A stretch of 41,513 nucleotides of DNA from an archaeon (GTDB lineage: Archaea; Iainarchaeota; Iainarchaeia; Iainarchaeales; 0-14-0-20-34-12). The notes beneath the pieces are model-generated. The model saw only the letters and a program-made list of their open reading frames with translations, was not told the origin of the DNA and searched no databases. Below are positions 1 to 41,513 of this stretch, piece after piece; position 1 is the first letter of the stretch, and the number at the start of each line of letters is the position of its first letter. The stretch lies in the NCBI GenBank assembly GCA_038046645.1, contig JBBSVU010000013.1:1-41513 (forward strand), in the 5' to 3' direction. Both the position numbers and the translations under genes were made by a program.

Positions 1-2
1 CA

Positions 3-1013
3 GCAGGAAAAGTAAAGTTATCTTCATTAGACACAGACCTTAACTTAGCCTATGCAAGATTAAATGCAAACAACGTATTCACTGGTGATTTAAATATATC
101 TGGAACAAAAAATGTTACACTTGATGGCGGTAAAGTAAATACCTTTGATTTAAATGTCTCAGGAACATTGAATGTACAATCATTAGTCTTATCCAGTGGC
201 AATAGCACATTCACAGTAACAGGTCAGACAAACACAACCGATTTGAATGTACAGAACAATCTGGTTGTTAAAGGAGTCTTAGGAGGAAACACAAGCGGTG
301 TAATCCTAGTAAATGATACAAACGCACTTACCTTAGAAGGCGGAAGAATAAACGCTGTTGACTTAAATATCTCAGATAAAATATTTGCTGTCAACTCAGC
401 ATTATCAGCCGTTACTCTTAGTGATGATTTCAACGCAGCAGGAACTATTTCAGGTTTGGATTTGAATGCATTTAGAAGTATATTAATCGGAACAGGAGCT
501 TCAGTAGGGCCAGTAACACTAACATACAACCAGCTAGTATCCAACAGTGGAGCAGTAACTCTTAATGATGACCTTAATGTAGCAGGAACTATCTCAGCTT
601 GGGACCTGAATGCATCACGAGACCTTAACGCTCTAGGTAATCTATATGTTACAGGAGCAGCTTCAAAAATATTATTTGGTAATGCTACCAATGCAACAAT
701 GGTTAATGCAGGAGACATTAACACATCAGGAACACTTTATATGTATGGAAATTTCGGGAGAATAATTATGGGAAACCCAACTACTACAGCAGGCCCTGCA
801 GATTTAGTTACCACTGGAAGTATTGTTACTGGATGGGACCTTAATATTCTGAATGATGTGGCACAGGGTGCAGCAGATGACAACAGGCAATTATGGATTG
901 ATGGAAACATACAGATAAAAACGAAAGCAGGTTCCTGGCTTACCTGTAATGTTGTTGGTGCAGCTGTGGGTGTAGGTGTAGTAGCCCCTAATATAACTTG
1001 TACTGGAATTTAA
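3..1013 (+). CDS. 5'-truncated D-x-N repeat fibre/adhesin-like protein (C-terminal part); paralog of 18724..21402
   Basis: Frame is open from the window edge (AGKVKLSSLDTDLNLAYARLNANNVFTGDLNISG...) into track ORF 168..1013. Has repeated DLN/DFN motifs and shares SAVTLSDDFNAAGTISGLDLNAFR and NDDLNVAGTISAWDLNASR with 18724..21402. Confidence 0.8.
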   Translation, partial: AGKVKLSSLDTDLNLAYARLNANNVFTGDLNISGTKNVTLDGGKVNTFDLNVSGTLNVQSLVLSSGNSTFTVTGQTNTTDLNVQNNLVVKGVLGGNTSGVILVNDTNALTLEGGRINAVDLNISDKIFAVNSALSAVTLSDDFNAAGTISGLDLNAFRSILIGTGASVGPVTLTYNQLVSNSGAVTLNDDLNVAGTISAWDLNASRDLNALGNLYVTGAASKILFGNATNATMVNAGDINTSGTLYMYGNFGRIIMGNPTTTAGPADLVTTGSIVTGWDLNILNDVAQGAADDNRQLWIDGNIQIKTKAGSWLTCNVVGAAVGVGVVAPNITCTGI

Positions 1014-1016
1014 TTG

Positions 1017-1052
1017 AAAAGAAAGGCTTGTCCTTTCTTTTTTATTTTTTTT
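1017..1052 (+). terminator. hairpin plus T-tract downstream of fibre gene 1
   Basis: aaaagaaagg-cttgt-cctttctttt (10-bp stem, 1017-1041) followed by a T-rich run, 3 nt after the stop. Confidence 0.55.
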
Positions 1053-1125
1053 AATTTGAAAAATTAGATAATTAACTAATTCAATTCTAATTTTTTATTT
1101 TGCTCCTAATTACGTAATTGCATAA

Positions 1126-1160
1126 TTAAAAAAATAAAATTAGTGCAGGAATTATCCTGC
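1126..1160 (-). terminator. hairpin plus T-tract downstream of EF-2
   Basis: gcagga-atta-tcctgc at 1145-1160, followed on the minus strand by actaattttattttttt. Confidence 0.45.
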
Positions 1161-1181
1161 TGAAATTAATTATTATTTTAT

Positions 1182-3374
1182 TTACTCTAAGAAATAAGAA
1201 GCAGGCTTTATTTCTTCTGGCAACCCATTCCTTTTCCTTACTTCTGCAATTGTCAGCTTTAATAATTCCCTGGGCAAAGGAGAATATCCGAAGAATTCTG
1301 CTGTCCATATTGCCCTTCCTTGGGTAGCAGACCTTATTGCAGAACTGAACCCAATAAGCTCTTTTACCGGAGCTATGGCAATTATGATTGTTGAATCCCC
1401 TTCAGTAGTCATCTCACCTATCTGTGTTCTTCTCTGACCTAATTCTTTTGTTACCGAACCCATATAATCCTGCGGTATGTTTATGAACAGTTTTTGTTTT
1501 GGTTCAAGCAGAATTGGGTCAGCAGATAAAATGCAAGCATATAATGTTCTTGACATAGTTGGCAATACTTGGGCTGGGCCTCTATGAATCGCATCTTCGT
1601 GCAGTTTAGCATCAATTAATCTCACTACTATTCCATGGCATTTCTCTTTTGTCAATGGGCCTTCCTTCATTGCATCATCAAATCCCTGGCATACCAATTC
1701 TCGGATTTCATGCAATGCCTGTATTCCCTTAGTGTTATCAAACATAATACAATTATTGCTCACATACCATGCTTTTTTAGCATCATCCCTTTCAAAACCC
1801 ATTTCCAATAATTTGGTTTTAACATTATCATCATCCTTTTTCAATTTGCCCTTCAATCCTGATTCCTTTAATTTTTCACACATTTCTTCAGACATTGGTT
1901 CAACCATTATCTTGAAAAGATTGTGCTTGTTAGGGCTTTTTCCTGTTAATTCAGGGCTTTTCTTTGTAATTGTTTCATTATAAACAACAATTGGGTTTCC
2001 AACATTTATCTTAACCCCATGATCTACTTCAATCCTGTACTTTGTTACATCTAAATGCAATTCTCCCATCCCGCTGATTAAATGCTCTCCTGTTTCTTGA
2101 TTAATTGCAGCAATAATATTAGGGTCTTCTTTAGTTATCTGCCTTAATACTTCAATTAATTTAGGCAATTCCTGCGGTTTCTGCGCTTCAATTGAAATAG
2201 TCATTACTGGTTCAACAGAACTTTTGAAACTTTCAAATGGCTGTATATCACTTGTTGCGATTGTTTCACCAGCATAAATATCTTTTACACCTGTTAAAAA
2301 TGCAATATTCCCTGCAAATACCTTATCCATCGGAATCCTGTCAGGTCCCATGTAAACTCCGACTTGTTGAATAAGTATTTCTTTTTTTCCACCAATTAAT
2401 CTTGCTTTATCTCCGCGCTGCATGCTTCCTGAATATATCCTTCCAGTAGCAATCTCCCCTGCATGCGGGTCAACCTGAACATCAGTAACCATCATTGCCA
2501 AATCTTTTGATTGGTCACAAGTCATCATTCCCTTAGCCACCTCACTCTCCAAATCACCTTTCCATATTTCAGGAGTTCTGTACTTTTGAGCTACTAATGG
2601 ATTTGGCAAATGTTTAACTATCATTTCAAGTACTGCTTTATGCAAAGGGCTTTTAGTAGATAGTTCTTTTTGATTGCCTTCTTTGCAGAATTTGTAAACA
2701 TCTGAAAATGTAACACCGGTTTGTTTCATTTGTGGAACAGAAATAGCCCATTTATACAATGCAGAGCCAAATACAACGCTTCCTTCCTCTATCTTAGGAA
2801 TCCATGAATCACCGAATTTAGCAGGGCAATTTTTTTGGATAAGCAAATTTACTTTTGCTATTGTTTTGATAAATCGTTCCTGCATTTCTTTCTCAGAAAC
2901 CTTTAATTCATTAATTAATCGGTCAACTTTATTTACAAAGAGAACAGGCCTACAGTTTTCCCTTAATGCCTGCCTTATCACTGTTTCTGTTTGCGGCATT
3001 ACGCCTTCAACCGCATCAACAACAATTATCACGCCGTCAACAGCCCTCATTGCCCTTATTACATCTCCACCAAAGTCAACATGGCCAGGGGTATCAATAA
3101 GGTTTATGAGGTAATCTTCATCGCCATAATTGTAAACAACAGAAACGTTTGCAGCATTAATTGTTATGCCTCTTTCCTGTTCCAATTCATAATAATCCAT
3201 GAAAAGCTGCTTTCCTGCCAAATCTGGTGAGATTAAGCCGCCTGCAGCAACAATTGTGTCACTTAAAGTAGATTTACCATGGTCAATATGGGCAACAATA
3301 CCTATATTTCGGATATTCTTTCTGTTTTCCATCATCTGCTGTGCTAATTTAGCAGCATCTTCCTTCTTAACCAT
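1182..3374 (-). CDS. fusA: archaeal translation elongation factor EF-2
   Basis: AHIDHGKST, ERGITI, DTPGHVDF, NKVD GTPase motifs; GMGELHL; diphthamide loop LHEDAIHRG; follows S7. Confidence 0.98.
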   Translation of the reverse strand: MVKKEDAAKLAQQMMENRKNIRNIGIVAHIDHGKSTLSDTIVAAGGLISPDLAGKQLFMDYYELEQERGITINAANVSVVYNYGDEDYLINLIDTPGHVDFGGDVIRAMRAVDGVIIVVDAVEGVMPQTETVIRQALRENCRPVLFVNKVDRLINELKVSEKEMQERFIKTIAKVNLLIQKNCPAKFGDSWIPKIEEGSVVFGSALYKWAISVPQMKQTGVTFSDVYKFCKEGNQKELSTKSPLHKAVLEMIVKHLPNPLVAQKYRTPEIWKGDLESEVAKGMMTCDQSKDLAMMVTDVQVDPHAGEIATGRIYSGSMQRGDKARLIGGKKEILIQQVGVYMGPDRIPMDKVFAGNIAFLTGVKDIYAGETIATSDIQPFESFKSSVEPVMTISIEAQKPQELPKLIEVLRQITKEDPNIIAAINQETGEHLISGMGELHLDVTKYRIEVDHGVKINVGNPIVVYNETITKKSPELTGKSPNKHNLFKIMVEPMSEEMCEKLKESGLKGKLKKDDDNVKTKLLEMGFERDDAKKAWYVSNNCIMFDNTKGIQALHEIRELVCQGFDDAMKEGPLTKEKCHGIVVRLIDAKLHEDAIHRGPAQVLPTMSRTLYACILSADPILLEPKQKLFINIPQDYMGSVTKELGQRRTQIGEMTTEGDSTIIIAIAPVKELIGFSSAIRSATQGRAIWTAEFFGYSPLPRELLKLTIAEVRKRNGLPEEIKPASYFLE

Positions 3375-3426
3375 AAAATTCCCCTATCAAATAAAATACA
3401 TTTTTGATAAAACTTTCCCAAACGTT

Positions 3427-4029
3427 TTATCTTGAGCTCTTTGCAATCCTTTCAACTTCATCCCTTCTTTTAATGGCTAAACTTTTGTTATCCTCACCCG
3501 CAGCCAATATTAATTCGTCTGCAAGTGCTGCTTCTGCTGAAACATTCCTGTTGAAAGAATTTATAAAAGCAGCCAGTGCCATATTTTTCAATGAATCATC
3601 AAGCCTTTTTATCGGGGCAACGTCAACACTTTGTGAATAAGCGACCCCGCCTCTCTTAAATCTAGTCGTGTCTTCCCTTGGAGAAGCATGTTCCAATGCA
3701 TTGACAAATACCTGAATAGGGTTTTTCTTGGTTCTTGCTTCAACAAGGTCGAATGCACCCTCAACAATCCTCATTGCCTGCAATTTCTTGCCGCAACTTC
3801 CTCTTCCCCTGATATATTTTCCGCTCAACATTTTTTTCCCTTGGCCTGACCTCATTATTTTGTTCACAAGGCGCTCTACTGCACCTTTTCTTGCTTTCCC
3901 ATATTTCTTGTTTGAATCACGCCCAAAGGTGTGGGGAATTATCTTCCCTTCCAAGTTCATGTATTTTGCAAGGCCAATATCCTTGACAACAATTCCTGAA
4001 GTATCCCATTTATTGAAAATTTTTTCCAT
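3427..4029 (-). CDS. rps7: 30S ribosomal protein S7 (uS7)
   Basis: VERLVNKIM, NPIQVFVNAL, PREDTTR, VDVAP, RDEVERIAKSSR; between S12 and EF-2. Confidence 0.97.
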   Translation of the reverse strand: MEKIFNKWDTSGIVVKDIGLAKYMNLEGKIIPHTFGRDSNKKYGKARKGAVERLVNKIMRSGQGKKMLSGKYIRGRGSCGKKLQAMRIVEGAFDLVEARTKKNPIQVFVNALEHASPREDTTRFKRGGVAYSQSVDVAPIKRLDDSLKNMALAAFINSFNRNVSAEAALADELILAAGEDNKSLAIKRRDEVERIAKSSR

Positions 4030-4034
4030 ATTAA

Positions 4035-4460
4035 TTACCTTTTAACCTTTTCAGATCTTCCTGTCCTTATCATTTCTAGTGCTTGGTTATTTACGTGCGT
4101 TACCCTATATTTCACGCCCCAAAGATCACCTTTAGGCCCTCTTTGGCCGCCGCCAATACTCTCAACGATAACTTCATCATGCTCATCAATATGCTTTATT
4201 GCACCGTCATAAGGCGCTAATGCTGTTAATTGCCTTCCATTTTTAATCAGCTGTATCCTTACACATTTTCTCATGCCTGAGTTAGGCTGTTTTGCCTCTA
4301 CCCCTCTTTTTTCAAGCACTATGCCTCGGCCTTGGGGTGCCCCTTCTAATAAATCATAAGTCTTTGCGGTTTTTCTTACCCTTGCCTTAAACTTATATTT
4401 TTTCCATCTCCATTTTTTTCTCTTTTTTTCAAGAGATTTTGCTGCAAATTCTCCAGGCAT
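4035..4460 (-). CDS. rps12: 30S ribosomal protein S12 (uS12, archaeal type)
   Basis: GAPQGRGIVLEK, EAKQPNS, RKCVRIQLIKNG, IDEHDEV; operon position. Confidence 0.97.
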   Translation of the reverse strand: MPGEFAAKSLEKKRKKWRWKKYKFKARVRKTAKTYDLLEGAPQGRGIVLEKRGVEAKQPNSGMRKCVRIQLIKNGRQLTALAPYDGAIKHIDEHDEVIVESIGGGQRGPKGDLWGVKYRVTHVNNQALEMIRTGRSEKVKR

Positions 4461-4462
4461 TG

Positions 4463-4861
4463 TTATTTCACCCTTATATCTTTAATATCATAGTTCCTTG
4501 ACACAATCTGCTTTATGAGCTTAAATTTAGCAATATCATTAAGAAGCTTTCTCTTTGACATAGAATCAAGCTTTAAATGGGCCAAACCATTGTTTATACC
4601 AATTTCATTGATTGTTATATCTAATCCTTCCTCTAAAAATTTTTTAATACTTTCGTAATAGGGCAGCAATACAACCTTTTTGTTTATTTTAGTGCTAAAT
4701 CCCTTTACCGTAATCCCATTCTTCCCTATTGCTTTCCCTATGTCCGGGGAATCAATAATATAGATTACGCTTGCTTTTTGAATTATGCAGTCTCTGGGAT
4801 AAACCCCGGAAAACTTGTCAAATTCATTAATATAAAATATTTCATCCATTGCTATTTTCAT
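4463..4861 (-). CDS. nusA: archaeal NusA-like KH-domain transcription factor
   Basis: GKAIGKNG KH motif; canonical position between L30e and S12. Confidence 0.85.
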   Translation of the reverse strand: MKIAMDEIFYINEFDKFSGVYPRDCIIQKASVIYIIDSPDIGKAIGKNGITVKGFSTKINKKVVLLPYYESIKKFLEEGLDITINEIGINNGLAHLKLDSMSKRKLLNDIAKFKLIKQIVSRNYDIKDIRVK

Positions 4862-4877
4862 TGTTTCACTTGTTTGT

Positions 4878-5180
4878 TTATGTAATAAGTTGATTTAACT
4901 TGCTTTTTCCCATGTTCTTAATTACCATTACTGAAATGCCAAATGGTTTGCCGCATACTGTTCCAAGCTCCATGGATGTTCCTTCAAATTCATAATAAGG
5001 CATCTTTGCTAGCCCTGATAAATATTTTACTTCTTCCTTTTCCTCATTCTTCATGTTTTTGGAGGTTATGGCTAATTCCCCATCATCATTCATTATGGCT
5101 CTTTTGCAGACCTTTTCTCCGCATACTGCCTTGCCGGTATCAACTGCTCTCCTGATTTCCTTCTTGACATCGATTTTCAT
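4878..5180 (-). CDS. rpl30e: 50S ribosomal protein L30e
   Basis: IRRAVDTGK, GTSMELGTVCGKPF; ATG at 5180 preceded by SD-like GGTGA (track start 5189 is GTG). Confidence 0.95.
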   Translation of the reverse strand: MKIDVKKEIRRAVDTGKAVCGEKVCKRAIMNDDGELAITSKNMKNEEKEEVKYLSGLAKMPYYEFEGTSMELGTVCGKPFGISVMVIKNMGKSKLNQLIT

Positions 5181-5208
5181 GTTATTCACCTATGTAAGCA
5201 TTATCCCC

Positions 5209-6408
5209 TTATTCTTTCATTATCAATTTAACTGTGCCTGTGCCAATCTTTATTGGCTGGCCTACAATAATATTCTCAACAACCCCTAATAATAATTCTT
5301 TTTCTCCCTTGAATGCCGCATCAAGCAAATGGTTTGCCGTTTCTTCAAATGCTGCTTTTGCGAATGGAGATTCCTTTGCCCTCATTATCCCTGTCCTTAC
5401 TGTTCCTGCTATTTCTCCGCTAAATGAAATTAAATCCGCAATAAGCATGATGTGCCTTATATCTACGGCAATATTGTTCTCTTTTAATGTATTGTGCAAT
5501 TCATTTGCAATGCAATATCTCGCAGCTTCAATCCCCAAAACCTTTGCAATTTCTGCAATGTCATTTGTTGTAGTGTTCTTTATGTCAATTTCTTCCATCC
5601 TTAGTACTGCTTTAAGGTTTGTTCCCCTTGTTTTTATTAAAAATTCTCCAGTATTTTTATCCTCTATGACAATTGTTTTTTCTATCCCTGCTATTCCGCT
5701 TATTCTTTTATTCATTAGTTTTAACAAAAATTTCCTTACATCCCTTAATTTGGAATTTTTGGCAAAGCTTATTTGTAAAGTATTTCCCCTTTTTGCAACA
5801 TCTCCCTTTTCAACATTATCCTTTACCTTGCCAAGCATCTCTTCAGGGTCTAAGCCTTTCTCCTTCATCCTTTCTTCCCTTAATGTAAGAACAATCATCT
5901 TCTTGTCAAAGTCCTCTTCTGCTGTAACAACATCATCTACCCTTATGTCAATCAGGTTTTTCGCAAGAGCCTCTGCTTTTTTCCTGTCGTTCTTCAAAGC
6001 ATCAATTAATTTAATTGTCATTACAGGGTATTTTGCCCTTGTCCTTCCATCAACAATCTCCTCTACTCTCTGTATGCCTGAGCCAACAGATACCTCTGCC
6101 GCCCCTGCATAGTGCTTTGTCCTTAATGTCAATTGCGTTCCTGGCTCTCCCAATGATTGGGCAGCAACCATTCCCACAGCCTCACCTGCATTTACTACAT
6201 TCTTAAAATATTGCTTATTAAGTATCTCAATTAATTCTAATTTTTCTTTATCGTTTAATTTTTGTTTTTCTGCCAAATTTTCAGCTTTCTCAATTATCGG
6301 CTTAGGCAATTCTAATTTAGGGAATTCAGCAACAGATTCTTCCTTAGACATCTCTTCAATTACTTCTTCATCATCTTCTTTATTTTCACTTTTTTTTACC
6401 TTTGGCAT
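5209..6408 (-). CDS. rpoA2: DNA-directed RNA polymerase subunit A'' (Rpo1C)
   Basis: [61 protein letters not shown]. Confidence 0.97.
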
Positions 6409-9025
6409 CCTTGCTCACCCCTTCCTTGTTTTTTAGCAAATATAATGCGCGGTGCATATCTACTGCTTGCCCTTTGAAGCTGTACATAGGGAATACCCCA
6501 TCTTCTGAGTATAAATATTGTATAATCCTTCCGCCGCCGCTTCTTACTGTAAGGTCATTTCTTGCTGAAAGATCCTTCAGTGAATTTGCCAGTCTCCTGT
6601 ATAAATATCCTGATACTTTAGTGCTTACACCAGTGTCAACCTCACCTTGCCGCCCACCCATTGAATGGAAGAAATATTCCTTAACATCCATCCCGTCAAT
6701 GAAGTTTGAGTTGATAAAGCCACCAGCAATAGGCCCTAAATCATTTTTCTTGTTCAATGCAATAGCTCTTCCTGCAAATCCTCTTGTAGGCCTTCCTTCC
6801 CTGACAGCTGCCTGTCCCCAAAATCCGCTGATGTTCATTAAATTAATGCTTGAACCCCTTGACCCTGACACAATCATGATTGTTGTATTCAATTCAGGCT
6901 TGTCTTTAAGTATGTCCTTTATTTTTTCCTTCAATAAATGTTTTTCAATAGTGTCCTTTACTTTGAAACCAAGTTGCATCATCTTTATCTCGAAACTTTC
7001 CTTCCTTGTCCTTCCTGGGATTAATTCTAATGTTTTTTTCTTGAATTCATCTACAAGTTTTTCCCCTTCCCTTAATTCTTCTTTCTCTACCTTTTCAATC
7101 TCCTTGAGGATTGCATCAGGGGTTTCATATTCGTCTAAACTAGCAGTAATTCCTTTTCTTGTAATTACCTTTGTAATTATCCTGTTTATTTTGTAATAGA
7201 ATTGTTCCAGAACTTCAGGAGGATAATATCTAGCTAACATATCAATCAATTTACCTTTGCCTTCTCCCAATGATGCTGAGTCAATTACCCCTTTTACTAA
7301 AACACCATTTTCAATCTTTACGCAATAAGGGCATTTTTCTCCCTGGCATTTGTAATTAGGGTCTGCTTTCTCAAAGATATCGCAGGTTTTTGACCTGTAT
7401 TCCATATTCAAATCCTTTGGCAATAATAATGAAAATATTAATTTTCCACTATATTTGTTGCCTTTGTCTGTTTTTGGAATATCTTCAATCCCTAAATCAT
7501 AGAAAAATTCATATGCTATGCTTCTATCGAACTCAGAACTGTCCAATGTTAAAAGATATGTGCCAGATATGCCATCTTCATCCAATATAATAAGTGGAGC
7601 ACCATATCTCGGGCTTAAGGTTTGGTTTTGCGCAAACATCAATTCAAGTGCTTCAGTTTTCCCTTCTTCTGTCTGCGGAATGTGTAGGTTCATTTCATCC
7701 CCATCAAAGTCAGCGTTATAAGGTTTACATACAGCCGGATTTAATTTCAATGTTTTATCTTTGGTAATTTTTACCTTATGGGCCATCATTGATGCCCTGT
7801 GCAAGGAGGGCTGCCTGTTGAATAATGCTATATCACCATCAATTAACCTTCTCTCAATTTTATAGCCTGGAGTTATTTCATCAGTTATTTCCTTTTTATT
7901 TTCTTCAGAGAATATCTTCCTTTTTTCATCAGGCCTTATTACATATAAAACATCATTGCTGTCCTTTACCATTTTCTTTATCCTGTCAATATTCCATTCA
8001 GTTACTGCTTCCTGCACAGTCAATTCATCCGCAATTTCTTTTGGAACTCCTACCTGATTAATTGACAAATAAGGATCAGGGCTAATTGTAGACCTTGCAG
8101 CAAAGTTTACTCTTTTTCCTGTTAAATTATACCTGAATCTTCCTTTCTTTCCCTTTAACCTCTGCACTAATGATCTCAAAGGCCTTCCAGACCTGTGTTT
8201 AGATGGAGGAATGCCTGCCATCTGATTATCATAATAAGTAGTGACATGGTACTGCAGTAAATCCCACAAGTCTTCAATAATTAATTGCGGGGCCCCGGCT
8301 TCAATATTCTCCTTTAACCTCATATTAATTCTTACAATATCGACCAATTTATGGGTTAAATCATCCTCTGATTTTATTCCTGTTTCCAAGGTAATTGAAG
8401 GCCTTATTGTAATCGGCGGAACAGGCATTACAGTTAATACGAACCATTCTGGCCTAACATTTTCAGCGTTATATCCGAATAATTCCAAATCATTGTTTGG
8501 GACCTTTTCGAGCCAAGACCTTAAATCATGCGGATAAATTCTTTCCTTATCAAGATAATAATTTGTTGGCCTATCCACCTTTAATTCAGGTATTTTTGCA
8601 GCACAATGCGGGCATTTTCTTACCTTCATTGTTCTTAATTTAATTAGCCTAGTTAAATCATCTGTTTCCATCTTTCTGTCTTTTAATACTTTTATTTTGT
8701 CTTCAGGCAGTAAAATCCTGCCGCATTCTTTACAAGTGCATAGCAATAAAACTTCAACCCTTTTTGAATACTTAGCATGCAATACAGGCCTTACCAATTC
8801 AAACGCACCAAAATGGCCAGGGCAATGTTTCATTGTTTGCCCGCAGGTTTTACATCTTAAACCAGGGTTAATTACTCCTAAATGTGAATCCATCAATCCT
8901 TCTTCTAACGGATAACCGTCCTTATCATAAGTATCAGCTGTTTTAATTTCTATTGCACTCATCTTCCTGATTAAATCAGGGTTTAAGACACGAAATTCAA
9001 TATAGCTGATTTTCTTTTGCATCAT
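6386..9025 (-). CDS. rpoA1: DNA-directed RNA polymerase subunit A' (Rpo1N)
   Basis: CKTC..CPGHFG Zn site, [18 protein letters not shown], catalytic [19 protein letters not shown]. Confidence 0.98.
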
Positions 9026-9029
9026 ATTC

Positions 9030-10847
9030 CTACACCTTATCTGCCAAGTGCAACTTAGGATAAATTCCCAAAGCCTTTAATTCATCAAGCATTAATTTAA
9101 AGCCATAACTCATTTCAACAGGATATACCTTTGCGCCACCGCACACAGGGCAATATTTCCTGCTTCTTATCCTGTCATTTATCGCAATTAACCCGCATCT
9201 TTCACAAACTAATTCAGATACTTTATCCGAGCTTTCAATATATTTTTCATAAAGCAGCATGCTTGCCCCGTGCCCGACTAAGGTTTCACCTTCCATTTCA
9301 CCAAACCTTAAGCCTCCTTCCTTTTCTTTTCCTTCTGTTGGCTGCCTTGTAAGTATCTGTACTGGCCCGCGAGCTCTTGCCTGCATTTTATGCCTTACCA
9401 TGTGATATAATCTGTGGTATGCTACAACCCCGACAAAAATATCCCCTTCAATTCTTTCCCCTGAAATTCCATCATAGAATGTTTCTCTTCCATCGCTTCT
9501 TAATCCACTTTCAGCAAGCATTTTCATTAAATCTGTCCTTTTTGTTTCCTCAAATGGCGTAGCATCAATGCATTCTGCTTCTATTGCCGCGGCTTTTCCT
9601 GCAAGCATTTCCAATAAATGCCCAATTGTCATTCTGCTTGGAATTGAATGCGGATTCAAAATTAAATCAGGTTTAATTCCATCAGCAGTAAATGGCATAT
9701 CTTCTTCTGGCACAATTGCCCCGACAATACCCTTCTGTCCATGCCTTGACGAGAATTTATCCCCGACTTCAGGAATCCTTTCACTTCTTATTGTAACCTT
9801 TGCTAATAAATTGCCATCAGAATCTTCAGTAACTATAACCTTGTCAACATATCCGCCTTTTTCTTTTCTTACATTCAAAGATGCATCAGTTCTTTTTTCC
9901 TTTACAACACCAAATTCCGATACTTCTTCCAAAAATCTTGGCGGGCTTGTTTTTCCAACAATTACATCCTTTTCATCAACCTTTGCTTCTATCTCTGCTA
10001 ACCCGTCTTCCCCTACGCCTTTATAATATTTCTCCCCTAAGTAGCCGACTGTTTCTGCGTCAGGTATTTCAAATTTATCCTTCTGGCCTCCAGGGTATCT
10101 TTTTTGTATGGAATCATAAGTCCTTAAATAAGCAGTTCTTCCTAGTGCCCTTTCAACAGCACCTTTGTTTATTATTACTGCATCAAGCATGTTGAATCCG
10201 TAATAAGGCATTATTGCGACAACAAAATTTTGTGTCTGCGGCCTTTTATCCAATTTGACAACATCCATTGTTTTTGTCCTTACTATGCTTTTTTGCGGAT
10301 AGTACAGCAAAAAGCCTTCAGTGTCTGTCCTGTAACAATAATTTGCCGCAGTCAAGCCTGCTGATTGCTTAAACATTTTTGCCCCGTGCAATGCCTTTCC
10401 GCTCATATCATGCGGCAAATATGGAATCATGCTTGTAATTACACTAAAGATTCCTACAGGGCTTATTTCCATGTGAGTATGCTCTTTTGTCAATTCCTCT
10501 TCATCCTTTGCAATATATGCATTCTCTTCCTCTTCTGCATCTAAATATTCTATAATCCCTTGAGTTACCAAATCATCCCAGGTTAATTCCCCTTTCTTTA
10601 CTTTGTTCAGAAGTTCTTCGGTTAAAGCAGCCTTTCCATTCTCCACAATAATTAATGGCCTTTGTACCCTTCCACCGTCAGTATTAATGTAGATTTCATT
10701 TGTATTTTCATCATAGGAAACATTTATTTGTGAGTCAATCTTGCTTGTCCTTCTCGCATTCTTTAATTCTTTTATTAAATTCTGCGGATTTTGGTGAAAT
10801 CCAACAAGCCTTCCATTTATGTAAATCTTAGCTTTTTCTTTGCTCAT
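9030..10847 (-). CDS. rpoB1: DNA-directed RNA polymerase subunit B' (Rpo2C)
   Basis: GDKFSSRHGQKG, PDLILNPH, PSRMTIG, RQPTEG, GGLRFGEME, C-terminal CxxC..CxxC. Confidence 0.97.
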   Translation of the reverse strand: MSKEKAKIYINGRLVGFHQNPQNLIKELKNARRTSKIDSQINVSYDENTNEIYINTDGGRVQRPLIIVENGKAALTEELLNKVKKGELTWDDLVTQGIIEYLDAEEEENAYIAKDEEELTKEHTHMEISPVGIFSVITSMIPYLPHDMSGKALHGAKMFKQSAGLTAANYCYRTDTEGFLLYYPQKSIVRTKTMDVVKLDKRPQTQNFVVAIMPYYGFNMLDAVIINKGAVERALGRTAYLRTYDSIQKRYPGGQKDKFEIPDAETVGYLGEKYYKGVGEDGLAEIEAKVDEKDVIVGKTSPPRFLEEVSEFGVVKEKRTDASLNVRKEKGGYVDKVIVTEDSDGNLLAKVTIRSERIPEVGDKFSSRHGQKGIVGAIVPEEDMPFTADGIKPDLILNPHSIPSRMTIGHLLEMLAGKAAAIEAECIDATPFEETKRTDLMKMLAESGLRSDGRETFYDGISGERIEGDIFVGVVAYHRLYHMVRHKMQARARGPVQILTRQPTEGKEKEGGLRFGEMEGETLVGHGASMLLYEKYIESSDKVSELVCERCGLIAINDRIRSRKYCPVCGGAKVYPVEMSYGFKLMLDELKALGIYPKLHLADKV

Positions 10848-10852
10848 GCAAC

Positions 10853-12313
10853 CTACTCCAATTTAACTCCCAATTTTTTAACTATGTCTTCAATATCAAT
10901 TGTCTTGACATCTGTTGTTACTTTGGACAACAATGCAAGATTTTTTACCAAGCCACAATTAGGGCCATCAGGTGTTTCAATCGGGCACATCCTTCCCCAG
11001 TGTGTTCCATGCACATCCCTTGCTTCATATAATTCCCTATTTTTATTCAGGGAGCTTTTTACTTTTCTAATATCAGTTAACGGGCTAAGATAATTTACCC
11101 TGTCCATGAATTTGCTCACACCAGTTGCCCTTCCGATCCAATTTCCTGTTGCCATTGCAAACCTGATTCTTTCTGAAATAGCATCAGGCCTGATAATTGT
11201 GCTGATGTTTAATTTTCTTCTTCTTGTAACAGTCCTGTCAATTTGAAATTTTAAATCCTTTACTAAATATTTGAATGCATACCTGAATAAATGTTCCATT
11301 AATTTTCCGCTTAACTCCAATCTTTTATTTGCATAATGGTCCTTGTCATCCTCTCCCCTTAACCCATATGCCTTTTCAATTGCCTTTGATGCCATCATCC
11401 CTAAATAATATGCTTTTGCCAATCTGTCTTCTTTTGATTGGCCAATGTGCGGCAATAAGAAACCATCAATTACTTCCTGTGCCCTTCTCAACCTATAATC
11501 AATAATCTGCCCAGGTGCTACATATTTTCCAATTCTATCCAAAGCTTCTTTTTCATCCGTAACTTCAATATCTTCCAAATTTAATAAAACATCATTTTGT
11601 ATTTCAATTCCTGTGCTGAATGTATCATTAATTTTACTTTCTTTTACGCCTAATGCCTGCATCAAAGTAGTTAATTTTAATTTTTTAGGGGATGCAGGGA
11701 ATGTTACTTCTAACAAACCATTAACCTTTCTTGTTACCCTTACCCTTCCTTTAAATGCGCCTTTTGTGCTGATTACTTCTGAGCTAATATCCTCTTTTGC
11801 ATCTTTCGTAATTATTACTCGGTCTGAAGCCAAAACTTCTTGTGTGATTAAAACCTTTTCCGCTCCGTTAATTACAAAGTAACCGCCCCAATCAAGAGGG
11901 TCTTCACCAAATTCAATTAATTCTTCCTCTGTCTTTCCATTCAACCAGCATTTGTTTGATTTTAGCATTATTGGCAATTCACCAATATATGTTCTTTTGA
12001 CATCTTGTTCAACATCCCTTCTCATTAATTTCATTGTTATAAAAAGTGGGCCAGAATAAGTCCTGTTTCTTAGCCTTGCTTCCAACGGTAAAAATTTATC
12101 CCTTGGTGAACCATCAACCTCAATTATTCTCGGCTTTAAAACTTCAATATCAGCTACATCAATTTTGACTTCCTCAATTTTAGGTATTATTTCCTTGTTC
12201 TCTTCCACAATGTCTGGAAGTTTCTCATCAACAAATTGGTTAAAACTAGCGATCTCTTGGTCGACAAAACTTTTTTGCTTAAAATATGATTCAATCAATG
12301 GCCATTTATTCAT
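10853..12313 (-). CDS. rpoB2: DNA-directed RNA polymerase subunit B'' (Rpo2N)
   Basis: PLEARLRNRTYS, IGELPIMLKS, GGYFVINGAEKV, DDKDHYANKRL, HWGRMCPIETPDGPNCGLVKNL. Confidence 0.97.
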   Translation of the reverse strand: MNKWPLIESYFKQKSFVDQEIASFNQFVDEKLPDIVEENKEIIPKIEEVKIDVADIEVLKPRIIEVDGSPRDKFLPLEARLRNRTYSGPLFITMKLMRRDVEQDVKRTYIGELPIMLKSNKCWLNGKTEEELIEFGEDPLDWGGYFVINGAEKVLITQEVLASDRVIITKDAKEDISSEVISTKGAFKGRVRVTRKVNGLLEVTFPASPKKLKLTTLMQALGVKESKINDTFSTGIEIQNDVLLNLEDIEVTDEKEALDRIGKYVAPGQIIDYRLRRAQEVIDGFLLPHIGQSKEDRLAKAYYLGMMASKAIEKAYGLRGEDDKDHYANKRLELSGKLMEHLFRYAFKYLVKDLKFQIDRTVTRRRKLNISTIIRPDAISERIRFAMATGNWIGRATGVSKFMDRVNYLSPLTDIRKVKSSLNKNRELYEARDVHGTHWGRMCPIETPDGPNCGLVKNLALLSKVTTDVKTIDIEDIVKKLGVKLE

Positions 12314-12346
12314 TTATTCAGCCCGTATATTTATTTTCAAAAGCAG

Positions 12347-12574
12347 TTACTTTACTGCCCTGTAATAGACAGCCTTCCCTATGGTAAAGCTGTTTCTCTC
12401 GATTTTTATTATGTCGTTGCGTTCTGCCCCGAATTTTTTTATTGCTGGGTCACTCTCTAAAATAATTGGCAAATCTTCTGCCTTTACATTGTATTGTTCA
12501 AGAACTCTTTTGGCTTCTTCTTTAGGCAATAATACGTGCTTAGGAACCAAAAAATGATTTTCAATTTTAGACAT
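12347..12574 (-). CDS. rpoH: DNA-directed RNA polymerase subunit H (Rpo5)
   Basis: HFLVPKH, LPIILESDPA, IIKIERNS, YYRAV; first gene of the rpo operon. Confidence 0.96.
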   Translation of the reverse strand: MSKIENHFLVPKHVLLPKEEAKRVLEQYNVKAEDLPIILESDPAIKKFGAERNDIIKIERNSFTIGKAVYYRAVK

Positions 12575-12659
12575 GAAGAGCCCTTGTCCGAATTTAACAC
12601 AGCAAAAAATCGAGAATGCTATTTTTTTCAGCCAATTACTTATTTTTATATAGAAAGGA

Positions 12660-12672
12660 ATATAAACCTTTC
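12660..12672 (-). promoter_or_regulatory. putative BRE/TATA promoter of the rpoH operon
   Basis: Minus strand reads gaaaggTTTATAT about 86 nt upstream of the rpoH ATG. Confidence 0.5.
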
Positions 12673-12892
12673 ACGGATGGCCGTTTAGCTTAAATAAAGC
12701 CCTAAAAACGGCTTTACTCTGTTTGGTGAGGGTTATTTCTGTATCTTATCTAAATCCCTGAATTTCCACCCGGCTATTGTAAATTTGCTGGCAAATTTTC
12801 TGGCTGCCAAAAACTATTTTTGACATACATTTAAATATTCTTATTATATTATTTAATAAATTAAAAAAACACTGTACACACCAGTGATTCTA

Positions 12893-14011
12893 ATGAATTT
12901 CATACTCCCTATTGTAAGTTTCTTTAGCGAAGGTATCTTCACAAATAAATTATTTGGCATTACCTTTGGCGGTTATAGCTTATTCCTGCTAACAATATTC
13001 CTTTCAATAATATTGGGAAAATTTCTTGCTTTTATTTCCGAGAAATATCTTCGTAAATTAGCATCAAGAACTGAGACAAACATTGATGATGTAATTGTTG
13101 CAACAATTAACCAAACAGTTTTCTATTTTGCAGTTCTTGGCGGTTTATATGTTGCATTCCATTTTTTAGATTTGCAGAATGCTATGTTGATTTCAGGGGC
13201 AGAAAAAATTATTTCAGTGCTGCTTTTGATTCTTGTAGCTTGGGTTGTAATAAGATTAGTTGATGGCTTCTTGAAACACTGGGCCTTGCCGCTTGCAGCA
13301 AAAACAGAAACAGAACTTGACGACCAGATGATTCCTGTTTTGCAGAGGATTGCAAAAATTTTAATAATTTGCATTTTCGCAATCGTAATTCTTTCTTCAG
13401 TAGGATATGATGTTACAGCATTGATTGCGGGATTGGGTATTGGAGGCATAGCCCTTGCATTTGCAGCACAGGAGACGGTTGCAGACATGTTTGGCGGATT
13501 TTCTATTTTCACTTCAAGGCCATTTAAGGTTGGGGATTTTATTATGTATGAAAATAACAGCTATACAATAAAAGAAATAGGCCTGAGATTTACCAAGGCA
13601 ATTGATTTAAATGACCGCATTGTTGTAATCCCAAACAGGAAAATAGGAAGTGCAGTTCTTACTAACATTACTATGCCAGGATATAGGAAAGAAAGAATGA
13701 ATATAAACATTACTTATGATTCTGATGTTTCAAAAATAAATAAAGCAGCTGAAATTTTGAAAGATATTGCTATTAACAATCCTTTATCGGTCAAAGGAAA
13801 AGAGCCCAAGGTATTTTTCACTGATTTCAAGGAATATTCGCTTAATCTGCTTTTTATTTATTATATTAGATATAAAAACAAGGAAGAGATCGATGACTTC
13901 TTAAAAATGAAACATGAAATCAATTTAAAAATAAAGGAAGAATTTGGCAAAGCAGGGATTAAGTTTGCCTATCCGACGCAAACAATTCACATGGTGAAGG
14001 AAGGTTCATAA
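12893..14011 (+). CDS. mscS: small-conductance mechanosensitive channel (MscS family)
   Basis: ALIAGLGIGGIALAFAAQETVADMFGG, RPFKVGDFI, IGLRFT, IPN, GIKFAYPTQT; N-terminal TM helices; track start 12884 GTG, ATG at 12893. Confidence 0.95.
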   Translation: MNFILPIVSFFSEGIFTNKLFGITFGGYSLFLLTIFLSIILGKFLAFISEKYLRKLASRTETNIDDVIVATINQTVFYFAVLGGLYVAFHFLDLQNAMLISGAEKIISVLLLILVAWVVIRLVDGFLKHWALPLAAKTETELDDQMIPVLQRIAKILIICIFAIVILSSVGYDVTALIAGLGIGGIALAFAAQETVADMFGGFSIFTSRPFKVGDFIMYENNSYTIKEIGLRFTKAIDLNDRIVVIPNRKIGSAVLTNITMPGYRKERMNINITYDSDVSKINKAAEILKDIAINNPLSVKGKEPKVFFTDFKEYSLNLLFIYYIRYKNKEEIDDFLKMKHEINLKIKEEFGKAGIKFAYPTQTIHMVKEGS

Positions 14012-14212
14012 TTTTTTATAATTCTTCATCACTATTTTTATTTTGTAATTCTGTCCCCACTTAGTAATTATGTTTCCATATTTAGAATGCCGTACTTATA
14101 CTTTTTTAGCTGCGCGTTTTGCATATGGCAAACAATTTTAAATAAAAGAATGATTAATATACTATTAATCTTTTGTAGCAGATGCTTTGCAATAAGCATT
14201 TAGGGAAAAAAT

Positions 14213-16645
14213 ATGTACTTCAAGAATATTTTGTTATTGCTTGTTTTTACAGCCCTTTTTATGGGCTCAGCTTTTGCTGAATCTAGCACTGATTATAATC
14301 TTGTATTATTCCCTTTGAACAGTTCAACCATGTCTTCAGGCAGCTATTCTTTAACTGTTTCCCCCGAGGATGTTGGCGGAAAAACAACTAGCTCAGACTA
14401 TAATTTGTATTTAGGGGTTGCAGGTTATCTTTCTGACCAGAATGTAATGATTAAAATCGTTACGCCTACGGCAGGTGAAACAGTAACCTCAACCCCATTA
14501 ACCATAACATATGCTTTAGTGCATGCCTCAGACATTAACTTCATAAAGCAGTTTTGGGTAACCTCAGGCGGTCTTGGTGGAACATACACAAACAATGGCT
14601 TAAACCTGACAGCACCAGGGTATTCAGTAAGCAATGGTTCCTATTCTTTCTGCATAAAAGCAACAAAAAAGACTGATGTAAATACTACACCAGTATGTGT
14701 TTCAGTTACAGTAAATATTCCTGCTCCAGCTCCTCCTGTTTGTGGAAATGGCAGTTGTGAAGCAGGTGAAGATGTTTCTAGTTGTGCTGCGGATTGTGCT
14801 GCAGGCCCAGGACCTGGTGGATTAGGAGGGTCTGGTTCAACGTCTTGCGGTGATGGTTCCTGCAATGGCACAGAAACAAAAGATACCTGCCCTTCAGACT
14901 GTAAATGCGGAAATGGAATCTGTGAAGGAACTGAAACAACTTTAACTTGTTTAACTGACTGCCCAAAAACACTTGTTTATGAAAAACAAATTTATGAGAA
15001 ATTGCTTCATTCAACAGACCTTCCTGAATCCAAAATAACAACAATACTGACCGAATTAGGCTTAGCTTATGGTAAAACAATTGCCTTGGCAAAAAAATCC
15101 AACCAATATATCCCAGTAGATAAAAACATTGCTTCCTTTGAAAAAAAATATTCAGATAACACTTTTGAATATTATAGCATTATTAGCACTCGTGTGAATA
15201 ATACTTTCACTAAGGCAGTTAATTCCATTTTAGTAATGGATATTTTGCCAAAAACAGCTGCTGCTAACGCATCAGATGTAAAACAAGTTAGTGTAGAAAA
15301 AACCGTGCTTGTTTCTGATCCGGTTATTGAATTTATTATTGATAATCTAGCACAGCAATCCGAAACAGCCTTTACCTACCTATTGGATGCAGCATTGGAT
15401 GATGCAAAAACAACTTCCTGGGACCCTTCATTTGCTTTTGCTGCAAATGGTTTGCCTGATGAGAGTTGTACAAAAACCTGTGGTGCTGATGAAACATTAG
15501 ATCCTGTTGCCTGTGTTTGCAATGTTAACCCTTACTGTGGTGACGGTTCTTGCAACGGAACAGAAACAAGTGCAACATGCTCATCAGATTGCCCTAAAAC
15601 ATGGGAACCCCCTGCAGCGCCGCAAGATGGTGGCACAGAAAATGATGGAACTGGCGGAATTGGGGGCATGGGAGGAACAGGAGGAAGTGGAGGAACAGGC
15701 GGCAATGGAGGATCTACCCATTCAATCTGTGTTAATTATGCCTGTGTTTCAGTCCCTGGCCCAGGAAAGAGTGAATGCTCCCTTAATAATGGCTGTAATT
15801 TTTCAGTGAACTATTTTGAGAACCTTTGGATAAATGCAACTCAAACAGTAAAGGTAACCTCAAAGACTGATGGTTCTATTGAGGGTATTAAAGTTATTGT
15901 GCAGGGAATGATTGATTCTTATCTGGACAAAGAAGGAACTGTTAATTTTACTGTTACTAAAGCAGGAAAATTCAATATTGACCTTTACAATAATAACGGT
16001 GTTAAGATAGTGTCCTTGCCCTTTACGGTTGAAGATATGGTGATTGAAACACCGGCAATTGCCCTGCCTAAGCAGCCATTAAACATTAAAGTAAAGGATT
16101 CTAAAGGCAATTTAATTCAAGAAGTAATTATTGAATTGCTTGATGAACAAGGCAAGGTACTTAAGAAAGCAAAAACAAATGGAATTTTGAAATTTACTCC
16201 CCTGAAAGAAGGCTTCTTGAAAGTGAAAGTGTATAAGAGCAATGGAAGCAATGAAGCTAAATTTGAGGTAGGGGGTTTGTTGAACAACACCCTAGCCACA
16301 ATAACCTCTTCCTTATCCTATTTATTTGGTTCAGAATCAAAGGATTACCCTTGGACAACGATTGTTATCTTTATTCTTGTTTGCATAGCTTTCTTAGTTT
16401 CATTTGATATGTTTAGCATTTATTTCCCTCTAAAAGGCGTTTCTACCACTGAATTTCGCAAGCATCTTGGCATTAGAACCGGTATCGGGTTAGTATTCTT
16501 TATCACTCCAATAATTTGTTCCAGAATACTTTCTATATCGCTTGGTTTTATTAGTGCTGTTCTTGAAATAGTTGTAATAATTCTTTTGTTCTTCCTTTTG
16601 AGGGAGCAAGCCAAGCAGAAAAAGCAGTTCCAATTCATTAAATAG
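14213..16645 (+). CDS. large exported surface protein with Cys-rich CG(N/D)GxC repeats and C-terminal TM helices
   Basis: Signal peptide (..SAFA); four CG(N/D)GxC-x(2-3)-E-x3-C-x2-DC repeats; Gly-rich linkers; beta-rich domains; three hydrophobic C-terminal segments. Confidence 0.8.
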   Translation: MYFKNILLLLVFTALFMGSAFAESSTDYNLVLFPLNSSTMSSGSYSLTVSPEDVGGKTTSSDYNLYLGVAGYLSDQNVMIKIVTPTAGETVTSTPLTITYALVHASDINFIKQFWVTSGGLGGTYTNNGLNLTAPGYSVSNGSYSFCIKATKKTDVNTTPVCVSVTVNIPAPAPPVCGNGSCEAGEDVSSCAADCAAGPGPGGLGGSGSTSCGDGSCNGTETKDTCPSDCKCGNGICEGTETTLTCLTDCPKTLVYEKQIYEKLLHSTDLPESKITTILTELGLAYGKTIALAKKSNQYIPVDKNIASFEKKYSDNTFEYYSIISTRVNNTFTKAVNSILVMDILPKTAAANASDVKQVSVEKTVLVSDPVIEFIIDNLAQQSETAFTYLLDAALDDAKTTSWDPSFAFAANGLPDESCTKTCGADETLDPVACVCNVNPYCGDGSCNGTETSATCSSDCPKTWEPPAAPQDGGTENDGTGGIGGMGGTGGSGGTGGNGGSTHSICVNYACVSVPGPGKSECSLNNGCNFSVNYFENLWINATQTVKVTSKTDGSIEGIKVIVQGMIDSYLDKEGTVNFTVTKAGKFNIDLYNNNGVKIVSLPFTVEDMVIETPAIALPKQPLNIKVKDSKGNLIQEVIIELLDEQGKVLKKAKTNGILKFTPLKEGFLKVKVYKSNGSNEAKFEVGGLLNNTLATITSSLSYLFGSESKDYPWTTIVIFILVCIAFLVSFDMFSIYFPLKGVSTTEFRKHLGIRTGIGLVFFITPIICSRILSISLGFISAVLEIVVIILLFFLLREQAKQKKQFQFIK

Positions 16646-16733
16646 CTCTAGCCATTTTTCTAAAATGCGATTTTGCATTCTTTTGCATTGAATCATCTCT
16701 GCTTTTATCTTTTTCTTAGTTAGTTTATATTGT

Positions 16734-17354
16734 ATGAAAGGTCTATTGCTTATAAGCGGTGGTTTTGATTCTGCAGTAGCAGGTTATCTTGCAATGCAGG
16801 CTTCTAAGCCAATAGAAGCAATTCACTTTTCCTTAGAACCATTTACTAATTCAAAACCATTTGAAAAATCAAAAGACTGTTTAAAGGTTCTTGGATTGGA
16901 TAAGATTTATTATTCCAAAGCAGGAGACTATTTTTTGCAGTTTGCAAAGACCTGCAATGAAAAATATTACTTTATCCTAAGCAAGAGGTTTATGCTAAAG
17001 GTTGCAGAAAAGCTTGCCAGAAAAAATAATTTTGATTTCTTGATAACTGGTGAAAATTTGGGGCAGGTATCAAGCCAAACTTTGCAAAGTTTAGCGGTAA
17101 TCCAAAAAGCAATTTCTTTGCCTTTAATCAGGCCATTGCTTTGTTATGACAAGGAAGAAATAATTTCTGTTGCAAAGCAGATAGGGACCTATGAATTGTC
17201 CAAAGGGCCTGAATGCTGCGATGTTTTGGTATCAGGCAAGCCAGTAACTCAACCAGATATTTCTGTTGTTCTAGAAGAGGAAAAAAAAGTCGATATGGAT
17301 TCAATTGTTGAAAAGGCTTTTTCAGAAATTCAATTAATTCAGATTAATGGTTAG
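16734..17354 (+). CDS. thiI: ThiI-like tRNA sulfurtransferase, PP-loop catalytic domain only
   Basis: LISGGFDSAVA PP-loop, TGENLGQVSSQTL, RPLLCYDKEEII, IGTYELS..PECC; 206 aa with no THUMP domain. Confidence 0.8.
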   Translation: MKGLLLISGGFDSAVAGYLAMQASKPIEAIHFSLEPFTNSKPFEKSKDCLKVLGLDKIYYSKAGDYFLQFAKTCNEKYYFILSKRFMLKVAEKLARKNNFDFLITGENLGQVSSQTLQSLAVIQKAISLPLIRPLLCYDKEEIISVAKQIGTYELSKGPECCDVLVSGKPVTQPDISVVLEEEKKVDMDSIVEKAFSEIQLIQING

Positions 17355-17393
17355 CCACATAATTATGTGAATAACATAATTACGTGTTTTATG

Positions 17394-18404
17394 TTATTTT
17401 ATTTTTTTCATGTCTACTTTTGCTGTCTTGATGCCGGCAGCATTTAGCAGTTTATTTGCATTCTCATTCAAAGGATATTCTGAATTATAAACTACTTTTT
17501 TTATGCCAGCATTTATGATCATTTTTGAGCACATTAAGCAAGGGGAAAAAGTAGTATATAGTTCTCCGTCCTTTACTGATATGCCATGATATGCTGCCTG
17601 TACAATTGAATTTTCCTCAGCATGTGAGCAAAAACATTCTTCTAATCCCTTTCCACTTTCGCCAAATGCATTGCATCTAGGGCATCCCCCATCACTGCAG
17701 TTCTTTACCCCTCTTGGGGTCCCATTATAGCCGGTAGAAACAATCCTTTTGTCCTTTACTATGATTGCTGCCACTTTCCTTTTTATGCAATTGCTTCTTG
17801 TAGCCACTACCTTTGCTACCATTAAAAAATATTCATCCCAGCTAGGCCTTTCAAAATTCTGAGGTATTTTCTTCATAAGTGCATCAACCTCCTTATGGAG
17901 CTTTTCTGTTGTTGAATCATTTATAATTTTATACTTGCAAAGCTTTTTGCAAGCCAATATCTGCTGTGCATTTTTATCCTTGCTTTTTAACTCTTTTTTT
18001 TCTAATTCTATAAACTGTTCCAATGTTTTTATGTCTCCTGTTCTCTTTCTTTCTAAACATCTCTTAAATCTTATGCTCTGTGGCGCATCCACCCACACTA
18101 GAAAAGAGTTTTTTAGGCCTAAGATAGCTTTTGCTTCATCAGGATTTCTTATTGAATCAATGACATAGTTTGTGTCATGGTCTATTTTCTCAATAACCCT
18201 TTTTGCAAGCATATTACTGCCTTCAGTTCTCCTTAATTCATTGCCTAACCTAATGAGATTTTCCCTTGTTTCATTAATTCCCCTATTTTTTGCCTCTTCC
18301 CTTAATGCATCTGACAATGATAGGTAATAGAACCCCTTTTTTTGCAGGTGTTCTGAAACAGTTCCTTTGCCAGCACAATAGCTTCCAATTAGTCCTAAAA
18401 TCAT
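17394..18404 (-). CDS. P-loop nucleotide-kinase-like domain fused to dCMP deaminase
   Basis: N-terminal GSYCAGKGT, IDSIRNPDE; C-terminal RPSWDEYF, TGYNGTPRG, HAEEN, PCLMC Zn-deaminase motifs. Confidence 0.9.
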   Translation of the reverse strand: MILGLIGSYCAGKGTVSEHLQKKGFYYLSLSDALREEAKNRGINETRENLIRLGNELRRTEGSNMLAKRVIEKIDHDTNYVIDSIRNPDEAKAILGLKNSFLVWVDAPQSIRFKRCLERKRTGDIKTLEQFIELEKKELKSKDKNAQQILACKKLCKYKIINDSTTEKLHKEVDALMKKIPQNFERPSWDEYFLMVAKVVATRSNCIKRKVAAIIVKDKRIVSTGYNGTPRGVKNCSDGGCPRCNAFGESGKGLEECFCSHAEENSIVQAAYHGISVKDGELYTTFSPCLMCSKMIINAGIKKVVYNSEYPLNENANKLLNAAGIKTAKVDMKKIK

Positions 18405-18487
18405 AACAATCCTTTATCTAAGAACACAATACGTTTTTTTAAAATAATGGATTTGGTTATGTTTGATTATAATTCAATTCCACCAAA

Positions 18488-18600
18488 TAAATTTCTTAAA
18501 TTAAAACTAAATTTCTTTACCCTAAATATTTTATTTTATGTTATTATTTATTTTCTTAAAGAAAAATATAGTTTCTTAAACCTACTAATTAATTCTTGAG
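18488..18600. repeat. phased direct-repeat array, core TTCTT(AAA), 20-bp period
   Basis: TTCTT begins at 18493, 18513, 18553, 18573, 18593 (atttcttaaa, atttctttac, ttttcttaaa, gtttcttaaa, aattcttgag). Confidence 0.55.
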
Positions 18601-18648
18601 TTTTTTGTAAAAAATATATAGAATACTTTTATTTCCTTAAAAGTAATA

Positions 18649-18656
18649 TTTATATA
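18649..18656 (+). promoter_or_regulatory. putative TATA box of fibre gene 2
   Basis: TTTATATA about 68 nt upstream of ATG 18724. Confidence 0.4.
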
Positions 18657-18723
18657 TATCTAGAATCTATATATTTCTGAATCAAATAATTGAAATTAAA
18701 CTTCCATGCAGAATGGTGAGGGC

Positions 18724-21402
18724 ATGAGCAAATATCTAACTTTAACCGTGTTAATTACAGTTGTCTTATTTTTTTCAGGCACATATGCAGCTTCCCCAAA
18801 CAGGGAAACACTAACTATTTCAGGCATATTAAAAACACCAGATGGCAATTTCTTAAATGGGAATTACAATATTGATTTTAATATTATAAATTCCGCTGGC
18901 ACAAGTGTTTATGATGAAAACCATAATGGTTCACAAGCCCCGCAAGTTTCTGTTTCCAATGGCTATTTTTCAGTAACCTTGGGAGACACCAATGCTTTGC
19001 CAAGCAATTTATTTACTGGAGATTTTAATTTATCAGTAAGTGTAAATTCAAACGGATGGATGACTCCTAGTATGAGGTTAACAGCAGCAGCAAATGCAGT
19101 TACTGCATCAAGGGCTCTTGATTTTAATGTTTCAAATGATTTGAATGTAAATAGGTTTTTGAAAATAGGTTCTGATTTGAATGTGGGCAATAAGTTGAAT
19201 GTATATGATTTCAATGCTTTATACTTTAGAATAAGTTCATTTTTTGGTTCAGATTTAAATGCACAGTACTATAGACAATCAGACGCTAATGCAGTCCTGT
19301 TGAAAAAAGCAGATCTAAACAATGCAGCAGGAATAGCATTTGCAGCTTTAAACAACACAGACCTTAACTTACAGTACTACAGACAAACAGACGCAAACAC
19401 AATCTTTGCTAAATTTTCTGACATGAATCTACAGTACTTTTCACAATTGGATGCTAACGCAGTCCTGATGAAAAAAGCAGACATGAACTCACAGTATTAC
19501 ACCCAATCAGATGCAAATGCAGTTTTGGTAAAGCAGGTTGACTTAAACAGCTATGCAAGAACAATCTCTGCAACTTGGACATTCAATAATGATGTAAATG
19601 TTGTTGAAGACTTGAATGTAAAAAGAACTGCAAGAATCTGGAATTTAATAGTAAACAATACCACAACATTAGGTTCTTTAGTTTTAGCTAACTCAAACAC
19701 TGACTTTAATATTCCTGGTGGAAAAATAAACACCTTTGACTTAAATGTGGGAAGAGATCTCAACGTACAAAAAGATGCAAATGCAGAAAACCTAAGGGCA
19801 ATAGTAAACCTTACTTTAGGTTCAGCAATCTTTAACCAAAATTCAACTTTATCTGCCGTTACTCTTAGTGATGACTTCAACGCAGCGGGAACTGTTTCAG
19901 GCAAGGATTTGAATGCAACCAATCAAATTATTTTTGGCAATAATCAGGGTATTTTTATGCTTTCTGGGCCACCCCTAGTACAAGTGCTTTTGAATAGAGA
20001 CCTTAATGTGCAGGGAATACTGTCTGCTAGTGACTTAAATGCAGCGGGTTCAGTAAGATTGGGAACAGCTTCAGCAACAGTCCCAAGAACACTTACTTGG
20101 AATGCAGCATTATCAGCAATAACTTTGGATGACGACTTCAATGCAGCAGGAACTATCTCAGGCCTTGATTTAAATGCATTTAGAAATATATTAATTGGAA
20201 CATTGGATGCATCACCCCCAAAAATAATTACTTATAATATAAACGTAGGTAATGCCGGAGCAGTAGCCCTAAATGATGACCTCAATGTAGCAGGAACTAT
20301 CTCAGCTTGGGACTTAAATGCATCAAGAAATCTGTTGGTAGGGTTAGCAACAAGTGGCGGTCTTGCCCTTGGTGATGTAAATATTTATGGGAGCAGGATT
20401 GCTTTCGGTTCAAATCAAGCAGATGGAGGGACAAAGGAGATAGGGTATAATTCAGGAATATCTGCAGTTACTATTAATAACGATCTTAATGTACAAGGGA
20501 TTGTCTCAGCTTGGGACTTGAATGCATCAAGAGATGCAAATATTGCCAGAAACCTTAAGGTAAATGGAATAATATATGGAAACGGTTCTGGTTTAACTGG
20601 AATAACTGCTGATGTGAATGGAAAAACCATAGGCCCTTCTGATGTAAATGCAGATAATTTGATATTGGGAAGTGCGATTGAATTCGGTAAAGGCGGCTTG
20701 GCAAGAGGGGATGCCAATCTTATTGGGTCAATTTACCTTGGAACTTCAGGAGTAAATAGCGGCGTAAAGTTAACATATGATCCAACGCTATTTGCAACTT
20801 CTGGTTTTGGAAAAACAGGTGCACTTTCCATTAATGATGATGTGAATATTGGAGGATCAATTTTAGCTACTGACATTAATTCAGTAGGTTCAATACATGT
20901 GGGGTCAGGAGGAGCTCTTTCAGTTACTGCGGCAACAGATACTAATCAAATGCGCATAGGCTATGGCCATAGGTCAACAAGCCCAAGCCTTGATGCGAAT
21001 CTTTTAAGGATATTCTCACCAACAACAACCTCAACCTCCCATACTGGTTTGCTTATTGAAGGGGAACTTTTATTAATGACTATGCAAGGATTAACAGGAA
21101 ATAATGATGTAAACTTTAGTATTGCTTTAGGTGAGTCAGCAATGGCAATTGTACTAAATAACCGTAAATCTTACCTTAATGGCGGCCAAGCGCTTGATAT
21201 TAATTTAGTGACAGGCAATGGAAGTGCAGGAACACCAGCAGGAGCGGTCAATATTCTTGGTGATTTAAACATTTCTTCACAGACAGATAACAGACCTATG
21301 TGGGTTGATGGGAATATAAGTATATATGGCACAAGCACCACAGGCCCTGCTTGGTATACTTGTAATGTTTCTAGAGCAGTTTGGACCTGCACAGCCATAT
21401 AA
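18724..21402 (+). CDS. exported D-x-N repeat fibre/adhesin-like protein
   Basis: Signal peptide MSKYLTL..GTYA after SD-like GGTGAGG (track start 18706); N-terminal domain ISGILKTPDG..NGYFSVTLG..PSMRLTAAANA; 48 D-x-N tripeptides by hand count; C-terminal Cys pair. Confidence 0.8.
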   Translation: MSKYLTLTVLITVVLFFSGTYAASPNRETLTISGILKTPDGNFLNGNYNIDFNIINSAGTSVYDENHNGSQAPQVSVSNGYFSVTLGDTNALPSNLFTGDFNLSVSVNSNGWMTPSMRLTAAANAVTASRALDFNVSNDLNVNRFLKIGSDLNVGNKLNVYDFNALYFRISSFFGSDLNAQYYRQSDANAVLLKKADLNNAAGIAFAALNNTDLNLQYYRQTDANTIFAKFSDMNLQYFSQLDANAVLMKKADMNSQYYTQSDANAVLVKQVDLNSYARTISATWTFNNDVNVVEDLNVKRTARIWNLIVNNTTTLGSLVLANSNTDFNIPGGKINTFDLNVGRDLNVQKDANAENLRAIVNLTLGSAIFNQNSTLSAVTLSDDFNAAGTVSGKDLNATNQIIFGNNQGIFMLSGPPLVQVLLNRDLNVQGILSASDLNAAGSVRLGTASATVPRTLTWNAALSAITLDDDFNAAGTISGLDLNAFRNILIGTLDASPPKIITYNINVGNAGAVALNDDLNVAGTISAWDLNASRNLLVGLATSGGLALGDVNIYGSRIAFGSNQADGGTKEIGYNSGISAVTINNDLNVQGIVSAWDLNASRDANIARNLKVNGIIYGNGSGLTGITADVNGKTIGPSDVNADNLILGSAIEFGKGGLARGDANLIGSIYLGTSGVNSGVKLTYDPTLFATSGFGKTGALSINDDVNIGGSILATDINSVGSIHVGSGGALSVTAATDTNQMRIGYGHRSTSPSLDANLLRIFSPTTTSTSHTGLLIEGELLLMTMQGLTGNNDVNFSIALGESAMAIVLNNRKSYLNGGQALDINLVTGNGSAGTPAGAVNILGDLNISSQTDNRPMWVDGNISIYGTSTTGPAWYTCNVSRAVWTCTAI
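19252..19548 (+). repeat. intragenic 10/20-aa tandem repeat (DLNxQYYxQx DANAVLxKKA)
   Basis: Four 20-aa units; DNA similarity visible, e.g. gcagtcctgttgaaaaaagcaga vs gcagtcctgatgaaaaaagcaga. Confidence 0.8.
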
Positions 21403-21492
21403 TTAAGGTAATTGCTCCAGATATGTGACTGCCGTAACATTTGATTGCTGTTTTAATTAAGATATCTATATATAGAGAGCAAACAAGTAATA

Positions 21493-22341
21493 TTAAAAAC
21501 AGCTTTTCTTTCCTTCAGCATTCCTTGAACTCTTTCCGAATTCCTTTGATTTTCTTAATTGTTCATTGTAGAAAACAGGGCCATCCTTACAAATAAGTTG
21601 ATCATCGATAGCACACTGCCCACAAATCCCAATTCCGCATTTCATATATCTTTCCAAAGAAATTTGGCAAATGATTTTGTGCTTTTCACAAATATCAAAT
21701 ATTTTTTTCAGCAGAATTTCAGGGCCGCAGGCAAACACACAATCTATTTTCTTTTTGCTTTTTATAAATTCTTCAAGTGCTTCTGTCGGATATCCTTTTT
21801 TTCCAACAGAACCATCCTCGCTGAATATTTCTAATTCATTTGACAATTTTCCGAATTCCCTTTCAAAAAATAAAAATTCTTTATTTCTTGCCCCTAATGA
21901 AGTATAAACTTTTGACCTGTGCTTTTTCAGTTCTTCTGCCAATGGTTTTAATGGGGCGATTCCGCAACCGCCTGCAATAATTGCTGCATTTTTTATTTTT
22001 TCAATCTCAAAACCCTTTCCAAAAGGCCCTCTTACCCCTAAAACTGTTCCCTCTTTTATTTTGAATAATTGTTCAGTAAAAGACCCTCTTTTTTGAACAG
22101 TAATTGAACAATCCTTCCCTAAGTTGGAAAACGCAAATGGTTTTTCATTAACTTCTGGAAGCCACACCATCACAAACTGCCCTGGCTTTGCATCAATTTG
22201 TTTGTCAAAATAAAATGTCTTTATGTTTGGGTTTTCTTGCACAATTTTAATTACTCTTACCGTGCTGAAATCCTTTACCGTATTTCCTGTTACTGCATTT
22301 TGGCAATTGCCTTCCTTGCAGCAGCAATCTTCCTTACACAT
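21493..22341 (-). CDS. pyrK: dihydroorotate dehydrogenase electron transfer subunit
   Basis: KPGQFVMVW, VRGPFGKGF, AGGCGIAP, ACGPE, SLERYMKCGIGICGQC..ICKDGPVF [2Fe-2S] motif; overlaps pyrD stop by 8 nt. Confidence 0.95.
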   Translation of the reverse strand: MCKEDCCCKEGNCQNAVTGNTVKDFSTVRVIKIVQENPNIKTFYFDKQIDAKPGQFVMVWLPEVNEKPFAFSNLGKDCSITVQKRGSFTEQLFKIKEGTVLGVRGPFGKGFEIEKIKNAAIIAGGCGIAPLKPLAEELKKHRSKVYTSLGARNKEFLFFEREFGKLSNELEIFSEDGSVGKKGYPTEALEEFIKSKKKIDCVFACGPEILLKKIFDICEKHKIICQISLERYMKCGIGICGQCAIDDQLICKDGPVFYNEQLRKSKEFGKSSRNAEGKKSCF

Positions 22342-23248
22342 GTGCCAGCCCTTTTAATTTGTCCAGATTTTTGTAATTATGTTCTTTCATCCAGTTTCCT
22401 ATTTCTTTATTTATTTTCCCAAATGCTTCAAATCCAGAATAATAAACTGCAGAACCGATTCCAATAGCACTAGCTCCTGCCTGCATCATTTCAATTGCAT
22501 CCTTTCCTGAAACTACGCCGCCTGTACCTACAATCGGTATCTGCACCTTTTCATATATTTCATACACACAGCGGATAGCTATTGGCTTTATCATGGGCCC
22601 TGATAAGCCGCCTTTCTTGAAGCTTAACATAGGCTTTGCAGTTTCAATGTCAATTACCATTCCAGGCCCAGCTGTATTTATCGCGCAAATAGCATCTGCC
22701 CCCGCATTCTCACAGGCTTTTGCTATTTCACCAATATTCAATGCCTGCGGTGTCAATTTTGGAATAATCGGAATCTTTCCAGAAACATCCTTGCAGTCAG
22801 AAACAATGCCTGCACAAATATCCTTGTCTAAGCCGAATGCTGAACCGAATTTTTCAACATTCGGGCAGGATACATTCAATTCAATTGCATTTGGTTTTAA
22901 GGCAGCAATATATTCAGCAATCATTTTGTAATCAGAAATCTTTTCCCCGAAAATGCTTACTATGAACGGAATCTTCAATATTTTTTTAATTTCTTCAATC
23001 TCTGCATCAATATTTTTATATCCGACATTTGACAATCCGACCGCATTTATTATGCCATATTGCAGCGGCAATATTGTTGGATTTTTATGTCCAGACCTAG
23101 GATTTGGGCCGATTGATTTTAAGGTTACTGCCCCTGCCCCATTTTCTTCACATCTTTTCAATAATGGAGCAGAAATGCCTACAATGCCGGATGCTAAAAT
23201 TAGTGGGCTTTTTAATTTAAGCCCTGCAAACATACAGTCTAATCTCAT
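22334..23248 (-). CDS. pyrD: dihydroorotate dehydrogenase class 1B catalytic subunit
   Basis: LILASG, INAVGLSN, ELNVSCPNV, KLTP, INT, GGLSGP, GTGGV; start placed at ATG 23248 (track start 23293). Confidence 0.95.
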   Translation of the reverse strand: MRLDCMFAGLKLKSPLILASGIVGISAPLLKRCEENGAGAVTLKSIGPNPRSGHKNPTILPLQYGIINAVGLSNVGYKNIDAEIEEIKKILKIPFIVSIFGEKISDYKMIAEYIAALKPNAIELNVSCPNVEKFGSAFGLDKDICAGIVSDCKDVSGKIPIIPKLTPQALNIGEIAKACENAGADAICAINTAGPGMVIDIETAKPMLSFKKGGLSGPMIKPIAIRCVYEIYEKVQIPIVGTGGVVSGKDAIEMMQAGASAIGIGSAVYYSGFEAFGKINKEIGNWMKEHNYKNLDKLKGLAHV

Positions 23249-23410
23249 TCTAATATTCTTCTTCAAACTTATATTTAACCTTTTTTTATTCATAAAGAGT
23301 GCAAAAAATAGCGGAATTATGCTTAGAAAAAGATTTTTTCCTTTGGGAATTATTATTTTCCCTTGATTTTTGTTATGTTTAACTGCAGGTATGTGATGGA
23401 TGCCATTTAA

Positions 23411-23932
23411 TTATTTAATTTCAGGGTTGAAAAGCATATACTGTTTAGTCATTTCATCATATTTGTTGTCTGTCCCTGCAAATGTTACATTTCCATCCAC
23501 TACTTTTATGAGAATTGCGTGCAATGTTTTTTCTTCAGGCACTGGTGCGCCCTCCCTATTCCCATAGCCAGGATGCTTGCTATAATATCTCAATTTGAAC
23601 AACATTTCCTTATCGCCCATTTTTTGATAACCTGCAAATGTAATTGTGTCCATTATGCCGTCATAGGCAAATGTTGGTGTTTTTAACAAATATGCAACAG
23701 CAATATCCAGATATTCTTCAGCCAAAGGATCTATTTGTTCTTGTGGCGGATTCTGTTCAGAATTAGCATCACTTGCTTGATTGTTTGCATCCGCTACTTT
23801 ACTTAATTCACTGTTTTTATCCTGCGTGTTATTATCAATTCCACTCGTTAAATTTTCCTGATTTGAATATGCCACAAACACAATCAGAAAGCTCAATACA
23901 GCTAATATTAACAAAAAGGATATTTTTTGCAT
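23411..23932 (-). CDS. membrane-anchored/exported hypothetical protein
   Basis: Hydrophobic N-terminus, polar linker, compact domain TPTFAYDG..HPGYGNREG..TLHAILIKVVDG. Confidence 0.75.
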   Translation of the reverse strand: MQKISFLLILAVLSFLIVFVAYSNQENLTSGIDNNTQDKNSELSKVADANNQASDANSEQNPPQEQIDPLAEEYLDIAVAYLLKTPTFAYDGIMDTITFAGYQKMGDKEMLFKLRYYSKHPGYGNREGAPVPEEKTLHAILIKVVDGNVTFAGTDNKYDEMTKQYMLFNPEIK

Positions 23933-23987
23933 AATACTCTTATCAATTAAGCAACCAAAATGTTTTTATGCAAGACCTGATTATTTG

Positions 23988-24057
23988 CAGGGTGTCGAAT
24001 ACTTTAGCATTAAGGATAACTAAGTGAAACATATATTTTTATTTGTTCGACACCCTG
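23988..24057. repeat. 70-bp element with perfect 12-bp terminal inverted repeats (MITE-like or operator/hairpin)
   Basis: cagggtgtcgaa 23988-23999 and ttcgacaccctg 24046-24057 between divergent genes. Confidence 0.7.
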
Positions 24058-24066
24058 TGATATGTT

Positions 24067-24789
24067 ATGCCTATTATTCAGAAGGTTATAGCATTTGTTC
24101 TCATATCCCTATTTGTTTTCATATTCACTTTATTTATTCTGCTGTATACCTTAAGCACAACCGCGTTGAATCCAGATTATTTAATTAAGGAACTTGAAAA
24201 TAACCAGGTTTATAACAAAATTTCTTTAGCTTTGCCAATGCTAAGCCAATATTATTCAAAAGAGGATTTGAAAAAAGAGGCAGAATTGTTTATTAAATCT
24301 GTAATTCCCACATCATCAAACCCAAATCCTGATTATTCAAAATATTTGTTTTATTTAGGGGATAAAGCAGCCCAATTTAATGAGATTATGCCGACGCTTT
24401 CATTAATCTTTTTCCTTTATATCAACCAATGGATTCTTCTGGTTGTTTCATTTATCCTTTTGCTTATTTTGGTTTTAACCCAAACTAACCTATTGGACAG
24501 GTTAAAAATAATTGCAAAGGCATTTTTCAAATCAGCAATTACCTTATTCATCTATGCTGGCTTAGTTTATTTTTTAGTAAATACTGTGCTTCCCGCATTA
24601 GTCCCTGCAAACCAAAATCCTATTGCACAGATATTGATGCCTGTAGTTTTATCAGTATTAAACGCATTAGCAAATAACCTTCTGGTTTATGGCATAGCCT
24701 GCATTTTCCTCACCTTATTGTTATATCTTTTAGTTTATCTGTTAGGCAGAAAAAATAAGGATTTGATTAATAAGCAAATCGCAGTCTAA
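24067..24789 (+). CDS. multi-pass membrane hypothetical protein
   Basis: 240-aa ORF with four long hydrophobic segments. Confidence 0.8.
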   Translation: MPIIQKVIAFVLISLFVFIFTLFILLYTLSTTALNPDYLIKELENNQVYNKISLALPMLSQYYSKEDLKKEAELFIKSVIPTSSNPNPDYSKYLFYLGDKAAQFNEIMPTLSLIFFLYINQWILLVVSFILLLILVLTQTNLLDRLKIIAKAFFKSAITLFIYAGLVYFLVNTVLPALVPANQNPIAQILMPVVLSVLNALANNLLVYGIACIFLTLLLYLLVYLLGRKNKDLINKQIAV

Positions 24790-24798
24790 TTTTCTAAT

Positions 24799-25431
24799 AT
24801 GCCTGAAACAATTGTTTCTCTTTACAGTGAAAAAACTAGGAGATTCTACAAGCTTTTTAAGACAGATGATTTTCCTGCATTGGAAATTTCAGGCATAAGA
24901 ATGCATTGCGTTCAGGAAACAAGCCCTAAAAAAAGCACATACGGAATGGTTGAACCATTAAAGCCAATTTACGGTGTGGCTTTAGATTGCTGTGCATGTT
25001 TGGGTTATACCGCAATTGCATTATCCAAAGAAAAGAATATTTCTAAGGTATTTACCTTTGAGAAAGATACAAATGTTTTTGAGTTGGCAAAACAAAACCC
25101 CGCATCAGAACAGTTGTTTAACTCAAAAAAGATTGGGTTTGCGCTTGCAGATATTGCTGAACAAATTATTAATTTCCGGAATGATTTTTTTGATTGCATT
25201 CTGCATGACCCACCATCAATAAAAATAGCTGGCGAATTATACAGCTTAGATTTTTACAGGCAGTTATTCCGTGTTTTGAAGCAAAGAGGTAAATTATTCC
25301 ATTATACAGGAAATCCTTCAGGCAGGGGCGGCAATGATGTAATGAAAGGAGTTATGCGCAGGTTGCAGGAAGCAGGTTTTAGAACTGTAAAAAGAATGGA
25401 AAAAAGCAAGGGAATCCTTGCATTAAAATGA
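24799..25431 (+). CDS. class I SAM-dependent methyltransferase (COG2521-like)
   Basis: LEISGIRMH, LDCCACLGYTAI, TFEKD, ILHDPP..AGELYS..FYRQLFRVLK..LFHYTG. Confidence 0.85.
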   Translation: MPETIVSLYSEKTRRFYKLFKTDDFPALEISGIRMHCVQETSPKKSTYGMVEPLKPIYGVALDCCACLGYTAIALSKEKNISKVFTFEKDTNVFELAKQNPASEQLFNSKKIGFALADIAEQIINFRNDFFDCILHDPPSIKIAGELYSLDFYRQLFRVLKQRGKLFHYTGNPSGRGGNDVMKGVMRRLQEAGFRTVKRMEKSKGILALK

Positions 25432-25446
25432 TTCCCTTAACCTAAT

Positions 25447-28400
25447 TTAAAATTTGAATTCCTCTTCTGTCTGCCCTGCATTTTCATTATTCTCTTCCTG
25501 TTTTTCCTTGTTTTTCACAAACCAGAAACCTGCAACAGCCAATATTAGCAGAATAATGGCAATGCCTATTTCCATATACGGCAACTTCGGAAGCTCAAAT
25601 ATTGAGCCGATATTTGCATCTATAAAATTCATATCCACATTTGCATTAATGTCTGCCTTTGCTGCAATGCATTTTCCCTTGCTGCATTTCTTGTTTGTTC
25701 CACAATTCGCACCATCTTCTTTGTTTGTATATTTGCATTTTCCTGTTGTTGCTACACATTCCGATGTTTTGCATGCATTTATATTGCATTTGACATTCTT
25801 GCATAAATCAATTGATTCTTCACCAGCATATGCAAATGAGGCTTCCCATTTGTTGACATCGCTTGCGCTTAATTTGCTTAAATCCTTCTTGAAGCTGTAT
25901 TCAATTGTCTTTGAGGCGCCTTTTGCCAATTCGCTAATGCCAAATTCAAGAACAGGGTCTTCAACAAGGATATTGTATGTTGCGCTTGTGGTTATCTTTC
26001 CTACGGCAGTATCCAAAATCTCTTTCGGGATTACATCAATTATTTTCAAATCCTTGTATTTCACTTTATCGTTGTTCTTTACAGTTATTTTTACAATTGT
26101 GTTTGCATCATTCCCTTTTGCATATGTTTTGATTTCTTTTGTAACCTCAATTTTATCGCTTAGTCCAAAAGCAGCCTCTTGCTCAGAATTCTTGTCTGCT
26201 ATTTCAAGCAGGGATTCAATGTCTGCATTTTTTAAATTTTCAGATGAAAGTGTTTTGTTGAATACCAAATCTTCAACTTTTTGGGGTGGCGGGTTGTAAG
26301 GCGTTGGGTTTGGACCAGGGCTTCCTTGTGAATTATTGTTTGGTGCATTATCTGTGCAAGTACAAGTCTCTTGATTTAATGACTGATTTGGCCCACAGGT
26401 TAAATTGCACTGGCAGCTGCATAATTGTGCATTTAGTGTTTTATTCCCTGTGCAGGTTAAGTTGCAAGGGGGTATTTCTTCCCCACAAGATAAATAAAAT
26501 AAATTGCCGTTCCCATTGTTGCCTGCTGTTAATAAGTGTGTTTTGTTATCTCCCCCTTTTACTATATCTTGTATTGCACTCGAATTATGGCTTTCTAGTT
26601 CGGCATAAGAATATTGTTTCCAAGTTGTTCCATCTGTTGTTTTGACTATCTTTGATTCTGTGCCATTAGAGCTTATAGAAAATATATCGTTATCTATCTT
26701 CTTTAATTTCCCCAAAATTACATAAGTTGTTAGCGTAGGTACTGTGCCAATAGCCGACCAAGCATTGTTATTGTATTTGAATATTTCACCATTTTGGGCT
26801 AAGGTTAGTAACACATTATCTGAGATTTCTGCAGTAGATACTGCCGCAGAGTACATAGTTTGTATAACCTTTGGATTGTCATTGTTTGGCCAAATTACAA
26901 TAGGGTAAGGCCAATTTTGCAATCCCTCCTTATTATAAAATACTAATGCCCCAAGTTTGCAATATCCGCTAGCATATATTGTTTTTTTATCTGGTGAACT
27001 TGACAAACCCATAATTAAACAGCTTGCGTCATATACAACCTCACCTTCTATCTGGTTTGTAGTTTTGTTTAATTTATGTGCGTTGTCCCCAGTTGATACA
27101 ACAATTTGCTGATCAGAGGTTTCAACAATCCCCCTTATTTGTTTTCCATTTAAAAGGTTGCCTGTAATGGTTATCCAACCATCTTTTGCTGCATTTAGCC
27201 TTATTATGTGTGTATCATTATAACCAGCTACAAATATATTGTCTTCGGAATCAATCAAAAGATGCCCTGTATCATAGGGTACACCAAATTTAGAAGCAAC
27301 AATATCCCAAGTAGAACCGTTATTAGTAGATTTGTATACAACGCCTTTAGATTCATCGGAAAGGTATGCTAAAACATATAATGTTCCATCACTTGTTTTT
27401 TCTATTGCTTTGGGGAGTATCTTTTCTCCAAAGAAATATTTGTATTTCCAATAGCAGCTTGAATCAGTACTTATTGCAAAAGGAGCTGCTTTTAACCGTA
27501 TTTTTATTGTATCGATTGCGGTTGCCCCACTGCCATCTGTTACCAATACTTTAAAGTCATAGATATTGCCGCCATCGTTTGCACTTAATGTTAAATTAAA
27601 GCTGTTTGCCGGTATTTGCGGTATTGTTTTTGCTGGCCCAGAAATTTGCGACCATAAACAAGTATAGCTATCCTCCTCAGGATCAATGCTGCTTGTGCAT
27701 TTTATTGTAACTGTGCCAGTGGGATTAACTTCAATGTTGGAATCAATATCCTGCCCTAATTCGCTGTCTGTTGTGATTATTGCAGTAGGTGCTTGATTTG
27801 TAGGTTCTAGTGCGTTAATTATCATAATTGTTTCATTTGTTTGGTCAATAGTATCGGTTACTGTAAGTTTAAAGGAGTATGCTCCTTTTGATGGAACAGT
27901 CCAAGTAAATGCCTGATTTGTAGCAAACTCGATTACACCTGAACTAAAAACGTATTTTTTAATTCCTTTGTCATCAGTGCTTATTGATTCAAAATAAATA
28001 GTATCCCCCTCATAAATATTATTAGTAGTTACATCAGGGGTTGTTTTTATTATTGCAACCGGAGGATTGTCCACTGGAGCATTTACAGTCATAATCACTT
28101 CATCAAATGCTGTCTGACTTTGTGAATCTGTTACTGTAATTTTGAATTTGTATGACCCAACTGTTGCGAATGTAATCATTGGGGTTAAGGTAGTGTCATT
28201 TGAAATAGCAACAGCAGGGCCTGTGGTTTGCGTCCATTTGATTGCAGGATTAGGTTTATCATCGCTTGCTGTCCCGTGCAATGCAACAGTTGAACCAACT
28301 GTTGTTGTTCCATCATCCCCAGCACCTGCTGTTGGTGGATTATCTGTATAGCAACCATACTTTAGTATTTTAGCCCCATTAGCATTAAAGCCAGACACAA

Positions 28401-29355
28401 AAAAGCTATTTGTATTTCTCACAAGCAACCTATTTGCATTTGTTATGTCTGAAAAATTTTTCACTATAGGCCAGCTTCCTGTTGCATTATCAAGCTTATA
28501 CAAACTTACTGTTCCATTGCTCATTTCAGCAAGTGCATAAATAATTCCGCTATTTTCAAACATGTCTGTTACCTTGTTGCTATTGCTTATTGTGCCAATA
28601 GCAGTCCAGACAGAATTAATAGGGGTGTTTGCAACCCTATAATAGAATTTTATATCTGTGCCAATTTTTTTTGCTAAATATATCCTGCCAGTACTTCCTG
28701 CAAATATCATATTCTTTGTGCCTGATGCAGTACCGTTTTCAGTTATTTGATCCCAAGAAGGAATAGCATCATTGTACTTGTACACTCTGTTTGAGTTAGC
28801 AGTAAGTGCCCAAATTTTGCCATAACTATCCCTTACTAATGATTGCAAGGAGGTTGCATTAGCTGGCCCGGCCATAGTGAAACTATCACAGTCATATTCA
28901 AGTAGGCTAATAACATTGGCTAACCCAGTATTCCCAACACCACCCAAGAACATAGGGTTTGTTCCAGAAACTATTTTGTTAAAATATTGGTTGTTTATGC
29001 CTGTGAATGTTTGTTGGCATATTTCATTCCATTGATTTCCTGCAAATTGAAATACCTTACCTTGATTGCCCACCATAATTGGCGTTCCATCACTTATATT
29101 TTTTAAGTCATAGATAGCAGACATAGGAACAAGCATTATACTTGTATTATAATTAGGGGCATTTAGAATAAACATCTTTGAGTCATATCCTGTTGTTCCT
29201 GCATATACTACATTGTTAGAATAAGTTAAAGCAGTAATTTGTGCGCCTGCCTTTGTTGCATTTGCAGCAGTACTCCATTCGCAAACCTCAATCCCAAAAG
29301 CGCTTGCACTAAAAAACAAAATTCCTATTATAATCAACAGTTTTAACCGATTCAT
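25447..29355 (-). CDS. 1302-aa surface protein: beta-propeller-like regions, PKD/Ig-like domains, Cys-rich repeats, C-terminal TM anchor
   Basis: Signal peptide; three NxxPxA..W..Y.FK..VTD PKD-like units; Asp-box-like KSTNNGSTW and KTTDGTTW; CNLTC..CxC repeats; single C-terminal TM. Confidence 0.85.
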   Translation of the reverse strand: MNRLKLLIIIGILFFSASAFGIEVCEWSTAANATKAGAQITALTYSNNVVYAGTTGYDSKMFILNAPNYNTSIMLVPMSAIYDLKNISDGTPIMVGNQGKVFQFAGNQWNEICQQTFTGINNQYFNKIVSGTNPMFLGGVGNTGLANVISLLEYDCDSFTMAGPANATSLQSLVRDSYGKIWALTANSNRVYKYNDAIPSWDQITENGTASGTKNMIFAGSTGRIYLAKKIGTDIKFYYRVANTPINSVWTAIGTISNSNKVTDMFENSGIIYALAEMSNGTVSLYKLDNATGSWPIVKNFSDITNANRLLVRNTNSFFVSGFNANGAKILKYGCYTDNPPTAGAGDDGTTTVGSTVALHGTASDDKPNPAIKWTQTTGPAVAISNDTTLTPMITFATVGSYKFKITVTDSQSQTAFDEVIMTVNAPVDNPPVAIIKTTPDVTTNNIYEGDTIYFESISTDDKGIKKYVFSSGVIEFATNQAFTWTVPSKGAYSFKLTVTDTIDQTNETIMIINALEPTNQAPTAIITTDSELGQDIDSNIEVNPTGTVTIKCTSSIDPEEDSYTCLWSQISGPAKTIPQIPANSFNLTLSANDGGNIYDFKVLVTDGSGATAIDTIKIRLKAAPFAISTDSSCYWKYKYFFGEKILPKAIEKTSDGTLYVLAYLSDESKGVVYKSTNNGSTWDIVASKFGVPYDTGHLLIDSEDNIFVAGYNDTHIIRLNAAKDGWITITGNLLNGKQIRGIVETSDQQIVVSTGDNAHKLNKTTNQIEGEVVYDASCLIMGLSSSPDKKTIYASGYCKLGALVFYNKEGLQNWPYPIVIWPNNDNPKVIQTMYSAAVSTAEISDNVLLTLAQNGEIFKYNNNAWSAIGTVPTLTTYVILGKLKKIDNDIFSISSNGTESKIVKTTDGTTWKQYSYAELESHNSSAIQDIVKGGDNKTHLLTAGNNGNGNLFYLSCGEEIPPCNLTCTGNKTLNAQLCSCQCNLTCGPNQSLNQETCTCTDNAPNNNSQGSPGPNPTPYNPPPQKVEDLVFNKTLSSENLKNADIESLLEIADKNSEQEAAFGLSDKIEVTKEIKTYAKGNDANTIVKITVKNNDKVKYKDLKIIDVIPKEILDTAVGKITTSATYNILVEDPVLEFGISELAKGASKTIEYSFKKDLSKLSASDVNKWEASFAYAGEESIDLCKNVKCNINACKTSECVATTGKCKYTNKEDGANCGTNKKCSKGKCIAAKADINANVDMNFIDANIGSIFELPKLPYMEIGIAIILLILAVAGFWFVKNKEKQEENNENAGQTEEEFKF

Positions 29356-29497
29356 AACAACCCCTTTCTGCCTTTTAATCTGCTATCTTATAACTATTTT
29401 TACCTTAATAAAGCTTTCTTGCCGCAAAACATAGCCAAAAAACAATCCTTTTATACTAGTTTATTCTATTTCTATTATTTGCAGGAAATGATTGTAA

Positions 29498-31009
29498 ATG
29501 TCCTTTGAAATTCTCCCATTGACAACAATTGGAATCGTAATTATAATTGCCATATTTCTTTCCATTATTGTAAAGAAGCTGCGTTTTAACCCTGTATTGG
29601 GTTTTATTTTGGCGGGCTTTTTGCTTGGGCCATTCCTCCTGAATTTTCTGCACCCTGAAGATCCTTTGGTAATAGGTTTTGGGGAGATGGGATTGTTCAT
29701 TCTTTTATTCTACCTTGGTTTGGAATTCTCTTTAGAAGAATTCATAAAAGCAGGTTCTGCAACATTAGGGTTAGCGGCAATAGATATGACATTATCTGTT
29801 CTCGCTGGCTTTGCAGTAATGTATTTTTTAGGGTTCTCACTTTTATTTTCTGCGGTTATTGGGTTTATGCTTTTCTGCACAAGTACAGCAATTGTTGCGA
29901 AATTTGCAATTGATAAGGGAATATTAAAATTACCGCCAACCCAATTAGCTATTTCAATTCTTATCCTGCAGGATTTTTTAGGAATCCTTTTGTTAGTTTT
30001 TATTACTACCTTAACCTCAAAAGGTTCTGCTGCCAGCGGAAATGCCTTGGATTTTGCATTGATTGCTTTGGTGTTTGCAGTCTCAACATTTTATGTTGTC
30101 AACCAATTGTCCAAATATGTTGAGGAATGGCTTTTGAAAAATAATTTCGGGCATACCGAAGTTACGTTATATGCTGTTGGTGTGGGATTAGTGGCTGCTA
30201 CCTTAGGAAGTATTTTGGGATTATCAACAACAATGGGTGCTTATTTTGCAGGCTTTGCTTTAGGAGCGACAAAATCAGGCAATAAAATAAAAGAAGACGT
30301 TCATTTCCTGAGGGATTTCTTCCTTGTATTCTTCTTTGTTGCATTTGGAACAACAATATTTTATGATTTCCTTGCTAAAGCAGTGATTATCCCTGAAATC
30401 CATCAGCTATTATTTTTCATAGGCCTTGCCTTAGTATTGGCTGTTTTAGCAATCATTGCACACGGCATTGCAATAGTTCTTTTTGGCCCTTTATTTAGCT
30501 TAACAAGAAAGGATGCAAGCCTAACAGCAATATTCTTAACGCCCTTAGGTGAATTCGTAATTATTATTGCAACATCTGCATCAAAAATACTTGAACCAGC
30601 TGAAAGTGGTTTACTTGCACCAATTGCATTTTTGCTTATTGCCGTTACAGTAATTTTATTTATGCCTTTATTCAATTCAATTGAATGGCACAGAAAAATA
30701 TTTGGAAAACTTCCAATACTTTTTAAAGAAAAACAGCCAGTGATTACGTCATTAAAGCCCCACACGCCTTTTACTGTTGAACAATTGAGGATTATAGGGA
30801 TAAATATTTTCATACTTTTTTGTTTAATCCTTGTAACTTTTAGGTTGTATGATGAACTCCCGCGTTTTGGAGTTCCATTGCTTTACAGCAGGCAGATTAC
30901 AACAATAGTTATTTTCTCTATTTTTGCATCTATCCCATTAATCAATTCATTTAAGGCATTCAAGAAGTTGATTAAGGCGAGCAGGCATCATTCACTTGAG
31001 ACAATCTGA
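29498..31009 (+). CDS. cation:proton antiporter (CPA2/Kef family)
   Basis: PVLGFILAGFLLGP, GEMGLFILLFYLGLEFS, TSTAIV, LILQDF, GAYFAG, RDFFLVFFF, PLGEF. Confidence 0.92.
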   Translation: MSFEILPLTTIGIVIIIAIFLSIIVKKLRFNPVLGFILAGFLLGPFLLNFLHPEDPLVIGFGEMGLFILLFYLGLEFSLEEFIKAGSATLGLAAIDMTLSVLAGFAVMYFLGFSLLFSAVIGFMLFCTSTAIVAKFAIDKGILKLPPTQLAISILILQDFLGILLLVFITTLTSKGSAASGNALDFALIALVFAVSTFYVVNQLSKYVEEWLLKNNFGHTEVTLYAVGVGLVAATLGSILGLSTTMGAYFAGFALGATKSGNKIKEDVHFLRDFFLVFFFVAFGTTIFYDFLAKAVIIPEIHQLLFFIGLALVLAVLAIIAHGIAIVLFGPLFSLTRKDASLTAIFLTPLGEFVIIIATSASKILEPAESGLLAPIAFLLIAVTVILFMPLFNSIEWHRKIFGKLPILFKEKQPVITSLKPHTPFTVEQLRIIGINIFILFCLILVTFRLYDELPRFGVPLLYSRQITTIVIFSIFASIPLINSFKAFKKLIKASRHHSLETI

Positions 31010-31082
31010 TGCTTGAAATAATCTAGTTTATGGCAGAAAACGCAATAGCTTTTTAAATCATACTTAGGAATAATTACAGTAT

Positions 31083-31373
31083 ATGGCTATAACTGATTTA
31101 GTGAGGGCTGCAAGAAAAAATACCCCTACTTATGTAAGGCCTGCTGACCCGAATGCGCCGATAAAAAACCTTGTTGATTTGTCTGACAGCTCTGTAGCAA
31201 CAAAAGCTGCAGGCGGCATGATTGACGGTGAATCTATCGGGCCTAAATTTAATGAAAATGTGGATTGGGAAAACTGCAAATTCAGGAAGCCTTTAGGTGG
31301 AAAAGATACCTGCACCCAATTTTTTATACACTGCAGAAAAGAGAACTGCAACAATAAGTTCATCAAAAAGTAA
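31083..31373 (+). CDS. small hypothetical protein with four C-terminal Cys (possible Zn site)
   Basis: 96-aa ORF with an upstream TTTTTAAA box; C-x11-C-x6-C-x4-C. Confidence 0.7.
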   Translation: MAITDLVRAARKNTPTYVRPADPNAPIKNLVDLSDSSVATKAAGGMIDGESIGPKFNENVDWENCKFRKPLGGKDTCTQFFIHCRKENCNNKFIKK

Positions 31374-31459
31374 TTAATAAAGCCAATTTTACATATTATT
31401 TCCTAAGGAAATAATCTTTTTCCTGCTGATTTTCCAACCTTAGTCAAAAGCATTATTTA

Positions 31460-32698
31460 TTAAATAATTTTCAGCAGCTGCAAAACCAGCATGATGCTCA
31501 ATATGCTTAATGCAATAGCAGAACCCCATGCAGCAATGTTGAACCATTTTCCATTCACATATTCCCCCATGACCTTTTTGTTATTTATGATAAGCAGCAT
31601 CATAACCAAAATTATCGGGAGCATGATTCCATTTATTACTTGTGACAAATACATTATCATGATTAGCGGAATATTCGGAATCATTATTATTAAGGCGCCA
31701 ATCAAAATCAAAAATGTAATTAATCCATAAAACTGCGGCGCTTCCTTGAATTTTTTATTCACTCCAGAATCCCAGCCAAAGGCTTCGCACACAAAATATG
31801 CTGTTGCCAGTGGCAGTATTGCGGCAGCAAACAAGGAAGCCATGAATAATCCTAAGCCAAACAGCACAGAAGCATAAACGCCAGCAAATGGTTTCAAGGC
31901 CAAAGCTGCATCCTCTGCAGAATTAACTATTATTCCATTGGCGTGCAGGGTAAATGCTGTTGTCACAATTATAAAAAACATTACAATAACAGTAACCAAA
32001 CTGCCGATAATCACATCAGCTTTGGAATACTGATACTGCTCTTTTCTTATGCCTTTTTCCACAACCGCTGATTGAAGGTAAAACTGCATCCATGGCGCTA
32101 TTGTTGTCCCAATTAACCCTACGAGCATCATCAAGTAAGCATTATTGAAATTTATTTGCGGTACAATAATATTTTGTGCCACTATGCCCCAATCAGGATT
32201 TGACATTATCCCTGCAATCACATAAGAAATGTAAAATAGGCAGGCAATTAAAAAAGCCCTTTCCATTGTTTTGTAATTTCCATTTACAATCAATACCCAG
32301 ACAAATATTGCGCATAATGGAACAAGAACAAATTTGCTTATCCCGAACATTTCCCCAGATGCTGCAATGCCCGCAAATTCCGCGATTACATTCCCTAAAT
32401 TTGTAATTACCAGGCCAAGCATTAAGAGCATGGTAATTTTTACCCTGAAATGCTCCCTTATCAAATCGCTTAAACCTTTGCCTGTGATAATCCCCATCCT
32501 TACTCCCATTTCTTGGATTATGATAAGAATAAAGGCAATTGGAATCAGTGTCCAAAGGAAAGAATATCCAAACTGAGACCCAGCAATTGAATATGTTGCT
32601 ATGCCACCGGCATCATTATCCACGGCAGAGGTAATTATTCCAGGGCCTAAGGTAATTAAAAAAAGCAGAATCATTTTTTTGCTGATTTTGAAAACCAT
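31460..32698 (-). CDS. NRAMP/SLC11-family divalent cation transporter (NRMT-like, probable Mg2+)
   Basis: LGPGIITSAVDNDAGGIATYS, QEMGVRMGIITGKGL, GTTIAPWMQFY; about 11 TM. Confidence 0.92.
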   Translation of the reverse strand: MVFKISKKMILLFLITLGPGIITSAVDNDAGGIATYSIAGSQFGYSFLWTLIPIAFILIIIQEMGVRMGIITGKGLSDLIREHFRVKITMLLMLGLVITNLGNVIAEFAGIAASGEMFGISKFVLVPLCAIFVWVLIVNGNYKTMERAFLIACLFYISYVIAGIMSNPDWGIVAQNIIVPQINFNNAYLMMLVGLIGTTIAPWMQFYLQSAVVEKGIRKEQYQYSKADVIIGSLVTVIVMFFIIVTTAFTLHANGIIVNSAEDAALALKPFAGVYASVLFGLGLFMASLFAAAILPLATAYFVCEAFGWDSGVNKKFKEAPQFYGLITFLILIGALIIMIPNIPLIMIMYLSQVINGIMLPIILVMMLLIINNKKVMGEYVNGKWFNIAAWGSAIALSILSIMLVLQLLKII

Positions 32699-32795
32699 TT
32701 GATTACCTTATTTTTTGATTTATTATAAAAATTATAAAAGACAATTTTTGTTTAATTATTTATGCCTATTACCCCAATTGCCATATTCTTTATTA

Positions 32796-34082
32796 TTATT
32801 TTACCACATTGCTTTCTGGTTTTTTTCTTTTTATCTTCAGCCTTTTTGCGATTATGGGATTCTTTCTCCATGAATCTGGCACAATCTCTTCAAATACATC
32901 GCTCATTGTTACTACCCCGACTAATTTTTCTGATACATCAACAACAGGCAATGCATACACATGGTATTTAGAGAATGTCTTTGCCACTTTTTTCAATGAA
33001 TCATGCACATGCACATATAAAACATTTGGGCTCATAAATGCCTTTACCCTTGTTTTTGGCTTCATCAGAAGCAGGTGTTTTGAGGATATTACCCCTACTA
33101 ATTTGCAGTTATCATTCACTGCATATAAATAATATGGCTCTTCAACCTGATTTTGTTTCCTCAAAAAACTTATTGTTTGTGCCGCGCTGAAATTTTGCGG
33201 GATGGCAAATACCTCTGTTTTCATGACACTTCCTGCAGATTCATCAGGATATGCCCAGATATTTTCTATTTTTTTGATTATTTTTTCATCCAATTGTTTC
33301 ATCAATGCATTTAGCCTTTCTTTTGAAACTATCCCAAGCAAATCAGCCATTTCTGTTGGCGATAATTTTTTTAGTATTGAATTGATTTTTTTCTCATGCA
33401 TATGCTCTACAAGCGATCTTTGTATTTCTGGTTCGGATTCAGCAAATGTTTCTGCCGCGGTTTCTTCGCTAAGTACATTAAATAAAATTTCCCTTTCTGA
33501 ATGGCTCAATTCTTCCAATAAATCAGCAATATCTGCGGGATGGACATCATTTATCTTTCCCCGGTTTACCTTTACTTGTAAGTGTGCTTCAGACAGGGAT
33601 AATGGCTGAACATAAGCCCAAGGCACTAAATGTTCAGGCAATTTTGGATTAATTGCGTTTGCAATAGATTCTATTCCTAATCGTCTTACCAGGCTTTTTG
33701 TGCCTACTGCAACACTTGATATGTAAAATTTATCATCAATTTTGGAAAGCAGCACATCATTTACCCTAACAATCTTCAAGCCATCAATATCAACAAGCTG
33801 CCTATCCAACAGCACTTCGTTTATCAATAAATCAGTTTCAAGTATTTCGCTGCAAGTAAGTTTTTCCTTTAATGTGTTAAGGTAAATTCCATGGCCTAAA
33901 CTTGCAACGAATTTCCACGGAAATTTTAATGATTCGCCATTTACATGAATAATAAAATGGGTAATCTCAGCTAGTTCATCCCCGTCTTTGAATACTAAAT
34001 CCTTCAATAGCCCTATTTTATTTCCTATATCATCATATACTGAATTTTTGTAAATCTGGCTAAAATAGATTACGTGAGACAT
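32796..34082 (-). CDS. MgtE-like cytosolic protein (PRC-barrel + MgtE N-domain + CBS pair), no TM domain
   Basis: LLDRQLVDIDGLKIVRVNDV, HPADIADLLEEL, YPDESAGSVM, ALPVVD..LVGVVT; directly upstream of the NRAMP gene. Confidence 0.88.
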   Translation of the reverse strand: MSHVIYFSQIYKNSVYDDIGNKIGLLKDLVFKDGDELAEITHFIIHVNGESLKFPWKFVASLGHGIYLNTLKEKLTCSEILETDLLINEVLLDRQLVDIDGLKIVRVNDVLLSKIDDKFYISSVAVGTKSLVRRLGIESIANAINPKLPEHLVPWAYVQPLSLSEAHLQVKVNRGKINDVHPADIADLLEELSHSEREILFNVLSEETAAETFAESEPEIQRSLVEHMHEKKINSILKKLSPTEMADLLGIVSKERLNALMKQLDEKIIKKIENIWAYPDESAGSVMKTEVFAIPQNFSAAQTISFLRKQNQVEEPYYLYAVNDNCKLVGVISSKHLLLMKPKTRVKAFMSPNVLYVHVHDSLKKVAKTFSKYHVYALPVVDVSEKLVGVVTMSDVFEEIVPDSWRKNPIIAKRLKIKRKKPESNVVK

Positions 34083-34182
34083 CTGCTAATTACCCGAGTT
34101 TCCGATTTAATTTTTTATCTGCCTGTTTTTATATTATACAAATAATCCCTTATTATATATAAGATTTTGCTTTTCTATTATG

Positions 34183-36012
34183 CTAAAAAGCATTATCAAG
34201 AATCTTTTTTTGAGCATCTTTTGATGCTGATTTATTTTTATTGCCTAATTTTATTTCATTTTTCAGCCTTCTTGCCTTATCCAACAAATCAGTCCTTCCA
34301 ATCTGCCTTAAAGCTAATTCTGCCTTTTCCTCAAAACCAGCATCCATAAAATGCAGCAAAGCATTCTGCATTTTTTTCTCATTGAATGTCTTAGCAACAT
34401 ATATCTTTTCGTTTGTAAATGGATTCATTTCAGTATAATACATTGCTGTTGAAGCAGTCATTGGTGTTGGGGTAAACAGCTGTGTCTGTTTTATGAACAT
34501 TTTTTTTTGAATCATGAAATCCATAAGCTCTGCCATGTCCTTAAGCGTGCAGCCAGGGTGTGCTGAAATAAAGTACGGTATGCAATAGTACTCCTTGTGG
34601 CATTCCCTGTTTAGTGCTTCGAACTTGTCCAAGAATTCAACCAATTGTTTTTTATCAGATTTTCCCATAAGCTTTGTTACATTTTCTGAAATATGCTCAG
34701 GCGCTATCTTTAATTGCCCACTTATGTGGTTTTTGAATAATTCTTGTAAATATTCCTGTTGGTATAAAGCAAGGTCAAGCCTTATTCCGCTCCTTATTGT
34801 CACTAACCTTATTTCCGGAATTTTCCTTATTTCGCGGTAAAGTGCAATCAGTCTTTTGTCATCAAGGTTAAGGTTTTTGCAAGGTTTGGGGAATAGGCAA
34901 TTGTTATTGCAAAGCTTAGCTTTGCAGCCCAAGCCATACATATTTGCTGATGGGCCGCTTAAATCATTTATTATTCCTTTAAACCCTTTCATTTTTTTAA
35001 TTTCTTCAACCTCTTTTTTTATTGATTCAACTGACCTGCTTTGTATGGCTTTTCCTTGGATTAAGGGGAGAACACAGAAAGAGCATGAACCAAAACAGCC
35101 GCGATGGATTTGAATTGAAAATTCAACAGTCCTTAACGCAGGGATTTCTTCAGTGTATGAGGGGTGAGCCTTTCTTGTATAAGGCAATTCATAAATATCA
35201 TCAAGCTCTTTTTCGCTGAATGGCAAAGCATTCGGGTTTGAGATTAAATAGCGGTCAGCATGCTTCTGCGCCAAAATTCTGCCAGTGAAAGGATCTGAAT
35301 TAAAATAAATCAATCGGAATGCTTCGTTAAATTTTTTCTTCCCTTCAATGCTTTCAGCAGAAACCTCTTCAAATGAGGGCATCTCAATTGCATTTTCAGG
35401 TTTTTCTTTTGAATTGTATGAAACTCCCTTTAACCCTTTCAAATCTTCAATTGTTTTTCCCTGTTTTAAGGCATTTGCTATTTCAACAATTGTTTTTTCG
35501 CCCATTCCATGCACAATTAAATCAGCCTTAGCATCAAATAAAACAGATCTCCTGATTTTGTTGTCAACAAAATCAAAATGCGCAAATCTTCTTACAGTTG
35601 CTTCCACCCCACCAAGGATAATTGGCACACCTTTGTATGCCTCCTTTACCTTGTGTGAATAAACAACACTTGCCAGATCAGGCCTTAATCCACCTTTGCC
35701 AGCAGGTGAGTAATCATCCTTTTCCCTTAATTTAATCAAAGGGGTATAATTTGCAACCTTAGAATCTAAATTTCCGGCAGTAATTCCAAAAAACAGATTT
35801 GGTTTGCCCAATTTTTTGAAATCAGTTATTTTGCGCCAATCAGGCTGAGCAATCACACCGACAGAAAAACCATTCTCCTCCAGCATTCTGGCAATTACAG
35901 CTACGCCAAATGCGCTGTGGTCTACAAAGGCATCCCCACTAATTAGAATTACATCTAATGAATTCCAGCCTCTTTTTCTTGCTTCCTCCAAACTCATTGG
36001 AATGTCTGCCAT
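34183..36012 (-). CDS. ygiQ: YgiQ (UPF0313) family radical SAM protein
   Basis: GDAFVDHSAFG, AQPDW, TAGNLDS, HRGCFGSCSFC, GPSANMYG, GQLKIAPEH, PYFISAHPG, FTPTPMT; ATG 36012 (track start 36021 TTG). Confidence 0.93.
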   Translation of the reverse strand: MADIPMSLEEARKRGWNSLDVILISGDAFVDHSAFGVAVIARMLEENGFSVGVIAQPDWRKITDFKKLGKPNLFFGITAGNLDSKVANYTPLIKLREKDDYSPAGKGGLRPDLASVVYSHKVKEAYKGVPIILGGVEATVRRFAHFDFVDNKIRRSVLFDAKADLIVHGMGEKTIVEIANALKQGKTIEDLKGLKGVSYNSKEKPENAIEMPSFEEVSAESIEGKKKFNEAFRLIYFNSDPFTGRILAQKHADRYLISNPNALPFSEKELDDIYELPYTRKAHPSYTEEIPALRTVEFSIQIHRGCFGSCSFCVLPLIQGKAIQSRSVESIKKEVEEIKKMKGFKGIINDLSGPSANMYGLGCKAKLCNNNCLFPKPCKNLNLDDKRLIALYREIRKIPEIRLVTIRSGIRLDLALYQQEYLQELFKNHISGQLKIAPEHISENVTKLMGKSDKKQLVEFLDKFEALNRECHKEYYCIPYFISAHPGCTLKDMAELMDFMIQKKMFIKQTQLFTPTPMTASTAMYYTEMNPFTNEKIYVAKTFNEKKMQNALLHFMDAGFEEKAELALRQIGRTDLLDKARRLKNEIKLGNKNKSASKDAQKKILDNAF

Positions 36013-36067
36013 ACTAATCAAGTAGTGATAGAGATTTAAAAAAGAATTGAATTTGCAAAAATAACCT

Positions 36068-36100
36068 TAAAAAAGAATTAAATCTGGGCTTGTGCCCAGA
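36068..36100 (-). terminator. hairpin plus T-tract downstream of lipoprotein gene
   Basis: tctgggc-ttgt-gcccaga 36083-36100, followed on the minus strand by tttaattcttttt. Confidence 0.55.
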
Positions 36101-36121
36101 TATTATAATTTAAATTTTTCA

Positions 36122-37267
36122 TTAACACTCCAATACTTTGAAGCAGCCCACTTCATCCTTTTCTACTTTTTTCGGTTCGGTGTTCCCTGTGATGCATTTT
36201 AGTGCTTCTTCTGCAATTGCATCGCTAGGCTCAGGGCATTCTTTTGGCTGGTTCTGTTTTATCAATGATTTTGACCATTCGATCAAAGTAATACATTTTT
36301 GTTCAGTTATGCAACCATCTTCGTCCTTGATTTCATCGACTTTTTTCCCTGCTTTGTTGCAAGTATCATTTTCTTCCATGGTTAGCATCTTCAGCAGTTT
36401 GCAATAAATTGGCTCCATGCATTGCGGATAAAATGTTACTCCAGATGATTTTTTCTCAGCATTTTGTAGAACATATTCAGGCATATTTTGCCCAGATACC
36501 TTAAATGCTACTGTGTATGGCACTAAAATATCACTTTTATTGTCAGTTACACAAGCAGTCATTTCTCCGCTATAACTGGTAGTGCTTTTTATGCTTATGG
36601 TGAATTCTGTACAATCCTTAGAATATGCTTTAGAAATTCCTTTTTTCATTATTGAAAAATCCCCCATTAAATTACCCATTACCGCCCCGTTATAATATGT
36701 ATCTTTTAGTATGGTTGGAATATCTGATGTCCAAGCATCTGAATCAGTAAATTTCTTTTTTGCCGCGGCGAATATTGAATTCATGAAGGATAATTGGTCA
36801 TATTCAATTTTTGCCGATTTTGTGTCATCAAATGCCAAGTCAGATTTCCCTATGGTTTTTGATGTGCCTACAGTTCCATCATCCAAATAAAGTGTAAATT
36901 TTGCCCAAGAGGAGTTATCCGGTGATTGCCCTTCATCATATGAGCTTATTATTCCGGCAATGGCATCCTTATTCCCGCACTTTATTTCTTTTTCCAAATA
37001 ATATATCACAGATCTAGTCGTTGCTTTGCCTTCCTGGCTGTAATTTGTTACGGCATAAGCGAACTTCAAAGGCAACCCAATCTTTTTCTCCTCAACTTTG
37101 GGTTTTTCAACCTCAATATTTTTTTGAGTATTGTTATCAACATCAGTTATGGCTGGTTTTTCATTAGCCGCGGCAGTTTTTTCTGCAGGTTTTTGTTCTG
37201 TGCATCCTGCCAATAAAATTGTAACGGCAATTAGTGCACATAATAAAATTAATTTAGCATATTTCAT
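36122..37267 (-). CDS. putative lipoprotein with Cys-rich C-terminus
   Basis: MKYAK..ILLAGC lipobox; duplicated KDExGC-x5-C motif; ATG 37267 (track start 37273 TTG). Confidence 0.8.
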   Translation of the reverse strand: MKYAKLILLCALIAVTILLAGCTEQKPAEKTAAANEKPAITDVDNNTQKNIEVEKPKVEEKKIGLPLKFAYAVTNYSQEGKATTRSVIYYLEKEIKCGNKDAIAGIISSYDEGQSPDNSSWAKFTLYLDDGTVGTSKTIGKSDLAFDDTKSAKIEYDQLSFMNSIFAAAKKKFTDSDAWTSDIPTILKDTYYNGAVMGNLMGDFSIMKKGISKAYSKDCTEFTISIKSTTSYSGEMTACVTDNKSDILVPYTVAFKVSGQNMPEYVLQNAEKKSSGVTFYPQCMEPIYCKLLKMLTMEENDTCNKAGKKVDEIKDEDGCITEQKCITLIEWSKSLIKQNQPKECPEPSDAIAEEALKCITGNTEPKKVEKDEVGCFKVLEC

Positions 37268-37427
37268 TTGCAAACACCCTTATAGTTTATAGAATATGTT
37301 GCTTAAGGGCATTTCTTCTATTTAAGGATTTCCTTATGCAGTCTTAGAATTTTAGAATTAGTGCGGGCAAAATATGCTTATGCATTAAAATTAGAAATTG
37401 AAAATAAATATCAAAAAAAATCAGAAA

Positions 37428-37466
37428 TTAAAAAATTAAAAAAACAGAATGGATTGCTCCATTCTG
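37428..37466 (-). terminator. hairpin plus T-tract downstream of small Zn-finger gene
   Basis: cagaatgga-ttgc-tccattctg 37445-37466, followed on the minus strand by T7 and T6 runs. Confidence 0.6.
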
Positions 37467-37507
37467 CAACCTAATACTTAAATTATTCCTTACTAATTGC
37501 TTAGTAT

Positions 37508-37660
37508 TTAATAACTCTTTCTTGGTTTCTTGTGTTTTTGGTAACAATCCCTGCAATAAACAGCTCTTCCGTCTTGTGGTTCGAAAGGAACTTCTGTTTC
37601 CTTTCCACAATCTGTGCAAACTGCTTTATACATGGTTCTTGGTCCCATATTGAAAGCCAT
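37508..37660 (-). CDS. 50-aa CxxC-x17-CxxC zinc-ribbon protein (not in ORF track)
   Basis: Hand translation MAFNMGPRTMYKAVCTDCGKETEVPFEPQDGRAVYCRDCYQKHKKPRKSY*; strong SD AGGAGTGA 6 nt upstream. Confidence 0.92.
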   Translation of the reverse strand: MAFNMGPRTMYKAVCTDCGKETEVPFEPQDGRAVYCRDCYQKHKKPRKSY

Positions 37661-37859
37661 TCTTATTCACTCCTATTGTTTTTATAAAAGAATAGTTTGA
37701 ACTTAAAAAGCACAAAAAACCAAATTAAAAATCGGTTAAATAAACCTGTTTTATTGCTTACTTCAAACTTTTCTTCATGCCACATTATTTGTGGTAAGTA
37801 AATCCCTTCGTACTAATGTTTAAATATGTTATTATTGAGGAATTTTGCTTTTTTTTTGC

Positions 37860-38144
37860 TTAAAGTACGGTTAATACCCCAAACTTTCCAGCGCTTACCT
37901 GAAGATTGCCATTATACTCTGAAACCCATCCTTTTTCTATTTTTACCTTGGTTCCTTCCTCTACTTTATCAATATCTTCATTCCAAAGTGTTAATGAAAT
38001 CTCCCCAGTGTCATCCTTTGCTGCACAATTGCAGATTTTTCCGCTTCCTCTCTCATTTGCGAACTTCCTTACTTCCCCTTTAGATACTATTTCTAAAGTA
38101 ATTTCATCAACTGCCATCTTTGCTTTTAACTCCTTTACCTGCAT
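37860..38144 (-). CDS. ssb: single OB-fold ssDNA-binding protein (archaeal SSB/RPA-like)
   Basis: KDDTGEISLTLWNE, IEKGWVSEYNGNLQVSAGKFG; SD GGAGG. Confidence 0.88.
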   Translation of the reverse strand: MQVKELKAKMAVDEITLEIVSKGEVRKFANERGSGKICNCAAKDDTGEISLTLWNEDIDKVEEGTKVKIEKGWVSEYNGNLQVSAGKFGVLTVL

Positions 38145-38200
38145 TTTAATGCCTCCTGTTTTTTATAAATATAGCTTATTATCTCATTATTTTTTTATTC

Positions 38201-39022
38201 CTAACCTACTTTTGCAGGGTATGTTTTAAAAACCTCAATATTAAGGATTTCTTCCTTGCTTGTCTGGGTTGCATCAAAGCCTACTTTAAAATAATTGGGG
38301 GAATCAAACTTTATTGATTTTATTCCAGCTAGTTTTTTAAGTTCACTGGATATCAATACGGCATGCCCCGGGCAGGGAATATCTACCCTAAGAGTTATTT
38401 CTGACAGCGCTGGCACAGCAATTTTATTTTCTTTTGCTAGAGCTACTGTTCCGCTGTTAACAGTATCTGTGCTGAAATTTGCAGTCATAGGGAATATGAC
38501 AAACATGAACAATAGGCTAATTCCAATTGTTGAGCCATACATTGCAGCAAGGTATCCTTTCTTTCTTTTTATCCCTTCCCAAGACAGCAGCCCATATTTA
38601 TTTAAGTATATTATTGAGGATAAGGTTGCAAACACAAGTGAAATCCCTATCAGTATATAAAAAAACCACGGATTAAGGAGCAACGGCTTGAACAATTCAC
38701 AAGCAACAGTTACACCCAGTACTGAAGCTGCTATAAATCCGATACAGCCCACATGTGGCAGAAGGCCGTAGATTAGGCCTTGTTTTAGTGTGCTTTTTTT
38801 AAGGGCCATGGAATTTTTTACAGTATACTCTGCATTATGTATTTCTTCTTCAATTCTTTTTCTTGATATTTTATCAGAATCAAATATTATATTTGCATTT
38901 TCTTTCTCAAAGCTTGCTGTTACTTTCTCAATGCCTTCTAACTTTGAAACCCTATCTTCGATTATCTTTTCGCAGCTCTTGCAGTGCATCCCCTTTATCC
39001 CAATAACAATTGTACTTTTCAT
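38201..39022 (-). CDS. heavy-metal-associated (HMA) domain + 3-TM + variant HMA-like domain protein
   Basis: GMHCKSC N-terminal HMA; TM1 LLPHVGCIG; C-terminal ITLRVDIPCPGHA domain. Confidence 0.85.
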   Translation of the reverse strand: MKSTIVIGIKGMHCKSCEKIIEDRVSKLEGIEKVTASFEKENANIIFDSDKISRKRIEEEIHNAEYTVKNSMALKKSTLKQGLIYGLLPHVGCIGFIAASVLGVTVACELFKPLLLNPWFFYILIGISLVFATLSSIIYLNKYGLLSWEGIKRKKGYLAAMYGSTIGISLLFMFVIFPMTANFSTDTVNSGTVALAKENKIAVPALSEITLRVDIPCPGHAVLISSELKKLAGIKSIKFDSPNYFKVGFDATQTSKEEILNIEVFKTYPAKVG

Positions 39023-39079
39023 TTTTTCCCCTAAATAATCTGAAACTTACTTTTTGTTAAATTAGATTTATGTTAAAAG

Positions 39080-39256
39080 CGCCCTGACCGGGAGTCGGAC
39101 CCGAACCGCAGCCTCGCAGCAAGCCAACAAAAAAGAATCTGCCTTATCTTTTAAATATTCATTTTTTCTTTTTTGAACCCAAGGGCCTTTTTTCTTTTAG
39201 AAAAAGAAAAAAGGGGCTTCGACAGGGCCGCATCCTAGCCGTTAGACTATCAGGGC
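39080..39256 (-). tRNA. trnD: tRNA-Asp(GTC) with 105-nt intron at 37/38 (exon 1 39256-39220, exon 2 39114-39080)
   Basis: Acceptor GCCCTGA/TCAGGGC + G73; anticodon stem CGGCC/GGCTG with loop CT-GTC-G|A; T stem TCGGG/CCCGG; CCA not encoded. Confidence 0.9.
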
Positions 39257-39355
39257 TTTTACAAGGGATACCTTATTTGCAGATATCACCTATCATTTAA
39301 CTATTAGTTAATCTAAAATAAGTTTTATAAATCATTTGCTGGGCTAAATTGCAAG

Positions 39356-39877
39356 TTATTCTTTGCAGCAGTCTATAATGCCCTTAAGATATGCTGAGAT
39401 TTTATTTTTTGGCTTGTTTATATTCTCATTGCCGGAATCTTTGCTTGTAATTTCGCTGTTCGCATATGTTGCTTTTTTCTCATTTTTATTTATATTCAGC
39501 TGCCAGAAATGGAAGTACAATTCAAAGGCTTTGGCATATATATCTTGCGCTTTAGCATAATCTTTCCCATAATACTTATTCCCAACCTCAATAAGCCTCA
39601 TGCTGGCAGCAAGCAGATGCTTGCTTGTGCACCATACCTCTCCTTCAGGTTCCTTTACTATTTCCTTCAGAAGATTCTTCCGTATCTCTCTTGCTGTCTG
39701 CAATGTCTCAAGATATTCGTTCTTGCCGGTTTTCATTGCAGTAAAATAAAGGTGCTCTTCAATGCTGATTAGATTCATCAATGCTATGCTTAAATCCTCA
39801 TCCAAAGAAAGGTCAAAGCCTTCCTTGTTTTTTATTTCATTTACTTTTTTTATTAAATCGCTCACTTGTTTTTCCAT
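39356..39877 (-). CDS. helical hypothetical protein with putative metal ligands
   Basis: DEDLSIALMNLISIEEH, EVWCTSKHLLAAS, C-terminal IDCCKE; SD-like GAGTGA. Confidence 0.8.
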   Translation of the reverse strand: MEKQVSDLIKKVNEIKNKEGFDLSLDEDLSIALMNLISIEEHLYFTAMKTGKNEYLETLQTAREIRKNLLKEIVKEPEGEVWCTSKHLLAASMRLIEVGNKYYGKDYAKAQDIYAKAFELYFHFWQLNINKNEKKATYANSEITSKDSGNENINKPKNKISAYLKGIIDCCKE

Positions 39878-39891
39878 TTTACATCACTCAA

Positions 39892-40419
39892 TTATTTTAC
39901 AAACATCATGCTTATGCTTGCAATTATCAAAACCAGAACTATAAGTACAATTGTCTGGAAAGGAAACAAGACTTTATTCTTATTCAATTCCTTAATTTTC
40001 TTGCTCACAATTGGCATTGCATAGGTTAATACGCTTCCAACAATTATCCCTAGCAACAAGCGGTCTATTCCAAAGGCTTTTGCATATGTTCCATTCATTA
40101 ATCCAGCAGCATAAAATGAACCAGTGGTTAGTATGAATGCAGTTATTGACATCAATGGTGCTTGAAAAGGAATAAAGCGTTTCTTTAGTGCATTGTTTGC
40201 CCATACTGCTGTTGATATAATAAAAGCGCCTATCCATACCCCCATAATGGCATCATCAAAACCATATACCCTTGTTGTAACTAAACCAACACCTACTGCA
40301 GCAGTGCATATTGGGCAGTGCGCATGTACGGGCATTGTGTTAAATATGCCAAATATGATTGTGCTCAATACTGCTACAATCCTATTATGTATGTTAAAAA
40401 TTTTATTGAATATTTCCAT
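39892..40419 (-). CDS. membrane protein with HCxxC motif
   Basis: ..VHAHCPICTAAVGVGL after a signal-like segment, then about four TM helices; SD AGGTGA. Confidence 0.8.
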   Translation of the reverse strand: MEIFNKIFNIHNRIVAVLSTIIFGIFNTMPVHAHCPICTAAVGVGLVTTRVYGFDDAIMGVWIGAFIISTAVWANNALKKRFIPFQAPLMSITAFILTTGSFYAAGLMNGTYAKAFGIDRLLLGIIVGSVLTYAMPIVSKKIKELNKNKVLFPFQTIVLIVLVLIIASISMMFVK

Positions 40420-40444
40420 TTTTTCACCTTATTATTTTCACCTT

Positions 40445-40478
40445 AAAATATAAAAAGAGCAGGCAATTTTGCCTGCTC
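40445..40478 (-). terminator. hairpin plus T-tract downstream of Met/His-rich gene
   Basis: gagcaggcaa-tt-ttgcctgctc 40457-40478, followed on the minus strand by tttttatatttt. Confidence 0.55.
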
Positions 40479-40495
40479 CTATACGAGATAGGCAT

Positions 40496-40789
40496 TTATT
40501 GCATCATTCCCTTCATATGATTCATATTATTGCCTGACATCATTCCCATCTGTTTCTGGCATTGCTCATGCATTGCTTTCATACCTTGTGCATTCATATT
40601 TTTGTGATGTTCTTTCATCATGCCTTGCATTTTTTGATTAGAAGACATCATGCTATGCATGCTCATCATTGACCCAATATCTATTTGGTTTCCTTTTATG
40701 CTGCTGCTTTTTTGATTAATGTAGTGTGCAGATACGCCTGCAATAATCAAGATAAAAACAGCAGCCAGTACAGCTATTTTATAGTTCAT
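40496..40789 (-). CDS. small exported Met/His-rich protein (putative Cu/Ag binder)
   Basis: Signal peptide ..GVSA|H; MMSMHSMM, MMKEHH, MHEQC, MNHMKGMM. Confidence 0.8.
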   Translation of the reverse strand: MNYKIAVLAAVFILIIAGVSAHYINQKSSSIKGNQIDIGSMMSMHSMMSSNQKMQGMMKEHHKNMNAQGMKAMHEQCQKQMGMMSGNNMNHMKGMMQ

Positions 40790-40790
40790 C

Positions 40791-41024
40791 TTAACAACCC
40801 CCTACTTGCGAAGGAAGATTATTTACTGCGCTTGAAGCGCTTGATGTTTCCTGCCCTGAATGATGATCGCTCATGTCAGAGCTGCTTGTGTTTGCCGTAA
40901 CCGTACTTGCGCTCGCATAGCCTGTCTGGATATTTGTATTTGGGTTTGGCAGCAAAACAAAAAATGCTGAAAATACCAAAAGCCCAATTATTGCTATTCC
41001 TGCTATTGCAATTTTTGCATTCAT
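40791..41024 (-). CDS. small membrane-anchored protein ending LPSQVGGC
   Basis: ATG 41024 one nt after the upstream stop; N-terminal TM, Ser/Thr-rich linker with DMSDHH, C-terminal LPSQVGGC (track start 41075 overlaps the upstream gene). Confidence 0.8.
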   Translation of the reverse strand: MNAKIAIAGIAIIGLLVFSAFFVLLPNPNTNIQTGYASASTVTANTSSSDMSDHHSGQETSSASSAVNNLPSQVGGC

Positions 41025-41025
41025 T

Positions 41026-41513
41026 TTAACAACCCCCAACCTGTGAAGGCAACTCAATGGCTGCGCTTCCCCCACTTTGTACTGCTTTCAATTTTAGGGC
41101 TTTATTTACTGTTTCTTTAGGGAAGAATACTGCCTTCCAGTCATTTGCTGCTTTCAATATTGCATCATCTGACCAGTCTGCATGGTTTTGTATAAGGTAT
41201 TTTATTAAACCACGCATTGCGTAGCTATGTTCACAACCACATGCCGGCTCACCACTTGGTGTAACCAAGGTTGTGGCACCGCAACAATATTCACATGCTG
41301 TTTGTGATGCAATGCTTACATATCTTTGCAATTCATCTCCCTGCAATGTTACTGTTTTATCTATGTTTGACATAGGTGCAATACTTTCTGCAGCTTTGTC
41401 AAAGCTTATCCCTAATTCAGCGCCATATATTGCAGGCACTCCTGTTGGAATAACTTCTTCAATCGTTTGTGCAATTAATTTATCATTAGATGCAGCAGCA
41501 GTTACATTGCCTG
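41026..41513 (-). CDS. 5'-truncated Cys-rich protein (CEYCC / CGCEH) ending LPSQVGGC
   Basis: Frame open to the window edge (..GNVTAAASNDKLIAQTIEEVIPTGVPAIYG..); ACEYCCG, ACGCEHSYAMRGL, WKAVFFP. Confidence 0.8.
   Translation of the reverse strand, partial: GNVTAAASNDKLIAQTIEEVIPTGVPAIYGAELGISFDKAAESIAPMSNIDKTVTLQGDELQRYVSIASQTACEYCCGATTLVTPSGEPACGCEHSYAMRGLIKYLIQNHADWSDDAILKAANDWKAVFFPKETVNKALKLKAVQSGGSAAIELPSQVGGC

What the first reader, a model, noticed from the sequence alone, without database searches (positions are those of the whole stretch)
40791..41052. Two adjacent, otherwise unrelated genes end in the identical octapeptide LPSQVGGC: candidate C-terminal Cys tag
Seen: the 41026 ORF ends ..IELPSQVGGC* and the next gene (41024..40791) ends ..NNLPSQVGGC*. 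The codons differ at synonymous sites (ttg cct tca cag gtt ggg vs ctt cct tcg caa gta ggg), so the peptide rather than the DNA is conserved. The second protein is essentially a TM anchor, a Ser/Thr-rich tether with DMSDHH, and this tag. Inference: the tag is a functional module, such as a tethered free-thiol arm that passes metal or reducing equivalents to a membrane partner (by analogy with the C-terminal Cys arms of MerA and large thioredoxin reductases), or a processing/conjugation signal. I know of no characterised family for it.
Basis: partly seen in the sequence, partly recalled or inferred. Interest (0 to 1): 0.8.

Follow-up and report, generated by a model that had tools for sequence, protein, structure and literature searches.

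The report
Shared cysteine-ended tail on paired membrane proteins
Two neighbouring membrane-anchored proteins of a tiny DPANN archaeon end in the same eight residues with a final free cysteine, and this undescribed tail recurs on the same gene pair in ultra-small archaea and bacteria, next to copper- and thiol-handling genes, where it probably works as a flexible cysteine arm.

Summary
The ORF ending at 41026 and the next gene (40791-41024) both end in LPSQVGGC-stop. The two coding stretches differ at 5 bases, all synonymous. They are the only 2 of 10614 ORFs in the genome that end in GGC.

The tail is a family feature. The larger protein belongs to an unannotated family with an N-terminal membrane anchor and a CxxCC...CGCxH domain. 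Of 113 relatives, 99 end in [QM]VGGC. A genome scan found 401 confirmed matching stretches in DPANN archaea and CPR bacteria. In 74 of 80 loci examined, one or two small genes follow that encode only an anchor, a flexible linker and the same tail. Five whole genomes held no further tail-ending ORF, so it is not a general sorting signal.

The usual operon is: membrane MarR-like regulator, family gene, small tail gene, DUF411/CopG and/or DsbD-type membrane protein, HCPxC membrane protein, a cytoplasmic protein ending in CC, often with CopA. AlphaFold models the tail as docked. The only fold lead is CcmH, and it is weak.

Best reading: a tethered thiolate arm that relays Cu(I) or reducing equivalents. 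This is inferred, not shown. I found no family model, solved structure or paper describing it.

The parts
41026..41513 (-). 3' part (residues 68-228 of the 228-aa protein P0001) of the family gene ('FAM'). FAM has an N-terminal membrane anchor (outside the window), a linker, a conserved Cys-rich ectodomain, a short linker and the tail.
   Evidence: There are 113 relatives at E<=1e-3 and 346 50%-identity clusters at E<=1e-3. AF2 gives pLDDT 92.8 and pTM 0.88 for this part.
41281..41295 (-). CEYCC motif (C140, C143, C144 of P0001). All three Cys are invariant in the 39-sequence alignment.
   Evidence: hhalign places it on the RCPKC of E. coli CcmH, but not significantly (E 0.19).
41227..41241 (-). 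CGCEH motif (C158, C160, H162). All three are invariant.
41029..41052 (-). Tail LPSQVGGC of FAM. The stop codon is at 41026-41028.
   Evidence: Of 113 relatives, 99 end in [QM]VGGC. The tail block has pLDDT 91 in two AF2 models, against 67-69 for the linker before it.
40791..41024 (-). Small partner gene (77 aa plus stop): anchor, flexible Ser/Thr/Ala-rich linker and tail.
   Evidence: An equivalent small tagged ORF lies directly downstream of FAM in 74 of 80 loci. The only sequence relative found beyond the window's own protein is 86% identical.
40950..41012 (-). Hydrophobic N-terminal helix of the small protein (residues about 5-25). It is a membrane anchor or possibly an uncleaved signal sequence.
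   Evidence: All 81 small partners have such a segment. The positive-inside count favours N-in/C-out: 41 against 13 of 79.
40860..40877 (-). DMSDHH, a possible degenerate Met/His metal-binding patch in the linker.
   Evidence: Of 80 small partners, 21 carry the clear Met/His modules WTxxEKMNYEMHG (11) or ETYEQMMARMHP (10), and 3 have other Met/His patches.
40794..40817 (-). Tail LPSQVGGC of the small protein. The stop codon is at 40791-40793.
40496..40789 (-). 97-aa anchored Met/His-rich protein, the next gene in the operon. It is a candidate Cu(I)-binding protein.
   Evidence: sequence. No family hit in Pfam or NCBIfam. The function is inferred from composition only.
39892..40419 (-). 175-aa membrane protein with HCPIC directly after a signal-peptide-like N-terminus (family 'HCPxC').
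   Evidence: The family occurs in 28 of 80 loci. Of 29 members, 27 have HCP[LIA]C.
39356..39877 (-). 173-aa protein without a membrane segment, ending in ...IIDCCKE (family 'cyt-CCxE').
   Evidence: Of 25 members, 22 end in CC plus 1-3 residues, and there are 19 adjacent HCPxC/cyt-CCxE pairs.
38201..39022 (-). 273-aa fusion of an HMA domain (GMHCKSC), a membrane domain (PHVGC) and a C-terminal PCPGH domain.
   Evidence: Pfam HMA at 2.2e-16. No relative of the membrane and C-terminal part in 80 loci.

Best explanation
What it is (confidence about 0.95). LPSQVGGC is the local form of a conserved C-terminal tail, consensus [L/G/S][P/G/S]x[M/Q]-V-G-G-C-COOH. The tail belongs to an unannotated protein family ('FAM') of DPANN archaea and CPR bacteria, and to one or two small partner proteins encoded directly downstream. 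FAM has an N-in/C-out membrane anchor, a flexible linker, a helical ectodomain with invariant CxxCC and CGCxH motifs, a short linker and the tail. The partner has only an anchor, a flexible linker (sometimes with a Met/His module) and the same tail, in effect a cysteine on a leash.

How it most likely works (inferred). The Gly-Gly hinge and the free terminal Cys form a swinging thiolate arm on the outer face of the membrane. The residues [M/Q]-V-G-G serve as a docking peptide that fits a pocket of the FAM ectodomain next to its Cys/His cluster. Arms of FAM (in cis) and of the partner (in trans) pick up a thiophilic cargo, most likely Cu(I) released by the adjacent CopA-type pump or arriving from outside. 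They exchange it by ligand exchange with the FAM Cys cluster and the neighbouring CopG-like and Cys-motif membrane proteins. The thiols are kept reduced by DsbD/CcdA-type or HCPxC/CC-tail proteins.

Shown: the conservation, the pairing, the restriction to this gene pair and the gene context. Inferred: the extracytoplasmic location, the docking, thiolate chemistry and copper as the cargo.
For: Family-wide tail. Of 113 relatives, 99 end in [QM]VGGC and 106 in G-x-C; most of the rest are fragments. Of 144 further representatives, 116 carry the canonical tail. Of 215 members that reach the end of the domain, 204 end in G-x-C.

Pairing. In 74 of 80 loci, one (66) or two (8) small tagged ORFs lie on the same strand just downstream. 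M/Q at position -5 agrees in 78 of 79 pairs. The six residues before GGC are more alike within a locus (3.53) than in any of 1000 shuffles (mean 2.49, maximum 2.93).

Peptide-level selection. All synonymous codons are used across the 156 tails.

Restriction. The window genome has only these 2 GGC-ending ORFs. Five other genomes each have exactly the two adjacent sites, plus 2 stray matches that are not ORF ends.

Tail supplied in trans. Two tail-less FAM variants (L028, L066) keep every Cys motif and are followed by one or two tagged partners.

Docking. In two AF2 runs the tail block has pLDDT 91 while the preceding linker has 67-69.

Topology. K+R before the anchor exceeds K+R after it in 64 against 3 of 76 FAMs and 41 against 13 of 79 partners.

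Copper and thiol context. In this contig an 880-aa CopA-type ATPase with a CPC motif and HMA domains lies directly upstream. Downstream lie a Met/His-rich protein and an HMA fusion. Of 80 loci, 68 hold CopA/HMA, DUF411/DsbD_TM, a Met-rich SHOCT protein, DUF2933 or PCYCGC genes. DUF411 (CopG) scores 82.9 and 88.5 bits, and DsbD_TM up to 49 bits. Of 80 partners, 21 carry Met/His modules.

Cys-substrate-handling fold. CcmH (2hl7_A) is the only PDB chain with Z>=5 in two searches of 48161 chains (Z 5.5 and 5.4, rmsd 2.6-2.7, 71 of 82 residues aligned; the next hit to the ectodomain is 4.2).
Against: No experiment exists and no coordinates could be inspected, so docking rests on pLDDT alone. Whether the terminal Cys lies near the Cys cluster is unknown.

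A single Cys is a poor Cu(I) site on its own. The M/Q alternation at -5 argues that this residue is a packing anchor and not a thioether ligand.

The CcmH likeness is weak: Z about 5.5, Foldseek finds nothing at E<=0.001, hhalign gives E 0.19, and no Pfam CcmH match exists. If the likeness is real, it points to redox chemistry at least as much as to metal chemistry.

CopA/HMA lies within the fetched locus in only 39 of 80 loci.

The window genome (89% complete) has no DUF411 and no DsbD_TM, so the proposed reductant supply is missing or different here.

The M/Q co-switching cannot be separated from shared descent: there are 6-7 changes on the tree but only 2 independent pairs on supported branches.

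Tail-to-domain covariation reflects two subfamilies, not contacts.

Most partners (42 of 80) have no metal-type motif besides the Cys.
Confidence: 0.42

Rival explanations
1. Pure thiol-disulfide relay. FAM is a CcmH-like oxidoreductase. Its CxxC forms a mixed disulfide with the terminal Cys, which acts as a shuttle (its own tail) or as a dedicated substrate (the partner's tail). The small proteins are membrane-tethered thiols that are oxidised by envelope stress and re-reduced through FAM, with electrons supplied by DUF411-DsbD_TM or by the HCPxC/CC-tail pair. Copper is only the stressor, not the cargo.
For: CcmH is the top and only Z>=5 hit in two searches. The hhalign register puts ACEYCC on RCPKC. 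Pa-CcmH is likewise a single-anchor periplasmic helical domain with its CxxC in a loop, and it acts on a Cys-bearing peptide (PMC3884852, passages read). DsbD_TM proteins, DsbA-like proteins and multi-thioredoxin proteins recur in the loci: component 2 in 51 of 80 loci and thioredoxin-like genes in 38 of 80.
Against: A CcmH-type reductase needs 2 Cys, yet 5 Cys plus 1 His are invariant in the domain, including a vicinal CC typical of soft-metal sites. The window genome shows no DsbD_TM. Fold and sequence support for CcmH are below significance.
Confidence: 0.27
2. SoxY-like covalent carrier arm. The terminal Cys carries a covalently bound substrate, such as sulfane sulfur (persulfide or polysulfide), between enzymes. 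SoxY does this with its C-terminal GGCGG arm, which is reactivated by a CcdA (SoxV) and thioredoxin pair.
For: The motif is alike: a V-G-G-C end against SoxY's carboxy-terminal GGCGG with a substrate-binding Cys (PMC6067878, passage read; PMC5336275, passages read). Both sit in a context of a CcdA-type membrane protein and thioredoxins. Proteins with a rhodanese-like (sulfurtransferase) domain occur in 8 of 80 loci; Pfam gives 1.2e-14 for one of them.
Against: No SoxY family match was found in FAM, in the partner or anywhere in the window genome. FAM is helical. No Sox enzymes were seen among the recurrent neighbours. Rhodanese is present in only 8 of 80 loci, while copper-type genes dominate.
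Confidence: 0.12
3. Processing or attachment signal. The tail is recognised by an enzyme that cleaves after Gly-Gly, or that links the Cys or the C-terminus to a lipid, the cell surface or another protein.
For: The invariant tail with a large residue at -5 and Gly-Gly resembles recognition peptides. FAM has an invariant Cys/His that could in principle be catalytic.
Against: The tail is the very C-terminus, with no membrane helix or basic tail after it. Only the genes of this pair carry it in six genomes, unlike sorting signals, which serve many substrates. No peptidase or sortase-like family is among the recurrent neighbours. Both proteins are already membrane-anchored.
Confidence: 0.08
4. Structural role only. 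The two tails form an inter-chain disulfide, or act as a latch that holds FAM and its partner together or auto-inhibits FAM, with no cargo chemistry.
For: The tails are paired and co-varying. The tail is modelled as docked. Both proteins have conserved Gln-rich juxtamembrane motifs, which suggests they associate in the membrane: QxxQ[ILVM] occurs in 53 of 81 partners against 3 of 572 other N-terminal-helix proteins.
Against: A simple disulfide would not require an invariant V-G-G before the Cys. The context is rich in other Cys-relay-type proteins. Tail-less FAMs exist together with tagged partners.
Confidence: 0.08
5. Artefact of DNA-level constraint or recent duplication. The Gly codons double as the ribosome-binding site of the next gene, or the two ends were copied from one another recently.
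For: In the window both tails are followed by taaRatg, and GGGGGT lies 6-7 nt before the next ATG.
Against: There are 5 synonymous differences and no replacement between the two copies. All synonymous codons are used across 156 tails. The spacing to the next gene ranges from overlap to more than 400 nt. Within-locus codon identity is only 1.82 of 4. The tail is conserved in both archaea and bacteria.
Confidence: 0.01

Closest known systems
CcmH (CycL/NrfF; Pfam PF03918; PDB 2hl7), the thiol-disulfide oxidoreductase of cytochrome c maturation System I, working with CcmG and DsbD/CcdA
   Same: Both are single-anchor, extracytoplasmic small helical domains with a CxxC after the first helix. CcmH acts on a Cys-bearing peptide (PMC3884852). 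It is the best, and only Z>=5, structural match. DsbD-type membrane proteins and thioredoxin-like proteins are neighbours.
   Different: There is no significant sequence or profile match. FAM has CxxCC plus an inserted hairpin with CGCxH and a Cys-ended tail. No other Ccm family stood out among the recurrent neighbours.
SoxY carrier protein with its C-terminal GGCGG swinging arm (with SoxV/CcdA and SoxW/SoxS thioredoxins)
   Same: Both have a Gly-flanked Cys at the C-terminus of an extracytoplasmic protein that serves as a mobile arm (PMC5336275; PMC6067878). Both have a CcdA-type reductant supply nearby.
   Different: In the present tail the Cys is the last residue. The SoxY family is not matched. 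The fold is helical, both proteins are membrane-tethered, the arm is duplicated on a domain-less partner, and the context is copper rather than Sox enzymes.
Cys relays for soft metals: MerP/MerT/MerA (C-terminal CC arm) and the Cu(I)-binding C-terminal HCH tail of Ctr1 (recalled from general knowledge; not read here)
   Same: Terminal or vicinal Cys on flexible ends hand a thiophilic metal from station to station across a membrane. The present operons also hold a TM-edge HCPxC protein and a cytoplasmic protein ending in DCCKE, plus HMA domains.
   Different: The tail offers one Cys, not a pair. No MerA or Mer family match was found, apart from HMA-domain hits far below the model cut-offs. The direction of transfer and the metal are unknown.
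CopG / DUF411 copper-resistance protein (CxCC motif)
   Same: It is a frequent gene just after the tail pair (82.9 and 88.5 bits). It is Cys-rich and extracytoplasmic, and from recall it is linked to copper resistance.
   Different: FAM itself does not match DUF411 and has a helical fold. DUF411 was not detected in the window's genome, although that search also rang in none of its 14 control genomes.

Membership tests
CcmH (PF03918) | Match to the family profile | tested here: not met
   None of the 39 members matches PF03918, even at E<=10. There is no match in the window genome, FAM gene included. hhalign against E. coli CcmH gives E 0.19.
CcmH (PF03918) | Three-helix bundle with the redox CxxC in the loop after helix 1 | tested here: inconclusive
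   2hl7_A gives Z 5.5 and 5.4, rmsd 2.6-2.7, with 71 of 82 residues aligned. It is the top of 48161 chains in both searches, but Z is below 8 and Foldseek finds nothing at E<=0.001. Residue-level superposition could not be seen.
CcmH (PF03918) | Membrane-anchored and facing outward | tested here: met
   An N-terminal helix is present. The positive-inside count is 64 against 3 of 76. The topology is inferred, not measured.
SoxY (PF13501) | Match to the family profile and partnership with SoxZ | tested here: not met
   There is no PF13501 hit in FAM or the partner and none in the window genome. SoxZ was not searched for.
SoxY (PF13501) | C-terminal Gly-Gly-Cys-Gly-Gly carrier arm | tested here: inconclusive
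   The tail is V-G-G-C-COOH, which shares G-G-C but lacks the trailing GG. The SoxY motif is taken from PMC6067878.
Sortase / exosortase / archaeosortase C-terminal sorting signals | Motif followed by a membrane helix and basic residues, present on many substrates per genome | tested here: not met
   The tail is the last 5-8 residues, directly before the stop. There are two carriers in each of six genomes.
Mer-type Hg(II) relay (MerP/MerT/MerA) | Family matches to MerT/MerP/MerA, and paired Cys at each station | tested here: not met
   NCBIfam gives only HMA-domain-level hits, far below the cut-offs, for the 273-aa neighbour, and nothing for FAM or the partner. The tail has a single Cys.
DUF411 / CopG | Match to the family profile | tested here: not met
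   No FAM member matches. The neighbour genes do match.
PCYCGC (PF13798) | Match to the family profile | tested here: not met
   No FAM member matches. A separate PCYCGC gene occurs in 6 of 80 loci. The shared C-G-C...H pattern is a resemblance only.
Ubiquitin-like / sulfur-carrier proteins with a Gly-Gly end | Beta-grasp fold, cytoplasmic, Gly-Gly exposed after trimming | tested here: not met
   The model is helical. The tail is predicted to be extracytoplasmic.

The most novel reading that the evidence does not exclude
The small partners are protein-encoded, membrane-tethered stand-ins for a low-molecular-weight thiol. Each is a Gly-Gly-Cys end group on a flexible leash that buffers copper, electrophiles or oxidants at the outer membrane face. 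The cells that carry them have no outer membrane to retain a diffusible thiol. In the window genome, no glutathione synthesis genes were detected (the genome is 89% complete). FAM would be the dedicated docking and recycling enzyme for these arms, recognising the [M/Q]VGG-Cys peptide. The operon (regulator, FAM, leash proteins, reductant conduit) would then be a self-contained envelope thiol-buffer system shared by horizontal transfer between CPR bacteria and DPANN archaea.
Probability: 0.15. Interest if true: 0.85.

Novelty: new variant of a known kind. Interest (0 to 1): 0.66.

Why it matters
DPANN archaea and CPR bacteria make up a large share of microbial diversity, yet their envelope biochemistry is almost unknown. 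This finding is a compact, conserved operon shared across the two domains. A genome scan found 401 confirmed matching stretches, and a profile search found 346 sequence clusters. Its central proteins have no family model, structure or paper. The defining feature is simple and testable: an invariant C-terminal cysteine on a docking peptide, duplicated on a protein that is little more than a leash.

If the arm carries Cu(I) or reducing equivalents, it would show how cells without a periplasm handle copper and thiol stress at their surface. It would also add a new membrane-tethered member to the short list of swinging-arm carriers (SoxY, the MerA tail, the thioredoxin reductase tail). The short tail is also a ready search handle for annotating these operons.

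Tried and rejected
Structure prediction of the FAM ectodomain (residues 1-145 of the 161-aa piece, alignment A2) together with the partner's last 38 residues (alignment A3) gave no verdict (score 0.12, mark 0.32). It counts neither for nor against binding.

Foldseek against the PDB found nothing at E<=0.001 for either model. A profile search of PDB sequences gave only a DsbA chain at E 0.45. The ESM Atlas returned only unnamed clusters.

Pfam and NCBIfam give nothing for FAM, the partner, or the HCPxC, cyt-CCxE and CCAHH families.

Covariation (MI with APC) between tail and domain columns was computed. Tail positions -8 and -7 covary with S110, A108, K199, E200 and E85 (z 5-7.5). This separates two subfamilies (LPx[QM]VGGC with FFPK, and NYINLASNKYRGIE...GGMVGGC with FFPG) and cannot be read as contacts.

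A test of co-switching of M/Q on the family tree was underpowered: only 2 independent pairs lie on supported branches.

A sequence search with the 77-aa partner found only itself and one 86%-identical protein. The partners share only the anchor and the tail.

Literature searches for MVGGC/QVGGC/VGGC, DPANN/CPR copper and cysteine-rich terms, and C-terminal cysteine/CcmH/CcdA/copper/archaea found nothing on this family. Only titles and abstracts of the listings were read.

Rejected readings: a sortase-type signal, a ubiquitin-like GG end, and an RBS or gene-conversion artefact. The reasons are given under rival explanations and in the membership test.
Full report
OBSERVATION. On the minus strand, the ORF that ends at 41026 runs off the window's end. 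Its full product, P0001, has 228 aa and ends ...AAIELPSQVGGC*. The next gene (ATG at 41024, stop at 40791-40793, 77 aa) ends ...AVNNLPSQVGGC*. The two 24-nt stretches differ at 5 bases in 4 codons, all synonymous. The window is contig C13:1-41513 of a 1.17-Mb, 25-contig assembly that is 89% complete. Among its 10614 stop-to-stop ORFs of at least 40 aa, these are the only two that end in GGC.

THE TAIL IS A FAMILY FEATURE. The larger protein ('FAM') has no Pfam or NCBIfam match, and none of 39 aligned members has one. A word-indexed search found 113 relatives, none with a precomputed Pfam domain. Of these, 99 end in [QM]VGGC, 103 in GGC and 106 in G-x-C; most of the remaining 7 are fragments. 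A profile search of 1.84 billion representatives gave 346 clusters at E<=1e-3. Of 144 newly returned representatives, 116 have the canonical tail and 5 more end in GGC. Rare variants include WVGDC, WVGEC, FVGSC and QSGSC, and most of the rest are truncated. Of 215 members that reach the end of the domain, 204 end in G-x-C.

The alignment shows an N-terminal hydrophobic helix, a low-complexity linker and a domain with the motifs IPTGVPxIYGxELG, ACEYCCGA, ACGCAHSYAMRGL and WKxLFFP. A variable linker and the tail follow. Invariant residues in P0001 numbering include C140, C143, C144, C158, C160, H162, G226, G227 and C228.

THE PAIR IS CONSERVED. A scan of one genome per prokaryotic species matched 518 stretches, of which 401 were confirmed as encoding a relative. 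I examined the best 80 loci. They come from Woese-, Pace-, Aenigmat-, Micr-, Iain-/Diapherotrites and Nanohalo-archaeota and from CPR bacteria (Kerfeld-, Falkow-, Veblen-, Buchananbacteria, Parcubacteria, Microgenomates), plus a few bins with other labels. All 80 hold a FAM ORF, and 78 of these end in G-x-C. In 74 loci there are one (66 loci) or two (8 loci) further small ORFs with the same tail. They lie on the same strand, mostly overlapping FAM's stop or within about 40 nt of it.

The six loci without a tagged partner are explained as follows. One contig ends there (L024). In one the tail is followed by 7 extra residues (L035). Two are Hydrothermarchaeales with MVGSC or MVGDC tails (L076, L081). 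The other two are L016 and L047. Two FAMs lack the tail, ending at ...YRGIEK, yet keep every Cys motif and are followed by one or two tagged partners.

Only 3 other GGC-ending ORFs occur among the 12885 ORFs of these loci. In five whole genomes, the pattern V-G-G-C-stop hits exactly the two adjacent sites, plus two stray matches that are not ORF ends.

The tail logo is [L/G/S][P/G/S]x[M/Q]VGGC. In FAM the counts are M60/Q18, V77, G79, G76, C79 of 79. In partners they are M63/Q20, V82, G83, G83, C83 of 83. M/Q agrees in 78 of 79 pairs. The six residues before GGC are more alike within loci (3.53) than in any of 1000 shuffles (mean 2.49, maximum 2.93). On a tree of the domain, M/Q changes 6-7 times, but only 2 independent pairs lie on supported branches, so co-evolution cannot be told apart from co-inheritance.

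All synonymous codons are used across 156 tails. Within-locus codon identity over V-G-G-C is 1.82 of 4, against 1.36 between loci. Selection therefore acts on the peptide, and neither a ribosome-binding-site constraint nor gene conversion explains the identity.

THE PARTNERS. All 81 partners found by the first pattern have an N-terminal hydrophobic segment. Of these, 53 have a juxtamembrane QxxQ[ILVM] motif, against 3 of 572 other proteins with an N-terminal helix in the same loci; FAM has NQxQ at the same place. Of 80 partners, 42 have no motif other than anchor, Ser/Ala/Gly/Gln linker and tail. Fourteen have an extended LPxSLxNLP tail, 11 carry WTxxEKMNYEMHG, 10 carry ETYEQMMARMHP and 3 have other Met/His patches. 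Seven have a cytoplasmic N-terminal CC and seven have at least 3 His there. The Met/His modules also occur in the FAM linker and in other envelope proteins of these loci.

The positive-inside rule puts the N-terminus in the cytoplasm and the tail outside: 64 against 3 of 76 FAMs and 41 against 13 of 79 partners. In some partners, VQA|FQ could be a signal-peptidase site, so I cannot exclude that some are released.

CONTEXT. Beyond the window's end, the same contig holds, directly upstream, an 880-aa CopA-type ATPase (TRASH-like N-terminus, two HMA domains, CPC), a DUF2933-like 79-aa protein and a CSIC/CKQC membrane protein. Downstream of the pair lie a Met/His-rich anchored protein (40496-40789), an HCPIC membrane protein (39892-40419), a protein ending in DCCKE (39356-39877) and an HMA-membrane-PCPGH fusion (38201-39022).

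I clustered the ORFs of the 80 loci. The typical order is: membrane-bound MarR/DUF7343 regulator, FAM, partner, DUF411 (CopG) and/or DsbD_TM (separate or fused), HCPxC, cyt-CCxE, multi-thioredoxin, and a CCAHH membrane protein. CopA/HMA, DsbA-like, DUF2933, Met-rich SHOCT and PCYCGC genes lie around these. The counts out of 80 loci are: CCAHH 55, DUF411/DsbD_TM 51, regulator 45, CopA/HMA 39, HCPxC 28, any copper-type gene 68, and thioredoxin-like 38.

The window genome has CCAHH and the regulator at the start of contig C12. It shows no DUF411 (that search also rang in none of the 14 control genomes) and no DsbD_TM. The window's own PHVGC/PCPGH protein has no relative in the 80 loci.

Fusions link FAM to a multi-TM CPVCP domain (P0242) and to an HHRxG domain like the C-terminus of the CCAHH protein (P0221). 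Rhodanese-like proteins occur in 8 of 80 loci.

Within the window's phylum, 39 of 215 genomes have FAM (17 of 58 high-quality ones), and neither of the two closest relatives does, so the distribution is patchy and accessory. One handle of the same order coincides with the record named archaeon GW2011_AR10, which places the window in the Iainarchaeota/Diapherotrites group of DPANN.

STRUCTURE. AlphaFold2 with the family alignment gives a confident helical ectodomain (mean pLDDT 87.1 for the whole protein and 92.8, pTM 0.88, for the 161-aa piece). In both runs the linker before the tail is uncertain (67 and 69), but the tail block is confident (91), so the model places the tail on the domain. 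I could not see coordinates.

Foldseek finds no PDB match at E<=0.001. An all-against-representatives search twice puts the periplasmic domain of P. aeruginosa CcmH (2hl7_A) first and alone at Z>=5: Z 5.5 and 5.4, rmsd 2.6-2.7, 71 of 82 residues aligned. The next hit on the ectodomain is 4.2. A non-significant hhalign match (E 0.19) puts ACEYCC on RCPKC of E. coli CcmH. CcmH is a single-anchor three-helix bundle with LRCPKC in the loop after helix 1 (Cys25-Cys28), and it acts on the cysteines of apocytochrome c (PMC3884852; passages read). This is a lead, not a membership.

MECHANISM. Several things are shown. The tail is invariant, under peptide-level selection, restricted to FAM and its partners, placed at the end of flexible linkers on membrane-tethered proteins, and embedded in an operon full of Cys-motif, copper-type and thiol-redox genes.

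My inference is that the terminal Cys is the working group of a swinging arm, that [M/Q]-V-G-G is the docking peptide, and that the FAM ectodomain is the docking station. My preferred cargo is Cu(I), with thiol-redox support (0.42). A pure CcmH-like disulfide relay is nearly as good (0.27). A SoxY-like covalent carrier is possible (0.12); SoxY's carboxy-terminal GGCGG Cys carries sulfur intermediates (PMC6067878; PMC5336275). A processing signal, a purely structural latch and a DNA-level artefact are less likely, for the reasons given under rival explanations.

The evidence against my preferred reading is as follows. A single Cys is a weak Cu(I) site. M/Q alternation at -5 points to a packing role and not a ligand role. 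CopA is in the fetched locus in only 39 of 80 cases. The reductant conduit is not found in this genome. Docking rests on pLDDT alone.

EARLIER NOTES OF THIS SCAN. After my own analysis, a word look-up returned five reports on the same tail in other genomes, with the same general reading. They are AI notes and are not independent evidence. One added the SoxY analogy, which I then checked against the literature and against the family model.

NOVELTY. No family model, no solved structure and no paper found in three searches covers this tail or family. Cysteine arms as such are known (SoxY, the MerA and thioredoxin-reductase tails; the last two are recalled, not read). A membrane-tethered arm duplicated on a domain-less partner, with a dedicated docking peptide, is a new variant.

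Noticed in passing
window 39356-39877 and 39892-40419 (minus strand): There is a second terminal-cysteine motif on the cytoplasmic side. The 173-aa protein ends in ...IIDCCKE, and 22 of 25 relatives end in CC plus 1-3 residues (DCCKE in 12). It almost always follows a membrane protein whose N-terminus reads HCP[LIA]C right after a signal-peptide-like segment (27 of 29 members; 19 adjacent pairs). Neither family has a Pfam or NCBIfam model. The same DCC motif sits at the cytoplasmic N-terminus of 7 of 80 small tail proteins.
   Followed up: partly
window 40496-40789 (minus strand): A 97-aa anchored protein is made largely of Met, His, Gln and Asn (for example MMSMHSMMSS and MGMMSGNNMNHMKGMMQ). 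It looks like a Cu(I)/Ag(I)-binding Met-rich protein. It has no family match.
   Followed up: no
window 38201-39022 (minus strand): This 273-aa protein is a fusion of an HMA domain (GMHCKSC), a membrane domain with PHVGC and a C-terminal domain with PCPGH. Only the HMA part is recognised. No relative of the rest was found in 80 related loci.
   Followed up: partly
window end (41513) and L001 about 6500-6840: The window stops at a run of N in the contig. The residues GNVTAAA are encoded on both sides of it and the frames do not join across it, which suggests an unmerged scaffold join. The database protein P0001 (228 aa) gives the uninterrupted product.
   Followed up: partly
L001 7094-9736, 9753-9992, 10013-10474 (contig C13 beyond the window): A CopA-type P1B ATPase (880 aa, N-terminal CGMEV/TRASH-like motif, two HMA domains, CPC) lies directly upstream of the family gene. 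It is preceded by a DUF2933-like 79-aa protein and a membrane protein with CSIC and CKQC.
   Followed up: partly
G000 contig C12:229-2178: Relatives of the CCAHH membrane protein (41% identity over 300 aa) and of the membrane-bound MarR-like regulator lie at the start of another contig. They may continue the same gene cluster across a contig break.
   Followed up: no
L013, L022, L023, L031, L038, L052, L057, L062, L067, L078, L079 and others: Two short Met/His modules, WTxxEKMNYEMHG(T/I)(I/V)PAR and E(T/S)Y(E/D)(Q/E)MMARMHP(D/E)Q, move between proteins. They occur in small tail proteins, in the linker of some family proteins (for example L058 and P0072), and at the N-terminus of a thioredoxin-like protein (L023 6843-7502).
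   Followed up: partly
L011 4618-5991, also L010, L042, L063: These are secreted rhodanese-domain proteins fused to a C-terminal domain with the motif RPCCGN...PDCNHGMAA. This loosely resembles the CCG...CGCxH pattern of the family domain. Whether the two domains are related was not tested.
   Followed up: no
L002-L081, small tail genes and family genes: Gln-rich juxtamembrane motifs lie just after the anchor: QxxQ[ILVM] in 53 of 81 small proteins against 3 of 572 other N-terminal-helix proteins, and NQxQ in the family protein. They may mediate helix-helix association or be part of a signal-peptidase site (VQA|FQ).
   Followed up: partly
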